Source of the DNA: Candidatus Poribacteria bacterium
Lineage (GTDB): Bacteria; Poribacteria; WGA-4E; WGA-3G
Assembly (NCBI GenBank): GCA_003635185.1
Contig: PYJA01000069.1
Location: 1,027 to 65,026 of the forward strand
Direction of reading: 5' to 3'
Length of the DNA stretch: 64,000 nucleotides
The notes beneath the pieces are model-generated. The model searched no databases. It saw nothing but the letters and a program-made list of their open reading frames with translations, and had not been told where the DNA came from. Numbering within the stretch: position 1 is the first letter of the stretch; each line of letters begins with the position of its first letter. Shown here in pieces: positions 1 to 64,000 of the stretch. A program made the translations under genes and the position numbers.

Positions 1-1
1 T

Positions 2-619
2 GTGGAGCAAGGTTTTAAAGGGATAAAAATTAAGGTAGGACGCGCCAGTCTACACGAAGACATAGCGCGGATATTTGCTGTTAGAAAAGCAATTGGACAA
101 GAACCCTATCTCATGATTGATGCAAATATGAAATGGAACGCACGAGAGGCTATTCAACTTGCTTGCCGTGTGGAAGCAGCAGACCTTTTCTGGTTTGAAG
201 AACCGATTGAGGCAGATGATGTTGAAAGCCACGTGGCACTGCGAGAAAAAACTACCATTCCAATCGCAATTGGTGAAACGATCTACAATAAATTTGTGTT
301 TAAAGAATACATTACACAAGGTGCAGCTGACATCTTACAACCCGATGCAGTTAGAGTAGGTGGTATTTCTGAATGGATGAAGGTGGCACATACCGCTGAA
401 TGTTTCGGTCTTTCTGTCTCGCCCCACTTTCTGATGGATTTGCACATTCATCTTTCTGCTGCAGTGCCGCATTCACTCTTTGTAGAGTATATTCCATCAC
501 TTGATCCGGTGCTGAGTGATACCTTAACACTCAAAGGTGGGCATTTTTCTCCACCTGATCGTCCGGGGCACGGCATTTTGTTTGATAAAGAAAAATTGAA
601 GCAATATCAAATATCGTAG
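2..619 (+). CDS. enolase-superfamily enzyme (mandelate racemase / muconate lactonizing family), C-terminal part; 5' end lies outside the window
   Basis: The ORF is open from the window edge. It has the family-typical blocks KIKVG, MIDANMKW, FWFEEP and ILQPD. Confidence 0.85.
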   Translation: MEQGFKGIKIKVGRASLHEDIARIFAVRKAIGQEPYLMIDANMKWNAREAIQLACRVEAADLFWFEEPIEADDVESHVALREKTTIPIAIGETIYNKFVFKEYITQGAADILQPDAVRVGGISEWMKVAHTAECFGLSVSPHFLMDLHIHLSAAVPHSLFVEYIPSLDPVLSDTLTLKGGHFSPPDRPGHGILFDKEKLKQYQIS

Positions 620-722
620 TATCTATGGCGGGTTTTGTAAACTCTACTTGACTTACAAAAAACACTATATAATACTTGTCGTAAACGGCACACGGCGTGT
701 GCCTACTACTATGAGGGAGCCC

Positions 723-1433
723 ATGAAACTTGAGAATTGCATCGCTATTATTACAGGTGGCGGACGTGGTATTGGACGTGCGACTGCCTTGGCGTTTGCC
801 AAAGAAGGTGCAGACATCGTCCTCGCTGCACGAACTGAAAATGAGATCACTGCAGTTGCCGATGAGGTGAAACAACTCGGCAGACGTGCACTCCCTATCA
901 AAACTGATGTACAACAGAAAACCGAAGTGGATGCGATGGTTGCACAAACACTTGAGACCTTTGGTAAGGTAGATATTCTCGTCAATAATGCAGGTGTGGC
1001 TGTTCATAACCCGATTCCAAAGATACGGGAAGAGGATTGGGATTTGACAATCGCGGTGAACCTCAAAGGTGTTTTTCTGTGTACACAAGCTGTTTTTAGC
1101 CACATGTGTGAACAGAAATATGGTCATATTGTCAATGTCTCCTCGGTATCGGGTAAATATGGTCATGTCCACGGCGGTGCGTATTGCGCTTCCAAATTCG
1201 CTGTTGTCGGTTTCACTGAAACAACGAACAATGAAGGTAGACCGCATGGTGTAAAAGCCTCGGTTGTCTGTCCCGGTCCAGTTGATACGAAGATGCGCCG
1301 CGATAATCACCCCGACGATGTAATTGAGCATCTAACACTCCCAGAAGATGTCGCTGACCTGATTCTTTTCCTTGTATCGCAATCTCCCCGCGCACATACG
1401 CTTGAAACTGTTATCCGAACCCCGTTAATGTAG
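723..1433 (+). CDS. short-chain dehydrogenase/reductase (SDR)
   Basis: Cofactor motif TGGGRGIGRA, NNAG, and the catalytic S...YxxxK block (SSVSG...YCASK). I chose the ATG at 723, which follows GAGGGAG; the ORF track extends upstream to 648, through a REP-like palindrome. Confidence 0.9.
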   Translation: MKLENCIAIITGGGRGIGRATALAFAKEGADIVLAARTENEITAVADEVKQLGRRALPIKTDVQQKTEVDAMVAQTLETFGKVDILVNNAGVAVHNPIPKIREEDWDLTIAVNLKGVFLCTQAVFSHMCEQKYGHIVNVSSVSGKYGHVHGGAYCASKFAVVGFTETTNNEGRPHGVKASVVCPGPVDTKMRRDNHPDDVIEHLTLPEDVADLILFLVSQSPRAHTLETVIRTPLM

Positions 1434-1454
1434 CTTGTTCAGCATATACGAAAC

Positions 1455-2219
1455 ATGTTTATCGATTCACACACACATATTCAGATCTCACAATTTGATC
1501 CTGATCAAGATGCTGTCCTAAAACGTGCATTAGAAGCTGAAGTCTCAACTATCCTTGTCATCGGATTTGATTTAGAAACCAGTCTCGGTGCGGTTGAACT
1601 TGCAGAGACACATGAAAATCTATTTGCTACGGTAGGCATGCATCCGCACGATGCAAAAGACTTAACCCCCGATGTGCTAAAAACTTTTCGTGAACTCTTA
1701 CATCATCCGAAGGTAATTGCTCTCGGTGAAATAGGATTGGATTACTATCGGAATCTCTCGCCACATGCTGTGCAAAAAGAAGCATTTGAAAAACAATTAG
1801 ACCTTGCCGAAGAGATGGAAATACCGATAATTGTCCATAACCGCGACGCGTATATGGACATCCTTCCCATCTTAGATGCACGACAGGGACAAATCCAAGG
1901 TGTCCTACACTGCTTCACTGGCGATGTTGAATTGATGCATCGGAGTCTTGAAATCGGATTCTATATCGGTATCGGAGGAATCGTTACATACCCAAACGCT
2001 AAAGATGTACAAGCCGTGGCAAGGGAAGTACCGTTAGAACGGTTATTGATAGAAACCGATTGTCCGTGGTTGGCACCGCAATCTTGGCGCGGTAAACGGA
2101 ATGAGCCAGCGTATGTCCGCGCAGTTGCAGAAAAAATCGCAGAACTTCGCAAGACTTCCGTAGGGACAATTGGTAAAATCACAACAAAGAATTTCAATTT
2201 ACTGTTCAAAACTCATTAG
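1455..2219 (+). CDS. tatD: TatD-family metal-dependent hydrolase/DNase
   Basis: N-terminal DSHTH metal-binding motif, HCFTG, and ETDCPW near the C-terminus. Length is about 254 aa. Confidence 0.9.
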   Translation: MFIDSHTHIQISQFDPDQDAVLKRALEAEVSTILVIGFDLETSLGAVELAETHENLFATVGMHPHDAKDLTPDVLKTFRELLHHPKVIALGEIGLDYYRNLSPHAVQKEAFEKQLDLAEEMEIPIIVHNRDAYMDILPILDARQGQIQGVLHCFTGDVELMHRSLEIGFYIGIGGIVTYPNAKDVQAVAREVPLERLLIETDCPWLAPQSWRGKRNEPAYVRAVAEKIAELRKTSVGTIGKITTKNFNLLFKTH

Positions 2220-2239
2220 CAGAAGGACAAACATCAGGT

Positions 2240-3346
2240 ATGAAGCATCTGAATCTTCGCACGTATGTGATGGTAATTGCTCTTGTCTGTATCTGGATCA
2301 TTTTTTCACTCTTAGAAGGCACCTTCCTTAGCTCACGAAACCTTTCTAATCTCTCCCGCCGAGCAACAGTAACAGCCATTCTTGCAATCGGTATGACGTT
2401 TGTCATCGTCTCTGCCAACATTGACCTATCTGTCGGTTTTGGTGCTGGTTTGCTTGGTGCTATCACTGCAATCCTGCATGTTCAATTGGGACAGCCAATA
2501 ATCTTAACACTATTCATTGTAATCTGCCTCGGAATTCTAATAGGTTTGATGCAAGGTTACCTCGTTGCATATCAGCACATCCCAGCGTTTATCGTCACAC
2601 TTGGAGGATTTTTGGTATTTCGAGGACTGATGTTAGCATTTACAAAAGGTAAAACGATCCTTTTGCACGATAATTGGCTAAAAGCTATTGGCAACGCCTA
2701 CCTTCCGCGTGCTATTGGATGGACTATAATGCTAATTGGACTTGGGGTAAGTGGATATGTATTTTTTCGACAACTCTCAACTTCACGAGCAACGCACACT
2801 GAAAGAGCATATCTACCCACAATTTTAAAAATTGTTGGCACGTGGGGTTGTATTATTGCTTTTGTTGCTGTGATGAATAATTACAAAGGAATTCCATTTT
2901 CAGCATGCATTTTATTTGGATTGGTATTTGTGTTTCACTTCATCGCAAACCGCACCCGTTTCGGAAGATATGTTTACGCTGTTGGTGGCAATGCCGAAGC
3001 AGCCTATCTCTCCGGGATTAACGTGCGGAGCATCACATTACGGGTGTTTGCAATAATGGGGGCATTGATGGCGATCGCAGGCATTGTCATGACAGCCCGC
3101 CTCGGAAGTGCCGGTCCAGATGCAGGCAGATTACGTGAGTTAGACGCGATTGCCGCGTGTGTTATCGGTGGTGCCAGTTTAATGGGTGGGCGCGGGAGCA
3201 TTCTCGGTGCAATCTTAGGGGCATTCGTCATGGCAAGTCTCAGCAACGGAATGGAGATGGCAAATATGGGCACTGCAGGACAAGATATTATCAAAGGGAT
3301 AGTCCTTGTTGCAGCCGTCGGGTTTGATATAGCATCGCGAAAATGA
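2240..3346 (+). CDS. sugar ABC transporter permease (RbsC/XylH/AraH-type)
   Basis: Polytopic membrane protein with the conserved GGNAEAAYLSGINV block of this permease family. No cognate ATPase or binding protein lies adjacent. Confidence 0.8.
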   Translation: MKHLNLRTYVMVIALVCIWIIFSLLEGTFLSSRNLSNLSRRATVTAILAIGMTFVIVSANIDLSVGFGAGLLGAITAILHVQLGQPIILTLFIVICLGILIGLMQGYLVAYQHIPAFIVTLGGFLVFRGLMLAFTKGKTILLHDNWLKAIGNAYLPRAIGWTIMLIGLGVSGYVFFRQLSTSRATHTERAYLPTILKIVGTWGCIIAFVAVMNNYKGIPFSACILFGLVFVFHFIANRTRFGRYVYAVGGNAEAAYLSGINVRSITLRVFAIMGALMAIAGIVMTARLGSAGPDAGRLRELDAIAACVIGGASLMGGRGSILGAILGAFVMASLSNGMEMANMGTAGQDIIKGIVLVAAVGFDIASRK

Positions 3347-3387
3347 TTTCTATTTCCTTCAATTAGTTTTTCAGATACCAACACTTT

Positions 3388-3510
3388 CAGGACTTACGCA
3401 TTCCCCTTAATAAGGGGGAGCGGGGTAAAAAGTCGTTATTTCAGTGATTTATCTGCCCGGACGCTATCGCTATGGGGCCCATCCCCTAAATCCCTCTTAT
3501 CAGGGGAACC
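3388..3510. repeat. degenerate copy of the palindromic element family seen at 48071-48204
   Basis: The left arm caggacttacgcattccccttaataaggggg matches the reverse complement of the right arm at 48204. The right arm here (cccctaaatccctcttatcagggg) is diverged. Confidence 0.7.
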
Positions 3511-3945
3511 TTTGAATACATTGTGTTTGGCCTGGTTTATAAAAATTGAACTTGTGATTATACCAATAAAGCTGATAATTATACCGCCATCAATGTTAAG
3601 TGTTGAATGTTTGAAGCGCTTTGATCTAAAGCCCCCACAAATCCATCAGATACTCCTTTTCGGAGTTGCTTTTTCTGATGGTTTCTGATACAATATCAGA
3701 TAAAGTTGAACAATCAGAAAAAGCAACTCGCTTTTTTGTGTTCAATTAGGGGATGACAGCCCCCTAATTTCTTATCTAAATTGTCCCATGTTTTCATAAT
3801 AAAAACAAGCGAAAAATGTAGTCTACATCTATGTTTAGAACGATTTTAAAATTTTGTTGCAAGTCTAAAACTACTTATTGCGAAACACTTTACTAAATCC
3901 TTCTAAATATACATAAAACTTTCTTATTTCAGATTTCAAATTTTC

Positions 3946-4701
3946 ATGGTAGAAAAACAGATGCGAGAAGAAAATTTACAAGCACCCGATTCACTTCAGA
4001 CACCTCATATATGTGAAGGCGGAAACCTTGACTGCGGTTCTGGACTGCTTCTACTTATTCGGAAATCTATGGAAAAAGTGCCAGATGGGGAAGTGCTGGA
4101 GATTCGCAGTACGGAGATAAGTGTCAAAGAAGACCTGCCTGCGTGGTGTAGAATGACAGAAAACCCTTACCTTGGGTGGCGCCCCTCTGCGGAGCATAAC
4201 AAATATTTTGTGCAGCGCGGAGAAGCGGAACAAGATGCAGATGCCGCTTACGAACAAGCACGAGACTATAGATGGCAGACGCGTATTCATTGGGATGGTG
4301 GACTACAAGCAAAGGTTTTTTGTAGGAATCATTCATGGGCTGTAGGACAACCCGCAAGTTTTGATGTACGGGATGCTGCGCCAAGTGCTGTGGAGTATGT
4401 CCTCGGAGCGCTTGGGGCTTGTTTAGCTATGGGTTTTCAGATTCGTGCATCACAGCAGAAAATTGAAATTGATGAATTGGAAATATCATTAAGCGGTCAG
4501 ATTGACAATATTTTTGTCTTTCTCGGCACGGAACAGGAGGGACATAGCGGGTTTAAAGAGGTGCGCGGCACAATTTATGTCGCATCCGATGCAGATGATG
4601 AAGTATTAGAAAGGTTATGGGAGGAAACCCTTGCTGCCTCGCCTGTGACGAATACGCTGGCGCGTGATGTGGATATAAACGTAGACCTGCGAGTGATATA
4701 A
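3946..4701 (+). CDS. two-domain protein: TusA/SirA-like N-terminal domain fused to an OsmC-like C-terminal domain
   Basis: The N-terminus (LDCGSGLLLLIRKSM...GEVLEIRSTE) resembles the TusA fold. The C-terminus (AVEYVLGALGACLAMGF...SPVTNTL) resembles OsmC/Ohr. Confidence 0.6.
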   Translation: MVEKQMREENLQAPDSLQTPHICEGGNLDCGSGLLLLIRKSMEKVPDGEVLEIRSTEISVKEDLPAWCRMTENPYLGWRPSAEHNKYFVQRGEAEQDADAAYEQARDYRWQTRIHWDGGLQAKVFCRNHSWAVGQPASFDVRDAAPSAVEYVLGALGACLAMGFQIRASQQKIEIDELEISLSGQIDNIFVFLGTEQEGHSGFKEVRGTIYVASDADDEVLERLWEETLAASPVTNTLARDVDINVDLRVI

Positions 4702-4741
4702 ACGAAAGCGTAAGGAAAAGCAAAAACGGAAATACAGTTAT

Positions 4742-6781
4742 ATGAATGAATTTTTAACATTGTTACTCCCGTGGAAAGAGACACCAAATGACCAGATTTC
4801 CGACATTTTTGTTTATATCATTGGTGCTTCCTCCCTCATATTATTGATTTATTTTGTTGTAAAAATTTACCTCCGATACAACTCAATTAGAAATTTAACA
4901 CGCAAAATCAAAAACAGTCAATTCGAAAGACCCGCTCAGCCTTCAATATTACAGGAATTAAAAGAAGAGTTTGCTCGTAAAACCGAATTTACTGAAGCAT
5001 GGCAGGAATTTGAAGATTCACTGATTACACGTCAGCGTGATGAAAACCAAAAAATAGTATACAAAACAGATGAAGCATCATTTTTCTTCAGTGAAGACCG
5101 TCTACTTAGGCAATATATGAATCTTCGATTTTGGAATAGCATTCCTGCTATATTGGTCGGATTCGGGATTCTTGGGACTTTTGTCGGCTTAGTTTGGGGA
5201 TTGATACCGTTTTCAGATACTGATTTTCAAGAAACAGATGATATCAAGACTGCAATTGAAGGACTTCTCTCTGGAGTATCAACAGCGTTTGTCACATCCG
5301 TTTGGGGAATGGTAACTTCTCTGTTGTTTAATGCAGTGGAGAAGTTGACAATTGGGGGTTTAAATAGTGAAATATCAAATCTGCATCGGTCACTTGATAG
5401 AATATTTACATTAACAGTCGCAGAGGAAATTGCATTTAGGCAAGAAGATGAATTAGCACAACAGACATCAGCTCTTAAATCGTTTTCAACAGATTTATCG
5501 AATGTAATTATAAGTGCAATGACAGAAGGTAGGCAAGAATTAATTCAGGAGCTTCGCAAGTCAACTGATATTTTTAGCTATGCAATTACTGAAAAATTGG
5601 ATCTTACTCTTAATGCCTTGAATACTGCTATTTCAAGTTCTGAAAAAAATATAATAGATGCTATGAAGGAGGGTAGACAAGAAATTATTTCAGAGATCCA
5701 AAATGCTCCTGATGCATTTAGTGAAGCAGTGGCAAAACAGTTGGAACCAAGCCTTGATAAATTGAACGAAACCGTAGAAAAATTGCGACAAGAAAAAGAA
5801 GAATCTTCTACTGAAGCCATCCGAGAATTGGTTGAGGAATTTAAAAAAGCACTTTCAGGATCATTCACAGAAGAGATCGAAACTCTCGTGAAGAATCTTA
5901 GCACAGTGAGTCAAAGCCTATTAGAACTACCAAATCAGATGAGAACAATGATGGATGGGGTACAAGAAAAAATTGATGAAATCTGTGAATCACTGCAAAA
6001 AGCAATAGACGGACAAACTACATCTACGGAAGATACGATAAGGAAAATCTTGCAAGAACTTCAAAAAGCAATGGACGAATTGAAAGCAGTAATAGATTCC
6101 ACTACATCAACAGCCGCAACGGAATCGTCTGAAATGATTAGACAAATCCGAGAGAGTGTAAACGAAACTACAGATCGACTTAAGAAAATTTTTGAGGAAG
6201 GTGAAACACATATCAGCGTATTATTAGATCGTCAAAATAAATTGATTGAGGCGATTGATAAACCTATATCCAAATCGCAAGAAGCACTTCAGGCTGGAAA
6301 TGTTCTGTTGCAAGGAGTTAATACAAGCCTAATTAATGCAAATGAAATGATTGTGACAATGCAAGCATTTTCAGATCAATTGAAGGGATCCGCGGATACA
6401 CTTACAACCGCAGGAGAGAACCTGAAAGCATCAAGTGATGCGTTCAGTCACCAGAATGCCGAATATCTTAAAGCGAATCGCGAAACAAATCAGCAGATTC
6501 AAGAGTCTCTCCAACAATCCCAAAAATTGCTTGATGAGTTCGCTGGTAAATTTGAAACAATTCAGTCTGGGTTACAAGGCATCTTTGAGGAAATTCAGCA
6601 AGGCATGGATCGTTATTCTTCAACCACCCGTGAATCTATTGGAAAGTCTATTGATGAATTCTCTAAGCACTTGGCAGATGCTGCAGACAAGCTTGCTGGT
6701 AGTGTTTCTGCACTTGACAACAGTGTTGAGGAATTAAGTGACATGATTGAGCAATTTTCGAAGTTACGGAGAGACAGATAA
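4742..6781 (+). CDS. zorA: ZorA-like protein: MotA/ExbB-type proton-channel domain with a long coiled-coil tail (Zorya type I)
   Basis: Three TM segments include the MotA/ExbB-like block ILVGFGILGTFVGL...LSGVSTAFVTSVWGMVTSLLFN. These are followed by about 430 aa of low-complexity helical sequence. The stop overlaps the zorB start (TAATG). Confidence 0.85.
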   Translation: MNEFLTLLLPWKETPNDQISDIFVYIIGASSLILLIYFVVKIYLRYNSIRNLTRKIKNSQFERPAQPSILQELKEEFARKTEFTEAWQEFEDSLITRQRDENQKIVYKTDEASFFFSEDRLLRQYMNLRFWNSIPAILVGFGILGTFVGLVWGLIPFSDTDFQETDDIKTAIEGLLSGVSTAFVTSVWGMVTSLLFNAVEKLTIGGLNSEISNLHRSLDRIFTLTVAEEIAFRQEDELAQQTSALKSFSTDLSNVIISAMTEGRQELIQELRKSTDIFSYAITEKLDLTLNALNTAISSSEKNIIDAMKEGRQEIISEIQNAPDAFSEAVAKQLEPSLDKLNETVEKLRQEKEESSTEAIRELVEEFKKALSGSFTEEIETLVKNLSTVSQSLLELPNQMRTMMDGVQEKIDEICESLQKAIDGQTTSTEDTIRKILQELQKAMDELKAVIDSTTSTAATESSEMIRQIRESVNETTDRLKKIFEEGETHISVLLDRQNKLIEAIDKPISKSQEALQAGNVLLQGVNTSLINANEMIVTMQAFSDQLKGSADTLTTAGENLKASSDAFSHQNAEYLKANRETNQQIQESLQQSQKLLDEFAGKFETIQSGLQGIFEEIQQGMDRYSSTTRESIGKSIDEFSKHLADAADKLAGSVSALDNSVEELSDMIEQFSKLRRDR

Positions 6782-7536
6782 TGTATAGAACTCTTCCTAA
6801 ATCAAAATCGCTCACAGATGAAAATCCGTTCAGTTTATCATTAGGCGATTTAATGGCAGGTTTATTGCTAATTTTCGTGCTATTACTCTCTTTTCTCATG
6901 TTGGATTTGATGGAAAAAGAGGAACGTGATAATGAAATCAATAAGAGATTGTTGGAAATCTTTACAGATTACGTAACGTTACGCGAAAATTTATACAAAG
7001 ACCTTAAGAGCGAGTTTGAAGAAGATCTCCCAAAATGGAATGCAGTTTTGGATAGAGAGAAACTTTCTGTCCGTTTTAGAGAGCCAACAGTATTATTTGC
7101 ACAAGGACAGGCAGAAGTGCAGTTTGCTTTCAAAGAGATATTGGATGATTTTTTTCCTCGTTACATAAAAATTCTAAAACGCCCTGAATATGTCAATAGC
7201 ATAGCAGAAATTCGGATTGAGGGACACACATCGAGTGAATGGTCAGAGTTAGTTAGTGAAGAAGATGCATATATTCTCAATATGGAGTTATCACAAGACA
7301 GAACCAGAAGCGTGCTTCAATATGTGCTGGATGTACCTGAAATCGGTACTCATCGAGATTGGATACAGCAGCTCTTAACTGCAAACGGCTTATCTTCAAG
7401 TAAGCTGATTGATAATCCAGATGGCACACAGAATAGAGAAGAATCAAGACGAGTAGAGTTTCGCGTACGGACTAATGCAGAAAAGCAGCTTGAGAAAATT
7501 AAAGAACTTGAACACCTTATCGGAGATAAACCGTGA
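6781..7536 (+). CDS. zorB: ZorB-like protein: MotB-type TM plug with conserved Asp plus an OmpA-like peptidoglycan-binding domain
   Basis: N-terminal SLGDLMAGLLLIFVLLL carries an Asp just before the TM segment. C-terminal OmpA-like blocks are IRIEGHTSS, LSQDRTRSV and RRVEFRV. There is a 4-nt overlap (GTGA) with zorC. Confidence 0.85.
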   Translation: MYRTLPKSKSLTDENPFSLSLGDLMAGLLLIFVLLLSFLMLDLMEKEERDNEINKRLLEIFTDYVTLRENLYKDLKSEFEEDLPKWNAVLDREKLSVRFREPTVLFAQGQAEVQFAFKEILDDFFPRYIKILKRPEYVNSIAEIRIEGHTSSEWSELVSEEDAYILNMELSQDRTRSVLQYVLDVPEIGTHRDWIQQLLTANGLSSSKLIDNPDGTQNREESRRVEFRVRTNAEKQLEKIKELEHLIGDKP

Positions 7537-8975
7537 ATTCAGCAAAAAAGCTCCTTCAATTCAATTTTGATGCCGATGAATTTGCCCGTCGTGCACTGAA
7601 ACCAATTGAAATTCCAACAGAAAGATTCGCTATTTTGGAAAAAATTATGAAAGATCATGATGGAAAGGGAAATGGTCCACCTAATCCGGTAACTCTTCGC
7701 GAGATTTACCGGATCTTCATAAACACTCCGCCAGGTAATCTCCGAAACAAATTTAACACGCTCAGACGAATCCGACAACTTGCATGGGCATTGACCTACT
7801 CCGAAGATGGGCTGCCTCGTATTGTGGATATACCGCAACTCAAAGATGCACTTCAGTTAATTGAAAATCGTTTTCGTGTGAGTGCACTGCGCGGTGTTTT
7901 TAAAACTTTACTGGAGGCGTGGGATAGCCCAAATGCCAATATGCTACGTGCGTTTGTTAAAAAGCATTTGAAAGATTATGATGGAAAACAAAAATTCTTT
8001 CAGAAACTGAAAACAAACATGCGTTGGTATTGTGAGGAGAACGGCACGACTCAACTTGCAACAACTCTATTGCGTTCACAAGTGAAGTTGGCTGATATCT
8101 GGTCATTTCTTGATCTTGAATCATCTAAAAATGAATATATGTACCGTTATTCCTACTTTGGATCTGTTGCAATGGCGTATGTTTCTATCGGCAGTCCTAA
8201 CGATATAGAGGTTGTTAAGGATGTCGTTGAATTTGTCAAGGAACATAATAATGATAAAACAAGTCGTGCTGTTTTATCTAAACTTATTGAACAACTCGGA
8301 TATGATGCCTCTGAAGGTTTGCGCCAACCTATTCAATCTTATGTTCTTCAAAAGTGGAGAGATCCGCGACTTGCAGGATCGAACTGGCACGATGTCTCTC
8401 CTGAAGCGCGCAAAATCTTCACTAAATGGCTTACAGAAGCTGACCTCGACTTTTTCTTTGATATAGTATCCAGAGCATGCCATGACCAAAAATTTGCCTA
8501 CAGAAAAGCATTTTGGTTGGCATACTTTGATCATATTTCCTTCTGTTGTCTAGTGTTACGAGGAAATGCTGAGTATCTTTTCAAACATGACTCGCAAGCC
8601 CTGCAATACTATCGTGATCGTCGCCCAGCGACGTTGAGAGGAGGGAGTAGCGATCAACATGCTTTCATTATTCAGATGGGTAATTATACCTTTGTTGAGT
8701 TTAGTACGGCGGGAGCATGTTATGTATATTATAATGTTAATCTTCCCTTTGAATTGGGGAAATCGGAATATTACATGCACGAGTTGCGGAATCAAGATTG
8801 GGCGGTACATCGAGTAATTCACCAAAATTCAGAAAACTATTATTGGCAAAAAAATTTGGCAGAATGGATAAAAAAGGAAATCGGATATGAACCTATTCGT
8901 AGTTATCGACTTCATGCTCAAGATGAGAGAGAAAGTAATCAAAATCCAGAGGCGTATATAAGATTTCCTCTGTAA
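7533..8975 (+). CDS. zorC: ZorC-like protein (EH-signature-type domain)
   Basis: It occupies the third position of a zorAB-led operon, with translational coupling to zorB. The C-terminal region (RKAFWLAYFDHI...FVEFSTAG...HRVIHQNS) is consistent with my recollection of the EH-signature family. I could not run a profile search. Confidence 0.65.
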   Translation: MNSAKKLLQFNFDADEFARRALKPIEIPTERFAILEKIMKDHDGKGNGPPNPVTLREIYRIFINTPPGNLRNKFNTLRRIRQLAWALTYSEDGLPRIVDIPQLKDALQLIENRFRVSALRGVFKTLLEAWDSPNANMLRAFVKKHLKDYDGKQKFFQKLKTNMRWYCEENGTTQLATTLLRSQVKLADIWSFLDLESSKNEYMYRYSYFGSVAMAYVSIGSPNDIEVVKDVVEFVKEHNNDKTSRAVLSKLIEQLGYDASEGLRQPIQSYVLQKWRDPRLAGSNWHDVSPEARKIFTKWLTEADLDFFFDIVSRACHDQKFAYRKAFWLAYFDHISFCCLVLRGNAEYLFKHDSQALQYYRDRRPATLRGGSSDQHAFIIQMGNYTFVEFSTAGACYVYYNVNLPFELGKSEYYMHELRNQDWAVHRVIHQNSENYYWQKNLAEWIKKEIGYEPIRSYRLHAQDERESNQNPEAYIRFPL

Positions 8976-9149
8976 TTTCAGGCGGCTTATGAGAGAGAAA
9001 GTAATCAAATCCAGAGGACATTGAGAAAATACGTATAAATTGCGCTAACAAGAATTGTAGGCAAAATTGCAAATTTCTGTCACAGAGAATCAGTTAAGAA
9101 TTACAAGTCCAACATGTAGAACAACTTTTGAATACTAAACGGCGGTGTT

Positions 9150-12100
9150 ATGATGCTTAACCTATTTGGAAAGAATTCATCTGAACCAGAACAATTAAAC
9201 TGGCAAGAAACACCAGACGGTATCCTCTTTTCTGCACTATCAGAAAATTTGTTTCTCACAGAATACGCCGCGAACCTACCAGCAGATGCTCACCAGGCAC
9301 AAGCACAATGGATGTTACTCAAGGAACTACTTGATAACGGCCAAGCAGAATCATCAGATAGCGGAGTTCACATCCCAAATGAGGAAATATGCCAACTTAA
9401 GTCAGTTGAACAAGGGTTGCTCGGTTTACCAGAACCGTATCCGTTTGATATTGAAATCCGATCGCATGGAACATTTAATCAGACAGAGTTTCGGTACAAT
9501 TATCAATTCCTACAACCGGATCGAAAACCTTTGCATCCAAAACGAATTGGCTGTATTTTGCGTTTGACAAAGAATTGGATATATCTCTTGACGAGCGAAC
9601 AGTTTGGGCTTCTGGAGGCTTTAGATGCGTTCAATGCACGCGAGGATTCTGAGAAAGATTTTCAAAACAATCTGCTTGAATTCGCAAAGATAAAAGGTCT
9701 TGCAAAAGGGACAGGTGCCGCGCTTGAGCTTTACCTTAACCAAAATGAAGTTGTTGCGCCGGAAACCGTTCGCTTACGTCTGCGTGAGTCAGGTGATGAT
9801 ATTGAAATAATTCCTGACGTGGCAGGGGTTGACAATGAAAAGTTTGAAGAGCTCTTTGATAAATTTCCTAATCCTGAAGCCACCTATAATTTACCGCATC
9901 CTGACGGTGGCAGAACCCGCGTCCTTTTTCAAGAGAAACAGCGTGAAGCGTTGGAATCTATTAAAGAAAATCGGCGCGTGTCTCGCGAACAACTCGCGGA
10001 GATGGCTAAACACCCACAAGCATACTTTGATCCTGAAATCGTTGAACTTGATCCAACAGATGAAAGCCTATCTTTCAGTGAACGTGTTCGTGAAATTGGC
10101 ATTTACCAACCGAAAGTCTATCCGTTTATTTCGCCTTACAAAAGCCAATGGATCCCTGGTATTTTAGTTGACGATGATGAATCAGGTACGCGCACAAAGA
10201 TTCTGATTAAGACCGAAGAGGAGCTTGCCGAATTGAAGGAAGCGATTAGGGAGGCAAAGCGGACTGGTCAGAGTCATGTGACACGAAATGGAGAACAGAT
10301 TCCGATTTCTGATCTTGAGGAACTTCTCCCATTTATTGAGGACCAACTCATAGATCGCAAAAAGCCGAAACGGAAACCGGAAATGACGGTTTTAATTATT
10401 GATGAGAACATTGAAGAGCGTGGTTTCATTGGAAAAACTAAGGGTGAGGAACCTATTCAACATCACCTTGAACCTACTCCAAACCTTAAACATGAGGTTA
10501 AACTCTTACCGCATCAGGAGGAAGGACTTGCGTGGGCGCAGCAGCTTTGGAAAAAAACTTATCCTGGTGGATTACTCGCTGATGACATGGGACTTGGCAA
10601 AACGTTGCAAGTACTCTGCTTTCTGGAATGGCATCATAGCAAATTTCGTCAGCAAGAATCGCACCGGCAACCGTACCTGATTGTCGCACCAATTGCACTT
10701 TTAGAAAACTGGGCAGCGGAATATCCAAAATTTTTTGACAACGGCGCGTTAGATTTTGTTACCTTATATGGAAAGGAATTACAAAACTACAAAATTGACT
10801 CTTCCGAAGCCAGCAAAATCCAAATTCCTGAGATAGATGGAGTGGAACGACTTGTAGAATTACGCAAACGTCGTGGCGCGCTTGATGTCAAACGCCTACG
10901 TAATGCTGATGTAGTGTTAACAACCTATGAAACTGTCCGAGATTTTCAGCTGGATTTGGGTTCAATTCCGTGGGGAGCAGTTGTGATTGACGAAGCGCAA
11001 CGTATCAAAACACCAGGAACACTTGTCACGAATGCGCTGAAAGCACTGAATACAGATTTTCGCATCGCAATGACAGGAACACCTGTCGAAAACTCGTTAA
11101 TGGATTTATGGTGCATAACCGATTTTGTGGCACCGGGTTATCTTGATAGTGCTAAAAGTTTCAATACTGAATTTTGCCGCCCTCTTGAAAAACCTGAGAC
11201 AGATATTCGGGCACTTGGCGAGCAAATTCGCAAGCGCATTGGTGTTCACCTTAAAAGACGGCTAAAGACTGAAATTCTGGATGATCTTCCCGAAAAACAC
11301 ATTCATGTTGAAAATTGTCAACATGAAATGCCTCCAACACAAGTAGAACGTTATCAGGCTGCACTACAATCCACAAAAGACAGTGGAGCAACAGGACCGC
11401 AACAACGCAACCGCATCTTACAGGTTCTTCACCAATTACGCGACATTTCTGACCATCCCTTGTTATCTGATTCAAAAGGAGAAGAATCGCCTATTTCTGA
11501 ATTGATCGAACAGTCTGCTAAACTAATAGTAACTGTAAAACTACTTGAGGACATTCAGGTTACTGGCGAAAAGGTAATTTTGTTTGCAGACCGTCGAAAA
11601 ACGCAGCATCTTCTTGCGCGCGTTATTAAGGAACAATTTGAGTTAGGAGATATTTCTATTGTCAACGGGGATACGCCAGGAAGTAAACAGAGAGAAGGTT
11701 CAATGAAAATCAGTCGTCAACAAGCCGTTGATAGTTTCCAAGATACTCCAGGATTCAACGCTATCATCATGTCACCTCTTTCTGCTGGTGTCGGTCTGAA
11801 TATCACTGAAGCAAACCATGTGATTCACTATAGTCGATGGTGGAATCCTGCTAAAGAAGACCAAGCGAGTGACAGAGTATATCGTATCGGACAAAAACGA
11901 CCAGTACATATCTATCTGCCAATGGCTACCCACAGTGAGTTTAAAACCTTTGATGTCATTCTACATGAACTCCTTGAGCGAAAACGCCAACTTTCACAAG
12001 ATACGTTGTTTCCCACTGAACGTGCAGAAGTTAAACCGGCGGAGTTTTTATCTGAGTTGCAGAAAACCCCACCTGAACCGAAAATAGGTTCACCATTGAC

Positions 12101-12527
12101 AATTGAGGATGTTGATGAACTTGATCCAAGATTCTTTGAAGTTTTTATTGCCACCTTATTTCAGAGACAGGGATACCACGTTGAATTAACACCTACTTCA
12201 GGTGACAAGGGAGCGGATGTTATCGTTCATGGGGCTCGAGGGGAAAATTCTGGGTTTCTGATACAGGTCAAACAGCGTCGAGTGGGTGGAAAACCAAAGA
12301 ATGAAGCAGTAAATGAGATTATCGCTGCAAAACCTTTTTATGAAGAAAAATATGGGACTACTTTTAAACCCGTTGTCATAACAAATCGTACTTTTACTAA
12401 AGAGGCGCGCCGTCTCAGTCGTACGAATGAGGTGCAGATGTACGAACGTGAGTGGATAATTGAAAATTTGAAGCAATATCCTGTAACATGGATAGATGTA
12501 AATCGATGTCAGTTTCAAACAGTTTAG
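9150..12527 (+). CDS. zorD: ZorD-like protein: SNF2-family helicase with a C-terminal Mrr-like (PD-D/ExK) nuclease domain
   Basis: SNF2 motifs: LLPHQEEGLAW, LADDMGLGKTLQ, VIDEAQRIKT, MTGTPVENSLMDLW. Helicase-C: SAGVGLNITEANHVIHYSRWWNPAKEDQASDRVYRIGQ. C-terminal Mrr_cat-like block: FEVFIATLFQRQGYHV...SGDKGADVIV...LIQVKQRR. Confidence 0.85.
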   Translation: MMLNLFGKNSSEPEQLNWQETPDGILFSALSENLFLTEYAANLPADAHQAQAQWMLLKELLDNGQAESSDSGVHIPNEEICQLKSVEQGLLGLPEPYPFDIEIRSHGTFNQTEFRYNYQFLQPDRKPLHPKRIGCILRLTKNWIYLLTSEQFGLLEALDAFNAREDSEKDFQNNLLEFAKIKGLAKGTGAALELYLNQNEVVAPETVRLRLRESGDDIEIIPDVAGVDNEKFEELFDKFPNPEATYNLPHPDGGRTRVLFQEKQREALESIKENRRVSREQLAEMAKHPQAYFDPEIVELDPTDESLSFSERVREIGIYQPKVYPFISPYKSQWIPGILVDDDESGTRTKILIKTEEELAELKEAIREAKRTGQSHVTRNGEQIPISDLEELLPFIEDQLIDRKKPKRKPEMTVLIIDENIEERGFIGKTKGEEPIQHHLEPTPNLKHEVKLLPHQEEGLAWAQQLWKKTYPGGLLADDMGLGKTLQVLCFLEWHHSKFRQQESHRQPYLIVAPIALLENWAAEYPKFFDNGALDFVTLYGKELQNYKIDSSEASKIQIPEIDGVERLVELRKRRGALDVKRLRNADVVLTTYETVRDFQLDLGSIPWGAVVIDEAQRIKTPGTLVTNALKALNTDFRIAMTGTPVENSLMDLWCITDFVAPGYLDSAKSFNTEFCRPLEKPETDIRALGEQIRKRIGVHLKRRLKTEILDDLPEKHIHVENCQHEMPPTQVERYQAALQSTKDSGATGPQQRNRILQVLHQLRDISDHPLLSDSKGEESPISELIEQSAKLIVTVKLLEDIQVTGEKVILFADRRKTQHLLARVIKEQFELGDISIVNGDTPGSKQREGSMKISRQQAVDSFQDTPGFNAIIMSPLSAGVGLNITEANHVIHYSRWWNPAKEDQASDRVYRIGQKRPVHIYLPMATHSEFKTFDVILHELLERKRQLSQDTLFPTERAEVKPAEFLSELQKTPPEPKIGSPLTIEDVDELDPRFFEVFIATLFQRQGYHVELTPTSGDKGADVIVHGARGENSGFLIQVKQRRVGGKPKNEAVNEIIAAKPFYEEKYGTTFKPVVITNRTFTKEARRLSRTNEVQMYEREWIIENLKQYPVTWIDVNRCQFQTV

Positions 12528-12536
12528 AGGAAAACC

Positions 12537-13019
12537 ATGACACCACAACAACCCATAAACATCCAAGTCAACCCTACCATCACTGCCGATGCGTTATTCA
12601 ACTTCTATGAACGAAACAACATTTGTGAAGTAGGGTTCGGCAAAGAAGGCGCAGCAAGGATATTGGAACACCCACATCTGATCGTAGCTGCCTACCTTGA
12701 AACTGAAATGATCGGACTGGCACGCGCTACCTTTGACGGTCTTTCTGCGCACATCATGGAATTTTCCATTGACATTCGTTTTCAAGGAGACGATCTGAAA
12801 TACAACAACGGATCGCTAATTGAATCAGATAATAGCAGATTAGGGGTTCTGTTGGGTGAACGCTTATGTCTTGAGCTTGAAAAAATGGGCGCAACCTTCA
12901 TCACGGGTTATATCGTTGAAAATTACGAAGAGTCCTTTTATCGCTCAATTGGTTTCAAGGAAAACGAAGGGCATCTGGTCTATTACATTGACACACGTCC
13001 TTATGTAACGGAATCCTAA
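12537..13019 (+). CDS. putative GNAT-family acetyltransferase
   Basis: Size (160 aa) and the C-terminal YEESFYRSIGFKENEG block fit the GNAT pattern. Similarity is weak. The gene starts 10 nt after the zorD stop. Confidence 0.45.
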   Translation: MTPQQPINIQVNPTITADALFNFYERNNICEVGFGKEGAARILEHPHLIVAAYLETEMIGLARATFDGLSAHIMEFSIDIRFQGDDLKYNNGSLIESDNSRLGVLLGERLCLELEKMGATFITGYIVENYEESFYRSIGFKENEGHLVYYIDTRPYVTES

Positions 13020-13052
13020 CAAACCTCTGTAGTCAATCTCAGAGCCTCCTAA

Positions 13053-13448
<396 letters not shown>

Positions 13449-13515
13449 AAGACCACTTGCAATGCGTAGAGTTTCCATACATAATTCATGGTCTGTGTTG
13501 GAATTGAGGAATATA

Positions 13516-13718
13516 ATGATGAAATATGAATATAAAACTTTGAGAGTTCGTCAAAAGGCTGGGGTTTTAAGTCCAGAAAGATTCCTGATCTTGAAAGCAT
13601 CCTTAATCGTGAAGGGCAAGAAGGTTGGAGACTTCGTGAGGTTATTCAACCAGCAGCATCTTTTGGGGAAACAACTGCCGTAATCATGGTTTTTGAAAGA
13701 GTTTTATCGGTTTCCTAA
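13516..13718 (+). pseudogene. DUF4177-like small gene with an apparent frameshift near codon 9
   Basis: Frame A gives MMKYEYKTL. The rest of the family-like sequence (KGWGFKSRKIPDLESILNREGQEGWRLREVIQP...TTAVIMVFERV) is in the -1 frame, which has no start codon of its own. The shift lies around the aaaa run at about 13535-13545. Confidence 0.5.
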
Positions 13719-13842
13719 CCTCGTCAATGTCCAGGTAATTGTGGATTTTACTATAAGTCCAGACCTTATAATCTGTGATAGTGATATATTTAGCAAACAC
13801 ATCACTTTATTGAAATCAGGTCATACTTCAGGAGAATTATAA

Positions 13843-14667
13843 ATGCGGAAATACCGATGGATAGCCATTATCGCTCTAATTGGTTGGACGGTTTACTTTG
13901 CCAGTTGCACGAAAGTGCAGAAAGAGCCAATACCTGTTATGCCTGGTGTATCAGATGCGAAACAGGTAGATCATCCGATGGATGTTCTGATTTATACCGG
14001 TAGTACCTCATGGATAACATTAGAAAACGCAAGAATTGAAGCAAGCATAACAAAAAGTCTTTTGGAATCCAATGGAATTCGCGCAGCAATAACAGAAAGT
14101 GATGAATCACTTAGCAGCTGGATGTTGGAGACAACCGCAAACGGTGCTGTGAATGTGTGTATCCTTTATGGCGTTTTACCTTCAACAATCTATGCCCCTG
14201 GGAATACCGAGCCCGATGGGTCTATTGCTGAAAACTGGATTGAAACAACGGATGGTGATACGATTTTAAATCATGCAGATTATTTAGGTTATTACAGTTC
14301 AGACGAGACACCCAACTACAAGGCACCTCTGCAAAACCTTATGGACCTTCCCAATATTGATATTAATGTTGAGCATTTTGAGAACCTATTTATGTATGTC
14401 ACTGAGGGCGGCAGAACATTAACCCCGAATTTAGTCAATTTTGAATCAGACAGACCCTTCCCTTTGGAACAACTCGGCTCTGAATGGTCCGCTGAAAAGA
14501 TTTTTGCAAGTAATACCGGGGATGTTCAAGGAACTTTGGCAGATCCTATAATACTTCGAGATGGAAATCGAGGCAGACTCGCGATGGTCCACCAAACACA
14601 TCATGGGGATAATCCGAAAGGGGTAGTCGCAGCGGAGATTATCATCAATTATCTTTTCGCTGAATAG
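13843..14667 (+). CDS. hypothetical lipoprotein (paralogue 1)
   Basis: Signal peptide ending in FASC (lipobox-like). It is a clear paralogue of the next gene. Confidence 0.75.
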   Translation: MRKYRWIAIIALIGWTVYFASCTKVQKEPIPVMPGVSDAKQVDHPMDVLIYTGSTSWITLENARIEASITKSLLESNGIRAAITESDESLSSWMLETTANGAVNVCILYGVLPSTIYAPGNTEPDGSIAENWIETTDGDTILNHADYLGYYSSDETPNYKAPLQNLMDLPNIDINVEHFENLFMYVTEGGRTLTPNLVNFESDRPFPLEQLGSEWSAEKIFASNTGDVQGTLADPIILRDGNRGRLAMVHQTHHGDNPKGVVAAEIIINYLFAE

Positions 14668-14777
14668 GTTTAAGTGTAGTTCCGTTCAACGACCTATCCA
14701 ACAAGATAAACTATAACCTTCATTCAGGATGATTTTAGTACTCAGGACTTACACATTTTATTCAAGGAGAATTATCA

Positions 14778-15623
14778 GTGCAAAAATACCAATGGTTAGT
14801 TTTTATTGCTTTAATAGGTTGGACGGTTTCCTTTGCCAGTTGCAATAAAACGCATAAAGTAGAGGGCCCTGTCGCTTCCAAAGAAATGGTAAAGCAGAAA
14901 CCATCGGACGTTATACCCGTTGAACCTATAGACCGTCCAGCAGATGTTTTGATTTATATAGGTAAAACCTTGTGGATTAGTCCGGAAAATGCAGAAAATG
15001 AAGCAGAAATGACAGAATTTCTCTTAGAATCAGAGAATATTCAAGTGGAAATAACAAAAAGTAAGGAAGCTGTCAGAGATTGGATGCTGCAAACAACTGC
15101 AAACGGTGTCGTGAATGTCTGTATCCTTTACGGTGTTTTACCTTCCACCATCTATCCATCAGGAAATGCGCAACCCGATGGTTCTGTCGCCGAAAACTGG
15201 ATTGAAACAACGGATGGCGATACAATTTTGAATCATGCGGATTATTTTGGGTATAACAGTTCAGAAGGGACAGCCAACGAACGGGGTGCTATGCAAAACC
15301 TAATGGACCTCCCCGAAATTGAGATTAATGTATATGAACACAACATAGATATGTTTGTTACAGTAGAAGGTAGTAGATTAGCCCCAAGTATGGTCCACTT
15401 TAGATCTGACAGACCTTTTCCTTTAGATCAGCTTGAAGATGAATGGTTTGCTGAAAAGATTCTTGCAAGCGATACTGGGAATACTCAGGCAACCTTGGCA
15501 GATCCTATCATTGTGCGAGATGGTGATCGTGGCAGATTAGCGATTGTTTTTCATACTCTGTATAAAAATAATCCGAAAGCCGAAGTTGCGGCACAGATAA
15601 TCAACTATCTCTTAACGCAATAG
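14778..15623 (+). CDS. hypothetical lipoprotein (paralogue 2, GTG start)
   Basis: Signal peptide ending in FASC. Long identical blocks are shared with 13843-14667 (TTANG.VNVCILYGVLPSTIY, ENWIETTDGDTILNHADY). The ggagaattat leader is the same in both genes. Confidence 0.75.
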   Translation: MQKYQWLVFIALIGWTVSFASCNKTHKVEGPVASKEMVKQKPSDVIPVEPIDRPADVLIYIGKTLWISPENAENEAEMTEFLLESENIQVEITKSKEAVRDWMLQTTANGVVNVCILYGVLPSTIYPSGNAQPDGSVAENWIETTDGDTILNHADYFGYNSSEGTANERGAMQNLMDLPEIEINVYEHNIDMFVTVEGSRLAPSMVHFRSDRPFPLDQLEDEWFAEKILASDTGNTQATLADPIIVRDGDRGRLAIVFHTLYKNNPKAEVAAQIINYLLTQ

Positions 15624-15668
15624 AATCAGGCAGATTGCCTATGCAAGACGCTCATCTGTCAGAATAAA

Positions 15669-16637
15669 CTATTGAACTATCTCAACGATAATGCCGAAGT
15701 TTTTTGCCTCCGCTTCTGCCAGTACTACCGATGCGGCAACGGCATCTTGCACTGCTACACCTACCGATTTGAAAAAAGTAATTTCTTCATCTGACTGCCG
15801 CCCCTGTTTATCGCCGTTGACGATTTCACCGATTTCAGCATCAATTTGCGCATTCGGAATAATCAGGTCTCCCGCCTCTTCTAAACAGGCTTCCCGCGAA
15901 TCCACTATAATTCGGTTTGCCCGTCTGATTGTTGTTGTATCAACTTCCCGTTTTTCTGGTACGAATGTGCCAACGGCTGTGATGTGTGTTCCCAATTGTA
16001 GGTCGTTTCCATCAAAAAGCGGGATTGACGATGTAGTCGCACAAATAACGATGTCAGCATCTTTCACAACTTCTTGTGGCGTAGGGGCAAGATTGACTTC
16101 GGGGGCATCAATCCATTCTGATATTTCGGCTGCGAGTTGTTGTGCGGAGGCTTGTGTACGACTGACGAGATTGACGCATGCAATATCTCTAACTGCCATG
16201 ACTGCTTGCAACTGTGCCCGCGCCTGTACACCCGCCCCGAACAATCCAACCGTTTTTGCGTCCTTCCGTGCAAGTAAATCTGCTGCTACACCACCACCTG
16301 CCCCAGTTCTGATAGCAGTAAGGCTGGTACCGTCCATGAACGCTTTTGGCGATCCTGTCGCTGGATCAAGCACTAAGACTGTTGCAGTAATACGAGGCAA
16401 ATTAAGGTTCGGATTATCGTCATAAACGGAGACAACTTTGATTCCAAACTCACTCCGTTCAGGCAGATAGGCGGGCATTATGAGCGTAACACCTTTGTCC
16501 GTGGAGAGATGTTGTCGGGATGGTGCGGTCACCTTGCCTGCTGAAAGTTGACTGTAGGCGTGCCGCATCGCATCAATCGCTTTGGGCATGGGTAAAGTTG
16601 CGCGAACATCGGAAGCAGAGAGGATTCTAATGGGCAT
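15669..16637 (-). CDS. ornithine cyclodeaminase / mu-crystallin family oxidoreductase
   Basis: Family-typical length (322 aa), Rossmann motif GLFGAGVQA, and overall sequence pattern. Confidence 0.85.
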   Translation of the reverse strand: MPIRILSASDVRATLPMPKAIDAMRHAYSQLSAGKVTAPSRQHLSTDKGVTLIMPAYLPERSEFGIKVVSVYDDNPNLNLPRITATVLVLDPATGSPKAFMDGTSLTAIRTGAGGGVAADLLARKDAKTVGLFGAGVQARAQLQAVMAVRDIACVNLVSRTQASAQQLAAEISEWIDAPEVNLAPTPQEVVKDADIVICATTSSIPLFDGNDLQLGTHITAVGTFVPEKREVDTTTIRRANRIIVDSREACLEEAGDLIIPNAQIDAEIGEIVNGDKQGRQSDEEITFFKSVGVAVQDAVAASVVLAEAEAKNFGIIVEIVQ

Positions 16638-16641
16638 ACGA

Positions 16642-17745
16642 TCACTCCACGTGGACCACTACTTCGCCTAACACATTCATGTCAGGGATGATTCCTAAGC
16701 CAGGTTGCGTTGCGGCTGCCATTCTGCCGTTAACCCGTTGCGGTGCCCCCTCCGCTGTGCTGACGGTGACATAGCTATTAAAATCGGTTGCTGTGAAAAG
16801 AAACTCTGTCGGTGTGCTGTGGGCAAGATGAGCAATCGCGGAGGTTGTAATATCGCCCCCCCAACTATCTTCAATCGTCATCGCAATGCCAAGTTCAACG
16901 CAGAGGTCTCTTGCAAGTTTTGCTTTTGTCAGTCCACCGAATTTACTAATCTTTATGTTAACGACATCCATTGCTCTGTCTGCATGACCGCGTAACAACG
17001 CATGGATACTATCAATCGTCTCGTCCAGCACAAAGGGATGATCTGTCCGTTCACGAATGGCAAGGCATTCTTCGTAGGATAGACAGGGTTGTTCAATGTA
17101 GACATCCACATCGCTCACACCGCGAACCACGCGAACTGCTTGATGCATCAGCCAACCGGTATTTGCATCTGCAATTAACACATCCCCCGGTTCCATCAAT
17201 TCGGAGACCGCATGAATACGTTCAATATCGGTGTTTGGGTCTCCACCTACTTTCAATTGAAATTTTCGATACCCTTCCGCGCGGTAGGTAGCAACCTTTT
17301 CTGCCATCTCGTCTGGGGATTGTTGCGAAATTGCACGGTAGAGCATAAAATCCTCACCATACCTACCACCAAGAAGTGTGCATATCGATTGATCTGAAAC
17401 CTTGCCGAGAATATCCCAACACGCGATGTCAATCCCTGATTTTACATAAGGATGTCCTTTGAGCGCGGTATCCATGCGTTGATTGAGCGGAAGCAGTTGA
17501 GTCGGGTCTTCACCGATGAGGTGCGGTGCAAGTTCCGCAATGCCAGTGCGGACACCTGTCGAGTATGCGGGGAGATAGAACGGTCCCAGCGGACAAACTT
17601 CACCGTAGCCAGTGACACCTTCATCTGTTTCAACAGCAACGATGGTGCTATCAAAAACAGATACAGATTTCCCGCCTGACCATTTGTAGCTGCCTTCATG
17701 TAGCGGAAGGTCAACTTGATAAGCTTTTATACTACGAATTTTCAC
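16642..17745 (-). CDS. enolase-superfamily enzyme (mandelate racemase/muconate lactonizing family; possibly a proline-derivative dehydratase/epimerase)
   Basis: Blocks [25 protein letters not shown] and [10 protein letters not shown] chose the GTG at 17745, which follows GGAG; the ORF track extends to 17829. Confidence 0.85.
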
Positions 17746-17807
17746 ATAAACTCCAAACGTGAAGGACAAATTATTTATACTCTTCACTGCCATATAAATG
17801 GATTTTT

Positions 17808-18788
17808 CTAAATAGGAACGCAAAAACATTCGTTAATTGGTGCATTTTTATCCGTTGTTTCGTTTGTTTGTTGAAAAAGAGGCAATTGTTTTCTCAGCCT
17901 CTCACAATCATATTCCAACCACTTCATTGCAAAGTCTGCAAACTCGGGATTTATTTCTATGCCAAGATATTCAACGCCTAACGCTTTCGCCACAACACAT
18001 TCCGAACCCGAACCGGCAAACGGCACAAGTACTCTGCCATCTGCTCCATTGATACGAGATAGGATGAGTCGTCTCGTTAATTCCATCGGTTTTTGAGTGG
18101 GATGCTTCAAAATGTCGTGTTCACGGTGTTCAGATAAATCGGCAGGAGGATAAATTTGAGATCCGCACGTTCTACAAACAAACCATCTTTCAGAACGACC
18201 AGCACCACCTGCTAAAGCCGGAATTTTGATAACATCTCTCGGCAAAGCACCATTTTTATGGGCATTATAAATAGTCATTTTGCCTGGTGAACCGTAGCGC
18301 GAAGGCGTGTCTTTTCGGACTTTTCCTGCAGCGTTCTTTAAGAAACTTTCGGTATAAGGTTCTCTGATTTGGTCTATCTCCAAATTGGTGCGCGGCATAT
18401 TCGGTTTCCACAGACACAATATTGTTTCGTGAGACCTTTGCCAAAATTTTAATGACGGGACAGTCTTGTTGGTATAATGCCATACTAACCAACGTTGCTC
18501 GTGGATAGGGAAACAAACAGATATTCTTGCAATAATTTCTGGAAACCCATACAAGTAGAGTAAGCCATCATCTGTGAGGAGTTCAAGGCAGTCTTTTATC
18601 CATGATTCTGCCCATTCAACATAATTGTCTATCGGCATCACTTCAGTATCATTACCAAAATCTTTACCGATGTTGTAGGGCGGATCAGCAATAATCACCT
18701 GATATTGCTTGCCAGTCTTGATTAACTGTGGCAATACTTCCGTTGTGTCTGCAACGATAATCGTATTAGTGAATGTATCTGCCTTCAT
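17808..18788 (-). CDS. DNA methyltransferase M1 (N6-adenine/N4-cytosine, beta-class order: DPPY before FxGxG)
   Basis: Motif [10 protein letters not shown], then HPTQKP, then motif [12 protein letters not shown]. The ATG at 18788 (MKADTF...) is supported by the duplicated relic at 20495-20568. Confidence 0.9.
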
Positions 18789-18848
18789 GTTTTGTTCCGA
18801 ATGACGTAGATTAGTAGTGCAACTATCAAAACTCAATTTTTTATGGTA

Positions 18849-19787
18849 TTATTGTTCAAAGAGAGACGGTTGATCTGTTTTGCTTTCGTCATCTGTGTTG
18901 CGATATTTGCCCACATTCTTGCCTTTTGATTTACGTTCCTTAAAGGTCATCTCTACTTGATGCAACCCAAGTTCTTCTTGGATTTTAGACATCTCACTGT
19001 GAGCATTATCTAATCTGTCGATCGTCATTTTCATGTATTCTTCGCTTCTGTCAATGCCAATGTATTTATGCCCTAAAAGTTTTGCTGCAACAGCAGTAGT
19101 ACCACTGCCAATGTAGGGGTCTAACACAACGCCTTGTGTCTCTGTATCTAAAATTGATATAATTACGCGTGCTGGTAACCAGAGCGGAAATGGTGCTGGA
19201 TGCGGATTATTTTTGCCGTTTTCAGGCACACCGCGCCATATAGATGTCAACTTCGCATCACAGGATCTCAATTCTGTGCCAATTAATTTGTTGTCTATAG
19301 GCTTATACAGCCAATAAATACGTTCCTCTACTTGCCAAAACCGCCAACCCCTTATGTTTCCTGCGATCATTCTGTCCCAAATGATTTCCTGCTTCACCGT
19401 CCATTCAGTTTTACGCAACCAGTCCATCGGATGATACATGTTGCCTCTCTCCCATCGGACTTTGTGATTATAGAAAAACGAACCTCCGGGAGCGGTTACA
19501 CGGTAAATCTCATTTAGCACATCTACTTGGTGCTGCTGATATTCAGGTTCAGGCACGGCATCTTTGTAGACATCATAAACCACGTTTTTGACAAGCCAAC
19601 CTTTATGCTTTTCCTGCTTGTTATAGGGCGGTGAAGTAACGCCAACATTGACGACATTATCGTCTATCTTATTCAAAACGCTAAGGGTATCGCCTTCAAT
19701 GAGTTTGCCTTCTTCGAGCGTATCTTTCGTAATTTGCTTACTTTCCAGAAAGTTACCTTTAAGCTGATGTTGATCGGTAATATTCAT
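18849..19787 (-). CDS. DNA methyltransferase M2 (SPPY-type, N4-cytosine/N6-adenine, beta-class)
   Basis: Motif IV GVTSPPYN and motif I VVLDPYIGSGTTAV. Its ATG overlaps the TGA of the upstream nuclease gene (ATGA). Confidence 0.9.
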   Translation of the reverse strand: MNITDQHQLKGNFLESKQITKDTLEEGKLIEGDTLSVLNKIDDNVVNVGVTSPPYNKQEKHKGWLVKNVVYDVYKDAVPEPEYQQHQVDVLNEIYRVTAPGGSFFYNHKVRWERGNMYHPMDWLRKTEWTVKQEIIWDRMIAGNIRGWRFWQVEERIYWLYKPIDNKLIGTELRSCDAKLTSIWRGVPENGKNNPHPAPFPLWLPARVIISILDTETQGVVLDPYIGSGTTAVAAKLLGHKYIGIDRSEEYMKMTIDRLDNAHSEMSKIQEELGLHQVEMTFKERKSKGKNVGKYRNTDDESKTDQPSLFEQ

Positions 19788-20452
19788 TGTGCTGTTTTCT
19801 CCAAATGTTCGAACACACCTCTTGTTATGTACGGCTTTGATTCGATGAGTTGCTGTTTAGAAGCGGTATAAATCGTTTCGAAACTCTCTACGTCCTTGTA
19901 ATGTATAAATGAAAAATCTGCACTTCGCAGGTATTGACCTATTCTATCACCATTAGGAAATCTGCGTTCAAGTTGTGCTTGTAATCGGGATGTAAAACTT
20001 TGTTCGTTAAAACTGAACCCGAATATGTAAATGAGGCGTCCATTAACAAAACCAGCAACCAACATGTTAGGGTTTTCTTCTTTATGCCTTTCGAACTTTT
20101 GCCAGCTGTAATCTGTGAAATTACCGCCACCATTCAATTTAGTGGGGGACTTAGCAGTAGAATCAGTCCGATAATTGCGAGGTTTTATTTCGCAGCGTTC
20201 GACTTTTCCAGTAAGCGTATTATGTCTAAAACCGTTATACCCCAGTTTTTCTGAGCTAGGTTCATACCCAGCTACTACAGCTACAACTAACTCGCGCATA
20301 GTAGAAGAATTCAAATCATTGTAATATTTCGTAAGTAATTCTAAAAGCATCGCAATCAGACTGTCTTTAGATTTACTGATCAGATTGGCACTGATTTCGG
20401 TGTGTTCTTTTATGGTATAATCTTCGATAAGTTGTAAAAGGTCCTTGTTCAT
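19784..20452 (-). CDS. putative type II restriction endonuclease (PD-ExK-like)
   Basis: A 222-aa ORF translationally coupled to M2. It has a candidate catalytic E-x-K block (VERCEIKP). I recognise no other family. Confidence 0.55.
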   Translation of the reverse strand: MNKDLLQLIEDYTIKEHTEISANLISKSKDSLIAMLLELLTKYYNDLNSSTMRELVVAVVAGYEPSSEKLGYNGFRHNTLTGKVERCEIKPRNYRTDSTAKSPTKLNGGGNFTDYSWQKFERHKEENPNMLVAGFVNGRLIYIFGFSFNEQSFTSRLQAQLERRFPNGDRIGQYLRSADFSFIHYKDVESFETIYTASKQQLIESKPYITRGVFEHLEKTAQ

Positions 20453-20494
20453 ACAATAATCACTTCATATTGTTTCTCTATCTTGGTTAGTTTA

Positions 20495-20568
20495 GCAATA
20501 CCTTTGTTGTGTCTGCAACGATAATCGTATTGGCGAATATTTCTGCCTTCATGTTTTGTTCCGATTAC
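20495..20568 (-). pseudogene. relic duplicate of the 5' UTR plus first ~19 codons of methyltransferase M1
   Basis: About 75 bp align with 18731-18805 with roughly 7 mismatches. The relic encodes [21 protein letters not shown]-stop, compared with [19 protein letters not shown]... in M1. Confidence 0.8.
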
Positions 20569-20650
20569 TTCATTCTGTATTGCGCGATTTACCAATCAAA
20601 TTCGTTTTCAAATTGAACGTGTATTCTTTTCAGTGGATACAGTCCAAATA

Positions 20651-21382
20651 TCAGTTACTGCTTCTTGGTACTTGTTCAATAATACGGTCAGCAAGTTTTG
20701 AAAAAGGTAAACTTTGGAGGTAAACAGTGCCAGTGCCTTGTAGAGTCGCGAGAAAAAGCCCTTCACCACCGAAGAACATTGACTTTAAGCCTTTGACCAT
20801 TTCAATGTCATAATCAACGCCAGATGTGAAAGCGACAAGGCAACCGGTATCAATGCGGAGTGTGTCGTTGACAAGTTCCTTTTTGATGACAGTCCCACCA
20901 GCATGCACAAAAGCCATGCCATCGCCACGTAGGAGTTGGAGGATAAAGCCCTCACCACCGAAAAAACCTCTTCCCAATTTTCGTGAAAAGGCGATGCTTA
21001 GCTCGGTACCCAAAGCGGCGCATAGGAAAGCATCCTTCTGACAGGTTAGTTCTCCACCCATTTCAGCAAGGTCAATGGGGATAATATGACCGGGATAGGG
21101 CGCGGCAAAAGCAACTCGTCTCTTGTTGCTGCCCGTATTGGTAAAGTGAGTCAAAAATAGCGACTCACCAGTGAGCGCACGTTTGCCTGCACTGAAGAGT
21201 TTGCCCATTAAACCCTCGTCACCACCTGAACCGTCGCCCATTTTTGCTTCGTACTCTATGTCTTCCTCCATCCAGTTCATCGCACCGGCTTCCGCGACAA
21301 TTGTCTCACCTAAGTCAAGTTCAACCTCAACGACTTGCATATCGTTGCCAAAAATTTCGTAATCTACTTCGTGGCTTTGCAT
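20651..21382 (-). CDS. AIM24 / TIGR00266-family protein (DUF124)
   Basis: The pattern is characteristic of the family: VDYEI.G...QVVEVEL......VAEAGAM.WM, then GGEGF, then GTVYLQSLP. Confidence 0.8.
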
Positions 21383-21570
21383 TGTGTTGTTCCTTTCAGT
21401 GATTTTGTTGAATTATAATGTTGCAGCAGAAGAAACCTGCTACTGCTCTGTGTAATAGTTATCTCTATTTGTTAGAAATGATAGCAGGTTTGGCAAAAAC
21501 TCTCAAGAAAAAGTCGCTTTATTATTCTTTCCAAACTGTTCCGAATAGGCATCATGTAGAATTTTCTGCA

Positions 21571-23139
21571 CTAATTTTCATTTTTTTCTACTGCTTCCAC
21601 AGAAATTTTTGCATAAAAAGCATTGACGTTTCCTTTACCACTGAACCAAGTGCCGGTAGCACCCAGCTTAAAGATTTTACCTTCGTTAAAAGGATATTGT
21701 ATTTTTCCTATCTGTCCAGATGGAATATCCCATACAGAGGCCCGTGCTTCGGTTGGAATTCCTCTTGTAGGCAATTCGGTATCGCCATCAAACAGATCAA
21801 ACGATCCACCTGATTTGGCGCTACCCATCCGAATATCAATCATAAGCACACCACCATCTTTAAACGCTATGGTATCAATCGTAATAACGTTATAGTCTTG
21901 CTCGCCGTATCCTGGCGCGCGAAGTATGTGTAGGACCTCTTGCTCAAAATGTTCTTTATTGAGGGTTATATTTGCACCAGTTAATAGAGGTTCTGATATG
22001 TTCTCACCGAATCCAGGGAATTTCGCATCTAAGGAATCCATGAGAAACATAAGGTAACCATCCTCTTCCGAAATGCCCTTTTGATAGCAGTCGTCAAAGA
22101 AATCATTAAGAGGAAGTTTTCCCATCACATCAAATTCAGGAGAAATCACTAAACAATCCACCGGTGAACCTTCTGTCCATCCTTCCATGATGGCTTGTGC
22201 CAAAGGATATGTTGTGTTTAATGTTTTTCCTTCTCGCTCGCGTCTTTTTGCTATTGGCTCTCGTAAACTGGGAGTACGTCCTAATTCGGCATTGGTTACC
22301 CAAGTATTGATAAAGTTTTCATTTAGGAATTCAATGATTTGGTTATCAGAGAGGACAACTGCCCTCAATTCTTTGCCGCTCCCTCAGCAAGCCTCGTCGA
22401 CTAATGGACCATCTATTGAGACTACATGAATGAGCTTAACCTCTTGTTCTGCTATCTCTACTGCTTGATCTGGTGGCACCCAGTTAATTTTTTCCGACTT
22501 GTAGAAACACAGTATTAGTGCACGTTCCGCCTCTTCTTGGGTAATTGACATGGCGAATTCGAGATCATCAGGTTGTGTGCCTGCACAGAGTTCTATTTGA
22601 GGACAGAAACCGATGTCTGTACAGCCTATCGTATCCCAACCAACATCGAAATTCAGTGTCGTTTCAGGCACGTGCATCTGAAAGCGGACGATTTTATCTT
22701 TGGTTTGGTCGATGACGAGATGACCAGCAAACTGGGACGGTGTGAACCAACCCCCCTTTAAAGCAAATTCTGCATGAATGCGAAACACAATGTCTGCAAA
22801 TTCATCGTTGTAGGCGCGTAGACATGCCCACAGACCTTGTGAGTCTTCCGCATCCATTTCCAGGCGTGGATCGGGATGGAGTTGCTGTAGCAACGTCAGC
22901 GCGCTTTCTTCTTGAATCTGCCAACATTCACCCACCGCAACCGCTTCTGATGGCAGAAAAGATTGAAAAACCGAAGCAGGATATTGCTTTTCCGGTTCAA
23001 CGACACGCAGATTTGCCAATTCGTCCCACTCCACGTGGAAATTGTATTGTGTGTATTCAATCGGAGCAATGAAGCCTTTGACGCTGACTTCCGCGTTCCT
23101 ATCAAGATTAAGTGTGATTTGGTTTTGTAAAGTTTCCAT
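21571..23139 (-). CDS. candidate selenoprotein, copy 1 (522 codons if the TGA at 22384-22386 is decoded as Sec); thioredoxin-fold-like centre with a C-U-G motif
   Basis: ORFs 22384..23139 and 21571..22368 share one frame and are separated only by a TGA. Conservation with copy 2 runs across the TGA. Confidence 0.6.
22351..22366 (-). promoter_or_regulatory. small hairpin 17 nt downstream of the in-frame UGA (candidate bacterial SECIS apical stem-loop), copy 1
   Basis: The mRNA reads UGA-N17-GAGGGC-AGUU-GUCCUC. That is a 6-bp stem and a 4-nt loop containing G and U. Confidence 0.4.
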
Positions 23140-23140
23140 T

Positions 23141-24700
23141 TCAGTTTTCCTCTACAGAAATTTTTGCCTTAAAAGCATTGGTGCTGCCCTTCTCACTTCT
23201 ACCGTAACACCCGGTAGCACCCAACTTAAAAAACTGACCTCGGTCAAAACGGTGCGTGAGTTGCCCTGTCTCATCAGGTTCCAACCACTTCATCGCAAGT
23301 ACCATGTATTTAGTCACTCTTTCTGTTGTAGGGAGGTCGTCGTCACCATCAACTAAATAGAAGTGCCCTTCCGCATCGGCTCTCCCGGTTTCAATATCAA
23401 TAGTTAGCGTGCCGCCCTTTTCAAACGCCCTTGCATCAATTACAACGACTGTATAATCCTTATAACCAACTATTGGTGTCCGAAAAACATCAAAGACATC
23501 CTGTGAAGGTTCTTCACTGTTCAGAGTGATGTTCCCCAATCCGGGCTGCTTCCCCTCCAAACACTCCTTGAGGAACATAAGGTAACTCTCCTCGTCTCGG
23601 CGTTTTTTCTCCCAATTGTCGTTGAAGAATTCATTGACGAGTTGTCTGCCCATCAATTCAAAATCAGCTGATATGACGAAACAGTCTACGGGTGAACCTT
23701 TCTTTGATCCGGTTTTCCACCCCTTTATAATGGCTTGTGCCAACGGATGGCTTGTGTCGAATATCTTACCTTCGCGCTCGCATCTTTTGGCAATCGGATC
23801 TCGCAAACTCTGAGTACGTCCTAATTCAGCATCTGCCACCCAAGTGTTGATGAAATTTTCGTTCAGGAATTCAATGTTTTGGTCGTCAGAGAGAGCACCT
23901 GCCCTCAGGCTTTTGCCACTCCCTCAGCACGACTCATCCGCAAGTGGTCCACCTGATGAAATGGCGTGAATCGGTTTCTGTAGGACAGGTGCCAATTCCA
24001 ACGCTTTCTCCAGCGGGACCCAGTTAATTTGCGCTGACTTGTAAAAACATAACATTAATGTGTGCAATGCTTCCTCTTGTGTGATTGCTACTGTGAATTT
24101 AGCATCTTGCAAAACGTCTTGTTCACCTGCACAGAGTTCCATTTGCGGACAAAAACCGATGTCCGCTCCGCAGAGTCCATCTCTAATTGTCCAACGTGCA
24201 TCAAAGTTCAATGTGGCATCCGGAACGTGCATCTTGAAGGAGGCAACTTTCTTTTCTAATCGGTCAATAACCAGATGTCCAGCAAACTGCGATGGCGCAA
24301 ACCACCCTTTTTCTAAAACGAATTCCGCGTGAATACGGAACAGAATCTCAGCAAACGCACTGTTGTAGGCGCGTAGACATGCCCACAAACCGTAAGAATC
24401 CGCCCCACCAATTTTCAACTCCAATTGTGGGTTTGGACTGAGTTGTCGCAGCAGTGTTAATGCGCCTTCTTCTTGAATTTGCCAACATTCACCCACTGAA
24501 ACCGACTTCGATGGCAGGAATGCTTGAAAAATGGAGGTAGGATATTGCTTCTCTGGTTCAGCAGCCTTTAGATTTGCCAATTCGTCCCAATCCACGTGGT
24601 AGTTGCGTTGGGTATATTCAATCGGGGCAATGAAACCTCTGACTAAAACCTCTGCATCACCGTCAAGATTAAGCGTGATTTTGTCTGATAAAGTACTCAT
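23141..24700 (-). CDS. candidate selenoprotein, copy 2 (519 codons if the TGA at 23924-23926 is decoded as Sec)
   Basis: ORFs 23924..24700 and 23141..23839 are in one frame. The 28 codons after the TGA contain no stop and no ATG/GTG/TTG, yet they encode the conserved LSDDQNIEFLNENFINTW block. Confidence 0.6.
23891..23906 (-). promoter_or_regulatory. small hairpin 17 nt downstream of the in-frame UGA (candidate SECIS apical stem-loop), copy 2
   Basis: The mRNA reads UGA-N17-GAGGGC-AGGU-GCUCUC. Spacing is the same as in copy 1. The two differing 3'-arm positions swap G-C and G-U pairs, so pairing is preserved. Confidence 0.4.
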
Positions 24701-24788
24701 TTTACTTCTCCAGTAAAGAAATTTTTATCTACTTATACACATTTTCGGATGCAGTTTTGCGGAATTATTGTGGAGAAGTAAAATGAGT
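24695..24788 (-). promoter_or_regulatory. 18-bp perfect inverted repeat able to sequester the SD and AUG of selenoprotein copy 2
   Basis: 24771-24788 (tggagaagtaaaatgagt) is the exact reverse complement of 24695-24712. The latter contains GGAGAAG and the start codon of the 24700 gene. Confidence 0.45.
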
Positions 24789-25308
24789 TCTAAAGATAGA
24801 TGGTTGTTCAGATAAGGTCCGAGGGAACTCCGATTCCCGATTACCGTCGCGATTCGAAGATCGCTCATACCTTGGATTAGATATAACGAGGTTTTGTCGT
24901 AGCACAAAAAGCAGTGGTACACCTGCCTCGTGCGCGCAGAAAAATTACCGAATTAATAACTTAAACTTCATACAGTTTGCGCTACAGACAAAGCCTATCA
25001 ATCATGTTTTCCTTGACAAAAAAAGTATATCACATAAAATAGGAGTAGATTTTCGCAATTATCTTGGACCCACACACTTTAAAATATCAAAGGACGAATA
25101 TGTCAATAACCCTGTGCTTTAGCATCGGGGCTTGTGCGAACCACCTGCCAAGCGGTCAATGCACGAGTTAAACGGTTGACTACAGTAAAACATCGCATTA
25201 TCTTAACGTGGCCGTTGACACAATGTATTGGATGCTCCCCAAGTCTGATACCTCTTGGATAGTGTGATCTGGATGGGGCAATATAAACTCTTCGGAGGAT
25301 TACTAACC

Positions 25309-26343
25309 ATGTTAGTTCCAGTAGTAGCTAAGAATCAAAATCCACTTATGCCCACTAAGCCTTCGCGGGCAAGAAAGTGGATTAGAGATAAGAAGGCAAC
25401 CCCGTTTTGGAAGAACGGCATCTTTTGTGTTAGGCTTAATATTGAACCTTCAGACAGATATTTTCAAGAGATCGCAGTAGGCGTGGATCCTGGAAGTAAG
25501 AAAGAGGACTTTACAGTCAAGTCTAAAGCACATACCTATCTGAATGTGCAAGCCGATGCTCACAAAGTTGTTGGCAAGAAGATTGCCAAAAGACGCGAAC
25601 TCCGCAGAAGCAGACGATCTCGGAAGTGTCCGAATCGAAAGAATAGGACAAACCGATTAGCCAACAAAGCACGTGTCCCTGCTGGCACGCGTGTGAGGTG
25701 GGACTGGAAGCTAAGGATAGTGGATTGGCTGTCTAAATTGTATCCTGTTACGAAAATCTGTGTGGAGGACATCAAAGCACGGACAAAACCTGATAAGGAT
25801 AGATGGAATCGGTCTTTTAGTCCGTTGGAAGTAGGGAAACGCTGGTTTGTTTCGGAACTGATAACACGGTTTGGTGTGGGCAACGTATTTATGTATAAAG
25901 GTTTATGGACTTCTGCACGTAGGCAGGCATTAGGCTTAGAAAAGTTATCTGATAAGTTGTCTGACGATTTCTCTGCACATTGTGTAGATAGTTGGGTGAT
26001 GGCACATTCAGTTGTCAACGGAGATAGCAAAAAGGCGATGTCCATGAAACCTGATAATACGCAAGTCTTTTGCATAGCACCTATACCGATACGGAGACGC
26101 GAACTACACCGACAAAATCCACAACGCGGTGGTAAAAGACCCAGATACGGTGGCACAATGTGTTTAGGCATTGTCAAGAATACACTTGTCAAACACGTCA
26201 AACACGGATTGCTGCGGGTAACAGGATACGACACAAGAGGCGGACTCAATCTCAGTGAAATCACAAGCAGTAAGCGTATCGGAAGAGGTGCGAAGCCACA
26301 GAGTTTTCGCATACTCACAAAACTAAACTTTCAATACAAATAG
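25309..26343 (+). CDS. isrB: IsrB-like OMEGA-family RuvC nuclease (IscB relative lacking the HNH insert)
   Basis: N-terminal PLMP motif (VAKNQNPLMPTKPSRARKW), RuvC-I GVDPGSK, and an Arg-rich bridge helix KRRELRRSRRSRKCPNRKNRTNR. RuvC-II is ICVEDIK and RuvC-III is AHCVDSW, with only about 70 aa and no HNH/Cys motifs between them. The ATG at 25309 follows GGAGG. Confidence 0.75.
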   Translation: MLVPVVAKNQNPLMPTKPSRARKWIRDKKATPFWKNGIFCVRLNIEPSDRYFQEIAVGVDPGSKKEDFTVKSKAHTYLNVQADAHKVVGKKIAKRRELRRSRRSRKCPNRKNRTNRLANKARVPAGTRVRWDWKLRIVDWLSKLYPVTKICVEDIKARTKPDKDRWNRSFSPLEVGKRWFVSELITRFGVGNVFMYKGLWTSARRQALGLEKLSDKLSDDFSAHCVDSWVMAHSVVNGDSKKAMSMKPDNTQVFCIAPIPIRRRELHRQNPQRGGKRPRYGGTMCLGIVKNTLVKHVKHGLLRVTGYDTRGGLNLSEITSSKRIGRGAKPQSFRILTKLNFQYK

Positions 26344-26398
26344 GAGCGAGCATTCCCCACCGAGCTAAAGCTGCGGTGTCCCCTGCTCGAATATTTAG

Positions 26399-27466
26399 AT
26401 GGAAAAAACGCATCTATTCCACGCGCCTCACCTTCACGCGATTGCCCGTACGATTTTTGTTGCTGCTGGCGCATCTCAACATATTGCTGACGATGTTGCC
26501 GAGATTCTTGTTAAAGCTCATTTAGCCGGTCATGATTCACACGGTGTGCTGAGAATCCCAGCATACATCAGAGGCATTGATGCTGGAAACATAAAACCTT
26601 CTGCAGAACCTGAAGTCGTTGCCGAAACTGACAACACGTTACGCGTTGATGGAAAGGGGGCTTTTGGACACTATGTTTCACGATGGTCAATCCGGAAAGC
26701 CATAGCAAAAGCAAAGACATCTGCTGCTTGTTGTGTGAGTATTTTCAACACGGGACATATTGGTCGGTTAGGTGAGTATGCGGAAGAAGCAGCGGGAGCT
26801 GAGTGTATCGGGCTAATTTCTGTCGGAATGGGTGGCAAAGGTGCAGGTCCAACGGTGCCTTATGGCGGTTCACAAGGCACTTTCAGCACGAATCCGATCG
26901 CTATCGGTGTCCCAACAGGCGATGATGCGCCATTTATTGTTGACTACGCAACAAGTGTGATTGCCGAAGGTAAAATTCAGGTTGCGCGTAGCAAAGGGAC
27001 AGAATTGCCCGAAGGATGTATTTTAGATAAACACGGTGCACCGAGTATTAAACCTGCTGATTTTTACGATGGCGGCGCGCTTCTTGCATTTGGCAAACAT
27101 AAGGGATATGCGCTTGCAATGTTTACATGTTTGCTCGGCGGATTGGCGGGAACGTTTGATGCTGAGACAGGGCGAATGGGCGGCATCTTCATGCAAGTCA
27201 TTGATGTTAATGCTTTTACGCCAATAGCAGAATACCAGAAAGGGGTTCGTGCGTTTTTAGATGTTATTAAAGCTACACCACCTGCACACGGATTTGATGA
27301 AGTCTTAGTTCCAGGTGATTTTGAATCCCGCTACCGTGCTGAACGCCTACAGAGTGGGATTGAGATACCGTATACCATCAAAAATCAACTTCAGGAATGT
27401 GCAGATAAATTTGGGATTTCAATCGGTGCCGAGATAATCGGAGCAGAAGATAAAGCACGGTATTAA
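26399..27466 (+). CDS. Ldh_2-family (malate/L-lactate/sulfolactate-type) oxidoreductase
   Basis: Family blocks HDSHGV, GHIGRLGEY, FSTNPIA, DYATS and FGKHKGYAL. Confidence 0.85.
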   Translation: MEKTHLFHAPHLHAIARTIFVAAGASQHIADDVAEILVKAHLAGHDSHGVLRIPAYIRGIDAGNIKPSAEPEVVAETDNTLRVDGKGAFGHYVSRWSIRKAIAKAKTSAACCVSIFNTGHIGRLGEYAEEAAGAECIGLISVGMGGKGAGPTVPYGGSQGTFSTNPIAIGVPTGDDAPFIVDYATSVIAEGKIQVARSKGTELPEGCILDKHGAPSIKPADFYDGGALLAFGKHKGYALAMFTCLLGGLAGTFDAETGRMGGIFMQVIDVNAFTPIAEYQKGVRAFLDVIKATPPAHGFDEVLVPGDFESRYRAERLQSGIEIPYTIKNQLQECADKFGISIGAEIIGAEDKARY

Positions 27467-27546
27467 ATGGTATTCAGTTGTTGGATAGGTTTCCAGAGTA
27501 AAGAGAATTAATTAGCAAAGATTAAGACTATAACGCGAGTTCAGTG

Positions 27547-27654
27547 GAACGCAAACTAACAGTTTGCTCTACAAAGACTTTTACTGTAGCACAAACTGTT
27601 AGTTTGTGCATCTGTAGAACATAAACTAACAGTTTGCCCTACAAAGACTTTTAC
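27547..27654. repeat. cluster of three REP-like hairpins (core GCAAACTAACAGTTTGC) in +,-,+ orientation
   Basis: The hairpins are at 27551-27567, 27589-27609 (inverted) and 27621-27637. A 38-bp unit, gaac.caaactaacagtttgc.ctacaaagacttttac, occurs twice. Confidence 0.85.
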
Positions 27655-27708
27655 CAAAACACGCTGCACCAACGAGGTTAAGAAACCGCACCTAATGGGA
27701 CTTGAAAG

Positions 27709-29682
27709 CTATTCGGTCTTAAGCCGTTTTTGACGATCTTGTAAAAATTTAATAACAGTATCTGCACTTTGGAAACCAAGAGTCCCTGCTTCATCTATGA
27801 CCATCTGCATTTGGATAGGGTTATTCGTCAACATCGTTTCTGCTTTTTGGTAATATTCTGCTGCGGCATCCTTTTCTCCGCTTTCTTGGTGCATGACTGC
27901 TAAGTAGATATGCGCAGCAGCGAACCGGGGCGATCTGGTGCGGTTTTTGATAAACTCCTCAAAGGCAAAGCGCGCATCAGTATACCGTTGGTCCTCAAAG
28001 TGGACCCTGCCGATGCGAAATAGTGCTCTGTCCGCATAGCTATCTTTGTATCCATCGGACAGATAAAGTTCGCGTTCAGGATAGCTGATAGTTGTTTGAT
28101 AAGCTTGCAATGCTTCGTCAAATCGCTGGAGTTTCCTGTAGATTTCACCTACTTGGAAGGTTGCCATCATGGCCTGTAAGGTATTTGGCTGTTGTTCAAT
28201 AATAGCATTGAAAATTTTGAGCGCGCTGTTTGGTTTTTCAAGTACGTCCACATAAATAATGCCCATACGGTAACGTGCTTCAGCTGCATAAGGCGATTTA
28301 GGATGCTCCTGCACTATTTTATTATAAGCCTTAACGGCTTTAGAATAATCCAGTAACTCGCGCTCATAGATAGTAGCGATCTGTAATTTTGTTCTAACTT
28401 TCTCGGCAACGTTTAATTGATTACCTTGAATTTGTAGAAGTAAATTTTGAATTGCCGCGCGGTGTTTAAGCGAACGAAGTTGTACTGCAGCCTGCTTAGC
28501 AAATTGTGTATCTGGGGCATGACTGATTAGATGACGCGCAATTTTTGAGGCTTCATCGTAGTTCCCACCTTCCACTGCTTTCTCAAGTTTTTCGAATTCG
28601 TGTTTGGGAATGCGTTGCGTTATCGTTCCTATTTTGCTCCGTACCAATTTGGTCACTTCCGCAGGACTTTTATCGTACATTGCAATCTGCCCAAGGTACA
28701 CTGGATCAAGCGTCGGAAGGTAAACGTTAAGGAAAATTTTAAAAGCGTTGCGTGCTTCGTAATAGTTCTGTATTTCCTCATAACAAATGCCGGACCAATA
28801 AAAAACTGCGGGCATATTCCAGAAGTTCGGGTATTTCTCATCGATTGAATCATATACAGTAAGTGCTTGTTGATACGCCTCTCCCTCGCGATGAATATTT
28901 GCAATATGGAAAAGTGCCTCGGCAGCGAAATTGCTCGTTGGATAGTTGTCCGCAACTTTTTTGTATGCATCAATTGCTAACGGCAATTGATGTAACACCG
29001 TATGCCTTAGATGTGCGATCCGCCATTGTGCTTCAGCAGCTAACTTGTCGGTAGGATATTTTTTAAGCAATTCTTGATATATTTCAATTGCACGTTCAGG
29101 TTGATTGAGTTGGTTATGCATTCGGTAGAGTTCAGCAATCTGAAATTTTGCAACCGTTTCAAGCGGGGTGTCTTTGTAGGTGCGTACAATCTCTTTCTGC
29201 ATCTGTAGATTTTTGAGTGCAGTTCGGATGTCTCGTATTTTCTGTAATCCGATTTTATGGACGAAATGTATTTCTGGTGCCGTGCCAACAAGCGTCCGGA
29301 AACTATGAATAGCCTTCTCATATTCTCCCATTCTACTGTACACATCACCAGTCTTAATATAGGAGAGAAAAATCTCAGCGATGGGCAACCCATCCGCTCT
29401 CATACTGAGGATTTTTTTATACGCCTTCAGTGCCTCTGGATATTGCTGCGTATAGTTGTAATATATCTCGCCAAGCTGGTAGTAGCACCTACTCCGAGTT
29501 TCAATATCTTTGGCAGATTTTGCAAGTTTCTCCAATTTGGTGGCAGCTTCTGTATAACGCTTTTCTTTAAGTAAGGAGGTAACTTCATCAAGCTGCGCGT
29601 GTGCAGTGCATAAAACCAGCGACATTAGCAGCATATACAACATGGCGCATTGGAGAATAGGAGTGAATTTCAAATTTTTCAC
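27709..29682 (-). CDS. secreted tetratricopeptide-repeat (TPR) protein
   Basis: N-terminal signal peptide followed by many TPR-like A..Y......P......A motifs. Confidence 0.8.
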   Translation of the reverse strand: MKNLKFTPILQCAMLYMLLMSLVLCTAHAQLDEVTSLLKEKRYTEAATKLEKLAKSAKDIETRSRCYYQLGEIYYNYTQQYPEALKAYKKILSMRADGLPIAEIFLSYIKTGDVYSRMGEYEKAIHSFRTLVGTAPEIHFVHKIGLQKIRDIRTALKNLQMQKEIVRTYKDTPLETVAKFQIAELYRMHNQLNQPERAIEIYQELLKKYPTDKLAAEAQWRIAHLRHTVLHQLPLAIDAYKKVADNYPTSNFAAEALFHIANIHREGEAYQQALTVYDSIDEKYPNFWNMPAVFYWSGICYEEIQNYYEARNAFKIFLNVYLPTLDPVYLGQIAMYDKSPAEVTKLVRSKIGTITQRIPKHEFEKLEKAVEGGNYDEASKIARHLISHAPDTQFAKQAAVQLRSLKHRAAIQNLLLQIQGNQLNVAEKVRTKLQIATIYERELLDYSKAVKAYNKIVQEHPKSPYAAEARYRMGIIYVDVLEKPNSALKIFNAIIEQQPNTLQAMMATFQVGEIYRKLQRFDEALQAYQTTISYPERELYLSDGYKDSYADRALFRIGRVHFEDQRYTDARFAFEEFIKNRTRSPRFAAAHIYLAVMHQESGEKDAAAEYYQKAETMLTNNPIQMQMVIDEAGTLGFQSADTVIKFLQDRQKRLKTE

Positions 29683-29725
29683 CTAAAACTCTTTTAATTT
29701 CAACAACTACCTGAGAACTGTAACA

Positions 29726-30343
29726 TCAGAGTTCTGAATGAACGTTCTTCAAGTGTTTTTTGGCGATATTTGCCCAATTGGTACCCTGTGCTTGGTCTTT
29801 CACCCGATTGAGTTGACTGACTGTATCCCATCCATCTGAATTACGAAGATGTTTATTTCGAAGGACATCTTCCATACTCCGTTGAATATCCTGATGTCTA
29901 TACTGTTCAATGCGTGCGTCCGCAGAATCAATTTGACTCATGTCAATAGTTGGGGCAGGTCGGAACGGATTTCCAACGAAAAACGCGATAGAAATTACCG
30001 CAAAAATGAATAGACAGAAACTAACAACCTTTTGCTCTCGCAAGGTTAACAGCAACCCCGTTGCAAAATCTGATAAACGGGAGTGTAGTGTAGGCTTAAC
30101 AGGTGGCACCTCAGCGAGTCGCCTATATAATTTCGCCTCAAGGTTGCGTGGCGCAATTATGTGCGGCGTTAATTCCGCCTCTGCTTCGTCTACAAGGTGA
30201 AGCACGTGTTTATAAGCGTTGACATTTCTGGTGCAGTTATCACATGTAGAAAGATGGTGTTCAAAATCTACTACTTGTGATGCGTCTAACTCACCGTATA
30301 CATAATCAATCGCTTGTGCTTCAGATTTATTACATTTAGGCAT
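29726..30343 (-). CDS. anti-sigma factor (zf-HC2 type, single TM)
   Basis: H-x3-C-x2-C motif (HLSTCDNC), a central TM segment, and a position directly downstream of the ECF sigma gene. Confidence 0.75.
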   Translation of the reverse strand: MPKCNKSEAQAIDYVYGELDASQVVDFEHHLSTCDNCTRNVNAYKHVLHLVDEAEAELTPHIIAPRNLEAKLYRRLAEVPPVKPTLHSRLSDFATGLLLTLREQKVVSFCLFIFAVISIAFFVGNPFRPAPTIDMSQIDSADARIEQYRHQDIQRSMEDVLRNKHLRNSDGWDTVSQLNRVKDQAQGTNWANIAKKHLKNVHSEL

Positions 30344-30354
30344 GGATAAACCTC

Positions 30355-30939
30355 CTATATCTCATTATTTTCCCATAAAGGTCGTAGCAAAGTTTGTAAT
30401 TTTTTCGTTGCGCGATGAAGATGGATCTTAACGGTACCTTCAGCCATTCCGAGTGTTTCGGCAACCTCCTTAATCTGTAAACCTTCATACCGGGTTAACA
30501 TAAAAACAGCTTTCTGTTTAGAGGAGAGTTCGTCTACAGCTTCGCGGATGATGCGTCCACGTTCCTTTTCTTCAAGCTGTTTTTCGGGGTTACTCGATAT
30601 GTCTGTCGCAACGACTCTGGCTTCAATGACATCTTCATCTTCTAACATATAGACTGGTTTTCGCGCTTTAGAACGATGATAGTCAATAGCAAGGTTAGAG
30701 GCAATCGTATAAAGCCATGTCGAAAATTTTGCTTTCGGTTGCCATGACGCAAGAGCACGGTATGCCTTGAAAAACACTTCAAGCGTTAACTCTTCAGCAT
30801 CTTCGTAATTCCGAACAGACCGCAGAAGATAGCCGAAGATTTTACGTTCATAGCGTTTCATTAATTCATCAAAAGCCTTTTGGCTGCCCGATTTGAACTG
30901 CGTAACAAGCATTTCATCGTCAATTAATTTATCCATCAC
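30355..30939 (-). CDS. ECF-type RNA polymerase sigma-70 factor
   Basis: Region 2 (FSTWLYTIASNLAIDYHR) and region 4 (LQIKEVAETLGMAEGTVKIHLHRA). Confidence 0.9.
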   Translation of the reverse strand: MMDKLIDDEMLVTQFKSGSQKAFDELMKRYERKIFGYLLRSVRNYEDAEELTLEVFFKAYRALASWQPKAKFSTWLYTIASNLAIDYHRSKARKPVYMLEDEDVIEARVVATDISSNPEKQLEEKERGRIIREAVDELSSKQKAVFMLTRYEGLQIKEVAETLGMAEGTVKIHLHRATKKLQTLLRPLWENNEI

Positions 30940-31195
30940 TTTGCCAGACTTTCGTTCAGTTTATGAACAACTTACTCTTTTAACGTAACAGGGTTTCATT
31001 AAGTTTACAGAAATTGCGGTTTTATGTCAAAATTGGTAAGATTAATCTCGCCCGATATATAATGAGCTTTGAAATTATTGGGACATTTTGATAAACCTAT
31101 TTTAGAAATATAATGAACAACAGAAATTGTAGTGCAAACTGGAAGTTTGCGTTACAGAAGTGCCTCATTAATTATAGGTTTACTATAATAACTAT

Positions 31196-31552
31196 ACTAT
31201 AGTTTGGACAGTTTTCGTTTGTATTGTTTTTTGGACACCTCATGCAGCATGCCACACGCGCATGCTGCCACCGCTGGTGCTTGGTTACTGGATGCATTTA
31301 CGTTTCTGGACACCTATCGCACCGCTGGTGCTACCGAAATGGACAATAACATTCTTTTTCTGTGAGTTTCGGACAGTATTGTAACTCAACGAAAATATAT
31401 CAAACATCAAAGTGGCAGTCCCAGAGGGACGGAATGTGTATAGATCATTTCCAGTCCCACTCCAAGCCCCAGAGGGGCGAAATGTGTTTTAGCACGAGGT
31501 TTAAAATAAAAATAAAAAGCATCACGACTCAAAAAACTGTCCAAACTATAGT
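31196..31552. mobile_element. 357-bp MITE-like element with 20-bp perfect terminal inverted repeats
   Basis: 31196-31215 (actatagtttggacagtttt) is the reverse complement of 31533-31552. The interior is packed with short hairpins and repeated GGACA motifs and has no credible ORF. Confidence 0.6.
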
Positions 31553-31703
31553 AAAATTATACATGAGCCAAAAATTTTTATTTACAGGATCCCTGAAATT
31601 TTTCCTTACTCAAAAGTGAAAGATTTGATAAAATAGTTGACAAACACGCTTACCTGCTAAACCCAATAACACTGCAACCAAAAAAACCGAAAAAGGAGTA
31701 ATA

Positions 31704-33164
31704 ATGGAAAAACGTCCAAATATCCTATGGTACTGCACAGACCAACAACGTTTCGACACTATCGGAGCGTTAGGCAATCCACATATCCGCACACCCAGAC
31801 TCAATGAATTTGTCCGACAATCTGTCTCATTCACCAACGCCTATTGCCAATCTCCGATTTGTACGCCGTCTCGTGCAAGTTTTATGACAGGCATGTATCC
31901 CTCCGCCATAAGCGTCACTGGCAACGGCAACCCCGTTTTTCCCCAATATTACGAAGATCGACTGATCTCTCATGTTCTTGCACAAGAGGGCTATGATTGT
32001 GGTTTGATTGGTAAACTCCATCTCGCAAGTGCGTTTGATGGACAAGAAAACCGTGTAAATGATGGCTACCGCTACTTCCAATATAGCCATGACCACGGAA
32101 AACCGAACGCATTCGGACACGAATATGCCGATTGGCTACGTGAACAAGGTGAGGACCTTGGTGAGCTCTTGCGGCAACGAGTGGTCGTCCAAAAACCGAA
32201 GAAAGATACCGGACAATTTCCTGAACCGACACCGGATTGTGACAACATCCCACCCCATCTCCATCAAACTTATTGGTGCACCGAAAAGACAATCGAGTTT
32301 ATCAACAAAAATAGACGAAAAGATCAACCGTGGATGCTAAATATCAATCCATTTGACCCGCATCCGGGTTTTGACGCACCTTGGGAGTATTATCGGCGCT
32401 ACGACCCAGAAATGTTGCCCGGCCCTTACTTTCAGGAAAGCGACATCGATTTTCAGGCAAAATTAACTGACGCAGGCATCGATTTTCAATCGAAGGCAAA
32501 ACACCCTTCAGAATTTGACGGCAAACAGGTCCAAGCGTCTTATTATGCCATGATTGAACAGGTTGACCACGAATTTGGACGTATACTTGACTATCTTGAG
32601 ACTGAGGGACTTCGTGATAACACTATCGTTATTTTCACTTCCGACCATGGGGAATCACTTGGAGACCACGGGTTGTTATATAAAGGGTGTCGTTTTTACG
32701 AGGGATTGACACGGGTGCCACTTTTTATCTCATGGCCAACACACTTCCTGCAGTGTGTTTATAGCCATGATCTTGTTGAATTGGTTGATATTGTTCCCAC
32801 ACTATACGATATATTAGATATAGACATACCTTATTATGTTCAGGGTAAATCGCTTATCCAACTATTACGCGGTGGTGTTTATGCTTACGAACATAGAGAA
32901 GCAGCCCGATGTGAATTTTTCGGTGCACTCGCAACCGCTGATCAGACACACGCTACAATGTATCGGGACAGACGTTGGAAACTCGTTGTGTACCATCAAA
33001 AGAATATTTGCGAACTGTATGACCTCAACAATGACCCGTGGGAACACAACGATCTCTCCGAACATGCTGATTTTCAAGATATTAAGTGGGAACTTATGCA
33101 AAAGAGTTTTGATGCTACCGTCTATGCACACCCGCGAATGGTCCCCAGGGTTGCTTCACATTAG
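31704..33164 (+). CDS. sulfatase (formylglycine-dependent arylsulfatase family)
   Basis: Active-site signature CTPSRASFMTG (C-x-P-x-R), and FTSDHGE. Confidence 0.9.
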   Translation: MEKRPNILWYCTDQQRFDTIGALGNPHIRTPRLNEFVRQSVSFTNAYCQSPICTPSRASFMTGMYPSAISVTGNGNPVFPQYYEDRLISHVLAQEGYDCGLIGKLHLASAFDGQENRVNDGYRYFQYSHDHGKPNAFGHEYADWLREQGEDLGELLRQRVVVQKPKKDTGQFPEPTPDCDNIPPHLHQTYWCTEKTIEFINKNRRKDQPWMLNINPFDPHPGFDAPWEYYRRYDPEMLPGPYFQESDIDFQAKLTDAGIDFQSKAKHPSEFDGKQVQASYYAMIEQVDHEFGRILDYLETEGLRDNTIVIFTSDHGESLGDHGLLYKGCRFYEGLTRVPLFISWPTHFLQCVYSHDLVELVDIVPTLYDILDIDIPYYVQGKSLIQLLRGGVYAYEHREAARCEFFGALATADQTHATMYRDRRWKLVVYHQKNICELYDLNNDPWEHNDLSEHADFQDIKWELMQKSFDATVYAHPRMVPRVASH

Positions 33165-33231
33165 TCTGTTGTCTGTTCCCAATTTTAAAACCGCTTTTGA
33201 AAATCATGTGCTAAAGCAAGGTGGAAAATAG

Positions 33232-35145
33232 ATGACCGTAAGAGCACTCCTACTCGGTTTAGCACTTGTCGTTGTACAGGCTGCAATTACGCCTTATAAC
33301 GACTACTACCTCCAAGGAACAGACATCGCTGGAAATCACTTCCCTTTAGGTGCAGTATTTACACTGATTTTTCTTACGCTTGTCATCAACCCCATTTTAA
33401 AGAGTGTGTTTCCTCGCGCAACACTAAATCCCGCAGAATTGATAGTCATTTGGGTAATGATGGGGATAAGTTCAGCGATTCCATCAAAAGGGATGATGGG
33501 TTTTTTACTGCCCTATTTGGCGGCACCGGTCTATTTTGCCACACCTGAAAACGAATGGGCAGAAACGCTTCACCCCCATTTTCCCGAATGGTTAATTGTA
33601 TGGGATAAACACGCTGTTACCAATTTTTACGAGGGAGAATCGGTTGTTCCGTGGGCACTTTGGTTAAAACCGATTTTCGTCTGGACAGTTTTTATTCTCC
33701 TGCTCTACTGTGTAACAATCTGTGTGTCAATTGTCTTGCGAAAACAGTGGGTTGAACGGGAACGGTTTATATTCCCGCTTGTTACTGTTCCAGTAGAGAT
33801 GGTTCAGCAAACCTCAACGCGCAGCGGTGTAGGCGGTCTTTTCAGGAATCGATTCGTATGGATAGGATTCGGGATTGCCGCTGCGTTTCATCTGCTCAAT
33901 GGACTGCACGAGTATTTTCCCGCGCTGCCCTCCATTCCGAATCGGTACGACCTTTCCACGCCATTCACGGAACGCCCGTGGATCGTGATGAGATGGTGGC
34001 CCCAATTTCGTTTCTTTCTGTATTTCTCTGTTATCGGTATAACCTATTTTCTCGCGATGGAGGTGTCGTTCAGCTGCTGGTTTTTCTTTCTATTTTTCAA
34101 GCTACAGTACATCATTATCAACGCCTTTGCTATCCCTATCAGTCCGTGGATATGTGCAAGAGGGCAAACAATGGCTGCTTATGTGGTGATGGTTCTGGCT
34201 TTTCTCATCAACAGTCGTGCACATATCAAGGACATCCTAAAGAGGACATTCTCACAGTCTACCGTCACTGCAGCGATTGACGACTCAGATGAAGTTTTAC
34301 CATATAGATGGGCTGTTCTTGGAGTGATTTTTAGTTTTCTCCTACTTGCTGGGCTTTGCGCATACACTGGGATGTCGTTTTGGGTTGCTTGTAGCATTAT
34401 CACGCTGTTCCTGATTACCTCTACCGCGCTGTCGTGGATGGTCGTCAACGGAGGAATGTTGCTGATTCAAGCGCCTATGTATCCTATAGAATACTTTGAG
34501 ATTATTACGGGTTCAAGAATCATCAATGCAAACAGTCTGGCACTCTTAGGATTTCAGCGAGTCATGATGCGCGACTGGGGCGGTATTTTAATGCCGAGCG
34601 TTCTGCACGGGTTTAAAGCGGCAGACCCACTCCGTTTAAATCGGAGAAACGTGCTGTGGGCAATGGCACTCGCCATTGTTGTTGCAATCGGTGTTTCCTA
34701 CGCGGCATCGTTACCCCTGATTTATGAAAAAGGTGGTTTAAATCTGCAACGCGGTCCCTTCATCGGAGCGCCGAGATACTTCAATCATATCGTTTCACTG
34801 ATTCAGTACCCGAGAGATGCGAAATTAGGGGAAACATATAGTATGATTTTAGGAGTCGGCATCACATCTTTTCTACTCATCATGCAGCGTCAATTTATGT
34901 GGTGGCAACTTCACCCGATTGGATATGTGATGGGGGCAGTTTACTCATCCTATTTCCTGTGGTCATGTATATTTATCGGTTGGTTTTTGAAGTTTTTGGT
35001 CCTGAAATCGGGCGGTATCGGATATTATCGAAGGTTTCGTCCGTTGTTCATGGGATTGATCGTTGGTGAATTCGGTATCGTTGGTTTGTGGATGATACTT
35101 GGGATGTTTACTGGTGTCAATTATCAGAATGCTTTACCGGGGTAA
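33232..35145 (+). CDS. large polytopic membrane protein of unknown function
   Basis: 637 aa with many hydrophobic segments and clean codon structure. I recognise no family. Confidence 0.6.
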   Translation: MTVRALLLGLALVVVQAAITPYNDYYLQGTDIAGNHFPLGAVFTLIFLTLVINPILKSVFPRATLNPAELIVIWVMMGISSAIPSKGMMGFLLPYLAAPVYFATPENEWAETLHPHFPEWLIVWDKHAVTNFYEGESVVPWALWLKPIFVWTVFILLLYCVTICVSIVLRKQWVERERFIFPLVTVPVEMVQQTSTRSGVGGLFRNRFVWIGFGIAAAFHLLNGLHEYFPALPSIPNRYDLSTPFTERPWIVMRWWPQFRFFLYFSVIGITYFLAMEVSFSCWFFFLFFKLQYIIINAFAIPISPWICARGQTMAAYVVMVLAFLINSRAHIKDILKRTFSQSTVTAAIDDSDEVLPYRWAVLGVIFSFLLLAGLCAYTGMSFWVACSIITLFLITSTALSWMVVNGGMLLIQAPMYPIEYFEIITGSRIINANSLALLGFQRVMMRDWGGILMPSVLHGFKAADPLRLNRRNVLWAMALAIVVAIGVSYAASLPLIYEKGGLNLQRGPFIGAPRYFNHIVSLIQYPRDAKLGETYSMILGVGITSFLLIMQRQFMWWQLHPIGYVMGAVYSSYFLWSCIFIGWFLKFLVLKSGGIGYYRRFRPLFMGLIVGEFGIVGLWMILGMFTGVNYQNALPG

Positions 35146-35316
35146 TCCGAACCTCACCACACTACCGATTTTTTTCTTAAACTTCGGACAGATTGGACTA
35201 CTATGTGCCAGCTTAGGTTATTATAGGGCAAGATAAACTATGGGTGACGGTACCGAAACCTAATGCTGATTAGAAAAATTTGAGAAGTTGGGGCAAGGTT
35301 TGCAGGAAAAGATAGA

Positions 35317-35388
35317 AGCCGATGAGAGGATTTGAACCTCCGACCTACTGATTACGAATCAGTTGCTCTTCCACTGAGCTACACCGGC
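35317..35388 (-). tRNA. tRNA-Thr (anticodon CGU)
   Basis: I folded the cloverleaf by hand. It has a 7-bp acceptor stem (GCCGGUG/CAUCGGC), an anticodon loop UUCGUAA and a T-loop UUCAAAU. CCA is not encoded. Confidence 0.9.
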
Positions 35389-35520
35389 TTGACATATTAT
35401 ACTAACCTAAGTTGCCACATAATAGCACAATCTGTTAGATTGGGTTTCCTGTGAGGATACAAACTGACAGTTTGCGCTATAAAAGATTGCTTGGCCCGAG
35501 CTTACGTTACAAATAGAAAA

Positions 35521-35593
<73 letters not shown>

Positions 35594-35777
35594 ATCAGGT
35601 AATACATGATACTATTAAATCAAATCGTTTGTCAAGTTTATCAGCATTTTTTACGCGTAAAAAAACTTGCATAAAATTCCATAATAAGGTATCCTTTTTA
35701 AAACTGATTGTGTCTTGCTCCATCTTCTAAGAGATATGAGGATTAATCAGGACCTTTGAAACACTGGAGGAATCTGG

Positions 35778-36476
35778 ATGGCGCATAAACTATCCATTGT
35801 GATTCCGATTTACAATGAGGCTGAGCATTTAGAGGAAATTTTACGACAAATAAATGCGGTCGAAATCGGGATGGAAAAAGAACTTATTCTGGTTGATGAT
35901 TGTTCAACGGACGGGACGCGCGAGATTTTAGAGAAACTCCAAAATTCAGCTGAAAATACTGCTAAAATTTTTTACCACGAAATAAATCGCGGCAAAGGGG
36001 CAACCTTGCGAACCGGTTTTCAACATATTACAGGCGAAATTACCCTCATACAAGATGCGGATTTAGAATACGATCCCCAAGATTACCCGAAGTTACTTGA
36101 ACCTATTTTGGCTAACAAAGCCGATGTCGTTTATGGATCACGATTTATGGGAGGACGACAAGAAGGTTTGTTACGGAGTTATCTTGCGAACCGATTTCTT
36201 ACCTTTCTGTCAAACCTTGTAAACGGAACAAAATTAACAGACATGGAAACCTGTTATAAGGTCATTAAAACTGATATTCTGAAGGATATTTCGCTCTGTT
36301 CAGATAGATTCGGTTTTGAACCAGAGATTACTGCGAAATTGGCAAAACGTAAGTGCAATATCGTTGATGTCCCGATAAGTTATCGCGGTAGAGACTACGA
36401 TGAAGGAAAAACTATAAGTTGGAAAGACGGTGTTGCAGCGATTTTTCATATTCTCAGGTTCCGTTTTTTCTCTTAA
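35778..36476 (+). CDS. family-2 glycosyltransferase (dolichyl/polyprenyl-phosphate sugar synthase-like)
   Basis: Blocks VIPIYNE, VDDCSTDGT and IQDADLEYDP. Confidence 0.85.
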   Translation: MAHKLSIVIPIYNEAEHLEEILRQINAVEIGMEKELILVDDCSTDGTREILEKLQNSAENTAKIFYHEINRGKGATLRTGFQHITGEITLIQDADLEYDPQDYPKLLEPILANKADVVYGSRFMGGRQEGLLRSYLANRFLTFLSNLVNGTKLTDMETCYKVIKTDILKDISLCSDRFGFEPEITAKLAKRKCNIVDVPISYRGRDYDEGKTISWKDGVAAIFHILRFRFFS

Positions 36477-36528
36477 TTTCACCAACAAGGAGCATCAATT
36501 AACAAACTGTGCTAAAGGTTAAGAGTCT

Positions 36529-38286
36529 ATGGAAAATTTGCAGAATCTACTTAAAGAGGTTGACGATATTCTGAATTCGTCTGGTGATTTACAAACACAA
36601 CCACCTTTAGCGCAATTAGAAAAACAAGATGATGAACTTCTCAAGGCATTACAGCAATACTTTCAATACGATACTTTTCGGCATGGACAACGAGAAATTA
36701 TTGAAGCGATTTTGAATGAGGAGAATGTTTTTGCGGTATTTCCAACTGGACACGGAAAATCTTTATGTTACCAGCTACCTGCATTAATGCTACCGGGAAC
36801 AACAGTTGTTGTTTCACCGCTCATTTCGTTAATGAAAGACCAGGTAGATGCCCTACAGGCAAGGGGAATAGAGTCTGTATCACTTATAAATAGTACACTC
36901 AGTTGGGAAGAATACCGCCTTGAATTGAATAGATTGAAACAGAATAAGATTAAACTACTCTATATTTCTCCAGAACGTTTACGCAGCCGTAGATTTTTAG
37001 ATATACTAAATTCTGTACTTATCTCTCTTTTTGTCATTGACGAGGCACACTGTATTTCCCAATGGGGACACGATTTCCGTCCAGCTTATCTTTCAATCTA
37101 TGACGCTATTGACACACTTTATCCGCGTGCAATCGCCCTTTTCACGGCAACTGCGCCGCCAGACATCCGAAAAGATATTCTGAAAATACTGCAGATCCCA
37201 GAACCGAGAGTACTTGTGCAAGGGATGGAAAGACCTAACCTGAGACTTGCTGTTCACAAAAGCGAAGACGAAGAACAGAAATATACACTGCTTGAGGAAA
37301 ATATAGGTTCGCTCAAAGGAAATGGTATTGTCTATGCCGGACGGAGAAGTGAAACAGAAGAAATTGCCGATTTTCTTCAAAAGCAAGGATACCGTGCGGA
37401 TTATTACCATGCGGGGCGTGAGCTGCACGAACGCAAACAGATACAAGAAGCGTTTTTTGATGACAGCGGAAATGGATTAGACATTGTTGTTGCTACGAAT
37501 GCTTTTGGGATGGGAATTGATAAACCTAATATTCGGTATATTATTCATTGGACAATGACTGGCACTCTGGAGGAATACTGTCAAGAGGTTGGGCGCGCTG
37601 GTAGAGATGAAAACGATTCAGATTGTCTCTTATTCTATCTTCATGAAGACCGCGAGTTACACGAATGGTTCATCAAAGAGAGTGCTCCCGACAAACCTTC
37701 TCTTCTTAAACTGTTGCGAACACTGGAAAATTTGAAAGGTACAGGACAATATCGATTGGTGGCGATAGATGAATTAGAGCTGGAAGTTAGCTATAAGATA
37801 GCAAAAATACAGGTTGGACTTGCCTATCTGGAAAAACTTGGTTTTCTAAAAAGGTGGCACAACGTTCCGTCTCAAGTCTCTGTCCGGTTGAGAACACAGC
37901 CTACAGACGGGACATCGGTCCCGTCTAAGCTTTATACACATCTGCGTCAGCGGCGAATGACAGATATTTTAAGTTTTTGCCGAGACCTTGAACTGAGCCC
38001 ACGGCGGGTTATGGAACAACTCGCTGAACTTCAAAGTGAGGGACACCTTCAGTATTGGGGCAAAGATGACCTCATGCTGATTGAATTGCTAAAGGATAGT
38101 GAACTCCTTGCATCTCTCTCTGAAGAACAGATGGGACTTGGAGACTATGTAAAATACAAACGTAGTAGAATTGACAAAATGGTTCGCTATGCTGCGGCTG
38201 ATGAGTGTAGGACGAAAGTTATTCGTGATTATTTTGGAGAGGAGGTGCCTGAAGACTATCGATGTGGGACATGTGATAACTGCTGA
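36529..38286 (+). CDS. recQ: ATP-dependent DNA helicase RecQ
   Basis: Blocks FRHGQREIIE, PTGHGKSLCYQLP, VIDEAHCISQWGHDFRP, FTATA, ATNAFGMGIDKPNIR and a C-terminal Cys cluster. Confidence 0.9.
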   Translation: MENLQNLLKEVDDILNSSGDLQTQPPLAQLEKQDDELLKALQQYFQYDTFRHGQREIIEAILNEENVFAVFPTGHGKSLCYQLPALMLPGTTVVVSPLISLMKDQVDALQARGIESVSLINSTLSWEEYRLELNRLKQNKIKLLYISPERLRSRRFLDILNSVLISLFVIDEAHCISQWGHDFRPAYLSIYDAIDTLYPRAIALFTATAPPDIRKDILKILQIPEPRVLVQGMERPNLRLAVHKSEDEEQKYTLLEENIGSLKGNGIVYAGRRSETEEIADFLQKQGYRADYYHAGRELHERKQIQEAFFDDSGNGLDIVVATNAFGMGIDKPNIRYIIHWTMTGTLEEYCQEVGRAGRDENDSDCLLFYLHEDRELHEWFIKESAPDKPSLLKLLRTLENLKGTGQYRLVAIDELELEVSYKIAKIQVGLAYLEKLGFLKRWHNVPSQVSVRLRTQPTDGTSVPSKLYTHLRQRRMTDILSFCRDLELSPRRVMEQLAELQSEGHLQYWGKDDLMLIELLKDSELLASLSEEQMGLGDYVKYKRSRIDKMVRYAAADECRTKVIRDYFGEEVPEDYRCGTCDNC

Positions 38287-38547
38287 CAAATGCTGTGATG
38301 TAATCTTTTGCGCGGATATTGTACTCTTATAGTAAAATCCGAAAATATGTGACATCTCAATGAACAACAATCCCCGTACCATCACGCTGTGGTGAGGTTT
38401 CCTAACCCACACTATAACGCTGACGAGGTTTCCTAACCTCGTCAATGTCCACGTAATTGTGGATTTCACTATAAAAAACGGTGTTTGCATGTCTAAAAAC
38501 TTATAGGTAGCAACTTAGGTTATATTACTAAACAGGAGGTAAAGAGA

Positions 38548-38982
38548 TTGCAAAAAGATGATAGAGTATCAATACTTAGCATAAGACGAATATGGATTGA
38601 TCTTGCCCTAACGGTATTCTCAATTCAAGTAATCGTTTTCGCTGTCTTGGTCATACGGCATGAAGCCGCTAAAGGCAACGGACCGATGGAGACAGCACAA
38701 GTTGTAGTAGTCCAACTTGCTGCTGCGATGGCAGTTGCTGCGGGCACCACATTTATTTTATTTCAAGGAGTAGATTTTATTATGTTTCTTACGCAACTTT
38801 ATAAGGAACGTCTTGAACGCAAAATTCAAGCTGCAAAAGTTGAAGGCAAAGCTGAAGGCAAAGTTGAAGAGCGTGAATTATGGATAGAATGGAACAATCG
38901 CAGATTAGAAGCAGAGGGAAAGGGTGAAACATTTAATGAATCGCCACCTGCCAAACCGAAAGATTCTGCTAAACTACAATAA
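38548..38982 (+). CDS. hypothetical membrane protein (TTG start after AGGAGG)
   Basis: Two hydrophobic segments followed by a charged C-terminal tail. The strong SD AGGAGG lies 8 nt upstream. Confidence 0.5.
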   Translation: MQKDDRVSILSIRRIWIDLALTVFSIQVIVFAVLVIRHEAAKGNGPMETAQVVVVQLAAAMAVAAGTTFILFQGVDFIMFLTQLYKERLERKIQAAKVEGKAEGKVEERELWIEWNNRRLEAEGKGETFNESPPAKPKDSAKLQ

Positions 38983-39041
38983 CCTAATGGACTGTATAGT
39001 TTAAAATTGGAAGTCATCCCGATCATAGTAGTTTGGATGAG

Positions 39042-40298
39042 TTAAATTTTGCGGAGTGCCTCTTGAAAAACGGATTGAAGAGAAACACCATTTTGTTCGG
39101 CAAGGGATTTGCAATCTTCATATTCAGGCACTGTTTTGATTAGATCGCCGCTTAAGTAACCACGCTTGGCTCGGACAGGCCCCCATTGGGTATTGATTTC
39201 AACATAATCACGACTGAGTATTATACGATCAGCAGCGTAAAATCGAACACCGAAGGTTGTTGTTTCTGTTAGAAGGACTTTTATGAGTAGGTCTCGTATG
39301 TTTGATGGACAGAGTACATTTATTTTTATGGCGGCTCTGCCTTTCTTCATAAGAATAGGAACGAAGAATACATCCAATGCCCCATGCTCAAAAAGTTTTT
39401 CCATCACATAGCTCGAAATTTCGGGGGACATGTCATCTACATTCGTTTCAATGATTTCTATAGAGTCACTGAATCCGAGAACAGAGTCGTGTGAAGTAAG
39501 AGGTTCTGAATGGTCATGTCTATGATGTTTAACACTGTTCAAAGATGATTTTTCGCCGATACAGATACGCAGGAGATTTGGCTGCATATCAAGGTCTCTG
39601 GTGCCCGCACCGTAACCGATTTGGTTAATGGTCATATTGGGCATAACACCAAAACTTTTGGCGAGTGTAGTAATGATAGCTGCACCTGTAGGTGTAACTA
39701 ATTCTTTGGGGATGTCAGTTTGACGGACAGGGACTCCGTGTAAAAGTTCCATTGTGCCTGGCACAGGCACAGGCATCATACCGTGCGCACATTTAACAAA
39801 ACCACGACCAAGTGAGAGAGGAGAAGCGTAAACCTCTTCAACGCCAAGTTTGGCTAAACCGATGACAGCACCGACAATGTCCACAATAGAGTCAATCCCG
39901 CTAACTTCATGGAGATGTACTTTGGCTTTATCAGTGTTATGTACTTTCGCTTCAGCTTCAGCAAGTCTGTCGAATATCTGTTTAGCAGTATCACGAATGT
40001 TCGTTTTGAGGTCACTTGCATCAAGTAGATTAAATATATCAGAGAGGTGCCTACTGGGACCGTGGACGTGTTTATGGTGATGTCCTTCGTGTGAATTCTC
40101 GGAAGTTTCAACTATTGCTTGTGTACCTGTGATACCTTGTTTTGTCGCTTTCTGGAAATAGAGACTGAATTCAACGTCTAAATTTAATTTTGCAAGTTCA
40201 GTTGTCAGTACCTCTGGGGCAACTCCCGCATCAATGATAGCACCGAGAACCATATCGCCACTAATACCGGAGAAGCAGTCAAAATATACGATTTTCAC
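39042..40298 (-). CDS. larC: nickel-pincer cofactor nickel insertion protein LarC (DUF111)
   Basis: N-terminus MKIVYFDCFSGISGDM, a His-rich stretch, and family-typical length. Confidence 0.85.
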   Translation of the reverse strand: MKIVYFDCFSGISGDMVLGAIIDAGVAPEVLTTELAKLNLDVEFSLYFQKATKQGITGTQAIVETSENSHEGHHHKHVHGPSRHLSDIFNLLDASDLKTNIRDTAKQIFDRLAEAEAKVHNTDKAKVHLHEVSGIDSIVDIVGAVIGLAKLGVEEVYASPLSLGRGFVKCAHGMMPVPVPGTMELLHGVPVRQTDIPKELVTPTGAAIITTLAKSFGVMPNMTINQIGYGAGTRDLDMQPNLLRICIGEKSSLNSVKHHRHDHSEPLTSHDSVLGFSDSIEIIETNVDDMSPEISSYVMEKLFEHGALDVFFVPILMKKGRAAIKINVLCPSNIRDLLIKVLLTETTTFGVRFYAADRIILSRDYVEINTQWGPVRAKRGYLSGDLIKTVPEYEDCKSLAEQNGVSLQSVFQEALRKI

Positions 40299-40434
40299 TG
40301 GGGAGTTCCTTTGGCTGAATGGTCAGAATTGAGGCAATGAGTCTATGAGTTGTTGCAGAACTTGCTAAAGCCCTGCAACATACTCTTAACCTGTAATTAT
40401 CCGTTTATTTTTTGGATATAAGTGAGGTGAAATA

Positions 40435-42111
40435 CTAATATTTTTGGAACAGTTCCTTCAATAACTCTTTCGGTTCGTTCCGTCTGAGCTTATTGAGAGC
40501 CTCAACTTCAATCTGCCTAACCCGTTCACGACTGATTTCAAGTTTTGTACCAATATCAGCAAGTGTATATTCGGTACCATCAATTAATCCGTAGCGAAGG
40601 ACAATGACATGGGTTTCACGTGGGTTGAGTGTTCTGTTAAGAACTTCTTCTAACGCTTCAATTTTAGAGAAGTTAACTAATTCTGTTTCAGGTGTGATTT
40701 GAGAGTTATCCGGGATTATATCCCGAATTGGCACTTCTGGTGCTGTTTCATTAATCGGTGCATCTAACGAAATAGGGTCTCTCGTTGCTTGCAGAATTTC
40801 ATCTACCTTTTTCTCAGAGAGTTTAACCTCTTGAGCAACCTCTTTAATGGTTGGTTCTCGACCAAGTTGGACAGTGAGATTGGACTGCACCTGCTTGATT
40901 AGTCTTCGTGTTTCCCCGATGTAGCACGGAACCCGAATAATCTGCCCTTGCTGGTCTAATGCGCGTTTAATTGATTGCATTACCCACCAAGTGGCATAGG
41001 TGCTGAAACGGTATCGGAGTGTATGATCAAATTTCTCCACCGCCTTCATAAGTCCGATGCTTCCTTCCTGCATGAGATCAAGGAAGGTCAAAGCAGTTTT
41101 GTTAAAATGATGTTGTTTTGCGATACTTGCGACTAATCTTAGATTCGCCTCAACAATCTTCATTTTTGTGCCGTGAGCAAGTTTGTCCGCTTCTATAAGT
41201 TTCACCAACAATGTTTTGAGATGTTCTAATTCAGCTTGAAGCGTTTCCAAAAGCGGATTTAGTGTGCTTGTCGTCCACTGGACTTCTAAGGTTTGCCTAA
41301 TCTGTGTGTATGCAATTTCATCTAACATATCTGGAGGCAGTTTATTCAGAAGTTGTACTATTTCATACTGTGTCACCGAAAAAATTTCAAGCAAACGTAT
41401 CTCTTCTTCCTTATCAAGCGGCATTGCTTCAATGACAGAATTGCGTTCCGGACTATGCGAAAATGGATATTGTTCTGTGGTTGACAACCCTATTTTTTCA
41501 GGGTTTTTGTGTGCTGTTTCAATGCTGGTGCGGATTAAACCTTGTGCGTATGCTCGGAACTTTTTGCCGCGTCCAGGTATCCAACTCTCTATTGCTTTAA
41601 TAAGAGCAAGGTATCCTACTTGTGTTAATTCGGGAGACATTGCTGCAGCGTGTTCTGGATCATTTACATATTTTTTAAGGAGGTGCAGATTACCTATAAG
41701 AATTTTCGACTTTACATTTTCTAACTTTTTTCGTTTCTTTTCCAATTTTTGTAGTATGTCTTCTATAGGTAGAATATACGTCGAAATTTGATCTATAATT
41801 AGTTTATGATCTTTTTGCGCCGGTTTTAGATTTTGTTCCGGAATACTGCGGGTTCTTATTGGAATTTCTAATATATTTATTACCCATTTGGGAAATTTTT
41901 TGAAGTTCGACGCAAAATTTTGTATGCCCTCTTGATAAGTTTCAAAGAGTGCTTTTTCCTGTTCCGCTTCCAATAACGGGGTTTTCGCGATAGTCTGAAG
42001 ATAAGCGAAGGTCTCATCCTTTACAGGGGTAGTATTCTCCTCTTTTTTCTCTTCAGCGGAAAACGGATCATAATCAACTGAATCAGCAGGGTAAAAATCT
42101 TTCATTTTCAT
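40435..42111 (-). CDS. rpoD: primary-like RNA polymerase sigma-70 factor (RpoD family) with an extended N-terminus
   Basis: Region 2 (LRLVASIAKQH, DLMQEGSIGLMKAVEKFD, FSTYATWWVMQSIKRA), region 3, and region 4.2 (YTLADIGTKLEISRERVRQIE). Confidence 0.85.
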   Translation of the reverse strand: MKMKDFYPADSVDYDPFSAEEKKEENTTPVKDETFAYLQTIAKTPLLEAEQEKALFETYQEGIQNFASNFKKFPKWVINILEIPIRTRSIPEQNLKPAQKDHKLIIDQISTYILPIEDILQKLEKKRKKLENVKSKILIGNLHLLKKYVNDPEHAAAMSPELTQVGYLALIKAIESWIPGRGKKFRAYAQGLIRTSIETAHKNPEKIGLSTTEQYPFSHSPERNSVIEAMPLDKEEEIRLLEIFSVTQYEIVQLLNKLPPDMLDEIAYTQIRQTLEVQWTTSTLNPLLETLQAELEHLKTLLVKLIEADKLAHGTKMKIVEANLRLVASIAKQHHFNKTALTFLDLMQEGSIGLMKAVEKFDHTLRYRFSTYATWWVMQSIKRALDQQGQIIRVPCYIGETRRLIKQVQSNLTVQLGREPTIKEVAQEVKLSEKKVDEILQATRDPISLDAPINETAPEVPIRDIIPDNSQITPETELVNFSKIEALEEVLNRTLNPRETHVIVLRYGLIDGTEYTLADIGTKLEISRERVRQIEVEALNKLRRNEPKELLKELFQKY

Positions 42112-42356
42112 ATTTCCTTATATCAATGCAAAGTTTGTTCACTTTGCATATACACTAATTAACCGTTTATGTTCCAAGCATTTCGGATGGACAACTATTG
42201 GTAAATATTTCGTTGCCTAATTCCACGATAATATTTTAAAACTTCAACTTACGTTAAAAGTAAAAAAACGTCTAAAGTTAATGTTTGTTACAAAGTGTTG
42301 ATAGTATCTATTTACCAGCGGAACTTATAAAAAACCAAACAAAATGGAGGCAATTT

Positions 42357-42932
42357 ATGCATGAAAAATCGCAAAAAGATGTAGTTCAACGTTTATTAGA
42401 AGGCGAGTCTTTCGCTAACGAAGACTTAACCAATGTAGACTTAGCAAACCAATCACTTGTCGGTGCAGACTTTTCAGCGGCAAATTTAAGTGGTGCCAAT
42501 CTTAAAAATACTGATTTAACGGATGCGAATCTAAACGATGCCAACCTCACTGGAGCAGACCTGTCTGGTGCAATTCTGTTGCGAACCTACTTAGTCGGAG
42601 CAAATCTAACAGAAGCAACACTGGAAAATGCTAACCTATTTGGAGCGTTTCTGAGTGGAAGTCTTCTATCTGGCACTAATTTTCGCGGTGCTGATCTCCG
42701 GCGAGCAACGCTTGGATGTCCGCAATGCGTTCCTACTGCTCCTTTTGGCAACCTTACGACTTTTGAAAATGCTAACCTGGCAGAAGCGATTTTTGGTGAA
42801 ATTAAATTAGACGGTATCGTTTTACTGGGCGCAAATTTCAAAGATACGTATCTTTATGAAGTAGATTTATCGGAAGCGATCTACCGCGAATCCGACCTGG
42901 AGGGTGCTATCACCAAACAGGGACGAAATTGA
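42357..42932 (+). CDS. pentapeptide-repeat protein
   Basis: Tandem A(D/N)LxG-type pentapeptides (ANLSGANLKNTDLTDANLNDANLTGADLSGA). The ATG at 42357 follows GGAGG. Confidence 0.85.
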   Translation: MHEKSQKDVVQRLLEGESFANEDLTNVDLANQSLVGADFSAANLSGANLKNTDLTDANLNDANLTGADLSGAILLRTYLVGANLTEATLENANLFGAFLSGSLLSGTNFRGADLRRATLGCPQCVPTAPFGNLTTFENANLAEAIFGEIKLDGIVLLGANFKDTYLYEVDLSEAIYRESDLEGAITKQGRN

Positions 42933-43293
42933 GGTATTATTCTGTCGTTTCCGCGTAGCACAAGCTGTTAGATTGTGCCTGTGAAAACGCAAACTAACAG
43001 CTTGCGGGACAAATATTGGCTAATTATCAGCATATTTTCATTAAAGACGGTGTTTTTATGTCTAAAAACTTATAAGTAGCAACTTGAGTTACGTATAATT
43101 CTTTTAAAAAGAAAAGCATTATACTATAAAAAGAATAAAACCGATATAATATTGTTGAAATGTTAATTTAGCTTGTATTCTATTGAGACGTGTTTAAATC
43201 CAATTAGTTTACAAATGCGTGATTTTTTAGCGTTTTTATATGGGGCACTAAATTAAATCAGACTTTATGCTTAGTAGGTACGATTCGTCAAAA

Positions 43294-45153
43294 TTATCCG
43301 AAAATCTGCTGCTGGCATAACTTGTGGTAAAGCCCACCTTTTTCCAACAATTTTGTATGGTTTCCACTTTCCACGATTTCACCATCGTTAATGACTAAAA
43401 TGTTGTTGGCACGCATTACCGTTGAGAGTCGATGGGCAATAATAAAACTGGTTCTGCCCTCCATAAGGTTCGTTAAAGACTTTTGGATGATTGCTTCTGA
43501 TTGTGTATCAAGTGCTGAAGTTGCTTCATCAAGGATAAGAATTGGTGCCTCTTTCAGGATGGCGCGGGCAATAGAAATACGTTGCTGTTCTCCGCCTGAG
43601 AGATTGCCCCCTGCTTCTCCTATTGAGGTGTCATAGCCGTTAGGCATCTCAGAAATAAAACCGTGGGCGTTCGCTTTTTCTGCTGCCGCGATGATTGCGT
43701 CTCTTGTCGCGCCCGGGGCACCGTATCCGATATTTTCTAAAACGGTGCCGTTAAAAAGAAATGTCCCTTGTGGAACGAGGGAGATATTTTTTCTCAACGA
43801 TGTCAATGTGACTTCATCAATGGGAAAATCATCAATTAGAATTATTCCGCTATCAACCGTATAGAACCGTAGCAGTAGGTTTAGTAGGGTGGTTTTTCCA
43901 CTGCCACTTGGACCGACAAGCGCAATAATCTCTCCCGGTTGCGCTGTAAAACTAACGTTTTTAATCACAGGGCGTTGTTGATATGCAAACGAAACATTTT
44001 GAAATTGGACAGTTCCCTGTACGTTAGAAAGTTCATGTTTTCCATCTGATTCACTACCAGCCTCTCTTTCTAAATCAAGCAGTGGGAAAATGCGTTCTGC
44101 AGAAGCAAGGCTTTGTTGTAAAACATTATTGACACTACCTATGGTCTTAATTGGTTTGTACATCAGTGCTACCATTACAAAATAACTTGTAAACTCACCG
44201 ATAGAAAACTTTCCGTCAATGACGTTCCAACACCCAAGCCCTAAAACAGTTGCGATTCCGATAGCCCCCATCCATTCAATAAGTGGTGGGAGAAGGGATG
44301 CAAATCGTGCGCGGCGGATTGCCGAATTGTATTGGCTTGATGTGACCGATTGAAATCTCTCTATCTCGTTTTTTTCAGCGGTAAAACTTTTTATGATGTT
44401 GATTCCCGAAAGCGTTTCCTTGAGTTGTGAATAGATGTCCGAACTGCGTTCTTGAATTTCCGTGCTTGCTTTACGGACGCGTGTTCCTATACGACTAATA
44501 AAGTAGGCAACTATCGGAAGTACCAACATGGAAAAGATTGTCATTTGGACGTTTTTATAGAACAACACGGCACTAAAAACGGTGACATGGATAATTTCAC
44601 GCATTATTAATGTAGTTGCGGCGACTGCTTGCTGCAACATTCGTACATCGTCAGTAACTCGTGACATGACATCGCCACTGTGATGTTCTGAGAGGGTACC
44701 CAGTGAGGCTGAAACTAATTTTTCATATAGGTCATTTCGCACGCGAAAACTCAATTTATTTCCGACCCGCTCCATCAAAAAATCGCTGCCATAAACAAAA
44801 AATCCTCGGACAAAAACCAGAATAAGAAATCCTGCTAAAAGCGAAAAGAAGAAGTGAAGAGCATCTTCCACATTTGCCAATGTAATATCAATACCTTTAT
44901 AAATATTCTCTATGTCAAAAAAGCGAATAGAAACGGGTTGAGTAGATTGGTTAAAACCCTCTAATTCTTTTAGCGAATCAAGCGTATCCTCTAAAATCTG
45001 AATTGGCCCAAGATAACAAATAGAGGCGACCAAAGCACAACTCATCGCTAATATAATAGAACCCTTATAGGAAGCGAGATAACGTAGAAACCGAAAAAGG
45101 TGATTTTTTTGTTGCAAGGAGTCAGTACCTTGACCAGAATGCCCAATCTTCAT
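43294..45153 (-). CDS. ABC transporter, fused permease/ATPase (MsbA-like exporter)
   Basis: A six-TM N-terminal half, then Walker A GPSGSGKTT, signature LSGGEQQR and Walker B ILILDEATSALD. Confidence 0.9.
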   Translation of the reverse strand: MKIGHSGQGTDSLQQKNHLFRFLRYLASYKGSIILAMSCALVASICYLGPIQILEDTLDSLKELEGFNQSTQPVSIRFFDIENIYKGIDITLANVEDALHFFFSLLAGFLILVFVRGFFVYGSDFLMERVGNKLSFRVRNDLYEKLVSASLGTLSEHHSGDVMSRVTDDVRMLQQAVAATTLIMREIIHVTVFSAVLFYKNVQMTIFSMLVLPIVAYFISRIGTRVRKASTEIQERSSDIYSQLKETLSGINIIKSFTAEKNEIERFQSVTSSQYNSAIRRARFASLLPPLIEWMGAIGIATVLGLGCWNVIDGKFSIGEFTSYFVMVALMYKPIKTIGSVNNVLQQSLASAERIFPLLDLEREAGSESDGKHELSNVQGTVQFQNVSFAYQQRPVIKNVSFTAQPGEIIALVGPSGSGKTTLLNLLLRFYTVDSGIILIDDFPIDEVTLTSLRKNISLVPQGTFLFNGTVLENIGYGAPGATRDAIIAAAEKANAHGFISEMPNGYDTSIGEAGGNLSGGEQQRISIARAILKEAPILILDEATSALDTQSEAIIQKSLTNLMEGRTSFIIAHRLSTVMRANNILVINDGEIVESGNHTKLLEKGGLYHKLCQQQIFG

Positions 45154-45191
45154 ATTTATATTCTATTCTGAGACAATTATAGAAAATTGTC

Positions 45192-46346
45192 CTACTGTTT
45201 TTCAATAAACCTATAACCCCCAAACTGAAGAACCTTAATTTTTGAAGCGATCCCCGGTTCACAACGTACATTCAGGTTTCGATTGTGGAAGTCCATATTT
45301 TCAATAATACCAATCGCTAACGTTTCGCCTTCCTTGTTTACCATTCCGACAAGACGTTGTTCAATATAAGCAGGGGTTTCAGCGACAACAAATGATAAAC
45401 TCAGATAGTTTTTCAAATTTTTAGTTGCAGATTGCGGCAGGTTTCTTCGCGCAATTAGGCTTACAGAACGATGTCCCCACTCAGCATATATTATCTCTTC
45501 CTCTGCAAGTCGGGTGAGGGTTTCAAGCTCCTTCTGATTTGCGATTCTGCCATTGAAAAATGCAGTACGTGCGCCCCGAATTTCTTCAATTGGAACTGTT
45601 TGCAGTTCACTGTCTGCAAAATATGCCTCAAACTTCATTTTACGATTTCTCTTACGTGCTTCACCGCTTTTAGTGCGTACCAACCTATGTGGGAGTAGAT
45701 AGTGGATTGTTAGAAAATCTAAGTCGCTGTAGCAGCCAACAATCCTTTCCAAATCCTTGGATCGCCCAATGCAGACCAAATGATGTGGACGAATGAGATC
45801 AATTTTTTGCTGTTTTAATGCCACAGCAGCACCATCATGAACATATCCTGTTGTATCAATGACAGTAAAATCTGCACCGGCATTCAGTCCAGTATCTACC
45901 ATCAATCGGGTTCCTGTTAAAATTGGAAGTAGGTTGCGTTGTGGTGATAGTACCCCGACAAAGTAGAGCGCATCTGCTTTATGGCATAATTGATCGTTTC
46001 GGTCTTGCTTTGTATCCGCGGTTAACTCGGATTCCGTGCCAGAATTTACTTGGTTAGTAGTGCCATTTTCGGGGCCGCCGAACGGCAAATGTGGATCAGC
46101 AACGTTTGGTTTTGGCTCAAAAAGTTTCATGCCGATAGTGGTAGGAGGACCGATTTGGGATTGTCCTACATCCGCGTCAACAAACGCTACTTTCAACGAC
46201 GCTGCGCAAGCATAATCGATCAGATAACGACAAAATGTTGATTTTCCCGCATCTGAAGCACCAAAGACGAGGACACGGTGGTTCGGCATTACAATACGAC
46301 TTGCAAGTCGTTTCCAATCAGGATTAATTCGATATTTGTGATTCAT
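45192..46346 (-). CDS. Clp1/Grc3-like P-loop NTPase (putative polynucleotide kinase)
   Basis: Walker A FGASDAGKSTF near the N-terminus and an overall Clp1_P-like layout. The family assignment is tentative. Confidence 0.5.
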   Translation of the reverse strand: MNHKYRINPDWKRLASRIVMPNHRVLVFGASDAGKSTFCRYLIDYACAASLKVAFVDADVGQSQIGPPTTIGMKLFEPKPNVADPHLPFGGPENGTTNQVNSGTESELTADTKQDRNDQLCHKADALYFVGVLSPQRNLLPILTGTRLMVDTGLNAGADFTVIDTTGYVHDGAAVALKQQKIDLIRPHHLVCIGRSKDLERIVGCYSDLDFLTIHYLLPHRLVRTKSGEARKRNRKMKFEAYFADSELQTVPIEEIRGARTAFFNGRIANQKELETLTRLAEEEIIYAEWGHRSVSLIARRNLPQSATKNLKNYLSLSFVVAETPAYIEQRLVGMVNKEGETLAIGIIENMDFHNRNLNVRCEPGIASKIKVLQFGGYRFIEKQ

Positions 46347-46358
46347 GATGGATAGCCT

Positions 46359-47252
46359 CTAATTTCCAAGGCTAAGTTCATATCGAAATGTAACACCGGG
46401 GAAGTTGAGGATGTCATCAAATTGAGAATTATGTTTTATACCGAGGAGTTGTTCAAGTAAAGACGATTTTCTTTGCTTACGGACGATTTTGGGAGTGCCT
46501 TCAATGTTTCCGAGCTCCCCAGCAATTTTGATAGCATCTTGCAGGTTACCTAATTTATCAACTAATTTATGGGTCTGAGCCTGTTTTCCAGAGAAAATGC
46601 GTCCATCAGCGAGTTTAACGATTTCGTCTCGAGTGAGGTGTTTTTCACGCGATTCAATGATCGCATCTACAAATTGATTGTAAACATCGTCAACAGTACC
46701 TTGGAGAACACTTTTTTCTTCTTCAGTGAGGTCGCGGAAAATTGAACCTGCATCCTTAAATTGACCGCTTTTAATAACTTGTTGCTCTAACCCGATTTTC
46801 TCGTATAAGCCCTTCATTTTTGTGAACTGCATGATTACACCGATGCTACCGGTCAATGTTCCGGGGTTAGCCACAATAGTGTCCGCTGCACATGCAATAT
46901 AATAACCGCCAGAGGCAGCTGTACCCCCCATTGATGCAACTATAGGTTTTTTCAACTTTGTCAATTCGCGATGAATCTCTTGAACAGGGGCTACACTTCC
47001 GCCCGGTGTATTAATGCGGAGGACAAGTGCTTTCACACTTGCATCATCTCTATAGGCGTGGATCAGTTTTATAGGAGCATCTGATTTGGAGATGATGCCT
47101 GTAATATCAAGCACAGCAACTTTTTGCCCGATAGATGATGTCCCAACCATCATAGTCCGGACAATGACAGATAAGAAAAAGAGAACAACAATAACGGATA
47201 TGATTATCAAAACACGTTTCTTTTTCATTTTTGTGAAGTTAGGCAGATGCAA
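46359..47252 (-). CDS. sppA: signal peptide peptidase SppA (S49, 36K type)
   Basis: An N-terminal TM segment, then INTPGGSV, then GGTAASGGYYIA. Confidence 0.85.
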   Translation of the reverse strand: MHLPNFTKMKKKRVLIIISVIVVLFFLSVIVRTMMVGTSSIGQKVAVLDITGIISKSDAPIKLIHAYRDDASVKALVLRINTPGGSVAPVQEIHRELTKLKKPIVASMGGTAASGGYYIACAADTIVANPGTLTGSIGVIMQFTKMKGLYEKIGLEQQVIKSGQFKDAGSIFRDLTEEEKSVLQGTVDDVYNQFVDAIIESREKHLTRDEIVKLADGRIFSGKQAQTHKLVDKLGNLQDAIKIAGELGNIEGTPKIVRKQRKSSLLEQLLGIKHNSQFDDILNFPGVTFRYELSLGN

Positions 47253-47272
47253 TATACGTCGTAAAAGCAGTC

Positions 47273-48013
47273 CTAAATGTTGGGGAGGTTCCCCGATTCA
47301 CCGATATGTTTCTTTTCCTTAGGTGGAAAAATAATTACCCAAAATGTTTTGAGCAACCATTTTATATCGGAAATAAAGCACTGCGTTGCGACATAATGAA
47401 GGTCAAGTTCTAACTTTTTCGGCATTAATTCTGTTATATAAAAATGTTCCGGATCGATTTGTGCAGCTAATTTTTCTTCTTCGTTTCGGTTAGCAATTTG
47501 TGAGGGACCAGTAATCCCGGGTTTCACAAGAAGCACTTGCTTTTGTGTTTCAGTATAGTATTTAACATAATTAGGAGCTTCAGGGCGAGGGCCGATGAGA
47601 CTCATCTCCCCTTTGATGACATTGATTAGGTTCGGCAGTTCGTCTAATTTGGTAAAACGTAAAATCCTACCGATAGGTGTTACACGTGAATCTTTATGAA
47701 TTGTCAGTCCTCCACCTAACTGGTCAGCATTGATAACCATTGTTCTGAACTTATACATTTCAAAAATCGTTCCACCTTTACCTATGCGTTTCGCCTTGTA
47801 AAACACAGGACCGGTAGATTGGATTTTGGCAAGTAGACTTCCAAGTAAGAATAAGGGAGCGGAAAGCAATAAAACTGTTACTGCAAAAAGAAGGTCAAAA
47901 CTACGTTTTGCCCAATTTGAACGGATACGTAGACCTTCATTGACAGATAAACTATCCGAGGTCATGACTACATTTGCACTCTGAGAAGATTTTTCAGTCG
48001 ACTGATTTTGCAT
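47273..48013 (-). CDS. polyprenyl-phosphate sugar phosphotransferase (bacterial sugar transferase family)
   Basis: KRSFDLLFA...L, YKFRTM, and LDELPNLINVIKGEMSLIGPRPE. Confidence 0.9.
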   Translation of the reverse strand: MQNQSTEKSSQSANVVMTSDSLSVNEGLRIRSNWAKRSFDLLFAVTVLLLSAPLFLLGSLLAKIQSTGPVFYKAKRIGKGGTIFEMYKFRTMVINADQLGGGLTIHKDSRVTPIGRILRFTKLDELPNLINVIKGEMSLIGPRPEAPNYVKYYTETQKQVLLVKPGITGPSQIANRNEEEKLAAQIDPEHFYITELMPKKLELDLHYVATQCFISDIKWLLKTFWVIIFPPKEKKHIGESGNLPNI

Positions 48014-48017
48014 TTTA

Positions 48018-48069
48018 CAGTAGATTTACACAGTAGATTTACACAGTAGATTTACACAGTAGATTTACA
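48018..48069. repeat. perfect tandem repeat, 13 bp x 4 (cagtagatttaca)
   Basis: Read directly from the sequence. It lies 4 nt upstream of the annotated ATG of the sugar transferase on the minus strand. Confidence 0.95.
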
Positions 48070-48070
48070 A

Positions 48071-48204
48071 CAGGACTTACGCAGTTTCTCTTAAAGTCCC
48101 CTTGATAAGGGGGATTTAGGGGGTTAAAAAGACTAAAAACACTGAATACCGGACTATTTAACCCCCCTAACCCCCCTTATCAAGGGGGGAATGCGTAAGT
48201 CCTG
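48071..48204. repeat. 134-bp palindromic element (long hairpin-forming repeat family)
   Basis: Left end caggacttacgca...ccccttgataagggggatttagggggttaaa. Right end tttaacccccctaaccccccttatcaaggggggaatgcgtaagtcctg. Related copies are at 3388-3510 and 60091-60140. Confidence 0.85.
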
Positions 48205-48280
48205 TTACAATATAAGACTCAACGTTGAACAGCGGGATTTATAAGCGTTTACAGTCCCAAATTTATCTTACATTTTTGGG

Positions 48281-50257
48281 CTATACACTCCTATCTGTTG
48301 CAGGTTCTGTTGTTTCAGTATCCTGGGCGGAATTGATAAGATGGCTTCTGATATCGGATTGATTATCTCTATCCCTATTTGTGATAAATGCACGGTTTGG
48401 TTCATAAGTAGGCACTAATTCTTGGAATTTCGCTATAATCCCATCTGTATCAAGCGCCTCAGCCAACTCGGAAAGTTCCTCAATTTGTGAGAGTAGTTGT
48501 TCCTCCTCAATGTTTACCATTTTCGCTACGAAGATACGTTGATGCTTAGTTGCTGTGACACCTTCTTGCGGCGTGAGTAGCTCTTCATAGAGTTTTTCAC
48601 CTGGCTCCAAACCAGTAAAGTCTATCTTAATGTCCTTATCAAGTTCTAAACCGGAGAGTCTAATCAGGTCACGTGCCAAGTCAAGTATTTTGATAGGGTC
48701 TCCCATATCCAACATCAGTATTTCGCCGCCATTTCCCATAGCCCCTGCTTGAATTAAAAGTTGGACTGCTTCTGGAATCGTCATGAAATAACGAGTTGCT
48801 TCGCGGTGTGTAACAGTGACGGGGCCGCCTTTGGCAATTTGTCGTTTGAAGTTTGGCAAAACGCTTGCTCGACTCCCGATGACATTACCGAATCGAACAG
48901 CAATAAATTTAGTACCGTTTCGATTTGCTTTACATTGGATAAGTTTTTCTGTTACCCGTTTGGAGGCACCGTAGACACTCGTTGGGTTGACGGATTTGTC
49001 GGAAGACACAAGGATAAACGCTTCAACTTTATGCTGAATCGCAGCATCAATAAGATTCTGCGTGCCAAGTATATTATTCTTTACTGCCTCATCTGGGTGA
49101 ATTTCCATGAATTTGACATGTTTGTGGGCAGCAGCATGAAAAATAATATGCGGACGATACCGCTTTGTAATCTGAAAAACTTTGGAATTATCTCGAATAT
49201 CACCAATAATTAATTCACGGTTGAGTTGCGGATCAGATTCACGCAGTTCCATATCAATATGATATAAACTATTTTCACCTCTGCCGAAAAGAATTAGCAA
49301 CTCAGGATTAAGTTTTGCTACTTGGCGGCAGAGTTCGGAACCGATAGAGCCGCCTGCTCCTGTCACCATCACCCGTCTCCCAGAAAGATATTTTGAGATT
49401 TCTGCTAAATCAACTGGCGCAGTGGAACGGTTAAGCAGGTCTTCCAATTTTACTTCACGGATGTGGTTAATACTGACTCTATTTTCAAGTATCGCATGTA
49501 TATTTGGAACGATCTTGAATTGGCATCGCCGATATTCACACTGTCGGATAATATCCCGAATTTTTCCACCTGGCGCTGATGGCATTGCGATAATAACTTC
49601 TTCAATTTCACGTTTACGGGCAATATAGGTAAGATCACGCGTAGTGCCTAACACTTCAAGTCCAGCAATACTTTTGTCAACTTTTAGCAGACTGTCATCA
49701 ATGAACCCAATAGGTAGGTACCCTTTTTCGGGATGGCTTCGTAATTCTCTTAAGACCCCAATACCAGCGGCACCAGCACCGACAATTAGGACTTTCGTTC
49801 GTGGCGATGCAACGTCTTTTGGTTTGCCTTCATGGAAAATACGATAGGAAAATTTGGCAAAACCGATTAACGACGCGTTGAAAAAACCGTCAATTAGAAA
49901 GAAGGTCCAAGTATCGAATAGCTTCAGGAATGCCGATAAGCAGATAAGGACTAAGCTTGAAATTCCAACAGCGGTTATTAAGGAACGAAATTCTTTTACA
50001 CCTGCGTATTGCCAAATAGGTTTATAAATTCGAAAGCATAAGAAGGTAATAATGCGTACTAATGTTACTACAACGGCAGCAATGCAAAACAAGAGTTGAG
50101 AAGACGAAATCTCTGAAAGAATCGGTATCTCATTAAATCGTGTTAAAAAATCAAAGTTAAGTTGTTTGCAAGTAAAATAAGTTAATAGGAATGCAAAATT
50201 AACAAGCAATATATCAATAACAATTGAAGAACTCCATTTTATTTTGGATTTTTCCAT
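48281..50257 (-). CDS. membrane-anchored nucleotide-sugar 4,6-dehydratase/epimerase (CapD/PglF/WbpM family)
   Basis: N-terminal TM segments, two Rossmann motifs (IVGAGAAG, VTGAGGSIGSEL) and the YGASK catalytic block. Confidence 0.9.
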   Translation of the reverse strand: MEKSKIKWSSSIVIDILLVNFAFLLTYFTCKQLNFDFLTRFNEIPILSEISSSQLLFCIAAVVVTLVRIITFLCFRIYKPIWQYAGVKEFRSLITAVGISSLVLICLSAFLKLFDTWTFFLIDGFFNASLIGFAKFSYRIFHEGKPKDVASPRTKVLIVGAGAAGIGVLRELRSHPEKGYLPIGFIDDSLLKVDKSIAGLEVLGTTRDLTYIARKREIEEVIIAMPSAPGGKIRDIIRQCEYRRCQFKIVPNIHAILENRVSINHIREVKLEDLLNRSTAPVDLAEISKYLSGRRVMVTGAGGSIGSELCRQVAKLNPELLILFGRGENSLYHIDMELRESDPQLNRELIIGDIRDNSKVFQITKRYRPHIIFHAAAHKHVKFMEIHPDEAVKNNILGTQNLIDAAIQHKVEAFILVSSDKSVNPTSVYGASKRVTEKLIQCKANRNGTKFIAVRFGNVIGSRASVLPNFKRQIAKGGPVTVTHREATRYFMTIPEAVQLLIQAGAMGNGGEILMLDMGDPIKILDLARDLIRLSGLELDKDIKIDFTGLEPGEKLYEELLTPQEGVTATKHQRIFVAKMVNIEEEQLLSQIEELSELAEALDTDGIIAKFQELVPTYEPNRAFITNRDRDNQSDIRSHLINSAQDTETTEPATDRSV

Positions 50258-50389
50258 ATTACCTCCTCTAATTGGGTGACTTCATAGTAGTCAACGGAAA
50301 AAATTATATTTTATAATGCCTTGAAACATCGTTTTAAGGTCGCGATGTCACTTTTAATCGGTATATTTTCATTGCATATATTCAACATA

Positions 50390-51184
50390 TCATATTTCTT
50401 TCTTAATGCGGGCTATGAGTTTTTCATTCTCTGTCTCTTCTGCTAAACTTAATGCTTTCTGAATATCTTGATTTGCCTCTGTAGCAAGCCCAACCTCCTT
50501 TTTGGCAAGACCTCTATTGAAATACGCAGCTGCATAATTCGGATTTAGACGAATAGCCTCGTTGAAGTCAGGGACAGCAGCTTTAGGATGATCGAGCCGT
50601 GCTTTAGCTACTCCTCTCTCGTTGTAAGCTTGGTGAGAGTTAGGCTCTAAGCGGATGACCATGTTTAAATCGGAAATAGCTTCAAAATGTTGTCCTATCT
50701 GTTTTTTGGCAAGAGCGCGATTGCTGTAGGCGTCTATAAACTCGGGTTCAAGGCGAATAGCTTCATCAAAGTCTGGGATAGCAGATTCAGGATGTCCAAG
50801 ATGCCCTTTTACCATTCCTCTGTTCTCATAGGCATCTGCGTTGCGAGGGGCTATACGGATTGCCTCGTCAAAGTCAGATATTGCCTCAAAATATCGCTCT
50901 AAAAGTGCTTTTGCGAGCCCTCGGTAATTGTAGGCATCTACGTTATTAGGGTCTATACGGATTGCTTCGTCAAGGTCAGATATTGCCTCAAAATATTCTC
51001 CTATTTTACTTTTTACGAGACCTCTGGTACAGTAAGCTTCTGCTAAAGTTGAGTCTATATGAATTGCCTCATCAAAGTTCGTGATCGCATCTCTATAATT
51101 CCCTTTTTCAAATAACTCTATACCTTTATTAATATATTTTTTGACAGATTTAGCAGCGCTTTTAGGAACATTATCTTTTTTCAT
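50390..51184 (-). CDS. TPR-repeat protein
   Basis: Six or seven near-identical 34-aa repeats of the form A..DFDEAIRL.P....AY.NRG. Confidence 0.85.
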   Translation of the reverse strand: MKKDNVPKSAAKSVKKYINKGIELFEKGNYRDAITNFDEAIHIDSTLAEAYCTRGLVKSKIGEYFEAISDLDEAIRIDPNNVDAYNYRGLAKALLERYFEAISDFDEAIRIAPRNADAYENRGMVKGHLGHPESAIPDFDEAIRLEPEFIDAYSNRALAKKQIGQHFEAISDLNMVIRLEPNSHQAYNERGVAKARLDHPKAAVPDFNEAIRLNPNYAAAYFNRGLAKKEVGLATEANQDIQKALSLAEETENEKLIARIKKEI

Positions 51185-51215
51185 CTAGCTATTCCTCTGG
51201 AAGATTGAAATCGGA

Positions 51216-51689
51216 TTACACAGTATTCATGTAATTATCATCACTTAAATAGTCTTTCTCGTCCGATTTGTTTTCACTTGCCACTTCAGAAACTACTTTG
51301 TCGTTGTTTCGCCAGAAAGGGACCTTTGATAAAATAAGAATTAAAAAATGAACGAATACAGGTGCCCCAATTGCTGTCAAAAACCAAAATAATTTATTGA
51401 AATCCGATTTTAGGACAGCTACCTCTTTGTTAAGTTTATTGAATTTTGTATCAAGTTCACCAAATTTAGTGTCAACATGGTCACGCATTTTCAACTCTAA
51501 TTCGTGCATTTGATCGCCAAATTTCGTTTCCAATTCGTGCATTGCTTTGAGCATATTCGTTTCTAATTCGTGTATTGCTTTGATAATTTTGTCAGTATCG
51601 GTCTGCTGAGCAATAGTGGCAGAAGGGACGAAAAAGATAAAGAGAATTCCGAAAACTTTTATGAGAGTTCTACGCGTATTCAACATCAT
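51216..51689 (-). CDS. hypothetical coiled-coil protein with signal/TM N-terminus and a C-proximal TM segment
   Basis: Repeated MHELE(T/L)K and DTKF motifs, and a hydrophobic stretch LFWFLTAIGAPVFVHFLILIL. Confidence 0.5.
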   Translation of the reverse strand: MMLNTRRTLIKVFGILFIFFVPSATIAQQTDTDKIIKAIHELETNMLKAMHELETKFGDQMHELELKMRDHVDTKFGELDTKFNKLNKEVAVLKSDFNKLFWFLTAIGAPVFVHFLILILSKVPFWRNNDKVVSEVASENKSDEKDYLSDDNYMNTV

Positions 51690-51772
51690 TATTTCATTTC
51701 CTGTTTGTAATAACCGAAATTATTTTACCATATAAGAAAAAAGTTGTCAAAAAATACTACGTTACTCCATAT

Positions 51773-53185
51773 CTACAACAAAGTCCTTTCTCCAAACGGT
51801 AATTTCGGCAAAACGTCGTTGAAATAGTCCTGAATCTCGTATATCTGCAGCGCTGGTGCTTCCATGTCAAAAAGCGGGTGTTCATAACTTCCTGCACGGG
51901 CTGCCTCTGTTCGCATACCACTGGAAGGCGGCGAGGTAACCACAAAAACGCCTAAATCCGCCTCCTCGTTCTGCATAGCGGTGCGGAAATCACGGATATG
52001 TCCGAGCGTATAATTTCCACCTTTCACCTGCGCGACAGCTTTTCCATATACCTGCTTACCTTTTACTCTACCGAGTGGAAACCTAAAAGTACCATCTATC
52101 CCGCCATCTGCCACTTTCTTTGTATTCGACTTGAATTTCAGCACGTGGGTGACGCACCATTCCTCAAAGCCCTTCGGGTCGGTGCGAGCGAGTGCTAACG
52201 CCTGATCCACATTCTCTGGTGTGCCAGCGATCGTGACGGTGTCCCGATGTTGTGGGAACAACCGCTCGAATTGTTGTTCGACTGCGCCGATCGCGAGATA
52301 GGTTAAGTCTATGCCGATCCAGTGTCTGTTTTGTTCTTCCGCTGCCATGAGCGTTGTGCCACAACCACAGAATGGGTCAAGGACAAGGTCACCTTCGTTT
52401 GATGAGGCGGCGATGATGCGTTTGTAGAGAGGGATAGGTTTTTGAGTAGGATAGCTAACACGTTCCTTGGCTTGTGAATTTAGATATGAAATCTCCCATA
52501 CGTCGCGCATCGCTTTTTCCCTACTTATATCACCTGTGTAAATTTGATCTATAGTACCGTCTGCATGCACAGTTGTTTTCCGTCTCCCTTTGTGTTTTGA
52601 CTTTTCACTATACGGTTCTGTTAATATATTAAATTTGCTTAACTTTCTGTCTTTTACATAGAACAGAAGAATGTCGTGCATCCTTTGAAAATGCTTTGTA
52701 GCACCTGTCCAACGGTGATATGACCACACAATTTCGTTCCTGAAATTCCGAGTGTCAAACACTGCATCCAAAATGATTTTGAGGTAATGGCTTGCTGTGG
52801 GATCGCAGTGTAGGTATAGACTGCCAGTCGACTTAAGTATCCGATGCATCTCAACAACTCTGATTGCCATCATGACAAGATATGCCATCATCGGCGTTTC
52901 GTTCAGGAATTTTCGTAGTCCTTCGATTGTATCACCTACTAATCCACCGACATCAACCATCAGCTCTCTGTATGCATCTTCCGCTGCGTCGCCCCATGCC
53001 CACGTATCAGTGAACGCTTGTACAAGCGTCTCGGGTTTGCGTCCATGTTCGTCTCGGTATGGAACAAAATAGTTTCGTTTAGAGTTGAAAGGTGGGTCGG
53101 TGGCGATGAGGTCAATGCATGCGTCTGGGAAGTTTCGCATCTCGGTGAGGTTATCGCCACGGATAAGGGTTCGGTTCTGGTGCAT
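51773..53185 (-). CDS. DNA methyltransferase (DPPF/N6-N4 type) fused to a C-terminal Mrr-like restriction-endonuclease-fold domain
   Basis: Motif IV IATDPPFNS, then YPTQKP, then motif I LVLDPFCGCGTT. The C-terminus VADGGIDGTF....AVAQVKGG....GVFVVTS matches the Mrr_cat pattern. Confidence 0.85.
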   Translation of the reverse strand: MHQNRTLIRGDNLTEMRNFPDACIDLIATDPPFNSKRNYFVPYRDEHGRKPETLVQAFTDTWAWGDAAEDAYRELMVDVGGLVGDTIEGLRKFLNETPMMAYLVMMAIRVVEMHRILKSTGSLYLHCDPTASHYLKIILDAVFDTRNFRNEIVWSYHRWTGATKHFQRMHDILLFYVKDRKLSKFNILTEPYSEKSKHKGRRKTTVHADGTIDQIYTGDISREKAMRDVWEISYLNSQAKERVSYPTQKPIPLYKRIIAASSNEGDLVLDPFCGCGTTLMAAEEQNRHWIGIDLTYLAIGAVEQQFERLFPQHRDTVTIAGTPENVDQALALARTDPKGFEEWCVTHVLKFKSNTKKVADGGIDGTFRFPLGRVKGKQVYGKAVAQVKGGNYTLGHIRDFRTAMQNEEADLGVFVVTSPPSSGMRTEAARAGSYEHPLFDMEAPALQIYEIQDYFNDVLPKLPFGERTLL

Positions 53186-53213
53186 GTGGAATTGCTCTCG
53201 TAATCAAGTTGGA

Positions 53214-53507
53214 CTATTCGTTAATCTTAAAAACCTTTTCAATTTTTAGCCAAGAATCCCATCCATACATTTCGGCAGCGGCTACAACTAATTCTTCAAG
53301 ATCCTTTGCATATTTATTAACAAATTCTTTCTCTAAATTAGCATCATGTCTAATATGCAATTTAATGCTTTTTTCGTCCGTGCCTGCTAAACAAAACGCA
53401 TGATAACTATTACCTTGCGGTTTTGGCAAAACAGAATTTACCACAACAGCTAACCACTCCAGACGGGTTGGTTTATATTCCTTTGCCCCCAATGCTTTCT
53501 TTGCCAT
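53214..53507 (-). CDS. hypothetical protein (97 aa)
   Basis: An ORF with a plausible SD (GAGGAGAGAAAC before the ATG), tightly packed between two genes on the same strand. I recognise no family. Confidence 0.45.
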   Translation of the reverse strand: MAKKALGAKEYKPTRLEWLAVVVNSVLPKPQGNSYHAFCLAGTDEKSIKLHIRHDANLEKEFVNKYAKDLEELVVAAAEMYGWDSWLKIEKVFKINE

Positions 53508-53519
53508 CGTTTCTCTCCT

Positions 53520-54092
53520 CTACTTGACGAATAGGGTGATTAGGGTTACTATTACACCAATAACAGCAGCACCAGCAGTAAGAAAAATACCTATAAACCA
53601 CTTCAAACTTGATTGTTGCTCTTTCATGTCACTCTTGAGGTCGGTTCTAACGTTTTGAACTTCACCTCTAACGTTTTGGATTTCACTTTTGAGGCTGCTT
53701 TCTACCTCTTGGATTTCACTTTTGAGGCTGCTTTCTACCTCTTGGATTTCACTTTTGAGGCTGCTTTCTACCTCTTGGATTTCGCCCTTAAGGTCAGTTT
53801 CTACCCTTTGAACGTCGTTTGTTAGATCATCTTTGACTTCCCTGATGTAGTCTGTGAGATCGGTTTTGACCTGATTGATGTAGTCTGTGAGATCGTCCTT
53901 AACCGTTTTAATGTCATCCTTGAGGTCACTTTTTACATCCTGAATCTGATTAGTTAAACGCCATTCAACAGGATCAATATCAATCTCTTTATCTATCTCT
54001 GGTACTTGCGTATTTAGTCCGCTCTGATATGTTTGAATTCCACTAATCTTTTCTTCAAAGTTTTTTGTGTTTTGATCTATAGATTCTAACAT
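53520..54092 (-). CDS. C-terminally membrane-anchored coiled-coil protein with 11-residue repeats (DUF1640-like)
   Basis: Repeats of type DLK.EIQEVESSLKS, with three perfect copies. The terminal LKWFIGIFLTAGAAVIGVIVTLITLF anchor resembles the DUF1640 C-terminus as I recall it. Confidence 0.55.
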   Translation of the reverse strand: MLESIDQNTKNFEEKISGIQTYQSGLNTQVPEIDKEIDIDPVEWRLTNQIQDVKSDLKDDIKTVKDDLTDYINQVKTDLTDYIREVKDDLTNDVQRVETDLKGEIQEVESSLKSEIQEVESSLKSEIQEVESSLKSEIQNVRGEVQNVRTDLKSDMKEQQSSLKWFIGIFLTAGAAVIGVIVTLITLFVK

Positions 54093-54143
54093 AACACACT
54101 CCTGCTGTAAATCCTGCTCAATCTCAAAATCAGTTCGGTTAAT

Positions 54144-55379
54144 TTAGATTTGCGCGTAAACTTGTTCCAGTCGTTCAACGAGTACAGGCCAATCATAGCT
54201 TGCTTCAACCCGTTTCCTACCAGCATCAGCCAGGTTTTGCCGAATATCAGGGTTTTCAATAAGGTGAATAACACGTTCAGCAAACATTTCAGGGGTATCG
54301 GCAATAAGAAGTTCCTTATTAACCTCCACTTCCATGCCCATCGCACCAATTGAAGTTGTAACAATAGGCGTTCCCATTGCCATTGCTTCTAAGTTCTTTG
54401 TTTGAATACCCGACCCTGCACGCAAGGGGGCAACAAAAATGGATGCATTCTCAAAATAAGGGCGAACATCTGGAACATAACCTGTAACAATAACCCCTTT
54501 TTGTGCAGCAAGCTTACGCACCTGCTCAGTCGGATGGTTACCCACAATAAAAAAAGTGGCATCCGGGTGCTGCTTCTGTATCAATGGAAATATGCTATCG
54601 CAGAAGTAGATGACCGCGTCTGTGTTTGGAAAATAGTTCATCGTTCCAGTAAAGAGCAAGTTTTTTTTCGGATTCCCTACTAAGTCCTCTTGAGCAGTGG
54701 GTGTAAGGTGATCTATTTCGGGAGCATCTTTTCCGTTAATACGGTGAGACTGGAAATATTTGAGATCAACGCCCATAGGAATGACCGATAAATTTAACGT
54801 CTCATCTTGGTTGAGCAGATAATCACGATCAAATTTCGCGACGACGGTGCCACGATCAAATGCCTTCATAATTTCAACTTCATAACGGCGGACTCGTTTT
54901 TCTTCCAATTTTACCAAAAAGCGTTTTGGGGTGCAATCCAATTCTGCGCGGCGGCTCAGGTTTAAGGCTAACGAGTCACATAAATCTAAGACTTTTGCTG
55001 TCCCTTGAGCATGTGTCACATATTGTCCCATCCGAAAGAGTTGTGCATGGATGAGTTCAAAATTATCCTCTGCAAGAAGTTGGTTAATTTTACGTTGCAT
55101 TCGTGGTGAGTACCAATAGTGTACCTGCAAAGGTAACCGTGAAAGGCAGTGGACCGCTGTATTAATACGCGCAAACGCGGGGCGAAATCGAACCCATTCC
55201 ACCCGCTCACAGAAAGTGTTTAGATGTTCAACTCCTTCAATGTCAGCATCTGACTCTGCAAAGAAGACAAGGGTAACATCATGCCGTTTGGAAAGTTGCT
55301 TGATAAAATTGTATGATCGAATGCGGTCACCCCGTTGTGGCGGATAAGGGGATCGCAAACTCAAAAATAGGATTCGCAT
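54144..55379 (-). CDS. family-4 (GT-B) glycosyltransferase
   Basis: C-terminal block PLRAGSGIQTKNLEAMAMGTPIVTT, and family-typical length. Confidence 0.85.
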   Translation of the reverse strand: MRILFLSLRSPYPPQRGDRIRSYNFIKQLSKRHDVTLVFFAESDADIEGVEHLNTFCERVEWVRFRPAFARINTAVHCLSRLPLQVHYWYSPRMQRKINQLLAEDNFELIHAQLFRMGQYVTHAQGTAKVLDLCDSLALNLSRRAELDCTPKRFLVKLEEKRVRRYEVEIMKAFDRGTVVAKFDRDYLLNQDETLNLSVIPMGVDLKYFQSHRINGKDAPEIDHLTPTAQEDLVGNPKKNLLFTGTMNYFPNTDAVIYFCDSIFPLIQKQHPDATFFIVGNHPTEQVRKLAAQKGVIVTGYVPDVRPYFENASIFVAPLRAGSGIQTKNLEAMAMGTPIVTTSIGAMGMEVEVNKELLIADTPEMFAERVIHLIENPDIRQNLADAGRKRVEASYDWPVLVERLEQVYAQI

Positions 55380-55418
55380 TTCGTGTTACGACTCATATCA
55401 AGCATTGGTTTGCCAATT

Positions 55419-55613
55419 TTATGTAGAAGGCAATTCTGCTTCATCAATTAACATGACCGGAATTCCGTCGCGAATCGGATAGCGACGTTTACATTCACCT
55501 TGACATACCAATTTTTGATCTGCTTCTATGTGTTCAATTTTGCCTTTACACGCGGGACATGCCAAAATATCAAGCAAAGTTTGCGATAGTGTATAAGGTT
55601 TTTCAGAATTCAA
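55419..55613 (-). CDS. Trm112/YcaR-family small zinc-ribbon protein
   Basis: LLDILACPACKG...L.C.....RYPIRDGIPVMLIDEA. Confidence 0.85.
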   Translation of the reverse strand: MNSEKPYTLSQTLLDILACPACKGKIEHIEADQKLVCQGECKRRYPIRDGIPVMLIDEAELPST

Positions 55614-55678
55614 AACAGTTCTCCTAAAATGTTAACGAATTGAGTGCAAGTTGTGCATTATCAATTTCTTTAGTATCC

Positions 55679-58372
55679 TTACTGCCCATGGCATCTCTTA
55701 TATTTTTTTCCACTACCGCATGGGCATGGAGCGTTTCGTCCGACTTTTGGCATATTTCCCATTGCCTGCTGTGAAGCAAATTCTGCTGAAGTTTGAGAAT
55801 TATTGTTTGCAGCTCGGCGTGGCGGTGTTCGGCGTGAACTTCCTGGTCTCCTGTTAGGTGTTCGGCGCGGTGCTTCAGTATTAACACGCGATTTGAAGAT
55901 AAATTCGCTTACCTCTTTCTCAATGTTTTGATACATAGATTCAAAGACACCGAGTGCCTCGCTTTTGAAAACGACAATTGGGTCTTTGCCGCCATAACCT
56001 GCGCCAAACCTGATGCCTTCTTCAATAAAGTCAATGTTGTAAAGATGGTCTTTCCAGTGGCTATCAATTCTATCTAATACAAGGAGTCGTTCAAGGAGAC
56101 GCATGGTCTCAGAACCCATTTCAGTTTCCCGTTGTTGATATGCAGTTTTGAGTTCTGTGATGATCTGTTCGTGAAGATCATCAGCGGATATTTCAGTTAG
56201 CGGTGTTTGCCAAGTGGGGTTAATCGGAAAAGTGGTAGTCAGCCATTTTGTGAACTGTTCAAGCTCCTCGGTTTCACGTGGGCCCTTTTCATGCATAATC
56301 ATATCAATTTCATCATCAACGACGTTCTCAATCATTTCCCATACAGTTTCTTTGGGGTCTTCATCTGAGAGAATGGTATCTCTCAGTGTATAAATGGTGT
56401 CGCGTTGCGCTTCCATAACATCATCAAATTTGAGTATATTTTTGCGAATATCAAAGTTCATCTGTTCAACACGCGTTTGTGCTTTTTCAATAGATTTTGT
56501 GACCCATGGATGTTCAAGTGGAATGCCTTCGTCCATGCCGGTTCGGTTCATAAACCCTTGCAAACGTTCGGAACCAAACTTTTTCATAAGATCATCTTCC
56601 AGTGATAGATAGAACCTTGATGAGCCAGGGTCGCCTTGTCTACCCGAGCGTCCGCGCAATTGGTTATCAATCCGTCTGGAATCGTGTCTTTCTGTACCAA
56701 CGATATGTAATCCACCGGCTTGCAGAATATGTGCCCGATTCTTTTCGCATATCTCTTCTGCTTCAGCGAGTGCGGTTTCCCATTCCTCAGAATCCAGCGG
56801 CAAAGCATTCAGATCAACTTTTTTCTTTCGGAGTGAATCCTTTGCCAAACCTTCAGGATTACCGCCAAGCAAAATATCAACACCCCTACCAGCCATGTTG
56901 GTGGCAATTGTTACGGATCCTGGCATTCCAGCTTGGGCAATGATGTCTGCTTCACGCGCATGCTCCTTTGCGTTCAAAACTTGATGTTTGATATTCCGAT
57001 GTCTGGCTCTCAACAACTTACTAAGTTTCTCAGAATTTTCAATAGATATTGTCCCTACAAGGACAGGACGCCCTTTTTCGTGCTGCTCCGCAATATCGTT
57101 TAGGACAGCGTTATATTTTGCCTCCTCGGTTGTGTAGATTTGGTCGGGATTATCAATCCGAATCATCGGTTCATTTGTAGGCACAACAACGACATCCAGA
57201 CCGTAGATATGTGCAAATTCGTTTGCTTCTGTAGCAGCTGTACCGGTCATCCCCGCAAGTTTCTCATACATTCGGAAATAGTTTTGATATGTAATTTTAG
57301 CAAAAGTTTCATTTTCCTGAGCGATTCGGACACGTTCTTTTGCTTCAATGGCTTGGTGGAGACCTTCACTGAGTCTGCGCCCAATCTGTTTTCTGCCTGT
57401 GAATTCGTCAATAAGTAACACTTCGCCATTTTCTACCAGATAGTGTATGTCGCGTTTGTAGAGGTGATGCGCGGTTAAAGATTGATTTACATGGTGAACC
57501 AGCATGATGTTGTTGTGATCATACAAATTCTCTAAACCGAGGCGGCGTTGTACTTCGTCAACGCCTTCGTCCGTTAGTGTGACGCTACCACGGGACTTGC
57601 CCTTTTGGTCGATTACATAGTGTTCTTCACTGCTCAACTGGGTGACAACACTGTTAATTTTCCGATAGAGTTCAGCAGGTTTGTTAGACGGATCAGAAAT
57701 AATGAGGGGTGTGCGCGCTTCATCAATAAGGATGCTATCAACTTCATCAAGAATGGCATAACGATGGCCACGTTGTACTTTTGTGTCAACGGTAAGTGCT
57801 CGGTTATCATTCAGATAATCAAACCCAAACTCGCTATGAACGCCGTAGGTGATATCGTTCTTATATGCGAGTTTTTTCTGTTCATGTGGCATTAGACTCA
57901 ATGTTAATCCGACAGACAAGCCGAGGAAGTTGTATATCTTTCCCATCCACTCTGCATCTCTGCGTGCCAAATAATCATTGACTGTTGCGAGGTGAACACC
58001 ATTTCCGGTGAGTGCGTTCAGATAAACAGCGAGGGTTGAAGTTAACGTTTTACCTTCCCCTGTTCTCATTTCAGCGATTGCACCTTGATGAAGTGCCGCG
58101 CCACCGATAATTTGAACATCGTAGTGTCGTTGTTTCAACGTCCGCACCGCTGTTTCTCGCACAATGGCAAAAGCCTCCGGTAATAGTTCGTCAAGGGATG
58201 CGCCAGCATCTAATTGTCTTCGGAACCACGGGGTTTTGGCTTGGAGTTGTGAGTCGGTGAGTCTTTTGATTTCGGGTTCACGCTGGTTAACCGCTTCAAC
58301 GATTTCGCGAAAACGTTTGACATCACGGTCTTCCTTGGTACCAAAAACTTTGTTCATTACTTTTTCAAACAT
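55679..58372 (-). CDS. secA: preprotein translocase ATPase SecA
   Basis: Full-length match to the SecA pattern: [36 protein letters not shown], and a C-terminal zinc motif [14 protein letters not shown]. Confidence 0.95.
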
Positions 58373-58469
58373 AATTTTCTTTGCACTCCATCAAACATTC
58401 TCGTTCTAACAGCACCTTGTTTTGTATAGTAAAGCATGTAATTATTTGGACATTTGTAGCACAAACTGT

Positions 58470-58630
58470 ATGAAGTTTAAGTTATTAATTCGGTAATTGG
58501 CAAGGTTAGGAAGAAATCAACGGTATGAATGCCATTTAGGCATTCCCCGCCTTGCCAGCAGCAGGTTTACATCTCTGCTGGCAAGGTTTCCTAACCTCGC
58601 CACATTACCCAATTTATTTTTAATCTTCAT
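58470..58630. mobile_element. 161-bp MITE, copy 1
   Basis: Nearly identical to 60301-60462. Terminal inverted repeats are atgaagtttaagttattaattcggtaatt / aattacccaatttattttt..tcttcat. There is an internal hairpin, ccagcag...ctgctgg. Confidence 0.85.
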
Positions 58631-58764
58631 TTAGTTTGTGCAGATGCGGACACAAACTAACAGTTTGATGCTCAACACCCCTGGTAGGTTCGGTTTCCTA
58701 ACCGAACCGAACATAATGTCCAATTAATTCTAAAGCCTACTATATTCTAACCCAAGCTGTTAAA

Positions 58765-59895
58765 TCATTTCTCTCCTATGGTTACTGATGTCCCTTCCAC
58801 TTGTCCACCTGTTCCGATTGTCTCTAATAGATTTTGTCCATCAATGTGTTGTCGTAGTATCGTGTAAATTAGTGTTGTACCAACAGATGCTAATGAAAAA
58901 AGATAGGCAATTACACCACCTGCAATGCATATTAACGTAACTGTTATCAAAATGGCACAGACCGTAGTAGAGAATATTGCAACAGAAGGTTGGGATGTGT
59001 CAATGCCAAAGATAATAGTGTTATCTTGAAAAAATAGACTTGTAAATTTCTGAAGTGTCTCTCCCAACCATTTATTCGCAAGTGCCATAGATTCTTGTAT
59101 AAACGTTGTATGCAGATAGAACATTGGTAACAAGATTATTATAAACCCACCAAGACAGAAGATAGCCCAAATCGGCACGAAGATTAGTTTTAGAAATAAT
59201 AGAAAAATACCATAGCCTACGATTCGCCAAGGTTGATTCCATACTATTGCAAAAAGTTGATATATAGTTTCAAACGCATCAGTATTGGTTGTAGCAGCAA
59301 TAGCAGGCACAAAAAACAGGCTTGCAATCAAAACAGTAATAATAAATGCGATGAGCAGTCCAATAAAAAAAGCGATAGGAGTAAATAGCGAAGCTAATAC
59401 GAGAATCGGTTTGCCAAGAAATGGGATTTTTCCGAGCAGCGCAACGCTACCGGGTATCAAGAACAGCAAAAACACGATAGAAATCAATCCAAAAAATGAT
59501 CCAAAAACTGTTTTCCAATTCTGTTTAACGAAACTTAAAGCGTTTCCAACTGAATAAAAAACATCACCACGTAATTGTTCAATGGTGATCTTGGAAGCCA
59601 TTGTACTGACAAGGAAAAAGATAGCTGCGAAAGCAGATAAACCTACCCACATTACCCCAGTTGTAAGAGGACTTAATTCGGTTGTAGTGAATGGCAAAAC
59701 GGGTAAAAGTCCGGAGGTTTTCCAAAAATTTCGTGCTTCTGTCCCATCCGTAATAAAGAGGGTGAGATAGAACAAAATCTCATAAATGAGGTAGCCGAGA
59801 AGTATCCCAACAAGATGGATCCCTATCCTTCGAACGCTGAATCCATAATGATTAATTCTGGAGATATCCTTGTAGTTGAAGTGGAACTGTGCCAT
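58765..59895 (-). CDS. polytopic membrane protein of unknown function
   Basis: 376 aa with at least 8 hydrophobic segments. No recognisable motif. Confidence 0.55.
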   Translation of the reverse strand: MAQFHFNYKDISRINHYGFSVRRIGIHLVGILLGYLIYEILFYLTLFITDGTEARNFWKTSGLLPVLPFTTTELSPLTTGVMWVGLSAFAAIFFLVSTMASKITIEQLRGDVFYSVGNALSFVKQNWKTVFGSFFGLISIVFLLFLIPGSVALLGKIPFLGKPILVLASLFTPIAFFIGLLIAFIITVLIASLFFVPAIAATTNTDAFETIYQLFAIVWNQPWRIVGYGIFLLFLKLIFVPIWAIFCLGGFIIILLPMFYLHTTFIQESMALANKWLGETLQKFTSLFFQDNTIIFGIDTSQPSVAIFSTTVCAILITVTLICIAGGVIAYLFSLASVGTTLIYTILRQHIDGQNLLETIGTGGQVEGTSVTIGEK

Positions 59896-60300
59896 GTTTT
59901 CACCAGATTAGCTGATGTGTGTAGCTGCATTAGAATTATTGTGCTGTGACAACGCCTTTTTGCTCTATTATGATACTATAATTTACCCAATTGTGTCAAG
60001 TATTTATTTCAGATGACAGGGTTATTTAGTTTTATAAATTGCAAGTCAATGAGTTTTACTAATAGTTAATGTGAGTTTGATAAATAGTTTGGACTTCCAC
60101 ATTTCCTCTTAAAGTCTCCCTGATAAGGGGGTTAAAAACACCAAAATGACGATTTTTTCAGCAAATATGCCCGTTCTCTGTTCAATTTGCGCCTGTCTTG
60201 TTAATTATCAAACTCACGCTAATAGTTAGTTATGATTGCATCAATGCAAAGTAGTAGGCACACTCCGTGTGCCGTAATCCACTCTAAAGATGGCACGCGG

Positions 60301-60462
60301 ATGAAGTTTAAGTTATTAATTCGGTAATTTGGCGAGGTTAGGAAGAAATCAACGGTATGAATGCCTATTGGCATTCCCCGCCTCGCCAGCAGAGATGTAC
60401 ACTTGCTGCTGGCGAGATTTCCTAATCTCGCTAAATTACCCAATTTATTTTTTTATCTTCAT
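60301..60462. mobile_element. 162-bp MITE, copy 2
   Basis: See copy 1. A terminal fragment also occurs inverted at about 24944-24970. Confidence 0.85.
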
Positions 60463-60679
60463 GAGCGTGCCTACTACCATGTCAGATTATGTTTATTATC
60501 TAACCTATAATACATTAACATTTATGATAAAATGGTTCAGAAATACCGAAAACTAAATAACCCTGGTTTGTATTCCTTAACCGTTGACAAAAAAGACAAA
60601 CCCCGTTAAAATTACGGAAATCCTCAATTCTTAATATAGAGGATAAATTATAAATGTATAGCATTAGAAAGGAAAACTT

Positions 60680-61306
60680 ATGTTACATACACCCCCAGAA
60701 TCCGCTGTGATTCTCTTTGATGGAAAAGACCTTAGCAATTGGGTAGGTCGTGATGGAGGTGAACCAAAATGGAAAGTTGAAGGCGACGCTATGATTGTTG
60801 AACCACGCACCGGTGACATATCAAGCAAGGAAACCTTTACAGACCATTTCCTCCACCTTGAATTTATGTGTCCTGATATGCCTGAAGCAAGTGGACAGGC
60901 AAAAGGAAATAGTGGCGTTTTTTTCCAAGGCAGATATGAAATTCAGGTCTTGGATTCTTACGGTATTGAGGTGCCAGGCAAGGGCGATTGTGGCGCAATC
61001 TATAACCAATTCGCAGCACTTGTTAACGCTTGTTTACCTCCACTTCATTGGCAAACTTATGATGTTATCTTTCGCGCCCCTCGGTTCAACGATGCTGGTG
61101 AAATGACTGAAAACGTCAGAGTGACGGCACTACAGAACGGATTGGTAATCCTCAATAATGTGCAGTTGCCAGGCACTACAGCGGGTGGTGCTGATTCAGC
61201 GGTGGCTCAACCGGGGCCGCTACGTTTGCAAGACCACGGCAATTTGGTTCAGTATCGGAATATTTGGGCAGTTCCGCTTCCGCTTGAAGGATCGGATCAA
61301 TATTAG
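60680..61306 (+). CDS. DUF1080-domain protein (3-keto-disaccharide hydrolase-like, concanavalin-type fold)
   Basis: Blocks W....G.W.VEDG, NSGVFFQGRYEIQVLDS and LQDHGN.VQYRNIW. Confidence 0.8.
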   Translation: MLHTPPESAVILFDGKDLSNWVGRDGGEPKWKVEGDAMIVEPRTGDISSKETFTDHFLHLEFMCPDMPEASGQAKGNSGVFFQGRYEIQVLDSYGIEVPGKGDCGAIYNQFAALVNACLPPLHWQTYDVIFRAPRFNDAGEMTENVRVTALQNGLVILNNVQLPGTTAGGADSAVAQPGPLRLQDHGNLVQYRNIWAVPLPLEGSDQY

Positions 61307-61416
61307 TGCGTTGTCAACTTTGGATTTTAATGTCTGTTTGTTCGTGGTAGGGGCGGGGTAACTCGCCCCATAAGCGTCAATTTAGCGGTTCATTGTTGTC
61401 TATCGTTGATTTCTTC

Positions 61417-61515
61417 AGTCCCGTAGGGACGATATGTTTATAGAAAATGTTGTCCCTCCCCTCTTTAGTTCCGTAGGAACGGCATAGAAAGATAACATAT
61501 CGTCCCTACGGGACT
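61417..61515. repeat. 22-bp perfect inverted repeat (agtcccgtagggacgatatgtt) with a 55-nt spacer that carries a third, direct copy of the core
   Basis: The arms are 61417-61438 and 61494-61515. The related core cagtcccagagggacggaatgtgt occurs inside the 31196-31552 element. Confidence 0.8.
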
Positions 61516-61640
61516 AAAGAGAACAAAAGTTTGTGCCTTTGTGTCAAAAACTTTACACACCTTGTCCAGATTTCCACTTGACAAGACAGAACGTAAATAG
61601 TACAATGAGGAATATAGAATATTAAAAGGGGGACGAAAGC

Positions 61641-62207
61641 ATGACACAACAAGAGCTTTACGAAGTCACGCAAGGGACTCTCACACCAGAAAAAGTCTCC
61701 ATGACATTGGCAGAATTTCTTGAAAACGATATAGAGGGTTATGAATACGTTAAAGGCGAATTAGTGCCGATGTCACCAGCTACAAGAGCACATAGTAAGG
61801 TTAGTGTTAAGGTCATCCGGTATTTGGATCGATATGTGGACGAGAATCAGTTAGGGGAGGTACATGTAGAGGCAACTTTTCGGGTCGGTGAACGAGGACT
61901 GAAGCCCGATGTGGCGTTTGTTTCAAGTACCCGATTGGATGGAGACGAAAACAAAGGTTTTCCGATCCCTCCCGACCTGGCGATTGAGGTTATTTCGCCG
62001 ACAGATATTCAGTCACGCGTTGTGGATAAAGCGTTCGCCTATCTGAATGCTGGAACACGTCTCGTCTGGATTCTTGACCCCCACTCCCAAACGGTGACAG
62101 TTTATCGTTCTGAAAGAGATATTGCACTGCTCACGTACGAAGACACACTCACAGGTGAAGATGTTGTGCCAGGATTTACCTGTCCCGTCTCACAACTCTT
62201 TGAGTAG
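61641..62207 (+). CDS. Uma2-family (DUF820) PD-ExK endonuclease-like protein
   Basis: YEYVKGELV.MSPA, PDVAFV, PDLAIEVISP. Confidence 0.85.
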   Translation: MTQQELYEVTQGTLTPEKVSMTLAEFLENDIEGYEYVKGELVPMSPATRAHSKVSVKVIRYLDRYVDENQLGEVHVEATFRVGERGLKPDVAFVSSTRLDGDENKGFPIPPDLAIEVISPTDIQSRVVDKAFAYLNAGTRLVWILDPHSQTVTVYRSERDIALLTYEDTLTGEDVVPGFTCPVSQLFE

Positions 62208-62360
62208 TTGTGTCTTCTATTAATCTTTTTAGGTGTGAGAGGCATATAAAAAAGCGGAACAAGAAACATTCTGTAAGATAAAACTGACATGACAACTATT
62301 GCGTAATGTGTTGTAAATGGTCCTAACGCAATGCATCGCGCGCTTATCAGGAGAAATTTT

Positions 62361-63323
62361 ATGGCAAATCAATCTTTACCAACTATTCCTCGCCGACGCT
62401 TAGGGAGGACAGAATTAAGCATACCTGTCGTTCCGTACGGGACACAAGGTTTCGGTAACAATTTCGGCTTTGTTTCAGATGAGGATGCAGTGGCATTAAT
62501 TAAACATTCTATTTCTATCGGTGTAAATCATTTTGATTGTGCGCGTTGCTATGGCGATTCCCAGCGGAAACTCGGTTTAGCAATGAAGGAAATTCCACGC
62601 GAGGATGTTATCATTACAGCTCGACTCTGCTGTCACTCTGCAGCGGATTGGGGTGGTTATGGACAGGGCAAACCCAACTATTCTGCCGACCGTGCAATCG
62701 CTGATCTGGAAGACCAACTTGAACTACTGAATGTTGATTATCTGGACGGCATGCTGATCCATGATCCGCATGAAATCGACCCAACGCTTGAAAAAGGCGG
62801 AACGCTTGAAGGTTTACTCAAATGTAAAGAACGTGGACTTGTCAGATTTGTCGGTTACGGTATGCGTCAGCACGATTTTCACCTTAAAGCGATTGCGACA
62901 GGTGATGTCGACCTACTCTTATGCTTCAATGACTATAACCTTGTCCGACAAACTGTACAGGATACAATTCTCCCCGCCGCTGCTGAAGCAGATGTTGGCG
63001 TGATGAACGGGTGGTCTATCCTTCGGGGTATCCTCACAGGTGTTGATCTGGATGCAGAAATTGAACGGGGACGTTGGAAAAAAGAAGGTGATGTTGCAGC
63101 AGCATATCCAATCTGGGAATGGTGTGTTGAAGAAGGTATCAGTTTGCTCCAGCTTGCGCTTCAGTTCTGTCTGAAAGAGGAACGGATTCAAGGTAATAAT
63201 ATCGGCAGCCTCAACGTTGAGCAATTAGAGGCAAATGTCATCGCTGCCAGTACACCGTTACCGGATGAAGTGTGGGAAAAATACGAAGCAAAGTTCGGTT
63301 CAACAAAAGTGAAAACCACCTAA
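62361..63323 (+). CDS. aldo/keto reductase
   Basis: LGRT.L.IP....G, FDCARCYG, HDP. The ATG at 62361 follows AGGAGA; the ORF track begins at 62331. Confidence 0.85.
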   Translation: MANQSLPTIPRRRLGRTELSIPVVPYGTQGFGNNFGFVSDEDAVALIKHSISIGVNHFDCARCYGDSQRKLGLAMKEIPREDVIITARLCCHSAADWGGYGQGKPNYSADRAIADLEDQLELLNVDYLDGMLIHDPHEIDPTLEKGGTLEGLLKCKERGLVRFVGYGMRQHDFHLKAIATGDVDLLLCFNDYNLVRQTVQDTILPAAAEADVGVMNGWSILRGILTGVDLDAEIERGRWKKEGDVAAAYPIWEWCVEEGISLLQLALQFCLKEERIQGNNIGSLNVEQLEANVIAASTPLPDEVWEKYEAKFGSTKVKTT

Positions 63324-63520
63324 AAATTTGGCAACTGCTTGAGTTAGCAGTTGCAGAACAACTTAACTGTGAAGATCGAAGTCCCTGAAAACCCAACGCA
63401 TCTACTAAAACAGAAGTAGGCAGAAAATACGGTTTCAATGAAACAATTACTCAGTTTTATTCGTTTTTATAAAACTTTTTGCGAAAATTGTATTTTTATC
63501 GTATTTTTTGCAAAATTTAT

Positions 63521-63549
63521 TTGACATACACCACTTTATGTGGTATACT
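63521..63549 (+). promoter_or_regulatory. sigma-70 promoter P1 of the tRNA-Ala/23S unit
   Basis: TTGACA, a 17-nt spacer ending in TGg (extended -10), then TATACT. Confidence 0.65.
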
Positions 63550-63602
63550 TAAAATCTGTTAGGGATTGGAACTGAATTAAATCCCGTTCTTTGAAAATAA
63601 AT

Positions 63603-63631
63603 TTGACTTAAATCAAATTCTATGGTATACT
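63603..63631 (+). promoter_or_regulatory. sigma-70 promoter P2
   Basis: TTGACT, a 17-nt spacer ending in TGg, then TATACT. Confidence 0.65.
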
Positions 63632-63653
63632 AAATATACCTTATGAAAAAAGT

Positions 63654-63682
63654 TTGACTTATGTCAGATTTCGTGGTATACT
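63654..63682 (+). promoter_or_regulatory. sigma-70 promoter P3
   Basis: TTGACT, a 17-nt spacer ending in TGg, then TATACT. It lies about 18 nt upstream of tRNA-Ala. Confidence 0.65.
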
Positions 63683-63699
63683 ATATATCACATACGCGA

Positions 63700-63772
63700 G
63701 GGGGTGTAGCTCAGATGGGAGAGCATCTGGTTTGCAACCAGAAGGTCAGCGGTTCAACTCCGCTCATCTCCA
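63700..63772 (+). tRNA. tRNA-Ala (anticodon UGC)
   Basis: Hand-folded cloverleaf with the G3:U70 identity pair, anticodon loop UUUGCAA and T-loop UUCAACU. CCA is not encoded. Confidence 0.9.
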
Positions 63773-63781
63773 TCGCCTAAC

Positions 63782-63824
63782 AGAAGTGGGAACACTTCTA
63801 AAAATAGGCGGCGTTCTTTGACAA
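63782..63824 (+). promoter_or_regulatory. rrn antitermination-like leader: boxB-type hairpin (agaagtg-ggaa-cacttct) followed by a boxA-like GTTCTTTGACAA
   Basis: The boxA-like 12-mer at 63813-63824 matches the E. coli consensus GCTCTTTAACAA at 10 of 12 positions. The hairpin at 63782-63799 lies upstream of it. Confidence 0.55.
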
Positions 63825-63867
63825 CTGTATAGAGAGGGTAAATCGGTAGAATATAAAAATATCACCT

Positions 63868-64000
63868 TATCAAGCTACTAAGGGCTTACGGTGGATGCCT
63901 TGGTGCCAGGAGACGATGAAGGGCGTGACAGGCTGCGATAAGCTTCGGGGAGTTGCATAGTAAACTGTGATCCGGAGATTCCCGAATCGGGCAACCGAGC
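63868..64000 (+). rRNA. rrl: 23S rRNA, 5' end (continues beyond the window)
   Basis: AAGCTACTAAGGGCTTACGGTGGATGCCTTGG...GATGAAGGGCGTG...GCGATAAGC matches the universally conserved 5' domain of bacterial 23S. The exact 5' end is approximate. Confidence 0.9.

Follow-up and report, generated by a model that had tools for sequence, protein, structure and literature searches.

Tandem Candidatus Poribacteria genes with a conserved in-frame TGA as predicted Cys-Sec homologues of animal selenoprotein N

Selenoprotein N (SELENON) is the product of a human disease gene (SEPN1-related myopathy), and its chemistry is still poorly understood. What is said of its catalytic chemistry is mostly inferred from the SCUG motif. 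To our knowledge, SERCA2, the substrate of animal SELENON, does not exist in bacteria. In animal thioredoxin reductase, the Cys-Sec pair operates by selenenylsulfide/selenolthiol chemistry; the enzyme is a flavoprotein, a pyridine-nucleotide disulfide oxidoreductase, and the pair lies at penultimate positions in its flexible C-terminal tail. Two reviews described the SCUG motif, drew the analogy between SELENON and thioredoxin reductase, and listed redox-dependent activation of SERCA2 and ER reductase activity as properties of animal SELENON (PMC8584023, PMC12839072). The 2026 review made no mention of prokaryotic relatives (PMC12839072). Searches of the literature (Poribacteria selenoproteins; bacterial homologues of SELENON/SEPN1), Pfam, and NCBIfam returned no description or model of bacterial SELENON homologues.

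From work on bSECISearch and on fdhF, the loop of a bacterial SECIS reportedly falls in a window of 16-37 nt, and the loop G and U are said to matter. A CU dipeptide is also found in another bacterial family, the MerB-like proteins of Haft and Gwadz, whose genes are likewise routinely mis-annotated as truncated or split. Those proteins are unrelated to the ones described here, which have no NCBIfam match.

The window, meaning the whole 64,000-nt stretch of Candidatus Poribacteria DNA that was analyzed, contains two adjacent minus-strand genes that are each interrupted by a single in-frame TGA. The genes and their UGA codons are located as follows.

23141..24700, minus strand: copy 2, the upstream gene; recoded ORF of 519 residues, ATG at 24700..24698, ordinary stop TGA at 23143..23141
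21571..23139, minus strand: copy 1, the downstream gene; recoded ORF of 522 residues, ATG at 23139..23137, stop TAG at 21573..21571
23924..23926, minus strand: in-frame UGA of copy 2; residue 259, after TGC (Cys), motif S-C-U-G-S-G-K
22384..22386, minus strand: in-frame UGA of copy 1; residue 252, after TGC (Cys), motif A-C-U-G-S-G-K

The original prediction had joined the ORF pairs 22384..23139/21571..22368 and 23924..24700/23141..23839 across these codons. Each pair was confirmed to share one minus-strand frame, the N-half coordinates being those that take in the TGA, and the peptides quoted at both TGAs matched our translations exactly. The TGA was the only internal stop in either read-through translation (522 residues for copy 1 and 519 for copy 2). 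The paralogues had also been said to be conserved straight across the TGA, and the read-through proteins, aligned from end to end, were indeed 58% identical. One base separates the stop TGA of copy 2 from the ATG of copy 1. No other ORF pair split by TGA with long coding flanks was found in the window. In current annotation, genes of the family are each entered as two 'hypothetical proteins'.

The TGA column was compared across 79 Poribacteria genome loci and the window. A codon is present at the Sec column in 222 family copies, and in 218 of these it is TGA; this recurrence in 79 related genome loci places the split-gene observation far beyond chance. Tandem arrays hold 1-6 copies in each 17-kb locus, a great expansion of the family, and complete Poribacteria chromosomes with family members include OZ244889, OZ241980, and OZ244804. 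The codon before TGA encoded Cys in every copy tabulated for that position (160/160) and was spelled TGC in 99%, against a background of 16%. Synonymous sites were frozen from codon -1 to +11, where rare synonymous codons were fixed. Within this stretch, Arg was AGG in 81% (background 5%), Leu was CTC in 97% (background 11%), and Gly was GGT in 98% (background 18%).

Homology to animal SELENON was supported by several comparisons. Alignment of the Poribacteria and animal SELENON families with hhalign gave a probability of 100% and an E value of 4.1e-42 over 332 columns, spanning copy 1 residues 34-377 and SELENON residues 146-555, and placed the Poribacteria U exactly on the Sec of SCUG. By BLASTP, copy 1 matched marmoset SELENON (E 8e-38). 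The family profile matched a Nematostella protein whose relatives are named selenoprotein N (E 7.9e-32), and two animal SELENON mRNAs (L083, L084) read DDQSC-UGA-GSGR at the site. On the strength of these alignments, the family is one of bacterial homologues of animal SELENON with TGA at the SCUG column. The shared features are a homologous core of ~340 residues, Sec at the same column of S/A-C-U-G-S-G-K/R, the location of this motif within a thioredoxin-like domain, and an RNA hairpin directly after the UGA with its axis at ~+28 nt in both groups.

The two groups differ in the remaining architecture. The N-terminal type II membrane anchor of SELENON and its luminal EF-hand, a calcium sensor, are not present in the Poribacteria proteins; Pfam gave no EF-hand match in the window proteins, which begin ~30 residues ahead of the conserved core, and the alignment starts at SELENON residue 146, past the EF-hand. 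One or two beta-sandwich domains are appended at the C-terminus of the Poribacteria proteins. Neither window copy has a signal peptide, and both should therefore be cytoplasmic. The predicted domains, all with approximate boundaries, are as follows.

22549..23139, minus strand: copy 1, N-terminal beta-rich part, SELENON-like core, ~residues 1-197 (hhalign and P0134 model)
22006..22548, minus strand: copy 1, thioredoxin-like domain with C-U, ~residues 198-378 (P0134 model, Foldseek)
21592..21978, minus strand: copy 1, C-terminal beta-sandwich not in animal SELENON, ~residues 388-516 (P0001 model, Foldseek)
24089..24700, minus strand: copy 2, N-terminal beta-rich part, SELENON-like core, ~residues 1-204 (alignment to copy 1)
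23537..24088, minus strand: copy 2, thioredoxin-like domain with C-U, ~residues 205-388 (alignment to copy 1)
23150..23536, minus strand: copy 2, C-terminal beta-sandwich, ~residues 389-517 (alignment to copy 1)

Neither read-through protein had a match in Pfam or NCBIfam, and a sequence-profile search of the PDB returned nothing relevant and no related chain. The fold was modeled with AF2 from a deep alignment of P0134, a homologue with Cys at the Sec column (pLDDT 87, pTM 0.83). An AF2 model of P0001 was set aside as a view of the active site because its loop was too uncertain (pLDDT 66.6). The thioredoxin-like domain of the P0134 model is arranged as beta-alpha-beta-alpha-beta-beta-alpha. 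Its best Foldseek matches were DsbH, Thioredox_DsbH, thioredoxin, ERp19, and the UAS domain of UBXD7; structures matching the C-U domain were 2ju5 (DsbH), 7tkv, 3ira, 2lst, 1sen, and 2dlx. From this confident model, the Cys-Sec pair is predicted to occupy the active-site position in a thioredoxin fold of the DsbH/UAS type, where helix alpha-1 begins. Although DsbH, Thioredoxin_7, and UAS proteins were the best structural matches, no sequence similarity to them was detectable with Pfam, NCBIfam, or PDB profiles. Classical CxxC oxidoreductases have the fold in common with the family, but the family reads C-U-G-S-G(-K), with Gly where the resolving Cys would be. The C-terminal beta-sandwich of the P0001 model matched PliG, collagen-binding/PPC, and CBM domains in Foldseek.

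A thioredoxin-fold redox centre had been proposed from the local pattern, and the fold is now supported, with C-U at the active-site position. The comparison to the Gly-Cys-Sec-Gly centre of thioredoxin reductase was apt for chemistry, since both have a vicinal Cys-Sec followed by Gly and a selenenylsulfide/selenolthiol couple would be expected, but it does not reflect a true relationship. The family is homologous to SELENON and not to thioredoxin reductase, its motif is internal (residues 251-252 of 522 in copy 1) at the CxxC position, and the Pfam scan found no flavoprotein domain in the window proteins. Of the flanking domains that had been left unrecognized, the N-terminal one falls, together with the thioredoxin-like domain, within the conserved SELENON core, and only the C-terminal beta-sandwich lies outside it.

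A hairpin was located 3' of the UGA in both window copies.

23891..23906, minus strand: SECIS-like hairpin of copy 2; GAGGGC, loop AGGU, GCUCUC, beginning 17 nt past the UGA
22351..22366, minus strand: SECIS-like hairpin of copy 1; GAGGGC, loop AGUU, GUCCUC

Between the two copies, two inner pairs swap G-C and G-U, and the centroid fold of copy 1 contains the hairpin. Across the family, the element is a 6-bp stem at +20..+35, 17 nt downstream of the UGA, closed by a tetraloop. The hairpin cells were paired in 95% of cases, compared to 45-82% when the 3' partner was slid as a control, and no column shuffle reached the observed pairing. Pair 23-32 changes from G-C to A-U (Fisher p 1.5e-15, uncorrected for kinship) and is mismatched in 31 of 155 sequences. 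Pair 24-31 varies among G-U, G-C, A-U, and U-A. In 151 of the 155 unique sequences, G occupies one of the first two loop positions, which is the consensus given for bacterial SECIS elements (PMC13582414). With its frozen sites, compensatory changes, and loop G, the hairpin fits a bacterial SECIS as far as comparison of sequences can tell.

Compared to the SECIS of the E. coli fdhF type, the hairpin likewise lies within the coding sequence, immediately 3' of the UGA; its apical loop is 23 nt past the UGA and has G as its first or second nucleotide. It differs in its short stem of only 6 bp and its tetraloop; the family comparison gave no support for a lower stem or a bulged U. Rfam searches at gathering and permissive thresholds returned no SECIS or other relevant family. 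A longer helix, GGGAG/CUCUC, appeared in the minimum-free-energy fold of copy 2 and was rejected, since it showed no covariation and was broken by changes at position 4.

We consider that the two genes encode full-length Cys-Sec proteins of ~520 residues that are bacterial SELENON homologues, with a probability of about 0.85; Sec insertion, redox cycling, and the function of the added domain are inferred. The original prediction of a Cys-Sec-Gly selenoprotein family is thus upheld by the conservation of the TGA, the covarying hairpin, the frozen sites, the Cys homologues, the predicted fold, and the Sec genes reported from one genome with the family. In the proposed mechanism, when the ribosome is at the UGA, the hairpin that follows after 17 nt (GAGGGC, loop AGGU or AGUU, GYYCUC) would act as a bacterial SECIS and recruit SelB with Sec-tRNA(Sec), so that Sec would be placed beside the invariant Cys. 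The Cys-Sec pair would occupy the place of the first Cys of CxxC at the start of helix alpha-1 in the DsbH/UAS-type fold. It would most likely cycle between the selenol/thiol and a vicinal selenenylsulfide. The protein may then be a thiol/selenol oxidoreductase, probably a reductase, as inferred from its fold and from the chemistry of SELENON and thioredoxin reductase. The C-terminal beta-sandwich is inferred to be, probably, a binding module.

Relatives without TGA at the column were also compared. Uninterrupted homologues from other bacteria (P0134, P0137, P0144, P0149, and P0182) read C-C-G/A-S/T-G-K, and P0179 likewise has C-C at the Sec site; in P0134 the Cys is encoded by TGT. Such uninterrupted bacterial homologues with Cys are rare. 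The few non-TGA paralogues in Poribacteria have Gly, Trp, or Ser at the column, not Cys, which is unusual for a catalytic Sec. The expectation that uninterrupted homologues would carry Cys at the TGA position was therefore met in other bacteria and not within Poribacteria. Translation under code 25 or code 4 was ruled out as the source of Gly and Trp, since the DNA has GGC and TGG codons. The hairpin was absent from the Trp-type P0014 and the Cys-type P0134, and the Gly-type P0001 kept the stem with a loop of AACU. The Ser-type copy (TCA) in locus L054 was an exception among the non-TGA relatives, with an intact stem and AGGU loop. The hairpin thus tracks TGA imperfectly, and because both stem and loop are retained, the Ser-type copy may be a very recent change.

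One alternative is that the hairpin assists in recoding the UGA to a residue other than Sec. This could be Cys, carried by a tRNA(ReC)-type tRNA that depends on SelB, or Trp through near-cognate read-through. tRNA(ReC)-like tRNAs have been described that recode UGA when a SECIS is present (PMC13582414), Cys functions at the Sec position in other bacteria, and one Poribacteria paralogue has TGG at the site. However, TGY or TGG would be a cheaper way to encode these residues and would be expected to be common, yet only 1 of the 222 copies has such a codon; moreover, the homologous residue in animals is Sec. SelA, SelB, and SelD have also been reported for one family-bearing genome, the single-cell genome of Ca. 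Poribacteria WGA-3G. It contains two TGC-TGA copies with the hairpin (L032), and its reported set is two SelA, one SelB, and one SelD (PMC5649159 Table S4). A Sec-type hydrogenase has also been reported from Poribacteria. It counts against Sec that no tRNA-Sec was found in the window or in the 60 loci searched, that no sel gene was found by a Pfam scan of 20 other window ORFs, and that an approximate E. coli SelD query gave no tblastn match in ~1.4 Mb of family loci. Recoding to a residue other than Sec is judged improbable, although it survives better than the remaining alternatives.

A still less probable explanation is that the TGA is a true stop, and that an N-half ending in Cys and a restarted C-half work as a complex. 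Gene callers annotate the family in this way, with hundreds of database entries that end in ...DE[AS]C or begin with M-R-A-G, and copy 1 has a TTG located 5 codons past the TGA. For copy 2, the earlier observation that the 28 codons after its TGA (GSGK...NTW) contain no ATG, GTG, TTG, or stop was verified, and these codons are conserved. A plain stop would also drift among TAA, TAG, and TGA, yet all 218 of 218 were TGA, and neither TAA nor TAG occurred at the Sec column in any of the 222 family copies. Furthermore, termination would cut the thioredoxin fold between strand beta-1 and helix alpha-1, and the animal and other bacterial homologues are single-chain proteins with Sec or Cys at the column.

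Pseudogenes, assembly errors, or a genome-wide use of TGA as a sense codon can be dismissed, since nothing more than the internal stop itself speaks for them, while 79 independent assemblies, long-read chromosomes among them, share this TGA, the protein is strongly conserved on both sides of it, and TGA is an ordinary stop elsewhere in the window, as had been claimed, where it ends copy 2 itself and 4 of the 25 open frames that reach 300 codons.

Under the Cys-Sec reading, the decoding of the two groups would differ: animals use a 3'UTR SECIS with a helper hairpin, the 'Sec redefinition element' (SRE), and bacteria should use the in-ORF hairpin. The hairpin axis, counted from the U of UGA, was at +27.5 nt in Poribacteria and at +28 in vertebrate and coral SELENON mRNA, and the hairpins lie over the same L-R-x-x-x-L codons (one vertebrate and one coral mRNA compared). 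In a rough tree, animal SELENON formed one clade among several deep bacterial clades. It is conceivable, though on balance doubtful, that SELENON arose at its root from a bacterial Sec family and that the SRE is a remnant of a bacterial SECIS. The reverse direction, in which sponge symbionts captured an animal gene and its SRE was turned into a SECIS, remains open. Either direction, if true, would mean that one RNA hairpin passed between bacterial and eukaryotic Sec-decoding systems. Since bacterial and animal sequences have the UGA-adjacent hairpin at one and the same position, where the eukaryotic SRE came from is directly testable.

The family, with Sec insertion inferred, adds an unrecognized and heavily expanded group of selenoproteins to the sponge symbionts. 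It is large and diverse. As soluble proteins with the SELENON core and no membrane anchor, its members are suited to structural and enzymatic work, and the deep family alignment already yields a confident fold model (P0134). Naturally occurring variants with Cys, Gly, Trp, or Ser in place of Sec are further material for such work.

The neighborhood of the arrays was analyzed by ORF clustering in 82 loci. No conserved redox partner gene adjoined the arrays in this clustering, and the genes that were syntenic near them were only those for AIM24, an enolase-superfamily protein, and ornithine cyclodeaminase.

Two tandem paralogous genes were found on the minus strand, each in a single reading frame broken by one TGA codon:

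24700..23141, minus strand, copy 2 (upstream); TGA at 23926..23924; read-through product of 519 residues
23139..21571, minus strand, copy 1; TGA at 22386..22384; read-through product of 522 residues

The original prediction had read both as candidate selenoproteins with a Cys-Sec centre. When the ORFs, the read-through translations and the paralogue alignment were rechecked, all its sequence statements on 21571..24700 were correct. As it had claimed, peptide conservation ran across the TGA (58% identity end to end, undiminished at this codon), and the 28 conserved codons 3' of the copy 2 TGA contained no ATG, GTG or TTG. This organism also uses TGA as a normal stop: it terminates 4 of the 25 long open frames of the window and copy 2 itself, whose terminator lies one base ahead of the copy 1 ATG.

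GenBank labels the family pieces as hypothetical proteins, and Pfam and NCBIfam gave no match for the family proteins. The protein search returned 314 relatives, the named ones being Candidatus Poribacteria; the N-terminal halves among them stopped exactly at ...DE[AS]C, and the C-terminal halves began at the Leu of LRA. Scanning one genome per bacterial species gave 276 matching stretches, the closest with 90% identity to copy 1. The best 80 of the 276, representing 79 distinct loci, were retained, and nearly all of these were titled Poribacteria, a few only 'uncultured bacterium'. On the 79 loci and the window, the family profile identified 224 copies (1 to 6 per locus), two of which did not extend as far as the Sec column, the alignment position of the in-frame TGA. 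The 222 scored copies carried TGA (218), GGC (2), TGG (1) or TCA (1) at this column, and none carried TAA or TAG. The preceding codon was Cys in 160 of 160 tabulated copies. The family is therefore undergoing rapid expansion and diversification, with up to six copies in a 17-kb locus.

Protein chemistry would be needed to rule out recoding of the UGA to Cys or Trp in place of Sec, but such recoding leaves the retention of TGA in 218 of 222 copies unexplained. For insertion of Sec, an RNA element was found after the UGA. Starting with the codon ahead of the UGA and running to codon +11, synonymous sites were frozen and rare codons were fixed.

Codon use in the frozen stretch, with neighbouring codons of the same genes as the baseline
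Cys TGC: 99% in the frozen stretch, 16% in neighbouring codons
Gly GGG: 85%, 20%
Arg AGG: 81%, 5%
Gly GGT: 98%, 18%
Val GTC: 92%, 28%
Leu CTC: 97%, 11%

Inside this stretch, positions +20..+35 (numbering starts at the U of UGA) form a hairpin of the sequence GAGGGC, loop AGGU or AGUU, GYNCUC. Pairing held in 95% of cells (193 unique sequences) compared to 45-82% with the 3' partner slid, and no column shuffle matched it. Pair 23-32, formed by two synonymous third positions, showed G-C/A-U switching (Fisher p 1.5e-15, relatedness uncorrected), and pair 24-31 occurred as G-U, G-C, A-U or U-A. The hairpins of copy 1 and copy 2 differed by a G-C/G-U swap at two inner pairs. In 151 of 155 unique sequences the first or second loop position was G, a feature given as the bacterial SECIS consensus in PMC13582414. 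Nothing similar was found in Rfam. A longer competing helix was rejected because covariation was absent.

Most relatives without TGA showed an altered or lost element. The Gly-type relative (Gly at the Sec column) kept the stem with an AACU loop, and the hairpin was absent in the Trp-type and Cys-type relatives. The exception was the Ser-type copy of locus L054 (TCA; translated-frame residues 3027-3126), with an intact stem and an AGGU loop. With its hairpin intact despite TCA, this copy may have changed only very recently, or it may be decaying.

No tRNA-Sec or sel genes were found in the window or the fetched loci, a negative of little weight, as each genome is represented there by a minor fraction. 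The single-cell genome of Ca. Poribacteria WGA-3G, for which two SelA, one SelB and one SelD are listed (PMC5649159 Table S4), has two family copies at L032, both TGC-TGA and both followed by the hairpin. SelA and SelB are enriched in sponge symbionts (PMC5649159), and a 2026 study reported a Sec-type [NiFeSe] hydrogenase from Poribacteria. Indirect support for Sec machinery is good.

The profile search matched a Nematostella EF-hand protein (E 7.9e-32), whose gene model omits the Sec site and whose database relatives are named selenoprotein N. BLASTP of copy 1 against marmoset selenoprotein N (SELENON) gave E 8e-38. By hhalign, the Poribacteria and animal SELENON alignments matched over 332 columns (probability 100%, E 4.1e-42), from residues 34-377 of copy 1 and from residue 146 of SELENON to its end, and the TGA aligned with the Sec of the SCUG motif. 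Two fetched animal SELENON mRNAs read DDQSC-UGA-GSGR at this site. On these sequence matches, the N-terminal domain and the redox centre are the conserved core of selenoprotein N. Both flanking domains had been left unrecognised in the original prediction; the N-terminal part is now assigned, and the C-terminal part is modelled as a beta-sandwich absent from SELENON. The Poribacteria family also differs from animal SELENON in its bacterial-type in-ORF RNA element and in lacking the membrane anchor and EF-hand, which define the animal calcium-sensing role. No description of bacterial SELENON homologues, or of this family in Poribacteria, was found in the searchable literature.

An exhaustive profile search of 1.84 billion representative proteins returned 822 relatives, most of them halves bounded at one end by the Sec column, with a few uninterrupted proteins spanning it. 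Uninterrupted homologues with Cys at the TGA position, a check proposed in the original prediction, were found as five metagenome-only bacterial proteins reading C-C-G/A-S/T-G-K. The Sec-column codon of the Cys-type homologue P0134 was TGT.

The first structural model was mediocre (pLDDT 66.6); it was built for a Gly-type Poribacteria protein. Its C-terminal beta-sandwich resembled PliG, collagen-binding/PPC and carbohydrate-binding modules; this domain is doubled in many Poribacteria members (e.g., P0017, P0020, P0026 and P0038). The second model, of P0134, used a deeper alignment covering both bacteria and animals, and was confident (pLDDT 87.2, pTM 0.83). A beta-rich N-terminal domain was followed by a beta-alpha-beta-alpha-beta-beta-alpha domain, with the C-C (C-U) pair in the loop joining strand beta-1 and helix alpha-1. 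Foldseek placed DsbH, a Thioredox_DsbH domain, a thioredoxin, ERp19 and the UBXD7 UAS domain at the top, so the predicted structure agrees with the thioredoxin-fold redox centre proposed originally. Compared to the classical W-C-G-P-C-K, C-U-G-S-G-K has Sec at the nucleophilic and Gly at the resolving Cys position, an alignment inferred from the motifs. By sequence, motif and predicted fold, the family belongs to the SELENON superfamily. Four observations contradict separate half-proteins, pseudogenes or a changed genetic code: no stop other than TGA is used at the column, a restart codon is missing, a break there would split the fold, and Sec and Cys homologues are single chains.

Selenenylsulfide cycling of a Cys-Sec pair is established for thioredoxin reductase. 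In the proposed mechanism, the hairpin would direct SelB-dependent Sec insertion at the UGA, and the product would be a thioredoxin-fold oxidoreductase of ~58 kDa whose vicinal Cys-Sec pair may cycle via a selenenylsulfide, in the way suggested for SELENON (PMC8584023, PMC12839072). Both window copies lacked a signal peptide, which was present in some relatives, and no conserved partner gene adjoined the family arrays.

Animal SELENON mRNA carries a helper hairpin, the Sec redefinition element (SRE), directly 3' of the UGA (PMC12839072). In one vertebrate and one coral-like mRNA (L083 1517-1600 and L084 1434-1520), it was a long hairpin at +9 to +47 after the UGA. Its axis lies at +28 nt compared to +27.5 in Poribacteria, over the same codons. 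The SRE may have descended from a bacterial SECIS, or the descent may have run the other way, which is speculative but testable. In a rough neighbour-joining tree without sponge sequences, animals clustered as a single clade alongside several deep-branching bacterial ones; this is weak evidence on SELENON origin.

An ECF sigma factor gene lies directly upstream of secreted or membrane-anchored non-Sec relatives (L001, 4630-5952 and 6001-7674; L086, 7796-8824 and 9001-10254), Gly-type in Poribacteria and Cys-type in other bacteria. P0137 joins a sigma factor, a hydrophobic segment and a SELENON-like domain in one chain. This linkage and fusion suggest that some family members act as anti-sigma or sensor domains responsive to redox state. 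No ECF sigma factor link was seen for the Sec-type tandem arrays.

An AIM24-family gene (20651-21382, minus strand) lies immediately downstream of copy 1. Such a gene adjoins the family in 23 loci, where enolase-superfamily and ornithine cyclodeaminase genes accompany it; the association looks like conserved synteny, not a functional link. RRXRR domains are typical of IscB/IsrB-type RNA-guided nucleases. A 362-residue ORF with this domain (Pfam PF14239; 25255-26343, plus strand) is divergent from copy 2; it had no PADLOC match, and the window had no Rfam HEARO or omega-RNA match.

A defence-gene-rich region surrounds the SELENON-like pair. The window includes a complete type I Zorya anti-phage system (4742-12527, plus strand) with strong PADLOC matches:

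4742-6781, plus strand, ZorA
6781-7536, plus strand, ZorB
7533-8975, plus strand, ZorC
9150-12527, plus strand, ZorD (E = 0)

Restriction-modification genes were found at 17808-20452 (minus strand; two adjacent N6/N4 DNA methylases and a 222-residue ORF without a family match) and at 51773-53185 (minus strand), where a separate methylase is fused to an Mrr-like nuclease.

Follow-up and report, generated by a model that had tools for sequence, protein, structure and literature searches.

The window, a stretch of 64,000 nucleotides from a Candidatus Poribacteria genome, was found to carry two tandem genes on the minus strand (Table 1). Each gene contains a single in-frame TGA and is otherwise open from start to stop; the two paralogues are 61% identical, and the real stop codon of gene 2 lies 1 base ahead of the gene 1 ATG. 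When gene 1 was translated with the TGA as selenocysteine (Sec, U), the frame was open and conservation was continuous across the UGA. A third copy with an identical UGA and hairpin arrangement was present on another contig of the same genome (L018). The host is a sponge symbiont.

Table 1. Features of the two tandem genes and of the hairpins downstream of their in-frame UGA codons (window coordinates).
Feature	Position	Strand	Description
Gene 1, SelN-like	21571..23139	-	522 codons, U252; ORF with one UGA read through
Stop codon, gene 1	21571-21573	-	TAA
Gene 2, paralogue of gene 1	23141..24700	-	519 codons, U259
Stop codon, gene 2	23141-23143	-	TGA
Proposed Sec codon UGA, gene 1	22384..22386	-	motif DEAC-U-GSGK
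Proposed Sec codon UGA, gene 2	23924..23926	-	motif DESC-U-GSGK
Hairpin 1	22351..22366	-	5' arm GAGGGC 22366-22361; loop AGUU 22360-22357; 3' arm GUCCUC 22356-22351
Hairpin 2	23891..23906	-	5' arm GAGGGC 23906-23901; loop AGGU 23900-23897; 3' arm GCUCUC 23896-23891

A genome search of the phylum yielded about 870 matches, distributed over 131 of the 176 genomes. Nearly all of the full-length matches contained exactly one TGA, and a query from a distant subfamily gave the same picture; in one complete genome, about 17 UGA-bearing copies were found in tandem arrays. Of the 126 distinct contexts, drawn from about 100 genomes, 125 had TGA at the Sec column and one had TCA. Among 1.8 billion representative proteins, nearly all matches stopped at residue 251 or began at residue 258, and it is therefore evident that gene callers split the family at the TGA. 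Homologues with Cys at the Sec column were also found, with TGC confirmed in the DNA of two lineages (L131 and L132) and further protein forms (P0137, P0140, P0150, P0161 and P0189). Both features by which a selenoprotein family is recognized in PMC1088965, a conserved in-frame TGA in two or more sequences (here in the 125 contexts) and Cys homologues in the same column, were present. As judged from these sequences, there is solid ground for regarding this large protein family as a selenoprotein family, with hundreds of copies and up to about 17 per genome. Public annotation presents each member as two separate "hypothetical" pieces, and neither Pfam, NCBIfam nor the selenoprotein literature that was searched includes the family.

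In both mRNAs, the UGA is followed by 17 nt and then by a 6-bp stem with a 4-nt loop, and the sequences were exactly as the earlier note had given them. With the T of TGA numbered 0, the exchange of G-C and G-U pairs that it described between the copies was located to the pairs G23-C32 and G24-U31 in copy 1 and G23-U32 and G24-C31 in copy 2. The spacing between the UGA and the hairpin was equal in both copies and the same in 114 distinct homologous sequences, in which no indels were found between -6 and +60; the spacing is therefore fixed.

The calculated energies of the hairpins alone were -7.7 kcal/mol for copy 1 and -7.4 kcal/mol for copy 2, and those in a 45-nt context were -8.9 and -8.6 kcal/mol, respectively; the family mean for the hairpin was -7.55 kcal/mol, with 78% of members at or below -7.5. 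Thermodynamic folding with RNAfold, the first check that had been proposed for these hairpins, gave a divided result. Naked single sequences folded no better than chance (z-scores of 0.07 and -0.24 in 63-nt windows and of -1.13 and -1.12 in 93-nt windows; not significant). In the naked RNA, a GGGAG sequence 3' of the UGA competes for the CUCUC arm and reduces the probability of the hairpin, which is why the minimum free energy (MFE) structure of copy 2 was another, longer one. Upon omission of the first 13 or so nucleotides downstream, the stretch covered by a ribosome with the UGA in its A site, the hairpin was recovered, the ensemble probability of the stem being 0.99 for copy 1, 0.76 for copy 2 and, at the median, 0.99 across the family.

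The earlier note had been unable to extend the stem convincingly, and this was borne out: no conserved lower stem was present, and the longer alternative fold was unsupported. In particular, this long fold, the MFE structure of copy 2 (pairs 1-8/30-37 and 16-20/25-29), was 84.5% paired, no more than shuffles gave, and its pairs were broken in 58 of 84 and 32 of 84 sequences. Additionally, the register 20-24/33-37 had an ensemble probability of about 0 in the main subfamily, and the Thr, Ser, GGC and GCC variants disrupt it; a shifted register was real in the ANGK subfamily only. A search of Rfam gave no match at the gathering threshold or at E<=10.

Covariation across homologues supported the stem, as compensatory changes were found both by shuffles and on a tree. 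The compared sequences were all related and came from one phylum. In the main subfamily (84 distinct sequences), the stem 20-25/30-35 was paired in 98.8% of cells, a level reached by 0 of 500 shuffles, and changes on both sides of a pair were seen in 17 cells compared with 4.4 expected (again 0 of 500 shuffles), while slid control stems were just 47-79% paired. Pair 24:31 occurred as G-U, G-C, A-U or U-A, by way of Ala/Val, Ala/Ala, Thr/Val and Ser/Glu, and pair 23:32 occurred as G-C, G-U or A-U. Since shuffles ignore relatedness, a tree was built from 576 nt of flanking sequence, the hairpin itself being masked. On this tree, the synonymous change G23>A (AGG>AGA) had 8 origins, all on a U32 background, which made up 21% of the tree length (C32, 74%), and 10 of 10 U<>C changes at position 31 took place with G at position 24.

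The ANGK subfamily, which carries the motif C-U-A-N-G-K and is about 36% identical to gene 1, revealed a 7-bp stem (20-26/31-37) with the loop GGUC. This stem was 96.7% paired and lay one base out of register compared with that of the main subfamily, and a swap of G20:C37 to C20:G37 within it cost two amino-acid changes, Leu>Phe and Ser>Cys. The loop fell within nt 26-30 in the main and ANGK subfamilies alike, and the one-base slip between them suggests that a SECIS can drift in register while its loop position is kept.

We compared these hairpins with the published model of the bacterial SECIS (bSECIS). The criteria of bSECISearch (Zhang and Gladyshev 2005, per PMC13188914) comprise a loop of 3-9 nt and an upper stem of 4-16 bp; a G is expected at loop position 1 or 2, most often with G or U after it, the loop should lie 16-37 nt downstream of the UGA, and the MFE should be at most -7.5 kcal/mol (PMC13188914). 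The hairpins described here lie within the ORF just 3' of the UGA and have a loop of 4 nt, a stem of 6 bp (7 in ANGK), a loop G followed by G or U, and a gap of 23 nt, so that the geometry claimed for them agrees with the published model (PMC13188914). Their energies straddle the -7.5 kcal/mol criterion, copy 2 alone being at -7.4. We consider that each hairpin is very probably a bacterial SECIS directing the reading of UGA as Sec, with a probability of about 0.88. This reading, which had been offered as a candidate, is supported by the covariation, frozen synonymous sites, the geometry, the Sec machinery of the genus and the Cys homologues.

If the hairpins act in this way, with the UGA in the A site the first 13 or so downstream nucleotides would occupy the mRNA channel, as in the E. 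coli model, and the 16-nt hairpin starting at +20 would fold just outside it. SelB, carrying GTP and Sec-tRNA(Sec), would bind the apical loop A-G-(G/U)-U through its C-terminal winged-helix domains and would compete with release factor 2 in delivering Sec at the UGA. These steps follow the established E. coli model, to which the present data add the hairpins and their spacing, selection on the pairs and on the loop G, the machinery of the genus and the Sec/Cys homology.

The loop G (nt 27) was invariant in all UGA-bearing copies, whose loops were AGUU, AGGU, AGGC and GGUC. Six lineages with another codon at the Sec column were compared with them. Two retained the stem and lost the loop G, namely L131 (TGC, Cys; loop AUUU) and L133 (GGC, Gly; loop AACU), and in L135 (TGG, Trp; loop AGAU) the stem had decayed to 4 of 6 pairs. 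The stem was intact in the other three: L081 (TCA, Ser) and L136 (GGA, Gly) kept the loop G, and L132 (TGC, Cys) had the loop GGUC. Because intact hairpins persist in the non-Sec L081, L132 and L136, the stem alone is not diagnostic. As far as so small a sample of sequences can indicate, the six lineages follow a pattern of relaxation after loss of Sec, as has been described for other families (PMC13582414). The control set is limited to these six because genome and metagenome scans for Cys forms gave one locus each.

The persistence of hairpins in some non-Sec homologues would also be expected if the element were a recoding stimulator independent of SelB, one that slows or positions the ribosome while SelB recognizes another signal or no specific signal. 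The stem is short and thermodynamically marginal, and an element of this kind, the Sec redefinition element (SRE), lies on the same codons of the homologous animal gene (PMC12839072, PMC3541580). However, no other synonymously constrained region that could act as the real SECIS was found within +60 nt, and a loop G that does not vary and precedes G or U is what marks a bacterial SECIS for recognition by SelB (PMC13188914). Moreover, the Cys and Gly copies lost precisely the loop G while their stems stayed. We therefore regard a SelB-independent stimulator as very unlikely compared with a SECIS.

With respect to the Sec machinery, the assembly itself (81.7% complete) contains selD, in which a UGA for Sec occupies the canonical site (VKCAG-U-ASK) and is followed by a hairpin of its own, GGCUC-CGGGU-GAGCU at +14 to +28, with GGU at +21 to +23. 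No selA, selB or tRNA-Sec was detected in this 81.7% complete assembly. Within the same genus, tRNA-Sec with the anticodon UCA was found in 37 of 40 genomes, selB adjoining it in 39 of 40 and selA in 37 of 40; because these relatives carry the machinery, we attribute the presence of selD alone to the incomplete assembly. The machinery also bears on whether the UGA might be decoded as something other than Sec, either as Cys by a tRNA-Sec-like tRNA(ReC), systems of which are known in other phyla (PMC13582414), or, through near-cognate read-through aided by the hairpin, as Trp or Gly. Stop-free homologues do have Gly, Trp and Ser besides Cys at this column, but each of these Gly, Trp and Ser codons is 1 base from TGA, as for decay after loss of Sec. 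Each relative has one tRNA-Sec-like gene, typed SeC, with the anticodon UCA and located beside selB, and selA and a Sec-containing selD exist. Non-Sec decoding is accordingly highly improbable, and Sec insertion at the UGA is the reading that we retain.

The encoded peptide (KELRAVVLS / KSLRAGALS) had been named as a possible full explanation of the conservation, and codon entropy and a stem simulation both contradicted this. Normalized codon entropy in conserved columns was 0.15 at codons +6 to +11 and 0.77 at the 97 others, for which the 5th percentile was 0.47. The codon of Arg+7 was AGG or AGA only, and AGG, the rarest Arg codon elsewhere in these genes (7%), was used in 75 of 90 copies; Leu+11 was CTC in 86 of 89. 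The peptide L-R-A-x-V-L does force 3 of the 6 pairs, which is the one point in favor of a by-product of peptide and codon bias with no RNA element. In contrast, when synonymous codons were drawn with weights from the codon usage of the family itself, the full 6/6 stem arose in 3% of draws (maximum 5.6%), whereas 94% of the 90 sequences contained it. The drop in entropy at +6 to +11 only and the compensatory changes, non-synonymous ones included, further argue against this by-product, to which we give next to no chance, and for a selected SECIS.

As evident from sequence comparison, the products of genes 1 and 2 are bacterial homologues of animal selenoprotein N (SelN; SELENON/SEPN1). BLASTP with gene 1 gave an E-value of 8e-38 for marmoset SelN and 5e-35 for sea-urchin SelN, with the C-U dyads in register, and hhalign of the family against SelN gave a probability of 100% and an E-value of 4e-54 over 340 columns (SelN residues 123-551). 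Pfam, NCBIfam and PDB sequence searches with the proteins gave no match, and our literature search found no description of a bacterial SelN. The AlphaFold (AF2) model of gene 1, with a pLDDT of 87.6, was made up of three domains: an N-terminal one rich in beta structure, an alpha/beta domain in the centre and a beta-sandwich at the C-terminus. The central domain (residues 215-380), modelled alone, was most similar to DsbH/Thioredoxin_7-type folds (7tkv, 2lst and 2ju5; probability 1.00), and in the model C251-U252 is located in the beta1-alpha1 loop, at the CxxC position of thioredoxins. It is a practically negligible prospect that the UGA is a true stop separating two genes per locus, with the hairpin as an intercistronic regulatory or terminator-like element. 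Public gene calls do split almost all members here, but the frame and the conservation pass through the UGA, no start codon or ribosome-binding site was found downstream of it, the thioredoxin fold spans it with beta1 before and alpha1 after, modelled at high confidence, and in the Cys homologues and in animal SelN translation continues across this column. Loss of SelN leads to myopathy in humans. To our knowledge, the biochemical substrate of SelN is still unclear, and the bacterial homologues provide a tractable system for the C-U-G thioredoxin-fold chemistry of SelN.

In the SEPN1 mRNA, the SRE is a hairpin that adjoins the UGA and enhances Sec insertion, and the disease mutations G463V, R466Q and R469W/Q correspond to codons +1 to +7 (PMC12839072, PMC8584023, PMC3541580; reviews). 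In the SelN genes of two fish, sturgeon (L137) and arowana (L138), an intron lies one base after the TGA, and the two exon ends were joined before folding. The fish mRNAs were predicted to form a long stem-loop from 6 nt 3' of the UGA (-31 to -38 kcal/mol), with the upper stem at nt 19-25/31-37 and the apical loop at nt 26-30. In each group the apex falls on the L-R-x-x-V-L codons: it occupies nt 26-30 in the fish, compared with 26-29 in the main subfamily of the bacteria and 27-30 in ANGK, and the upper stem predicted for the fish is placed on these codons as well. As modelled in these two fish, the bacterial loop and the apex of the fish stem-loop are positionally homologous, and the predicted coincidence of the fish apex with the nucleotides of the bacterial SECIS loop is new. 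Complementarity between the Arg and Leu codons is partly favored by the shared peptide.

We tentatively propose, at somewhat less than even odds, that the SRE of animal SelN shares a common origin with the SECIS of its bacterial homologues. On this view, SelN would have passed between bacteria and the lineage of animals as a selenoprotein gene with an in-ORF hairpin and, once a 3'-UTR SECIS had taken its place, the original bacterial SECIS would have persisted as an enhancer; in a transfer in the reverse direction, the SRE would have been recruited as a SECIS. Such common descent of the RNA elements, which we infer, would be compatible with either direction. Because the bacterial SECIS and the animal SRE lie on the same codons, the origin of coding-region enhancers and a switch of SECIS type across domains become testable. 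The kind of element is already known, and the interest of these hairpins lies in the family that they serve and in their correspondence with the animal SRE.

The hairpins were generally similar to the prototype SECIS of E. coli fdhF, in that they lie within the ORF 3' of a Sec UGA and have a small apical loop in which a G precedes G or U, although there were differences. Compared with bSECIS and fdhF, the stems described here have 6 bp only, without a bulged U and without a lower stem, and their register varies by one base among subfamilies of one protein family. The fdhF SECIS has a bulged U in the upper stem, and some 22-23 nt separate its loop GU from the U of the UGA; relative to this type, the hairpins described here have no bulge and carry the loop G at +27, and their loop is about 5-6 nt more distant from the UGA. 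The selD hairpin of the same genome is also comparable to the bSECIS type, and the position of its GGU matches the fdhF spacing.

At the protein level, the location of Sec in a beta1-alpha1 active-site loop is common to thioredoxin-fold bacterial selenoproteins, and a vicinal C-U followed by G is also found in thioredoxin reductase (GCUG). In contrast to those bacterial selenoproteins, the present family has a C-U dyad rather than CxxU or UxxC, is composed of three domains and falls outside the Pfam and NCBIfam selenoprotein models. Animal SelN contains an S-C-U-G redox motif, a thioredoxin-like domain, an N-terminal transmembrane segment and an EF-hand (PMC12839072). The motif [S/A]-C-U-G-S-G-[K/R]-x-L-R in a thioredoxin-like domain is common to the animal and bacterial proteins, whereas the bacterial proteins do not have the transmembrane and EF-hand N-terminus: the alignment begins at about SelN residue 123, and the bacterial proteins begin about 25 residues earlier, with no EF-hand. 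The bacterial proteins additionally have a C-terminal beta-sandwich domain. Finally, animal SelN relies on a 3'-UTR SECIS with SBP2 and EFSec, and its SRE, which has a long lower stem, is a mere enhancer, whereas the bacterial hairpin is the sole candidate SECIS of its gene.

Directly 5' of the Sec UGA in both tandem selenoprotein N (SelN)-like genes lies a Cys codon (minus strand, window 22387-22389 and 23927-23929), and this codon was found to be TGC in 122 of 123 copies across the family; at the other Cys positions of the same genes, TGT was favoured over TGC by approximately 2:1. The base 3' of the UGA was G in every copy of the family, and the C-UGA-G context itself may influence decoding. 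The Lys+4 codon was also skewed, with AAA present in 81 of 85 copies.

At the junction of the pair, TGA-A-ATG (minus strand, window 23137-23143), a single base separates the real stop of gene 2 from the ATG of gene 1, and GAGGA sits shortly upstream; translation of one gene is probably coupled to that of the other. The hairpin at +20 (T of TGA = 0) was absent after this real TGA stop of gene 2. The neighbouring AIM24-family, Ldh_2 and TPR genes are not related in function to the selenoprotein pair in any obvious way.

Locations of flanking genes, paralogue arrays and introns
Feature	Location	Coordinates	Remark
AIM24-family protein gene	window	20651-21382 (-)	directly downstream of gene 1
Ldh_2 malate/L-lactate dehydrogenase gene	window	26399-27466 (+)	
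Large TPR protein gene	window	27709-29682 (-)	
SelN-like tandem array	G162:C1	485522-501067	
SelN-like tandem array	G162:C1	2773417-2777112	
SelN-like tandem array	G162:C1	5895068-5904336	
Intron after Sec TGA	L137 (sturgeon)	6780-7032	lies in this stretch; about 250 nt
Intron after Sec TGA	L138 (arowana)	4194-4411	lies in this stretch; about 215 nt

In one complete Poribacteria genome (G162), approximately 17 paralogues with the UGA are grouped into three tandem arrays, and this family by itself would rank the organism with selenoprotein-rich bacteria. The C-terminal beta-sandwich domain was duplicated in some homologues (among proteins P0019, P0040 and P0101); P0101, a C-terminal fragment, carries the NCBI name "BrnA antitoxin family protein", which looks like a misannotation. 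Immediately upstream of the stop-free homologues with a Gly codon, we found an ECF sigma-70 gene (L133 1-252; L136 1-237), and one Cys-type homologue, P0137, is a fusion with an ECF sigma N-terminus.

In both the sturgeon and arowana SelN genes, an intron begins one base 3' of the Sec TGA; therefore, the Sec redefinition element, the stem-loop adjoining this UGA in animal SelN mRNA, is formed in these two fish only once the transcript is spliced.

In the own genome, selD (G000:C15; L014 1483-2529) was found to encode a selenoprotein as well, with the motif VKCAG-U-ASKL. Its hairpin, GGCUC-CGGGU-GAGCU at +14 to +28, consists of a 5-bp stem and a 5-nt loop, and its spacing is similar to that of E. 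coli.

Follow-up and report, generated by a model that had tools for sequence, protein, structure and literature searches.

Positions 25102-26398 of the window (the whole stretch of DNA analysed, 64,000 nucleotides) very probably constitute a complete, non-autonomous transposon of the ISC1 type, within the IS200/IS605 superfamily, that carries an omega RNA scaffold and an isrB gene and nothing else. The host is a Candidatus Poribacteria genome; these are sponge symbionts of an uncultivated phylum. Elements that pair IsrB with a guide RNA (the ISC1/IsrB OMEGA class) are already known, and the window copy is a further member of this class. It adds a well-delimited and apparently intact IsrB–omega RNA system from an uncultivated sponge-symbiont phylum, differing from its family in just 5 of the 87 RNA columns and 3 of the 170 protein columns that are conserved. 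The features of the locus are collected in Table 1.

Table 1. Features of the element and of the host DNA on either side (window positions)
Feature	Position	Strand	Remarks
Candidate sigma-70-like promoter	25013..25040	+	TTGACA-16-TAAAAT; host DNA; 11/12 consensus positions matched
Predicted guide segment	25082..25101	+	AAATATCAAAGGACGAATAT; host 5'-UTR, outside the element; holds the host Shine-Dalgarno AAGGA
Omega RNA scaffold, HEARO-class	25102..25308	+	207 nt, directly 5' of the isrB ATG; first base is the transposon end
Subterminal hairpin, omega RNA end	25110..25130	+	CCCTGTGC-TTTA-GCATCGGGG; stem-loop 1 of the omega RNA
isrB gene	25309..26343	+	344 aa; ATG 25309, stop 26341-26343
Other transposon end (conventional IS605 left end, on the isrB strand)	26344..26398	+	Compound hairpin, then AATATTTAG
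Target motif / TAM ATGG	26399..26402	+	Host DNA; native ATG start of the Ldh_2-family gene; family consensus ATGA
Ldh_2-family gene	26399-27466	+	Pfam Ldh_2 over residues 9-331 of the ORF starting at 26399

The ends of this 1,297-bp element were fixed to the base by comparison with two orthologous loci that lack it (L081 and L092). With 25102-26398 removed, the window is collinear with both empty sites, which read GAATAT/ATGGAAA, where the slash marks the point of insertion. The 3' junction therefore falls between 26398 and 26399, and insertion took place without target duplication, directly 5' of ATGG. On the omega-RNA side, homology to 74 related loci begins sharply at 25102, where the element opens with the 5' terminus GTCA. 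The 3' ends across the family, located by local alignment to the family consensus, are kept in register in about 70 loci, with homology ending just before the ATG. A preliminary description had set the element at 24950-26400; those loose boundaries give way to ends that can be defined exactly. We considered whether the conserved terminal ...GATG is part of the element and donates a start codon to the gene downstream, and rejected this because the ATG is already present at the empty sites and is therefore host target/TAM sequence. Across 71 family loci, the T of the target motif is present in all 71 and the G in 65, and the fourth position is A in 59 or G in 11.

The subterminal hairpins at the two ends are alike, with the family loop CTAAAG in both, and no terminal inverted repeats join the two ends of the element. 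At the 3' end, the compound hairpin has an outer stem (26347-26352 with 26384-26389) that encloses an inner hairpin at 26358-26378 with a TAAA loop. In the hairpin on the omega-RNA side (helix 2 of the RNA), compensatory changes are found at seven of the eight pairs; the window copy carries TTTA in the loop where the family has TAAA, which amounts to two substitutions in the otherwise near-invariant CTAAAG.

The insertion point lies exactly between the Shine-Dalgarno sequence with its spacer and the start codon of the Ldh_2-family dehydrogenase gene. Flanking REP and MITE fragments had been described, and this stands only for the upstream side, where there are a 44-nt dispersed repeat (24943-24986) and a REP-like unit near 24846-24870; downstream, the element adjoins the start codon of the host gene directly. 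A match to MIR812 further upstream (24668-24814, E 4.7) was set aside, since it reflects a local inverted repeat that matches by chance.

The 344-residue product is IsrB, an HNH-less RuvC relative of IscB and Cas9, and is presumed to act as a nickase. The reading frame exists as described beforehand (its start had been given as about 25310), and every motif attributed to it is present: PLMP at residues 12-15, GVDPGSK (D60), an Arg-rich stretch at about 94-116, CVEDIK (E153) and HCVDSW (H224, D227). The protein comprises a PLMP domain, a split RuvC, an Arg-rich bridge helix and a C-terminal TAM-interaction region. The Pfam RRXRR family matches residues 3-157 (E 9.5e-31), and sequence comparison matches residues 3-301 to the solved DtIsrB structure, PDB 8dmb (E 2.6e-29), with residues 3-59 aligned to the DtIsrB PLMP domain. 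The proposed catalytic D/E/D residues align as well, D60, E153 and H224/D227 falling on the 8dmb motifs VDPG, TED and HxxD; among 41 family members D60, E153 and D227 are invariant and H224 is nearly so.

The reported lack of an HNH insert also holds in the Pfam and NCBIfam searches and in the 8dmb alignment. Pfam gives no HNH match in the 344-aa protein, the alignment to IsrB is continuous, the spacing from E153 to H224 is only about 70 residues, and the NCBIfam IscB model matches its N-terminal half alone (score 84 against a cutoff of 175). A Foldseek search with an AlphaFold model, which is of low confidence (pLDDT 62) and serves as supporting evidence only, returned 8dmb_P as the best match (E 6.4e-15, TM 0.50-0.52), followed by IscB structures. 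The best match in both sequence and fold is thus the solved IsrB structure, in agreement with the earlier assignment to IsrB and not to another type of RRXRR/HNH protein.

An omega RNA of roughly 300 nt had been placed at 25000-25310. A conserved RNA does precede the ATG, but it occupies the 207 nt of the scaffold plus a guide of about 20 nt; the stretch 25000-25100, which is host DNA, was rejected as part of the RNA because homology starts at 25102. An nhmmer profile built from 73 other Poribacteria loci matches 25102-25299 with an E value of 4.6e-51. The proposed structure comprises 58 base pairs in 10 helices, and 38 of these pairs show compensatory changes. Of all cells, 92.5% are paired, where slid controls reach 35-44%; for the covariation score, the corresponding figures are 0.399 and 0.05-0.08. 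The expected conservation of structure upstream of the gene is thus borne out by strong covariation. The description of this DNA as stem-rich is upheld on the same basis and not by single-sequence folding of 210 nt, where the energy is no better than that of shuffles (z = -1.0, not significant). Two pairings are candidates for pseudoknots. The adaptor candidate, a loop-loop pairing of GCCA with UGGC, is 97% paired, and one of its pairs changes from G-C to A-U in 24 sequences; the nexus candidate, CCCC/GGGG, is 99% paired but almost invariant, and hence uninformative. Both may be mapped onto published helices. The last scaffold hairpin (25288-25297) bears the isrB Shine-Dalgarno GGAGG (25294-25298).

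The Rfam HEARO covariance model (RF02033), proposed as a check on this RNA, gives a full-length match on the right strand that ends at the start of the reading frame (25102-25307, model positions 1-211 of 211; 29.2 bits, E 0.0018 in a 3-kb search), but the score lies far under the Rfam gathering score of 83. The window and HEARO agree in strand and position and have GUCAA...UUGAC and GGAUGCU..CC.AGUC in common. At the gathering threshold, an Rfam scan of the whole window returned rRNA and tRNAs only, with no HEARO, and none of 20 related Poribacteria loci reached the HEARO cutoff, so that standard Rfam annotation misses the whole clade. The scaffold is a HEARO-like relative and, by Rfam's own criterion, not a member of RF02033.

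In the 74 related loci, the scaffold start is in register throughout and the 17-23 nt on its 5' side are unrelated from locus to locus. In the window, this flank is the sequence that stands upstream of the ATG at the empty sites L081 and L092, and the predicted guide has this single match within the window. The guide length of 20 nt is carried over from DtIsrB (PMC9581776); on that basis the omega RNA with its guide would be about 227 nt long (25082-25308), its 5' end and processing being predicted in the same way. Nickase activity of IsrB, and NTGA and ATGG TAMs for its orthologues, are reported in PMC9581776; the target reported for ISC1-1_MA is N/ATGA, with the slash again at the insertion point (PMC4810608); and for iscB elements the guide is stated to lie outside the element and to require transcription from outside (bioRxiv 10.1101/2023.03.14.532601).

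The candidate promoter at 25013..25040 probably served the Ldh_2 gene originally and would now direct transcription into guide, scaffold and isrB, a function suggested by its sequence. The arrangement TTGACA...TA-AAT is also kept at the empty orthologous site L092; promoter consensus matches in this region are no commoner than in shuffles. In the mechanism that we propose, transcription would begin outside the element, probably at this host gene promoter, and would run through the 5'-UTR into the scaffold. The resulting omega RNA would carry as its 5' guide the host sequence that flanks the element (about 25082-25101). With this RNA bound, IsrB would have as its target the element-free allele alone, in which a match to the guide is followed by the ATGG TAM (AAATATCAAAGGACGAATAT/ATGG), and the predicted activity is a guide- and TAM-dependent nick in the non-target DNA strand. 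The occupied site would be spared because GTCA comes after the guide there. Repair from the element-bearing copy would then be favoured, and would lead to retention of the element or, once a Y1 TnpA provided in trans had excised it, to homing. For TnpB and IscB, both of which make double-strand breaks, there are demonstrations of restorative homing; we know of none for the nickase IsrB. With ends known to the base, a predicted guide and TAM (ATGG) and a short predicted scaffold (about 207 nt), the system may be usable as a compact nickase candidate.

The family comprises 80 related loci with unrelated flanks, and several copies occur within single Poribacteria chromosomes. About half of its 64 unique insertion sites lie between a Shine-Dalgarno sequence and a start codon. 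One tentative reading, which we hold to be possible but short of probable, is that this Poribacteria ISC1/IsrB clade is start-codon-seeking, with copies that preferentially settle or survive exactly between the Shine-Dalgarno sequence and the ATG of host genes that are expressed and co-oriented. Target and TAM are one motif here (ATGA/ATGG) and overlap the initiation codon, and sites of this kind would be favoured by the need for host-driven transcription of the guide. If this were true, the guide would be made from the ribosome-binding region of the host gene; a single transcript, driven by the host promoter, would cover guide, omega RNA, isrB and host gene, and the last of these would lose the link to its own Shine-Dalgarno sequence. 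The element would then act as a promoter trap and at the same time modulate translation of the host gene. We found no description of this relationship between insertion and start codons in the accessible literature; PMC4810608 does not take up where insertions lie with respect to start codons, and the words 'start codon' occur 0 times in it. The pattern would provide a concrete natural answer to the question of how IscB/IsrB elements get guides that lie outside them transcribed, and it predicts testable effects on host gene expression.

Whether the window copy still moves is a separate matter. As described beforehand, there is no adjacent transposase: the element encloses only the omega RNA and isrB, and Pfam scans of 20 window ORFs, covering neighbouring and small reading frames, revealed no Y1_Tnp domain. 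A crude regular expression for the KYR...HUH motif, which amounts to weak negative evidence, found none in 670 kb of related Poribacteria loci. Current mobility in the source genome is therefore unproven. These results are what would be expected of a stranded or domesticated copy, that is, a fossil insertion left immobile by the lack of a TnpA in the genome, with IsrB and its omega RNA either neutral passengers or recruited by the host, for example for RNA-guided DNA binding or regulation, or through an effect of the insertion on Ldh_2 expression. Such an effect must exist, since the element now stands between the start codon of Ldh_2 and the Shine-Dalgarno sequence that belongs to it. Identity to the nearest relative in public data is no more than 76%, so there is no sign of very recent copying of the window copy, and most iscB/isrB genes in general have no tnpA nearby. 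We nevertheless consider a stranded copy improbable. The catalytic residues, three of them invariant in the family and H224 nearly so, are intact here, unlike those of nuclease-dead domesticated relatives. Multiple copies in single chromosomes, sharp ends and 64 distinct sites argue for ongoing mobility in the phylum, and the presence/absence polymorphism at the window site makes the insertion younger than the split from lineages whose Ldh_2 is 81-86% identical.

A second alternative concerns the nature of the upstream 207 nt, which might be conserved mainly as the DNA of a transposon end to which TnpA binds, or as a leader for the translation of isrB, with no guide RNA involved. The first hairpin does resemble that of the other end, as expected for subterminal hairpins bound by TnpA, the last one contains the isrB Shine-Dalgarno, and the Rfam score is under threshold. 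IS200/IS605 ends, however, need a few tens of nucleotides, whereas covariation was seen here in 10 helices spread over about 200 nt; among the pairs are long-range and loop-loop ones, and G-U pairs, which are strand-specific, are numerous. In its architecture the stretch also agrees with experimentally solved IsrB omega RNAs: it has a 5' stem and candidates for the adaptor and nexus pseudoknots, and it stops where the reading frame starts. We therefore regard this alternative as very unlikely; a role as DNA end and a role as guide RNA are in any case not mutually exclusive.

As a complete IsrB–omega RNA transposon, the locus can be set beside three known systems. The DtIsrB protein of Desulfovirgula thermocuniculi (PDB 8dmb; Hirano et al. 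2022, PMC9581776) has the same order of PLMP, RuvC-I, bridge helix, RuvC-II, RuvC-III and TAM-interaction domain, is of similar size (about 350 aa compared with 344) and likewise has no HNH domain. Both systems place the omega RNA directly upstream so that it ends at the ORF start, and have a 5' guide (predicted in the window), a scaffold with pseudoknots (candidate ones in the window) and a TAM of the NTGA/ATGG type. The proteins, however, share only about 29-30% identity, the window scaffold is the shorter one (about 207 nt compared with 262 nt in DtIsrB), and the hosts are a mesophilic sponge symbiont and a thermophile, respectively. We infer that the pseudoknot partners in the window resemble the 'group A' topology (PMC9581776) and not the group B of DtIsrB: of the inner hairpins, the first would pair with stem-loop 2 and the second with the pre-SL7 linker.

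A close parallel for the element as a whole is found among the ISC1 transposons (Kapitonov, Makarova and Koonin 2016, PMC4810608) in ISC1-1_MA of Microcystis aeruginosa, which is also non-autonomous, about 1.3 kb long and encodes only IscB1 (IsrB). ISC1-1_MA shares with the window copy the 5'-GTCA terminus, subterminal hairpins, the absence of terminal inverted repeats and target duplication, and an insertion site verified by empty orthologous sites; it differs in phylum and in its target, which is ATGA where the window copy has ATGG. In the IscB element ISGst5 of Geobacillus stearothermophilus (Meers et al. 2023, bioRxiv 10.1101/2023.03.14.532601), the transposon end delimits the omega RNA, as it does in the window, and in both the guide is encoded outside the element, which implies dependence on host transcription. 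The ISGst5 nuclease targets the excision donor joint; it has an HNH domain and makes double-strand breaks, whereas the window enzyme is a presumed nickase. The ISGst5 TAM, TTCAT, reads ATGAA on the nuclease-coding strand, which is the consensus of the Poribacteria family.

The 344-aa reading frame singled out in the preliminary description (ATG 25309, stop 26341–26343, + strand) was recovered with all of its quoted motifs: PLMP at residues 12–15, GVDPGSK, the Arg-rich stretch, CVEDIK and HCVDSW. A TTG-initiated longer version begins at 25255, and P0001, the public database gene call matching this protein, has 356 aa, implying a start at ATG 25273 inside the omega RNA, in the pseudoknot strand GGATGGGG. 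The 25273 start can be ruled out in favor of 25309 because homologues begin MFVPVV and a GGAGG Shine–Dalgarno sequence lies 10 nt 5' of ATG 25309. The sole Pfam match of the protein is RRXRR (PF14239; residues 3–157, E 9.5e-31). The NCBIfam IscB equivalog is matched only over the N-terminal half of the model, with 84 bits versus a cutoff of 175, as expected because the HNH insert is absent. The top PDB sequence match is 8dmb, the Desulfovirgula thermocuniculi IsrB (E 2.6e-29, residues 3–301), where VDPG, VED and HCVD of the window protein pair with VDPG, TED and HAND. Across 41 aligned family members, D60, E153 and D227 never vary and H224 almost never does. An AlphaFold model was built from these aligned sequences; its quality is modest (pLDDT 62), and its nearest structure is 8dmb_P (E 6.4e-15, TM 0.50–0.52), with IscB structures next. 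The Pfam, NCBIfam, PDB, family-alignment and structural matches therefore identify the protein as IsrB, with a PLMP domain, split RuvC, bridge helix and C-terminal TAM-interaction region and without HNH. The IsrB interpretation made from the sequence alone is thus supported, with 8dmb the best match in both sequence and structure and the catalytic residues aligned.

An omega RNA occupies the canonical position upstream of isrB. The covariance-model search that had been proposed for this region returned a full-length match to Rfam HEARO (RF02033; model positions 1–211) at 25102–25307 (+), ending at the ORF start, though under the gathering score (29.2 bits versus 83; E 0.0018 in a 3-kb search). 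At the gathering threshold HEARO is unreported in the window, and none of 20 related Poribacteria loci reaches it. Routine annotation with HEARO at this score therefore overlooks the omega RNAs of this IsrB clade. A sequence profile trained on 73 loci, with the window left out, has a single match in the 64 kb, at 25102–25299 (E 4.6e-51). When the upstream region was compared with the 80 family loci by BLAST, homology set in sharply at 25101–25102 in the closest ones. In a 75-sequence alignment the scaffold begins in register with GTCAAT/GTAAAG, and the 17–23 nt 5' of it are unrelated from locus to locus; this variable segment is the target-site flank.

RNAalifold with ribosum scoring, with sub-blocks combined, gave a structure of 58 pairs in 10 helices. 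Paired cells amount to 92.5%, versus 35–44% when partners are slid by 1–3 columns, compensatory changes occur in 38 of the 58 pairs, and the covariation score is 0.399 versus 0.05–0.08; none of 500 shuffles reached the observed pairing or covariation values. A GCCA/UGGC loop–loop pairing is 97% paired, with one pair changing from G-C to A-U in 24 sequences, and a CCCC loop pairs with GGGG, located between the large-stem closing and the last hairpin (99% paired, nearly invariant). By position, these would be the counterparts of the adaptor and nexus pseudoknots that PMC9581776 describes in IsrB omega RNAs, and the arrangement of partners appears to resemble group A of that study. The conserved structure anticipated upstream of the ORF is therefore present, and the RNA claim itself held, but not its extent of 25000–25310: the predicted guide starts at 25082 and the scaffold runs from 25102 to 25308. 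The "stem-rich" character of this sequence carries no weight by itself; folding the window RNA alone recovers most helices, with a stability no better than that of shuffles (z = −1.0).

On the 3' side, ∼55 nt beyond the isrB stop are conserved in the family and comprise an outer stem and an inner hairpin, followed by a short tail rich in A and T. The inner hairpin has a CTAAAG loop and is similar to hairpin 1 of the omega RNA. Homology ends after the tail; the next four bases are ATGA in most loci and, in the window and the clade nearest to it, ATGG. Among 71 loci, the T of this motif is present in 71 and the G in 65, and the fourth base is A in 59 and G in 11. In L001–L080 the 3' junction falls about 1,050 nt beyond the start of the match. 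To test whether the ATG belongs to the element, we took orthologues of the downstream gene from metagenomes and found two without it: L081, with 81% protein identity, and L092, with 86%. These empty sites read ...CAAAGGACTGAATAT/ATGGAAATAACGC and ...CAAAGGATAGCATAC/ATGGAAAAAACAC, respectively, whereas the occupied site reads ...CAAAGGACGAATAT/(25102–26398)/ATGGAAAAAACGC. The terminal ATG is therefore host sequence, and the element spans 25102–26398 (1,297 bp). It begins with 5'-GTCA, lies precisely 5' of ATGG, lacks terminal inverted repeats and left the target unduplicated. ISC1 transposons have the same architecture, and ISC1-1_MA has a 5'-GTCA terminus and an N/ATGA target (PMC4810608). The element is thus an ISC1/IsrB OMEGA element, a known class, with an omega RNA from a clade that falls under the Rfam threshold. 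Because its ends enclose only the RNA and isrB, it is non-autonomous by construction, and the neighboring and small ORFs scanned in the window lack a Y1 transposase domain, as the earlier reading of a non-autonomous element with no adjacent transposase had it.

Features of the IsrB element and its insertion site (window coordinates)
Feature	Position	Strand	Remark
guide	25082–25101	+	predicted, AAATATCAAAGGACGAATAT
omega RNA scaffold	25102–25308	+	
isrB	25309–26343	+	
far element end	26344–26398	+	
TAM + host start codon	26399–26402	+	

The ORF that opens at the target ATG (26399–27466) encodes an Ldh_2-family dehydrogenase. This ATG is the native start codon because the Pfam domain is nearly complete from residue 9 (residues 9–331, profile positions 3–332 of 333). 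The left flank carries the Shine–Dalgarno sequence of the gene, AAGGA, 7 nt from the junction, and further upstream a strong promoter-like site, TTGACA-16-TAAAAT (25013–25040, 11/12 matches), in an arrangement that the empty site L092 shares. Because the upstream neighbor (23924–24700) lies on the opposite strand, the 400-nt spacer is a divergent promoter region.

The window element is one clear example of a wider pattern. An ORF was counted as long from 100 codons upward, or from 60 if the end of the locus truncates it. By this measure the target-motif ATG/GTG opens a long ORF in 37 of 71 loci, and in 34 of 64 unique insertions once shared sites are collapsed; by comparison, of all 3,850 ATGA sites in the flanking host DNA (436 kb), only 14% begin an ORF that reaches 100 codons (binomial p = 8e-14). 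In the 20 nt of left flank next to the junction, 37 of 72 loci have a Shine–Dalgarno-like motif, versus 13–14 of 72 in two control windows. Where a long ORF opens at the target ATG, the motif is present in 26 of 34 loci, versus 10 of 32 others (Fisher p = 4e-4). It ends 4–16 nt, mostly 6–8 nt, before the junction, which for most loci is normal Shine–Dalgarno spacing to the ATG once the element is removed. With this motif mostly 4–12 nt before the left junction and a start codon at the right, about half of the 64 unique Poribacteria IsrB insertions lie exactly between a ribosome-binding site and its start codon. On the simplest reading, three factors combine: the ATGA/ATGG target, removal of intragenic insertions by purifying selection, and a need for co-oriented host transcription; an active preference for start-codon sites is also possible. 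Start codons are unmentioned in the ISC paper (PMC4810608) and in a 2026 review of OMEGA systems. Meers et al. (bioRxiv 10.1101/2023.03.14.532601) use "start codon" once, for the nuclease gene start only, and report that orientation is biased with respect to the upstream gene.

The guide of iscB-type systems is encoded outside the transposon (bioRxiv 10.1101/2023.03.14.532601), and transcription must therefore start in host DNA. In the window, the Ldh_2 promoter would yield a transcript of the 5'-UTR, scaffold, isrB and probably Ldh_2 as well, and trimming would leave the ∼20-nt guide, whose sequence is unique within the window. The TAM is the transposase's own motif (TTCAT for GstIscB, or ATGAA on the nuclease strand), and the donor joint left by excision is the nuclease target (bioRxiv 10.1101/2023.03.14.532601). 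IsrB nicks the non-target strand beside NTGA, and ATGG was assayed with some orthologues (PMC9581776). The complex would nick only the element-free allele, in which the guide sequence is followed by ATGG, and not the occupied locus, where it is followed by GTCA.

A scan of one genome per species gave 80 loci, all from Candidatus Poribacteria MAGs (protein identity 59–76%) and with up to seven copies on a single complete chromosome; the family has been mobile. By sequence comparison, isrB is a member of this multi-copy family. In the protein database, 2,766 relatives score E ≤ 1e-5, the top named ones annotated Poribacteria. The window (G+C content 42%) therefore belongs to a Poribacteria genome. 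Of 87 RNA columns that are highly conserved, the window copy differs from the family in 5, including two in the first hairpin's CTAAAG loop; of 170 conserved protein columns, it differs in 3. Both counts are inside the family range, and the copy looks functional. Some copies look degraded: L026 is without most of the scaffold 5' part, the 3' ends of L045 and L051 are replaced, and the reading frames of L062 and L067 end early. In many members (L013–L080, e.g. L057:4029) the isrB frame extends as far as the 3' subterminal hairpin, whose CTAAAG loop supplies the TAA stop; in the window clade a TAG ends the frame earlier.

REP fragments, described earlier as flanking the element, are present upstream. 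The REP-like unit GAGCGATCT.CGAATCGCGAC occurs there once (∼24846–24870), and L072:622–998 contains 10 tandem copies with a 38-nt period; it looks like a Poribacteria-wide REP family. By eye, a palindromic sequence upstream of the empty site (L081:2396–2440) is possibly REP-related. A dispersed ∼44-nt repeat at 24943–24986, in host DNA upstream of and outside the element, has copies at 58455–58498 (−) and 60301–60330 (−) that are 98–100% identical, with weaker matches in the flanks of L004, L009 and L024. A 21-nt inverted repeat with 95% complementary arms 58 nt apart (24692–24712/24771–24791) overlaps the beginning of gene 23924–24700 (−). It explains a spurious MIR812 Rfam match and is possibly a small, MITE-like palindromic element. 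Gene 23924–24700 is a paralogue of 22384–23139 (−) (64% identical, E 9e-126); the two bracket a third gene, 23141–23839 (−), in a cluster that adjoins the insertion site, and none of the three has a Pfam domain. Near the end of the window, tRNA-Ala (63700–63772) precedes a 23S rRNA gene that begins at 63868 and is represented by its 5' end only, being cut by the window end.
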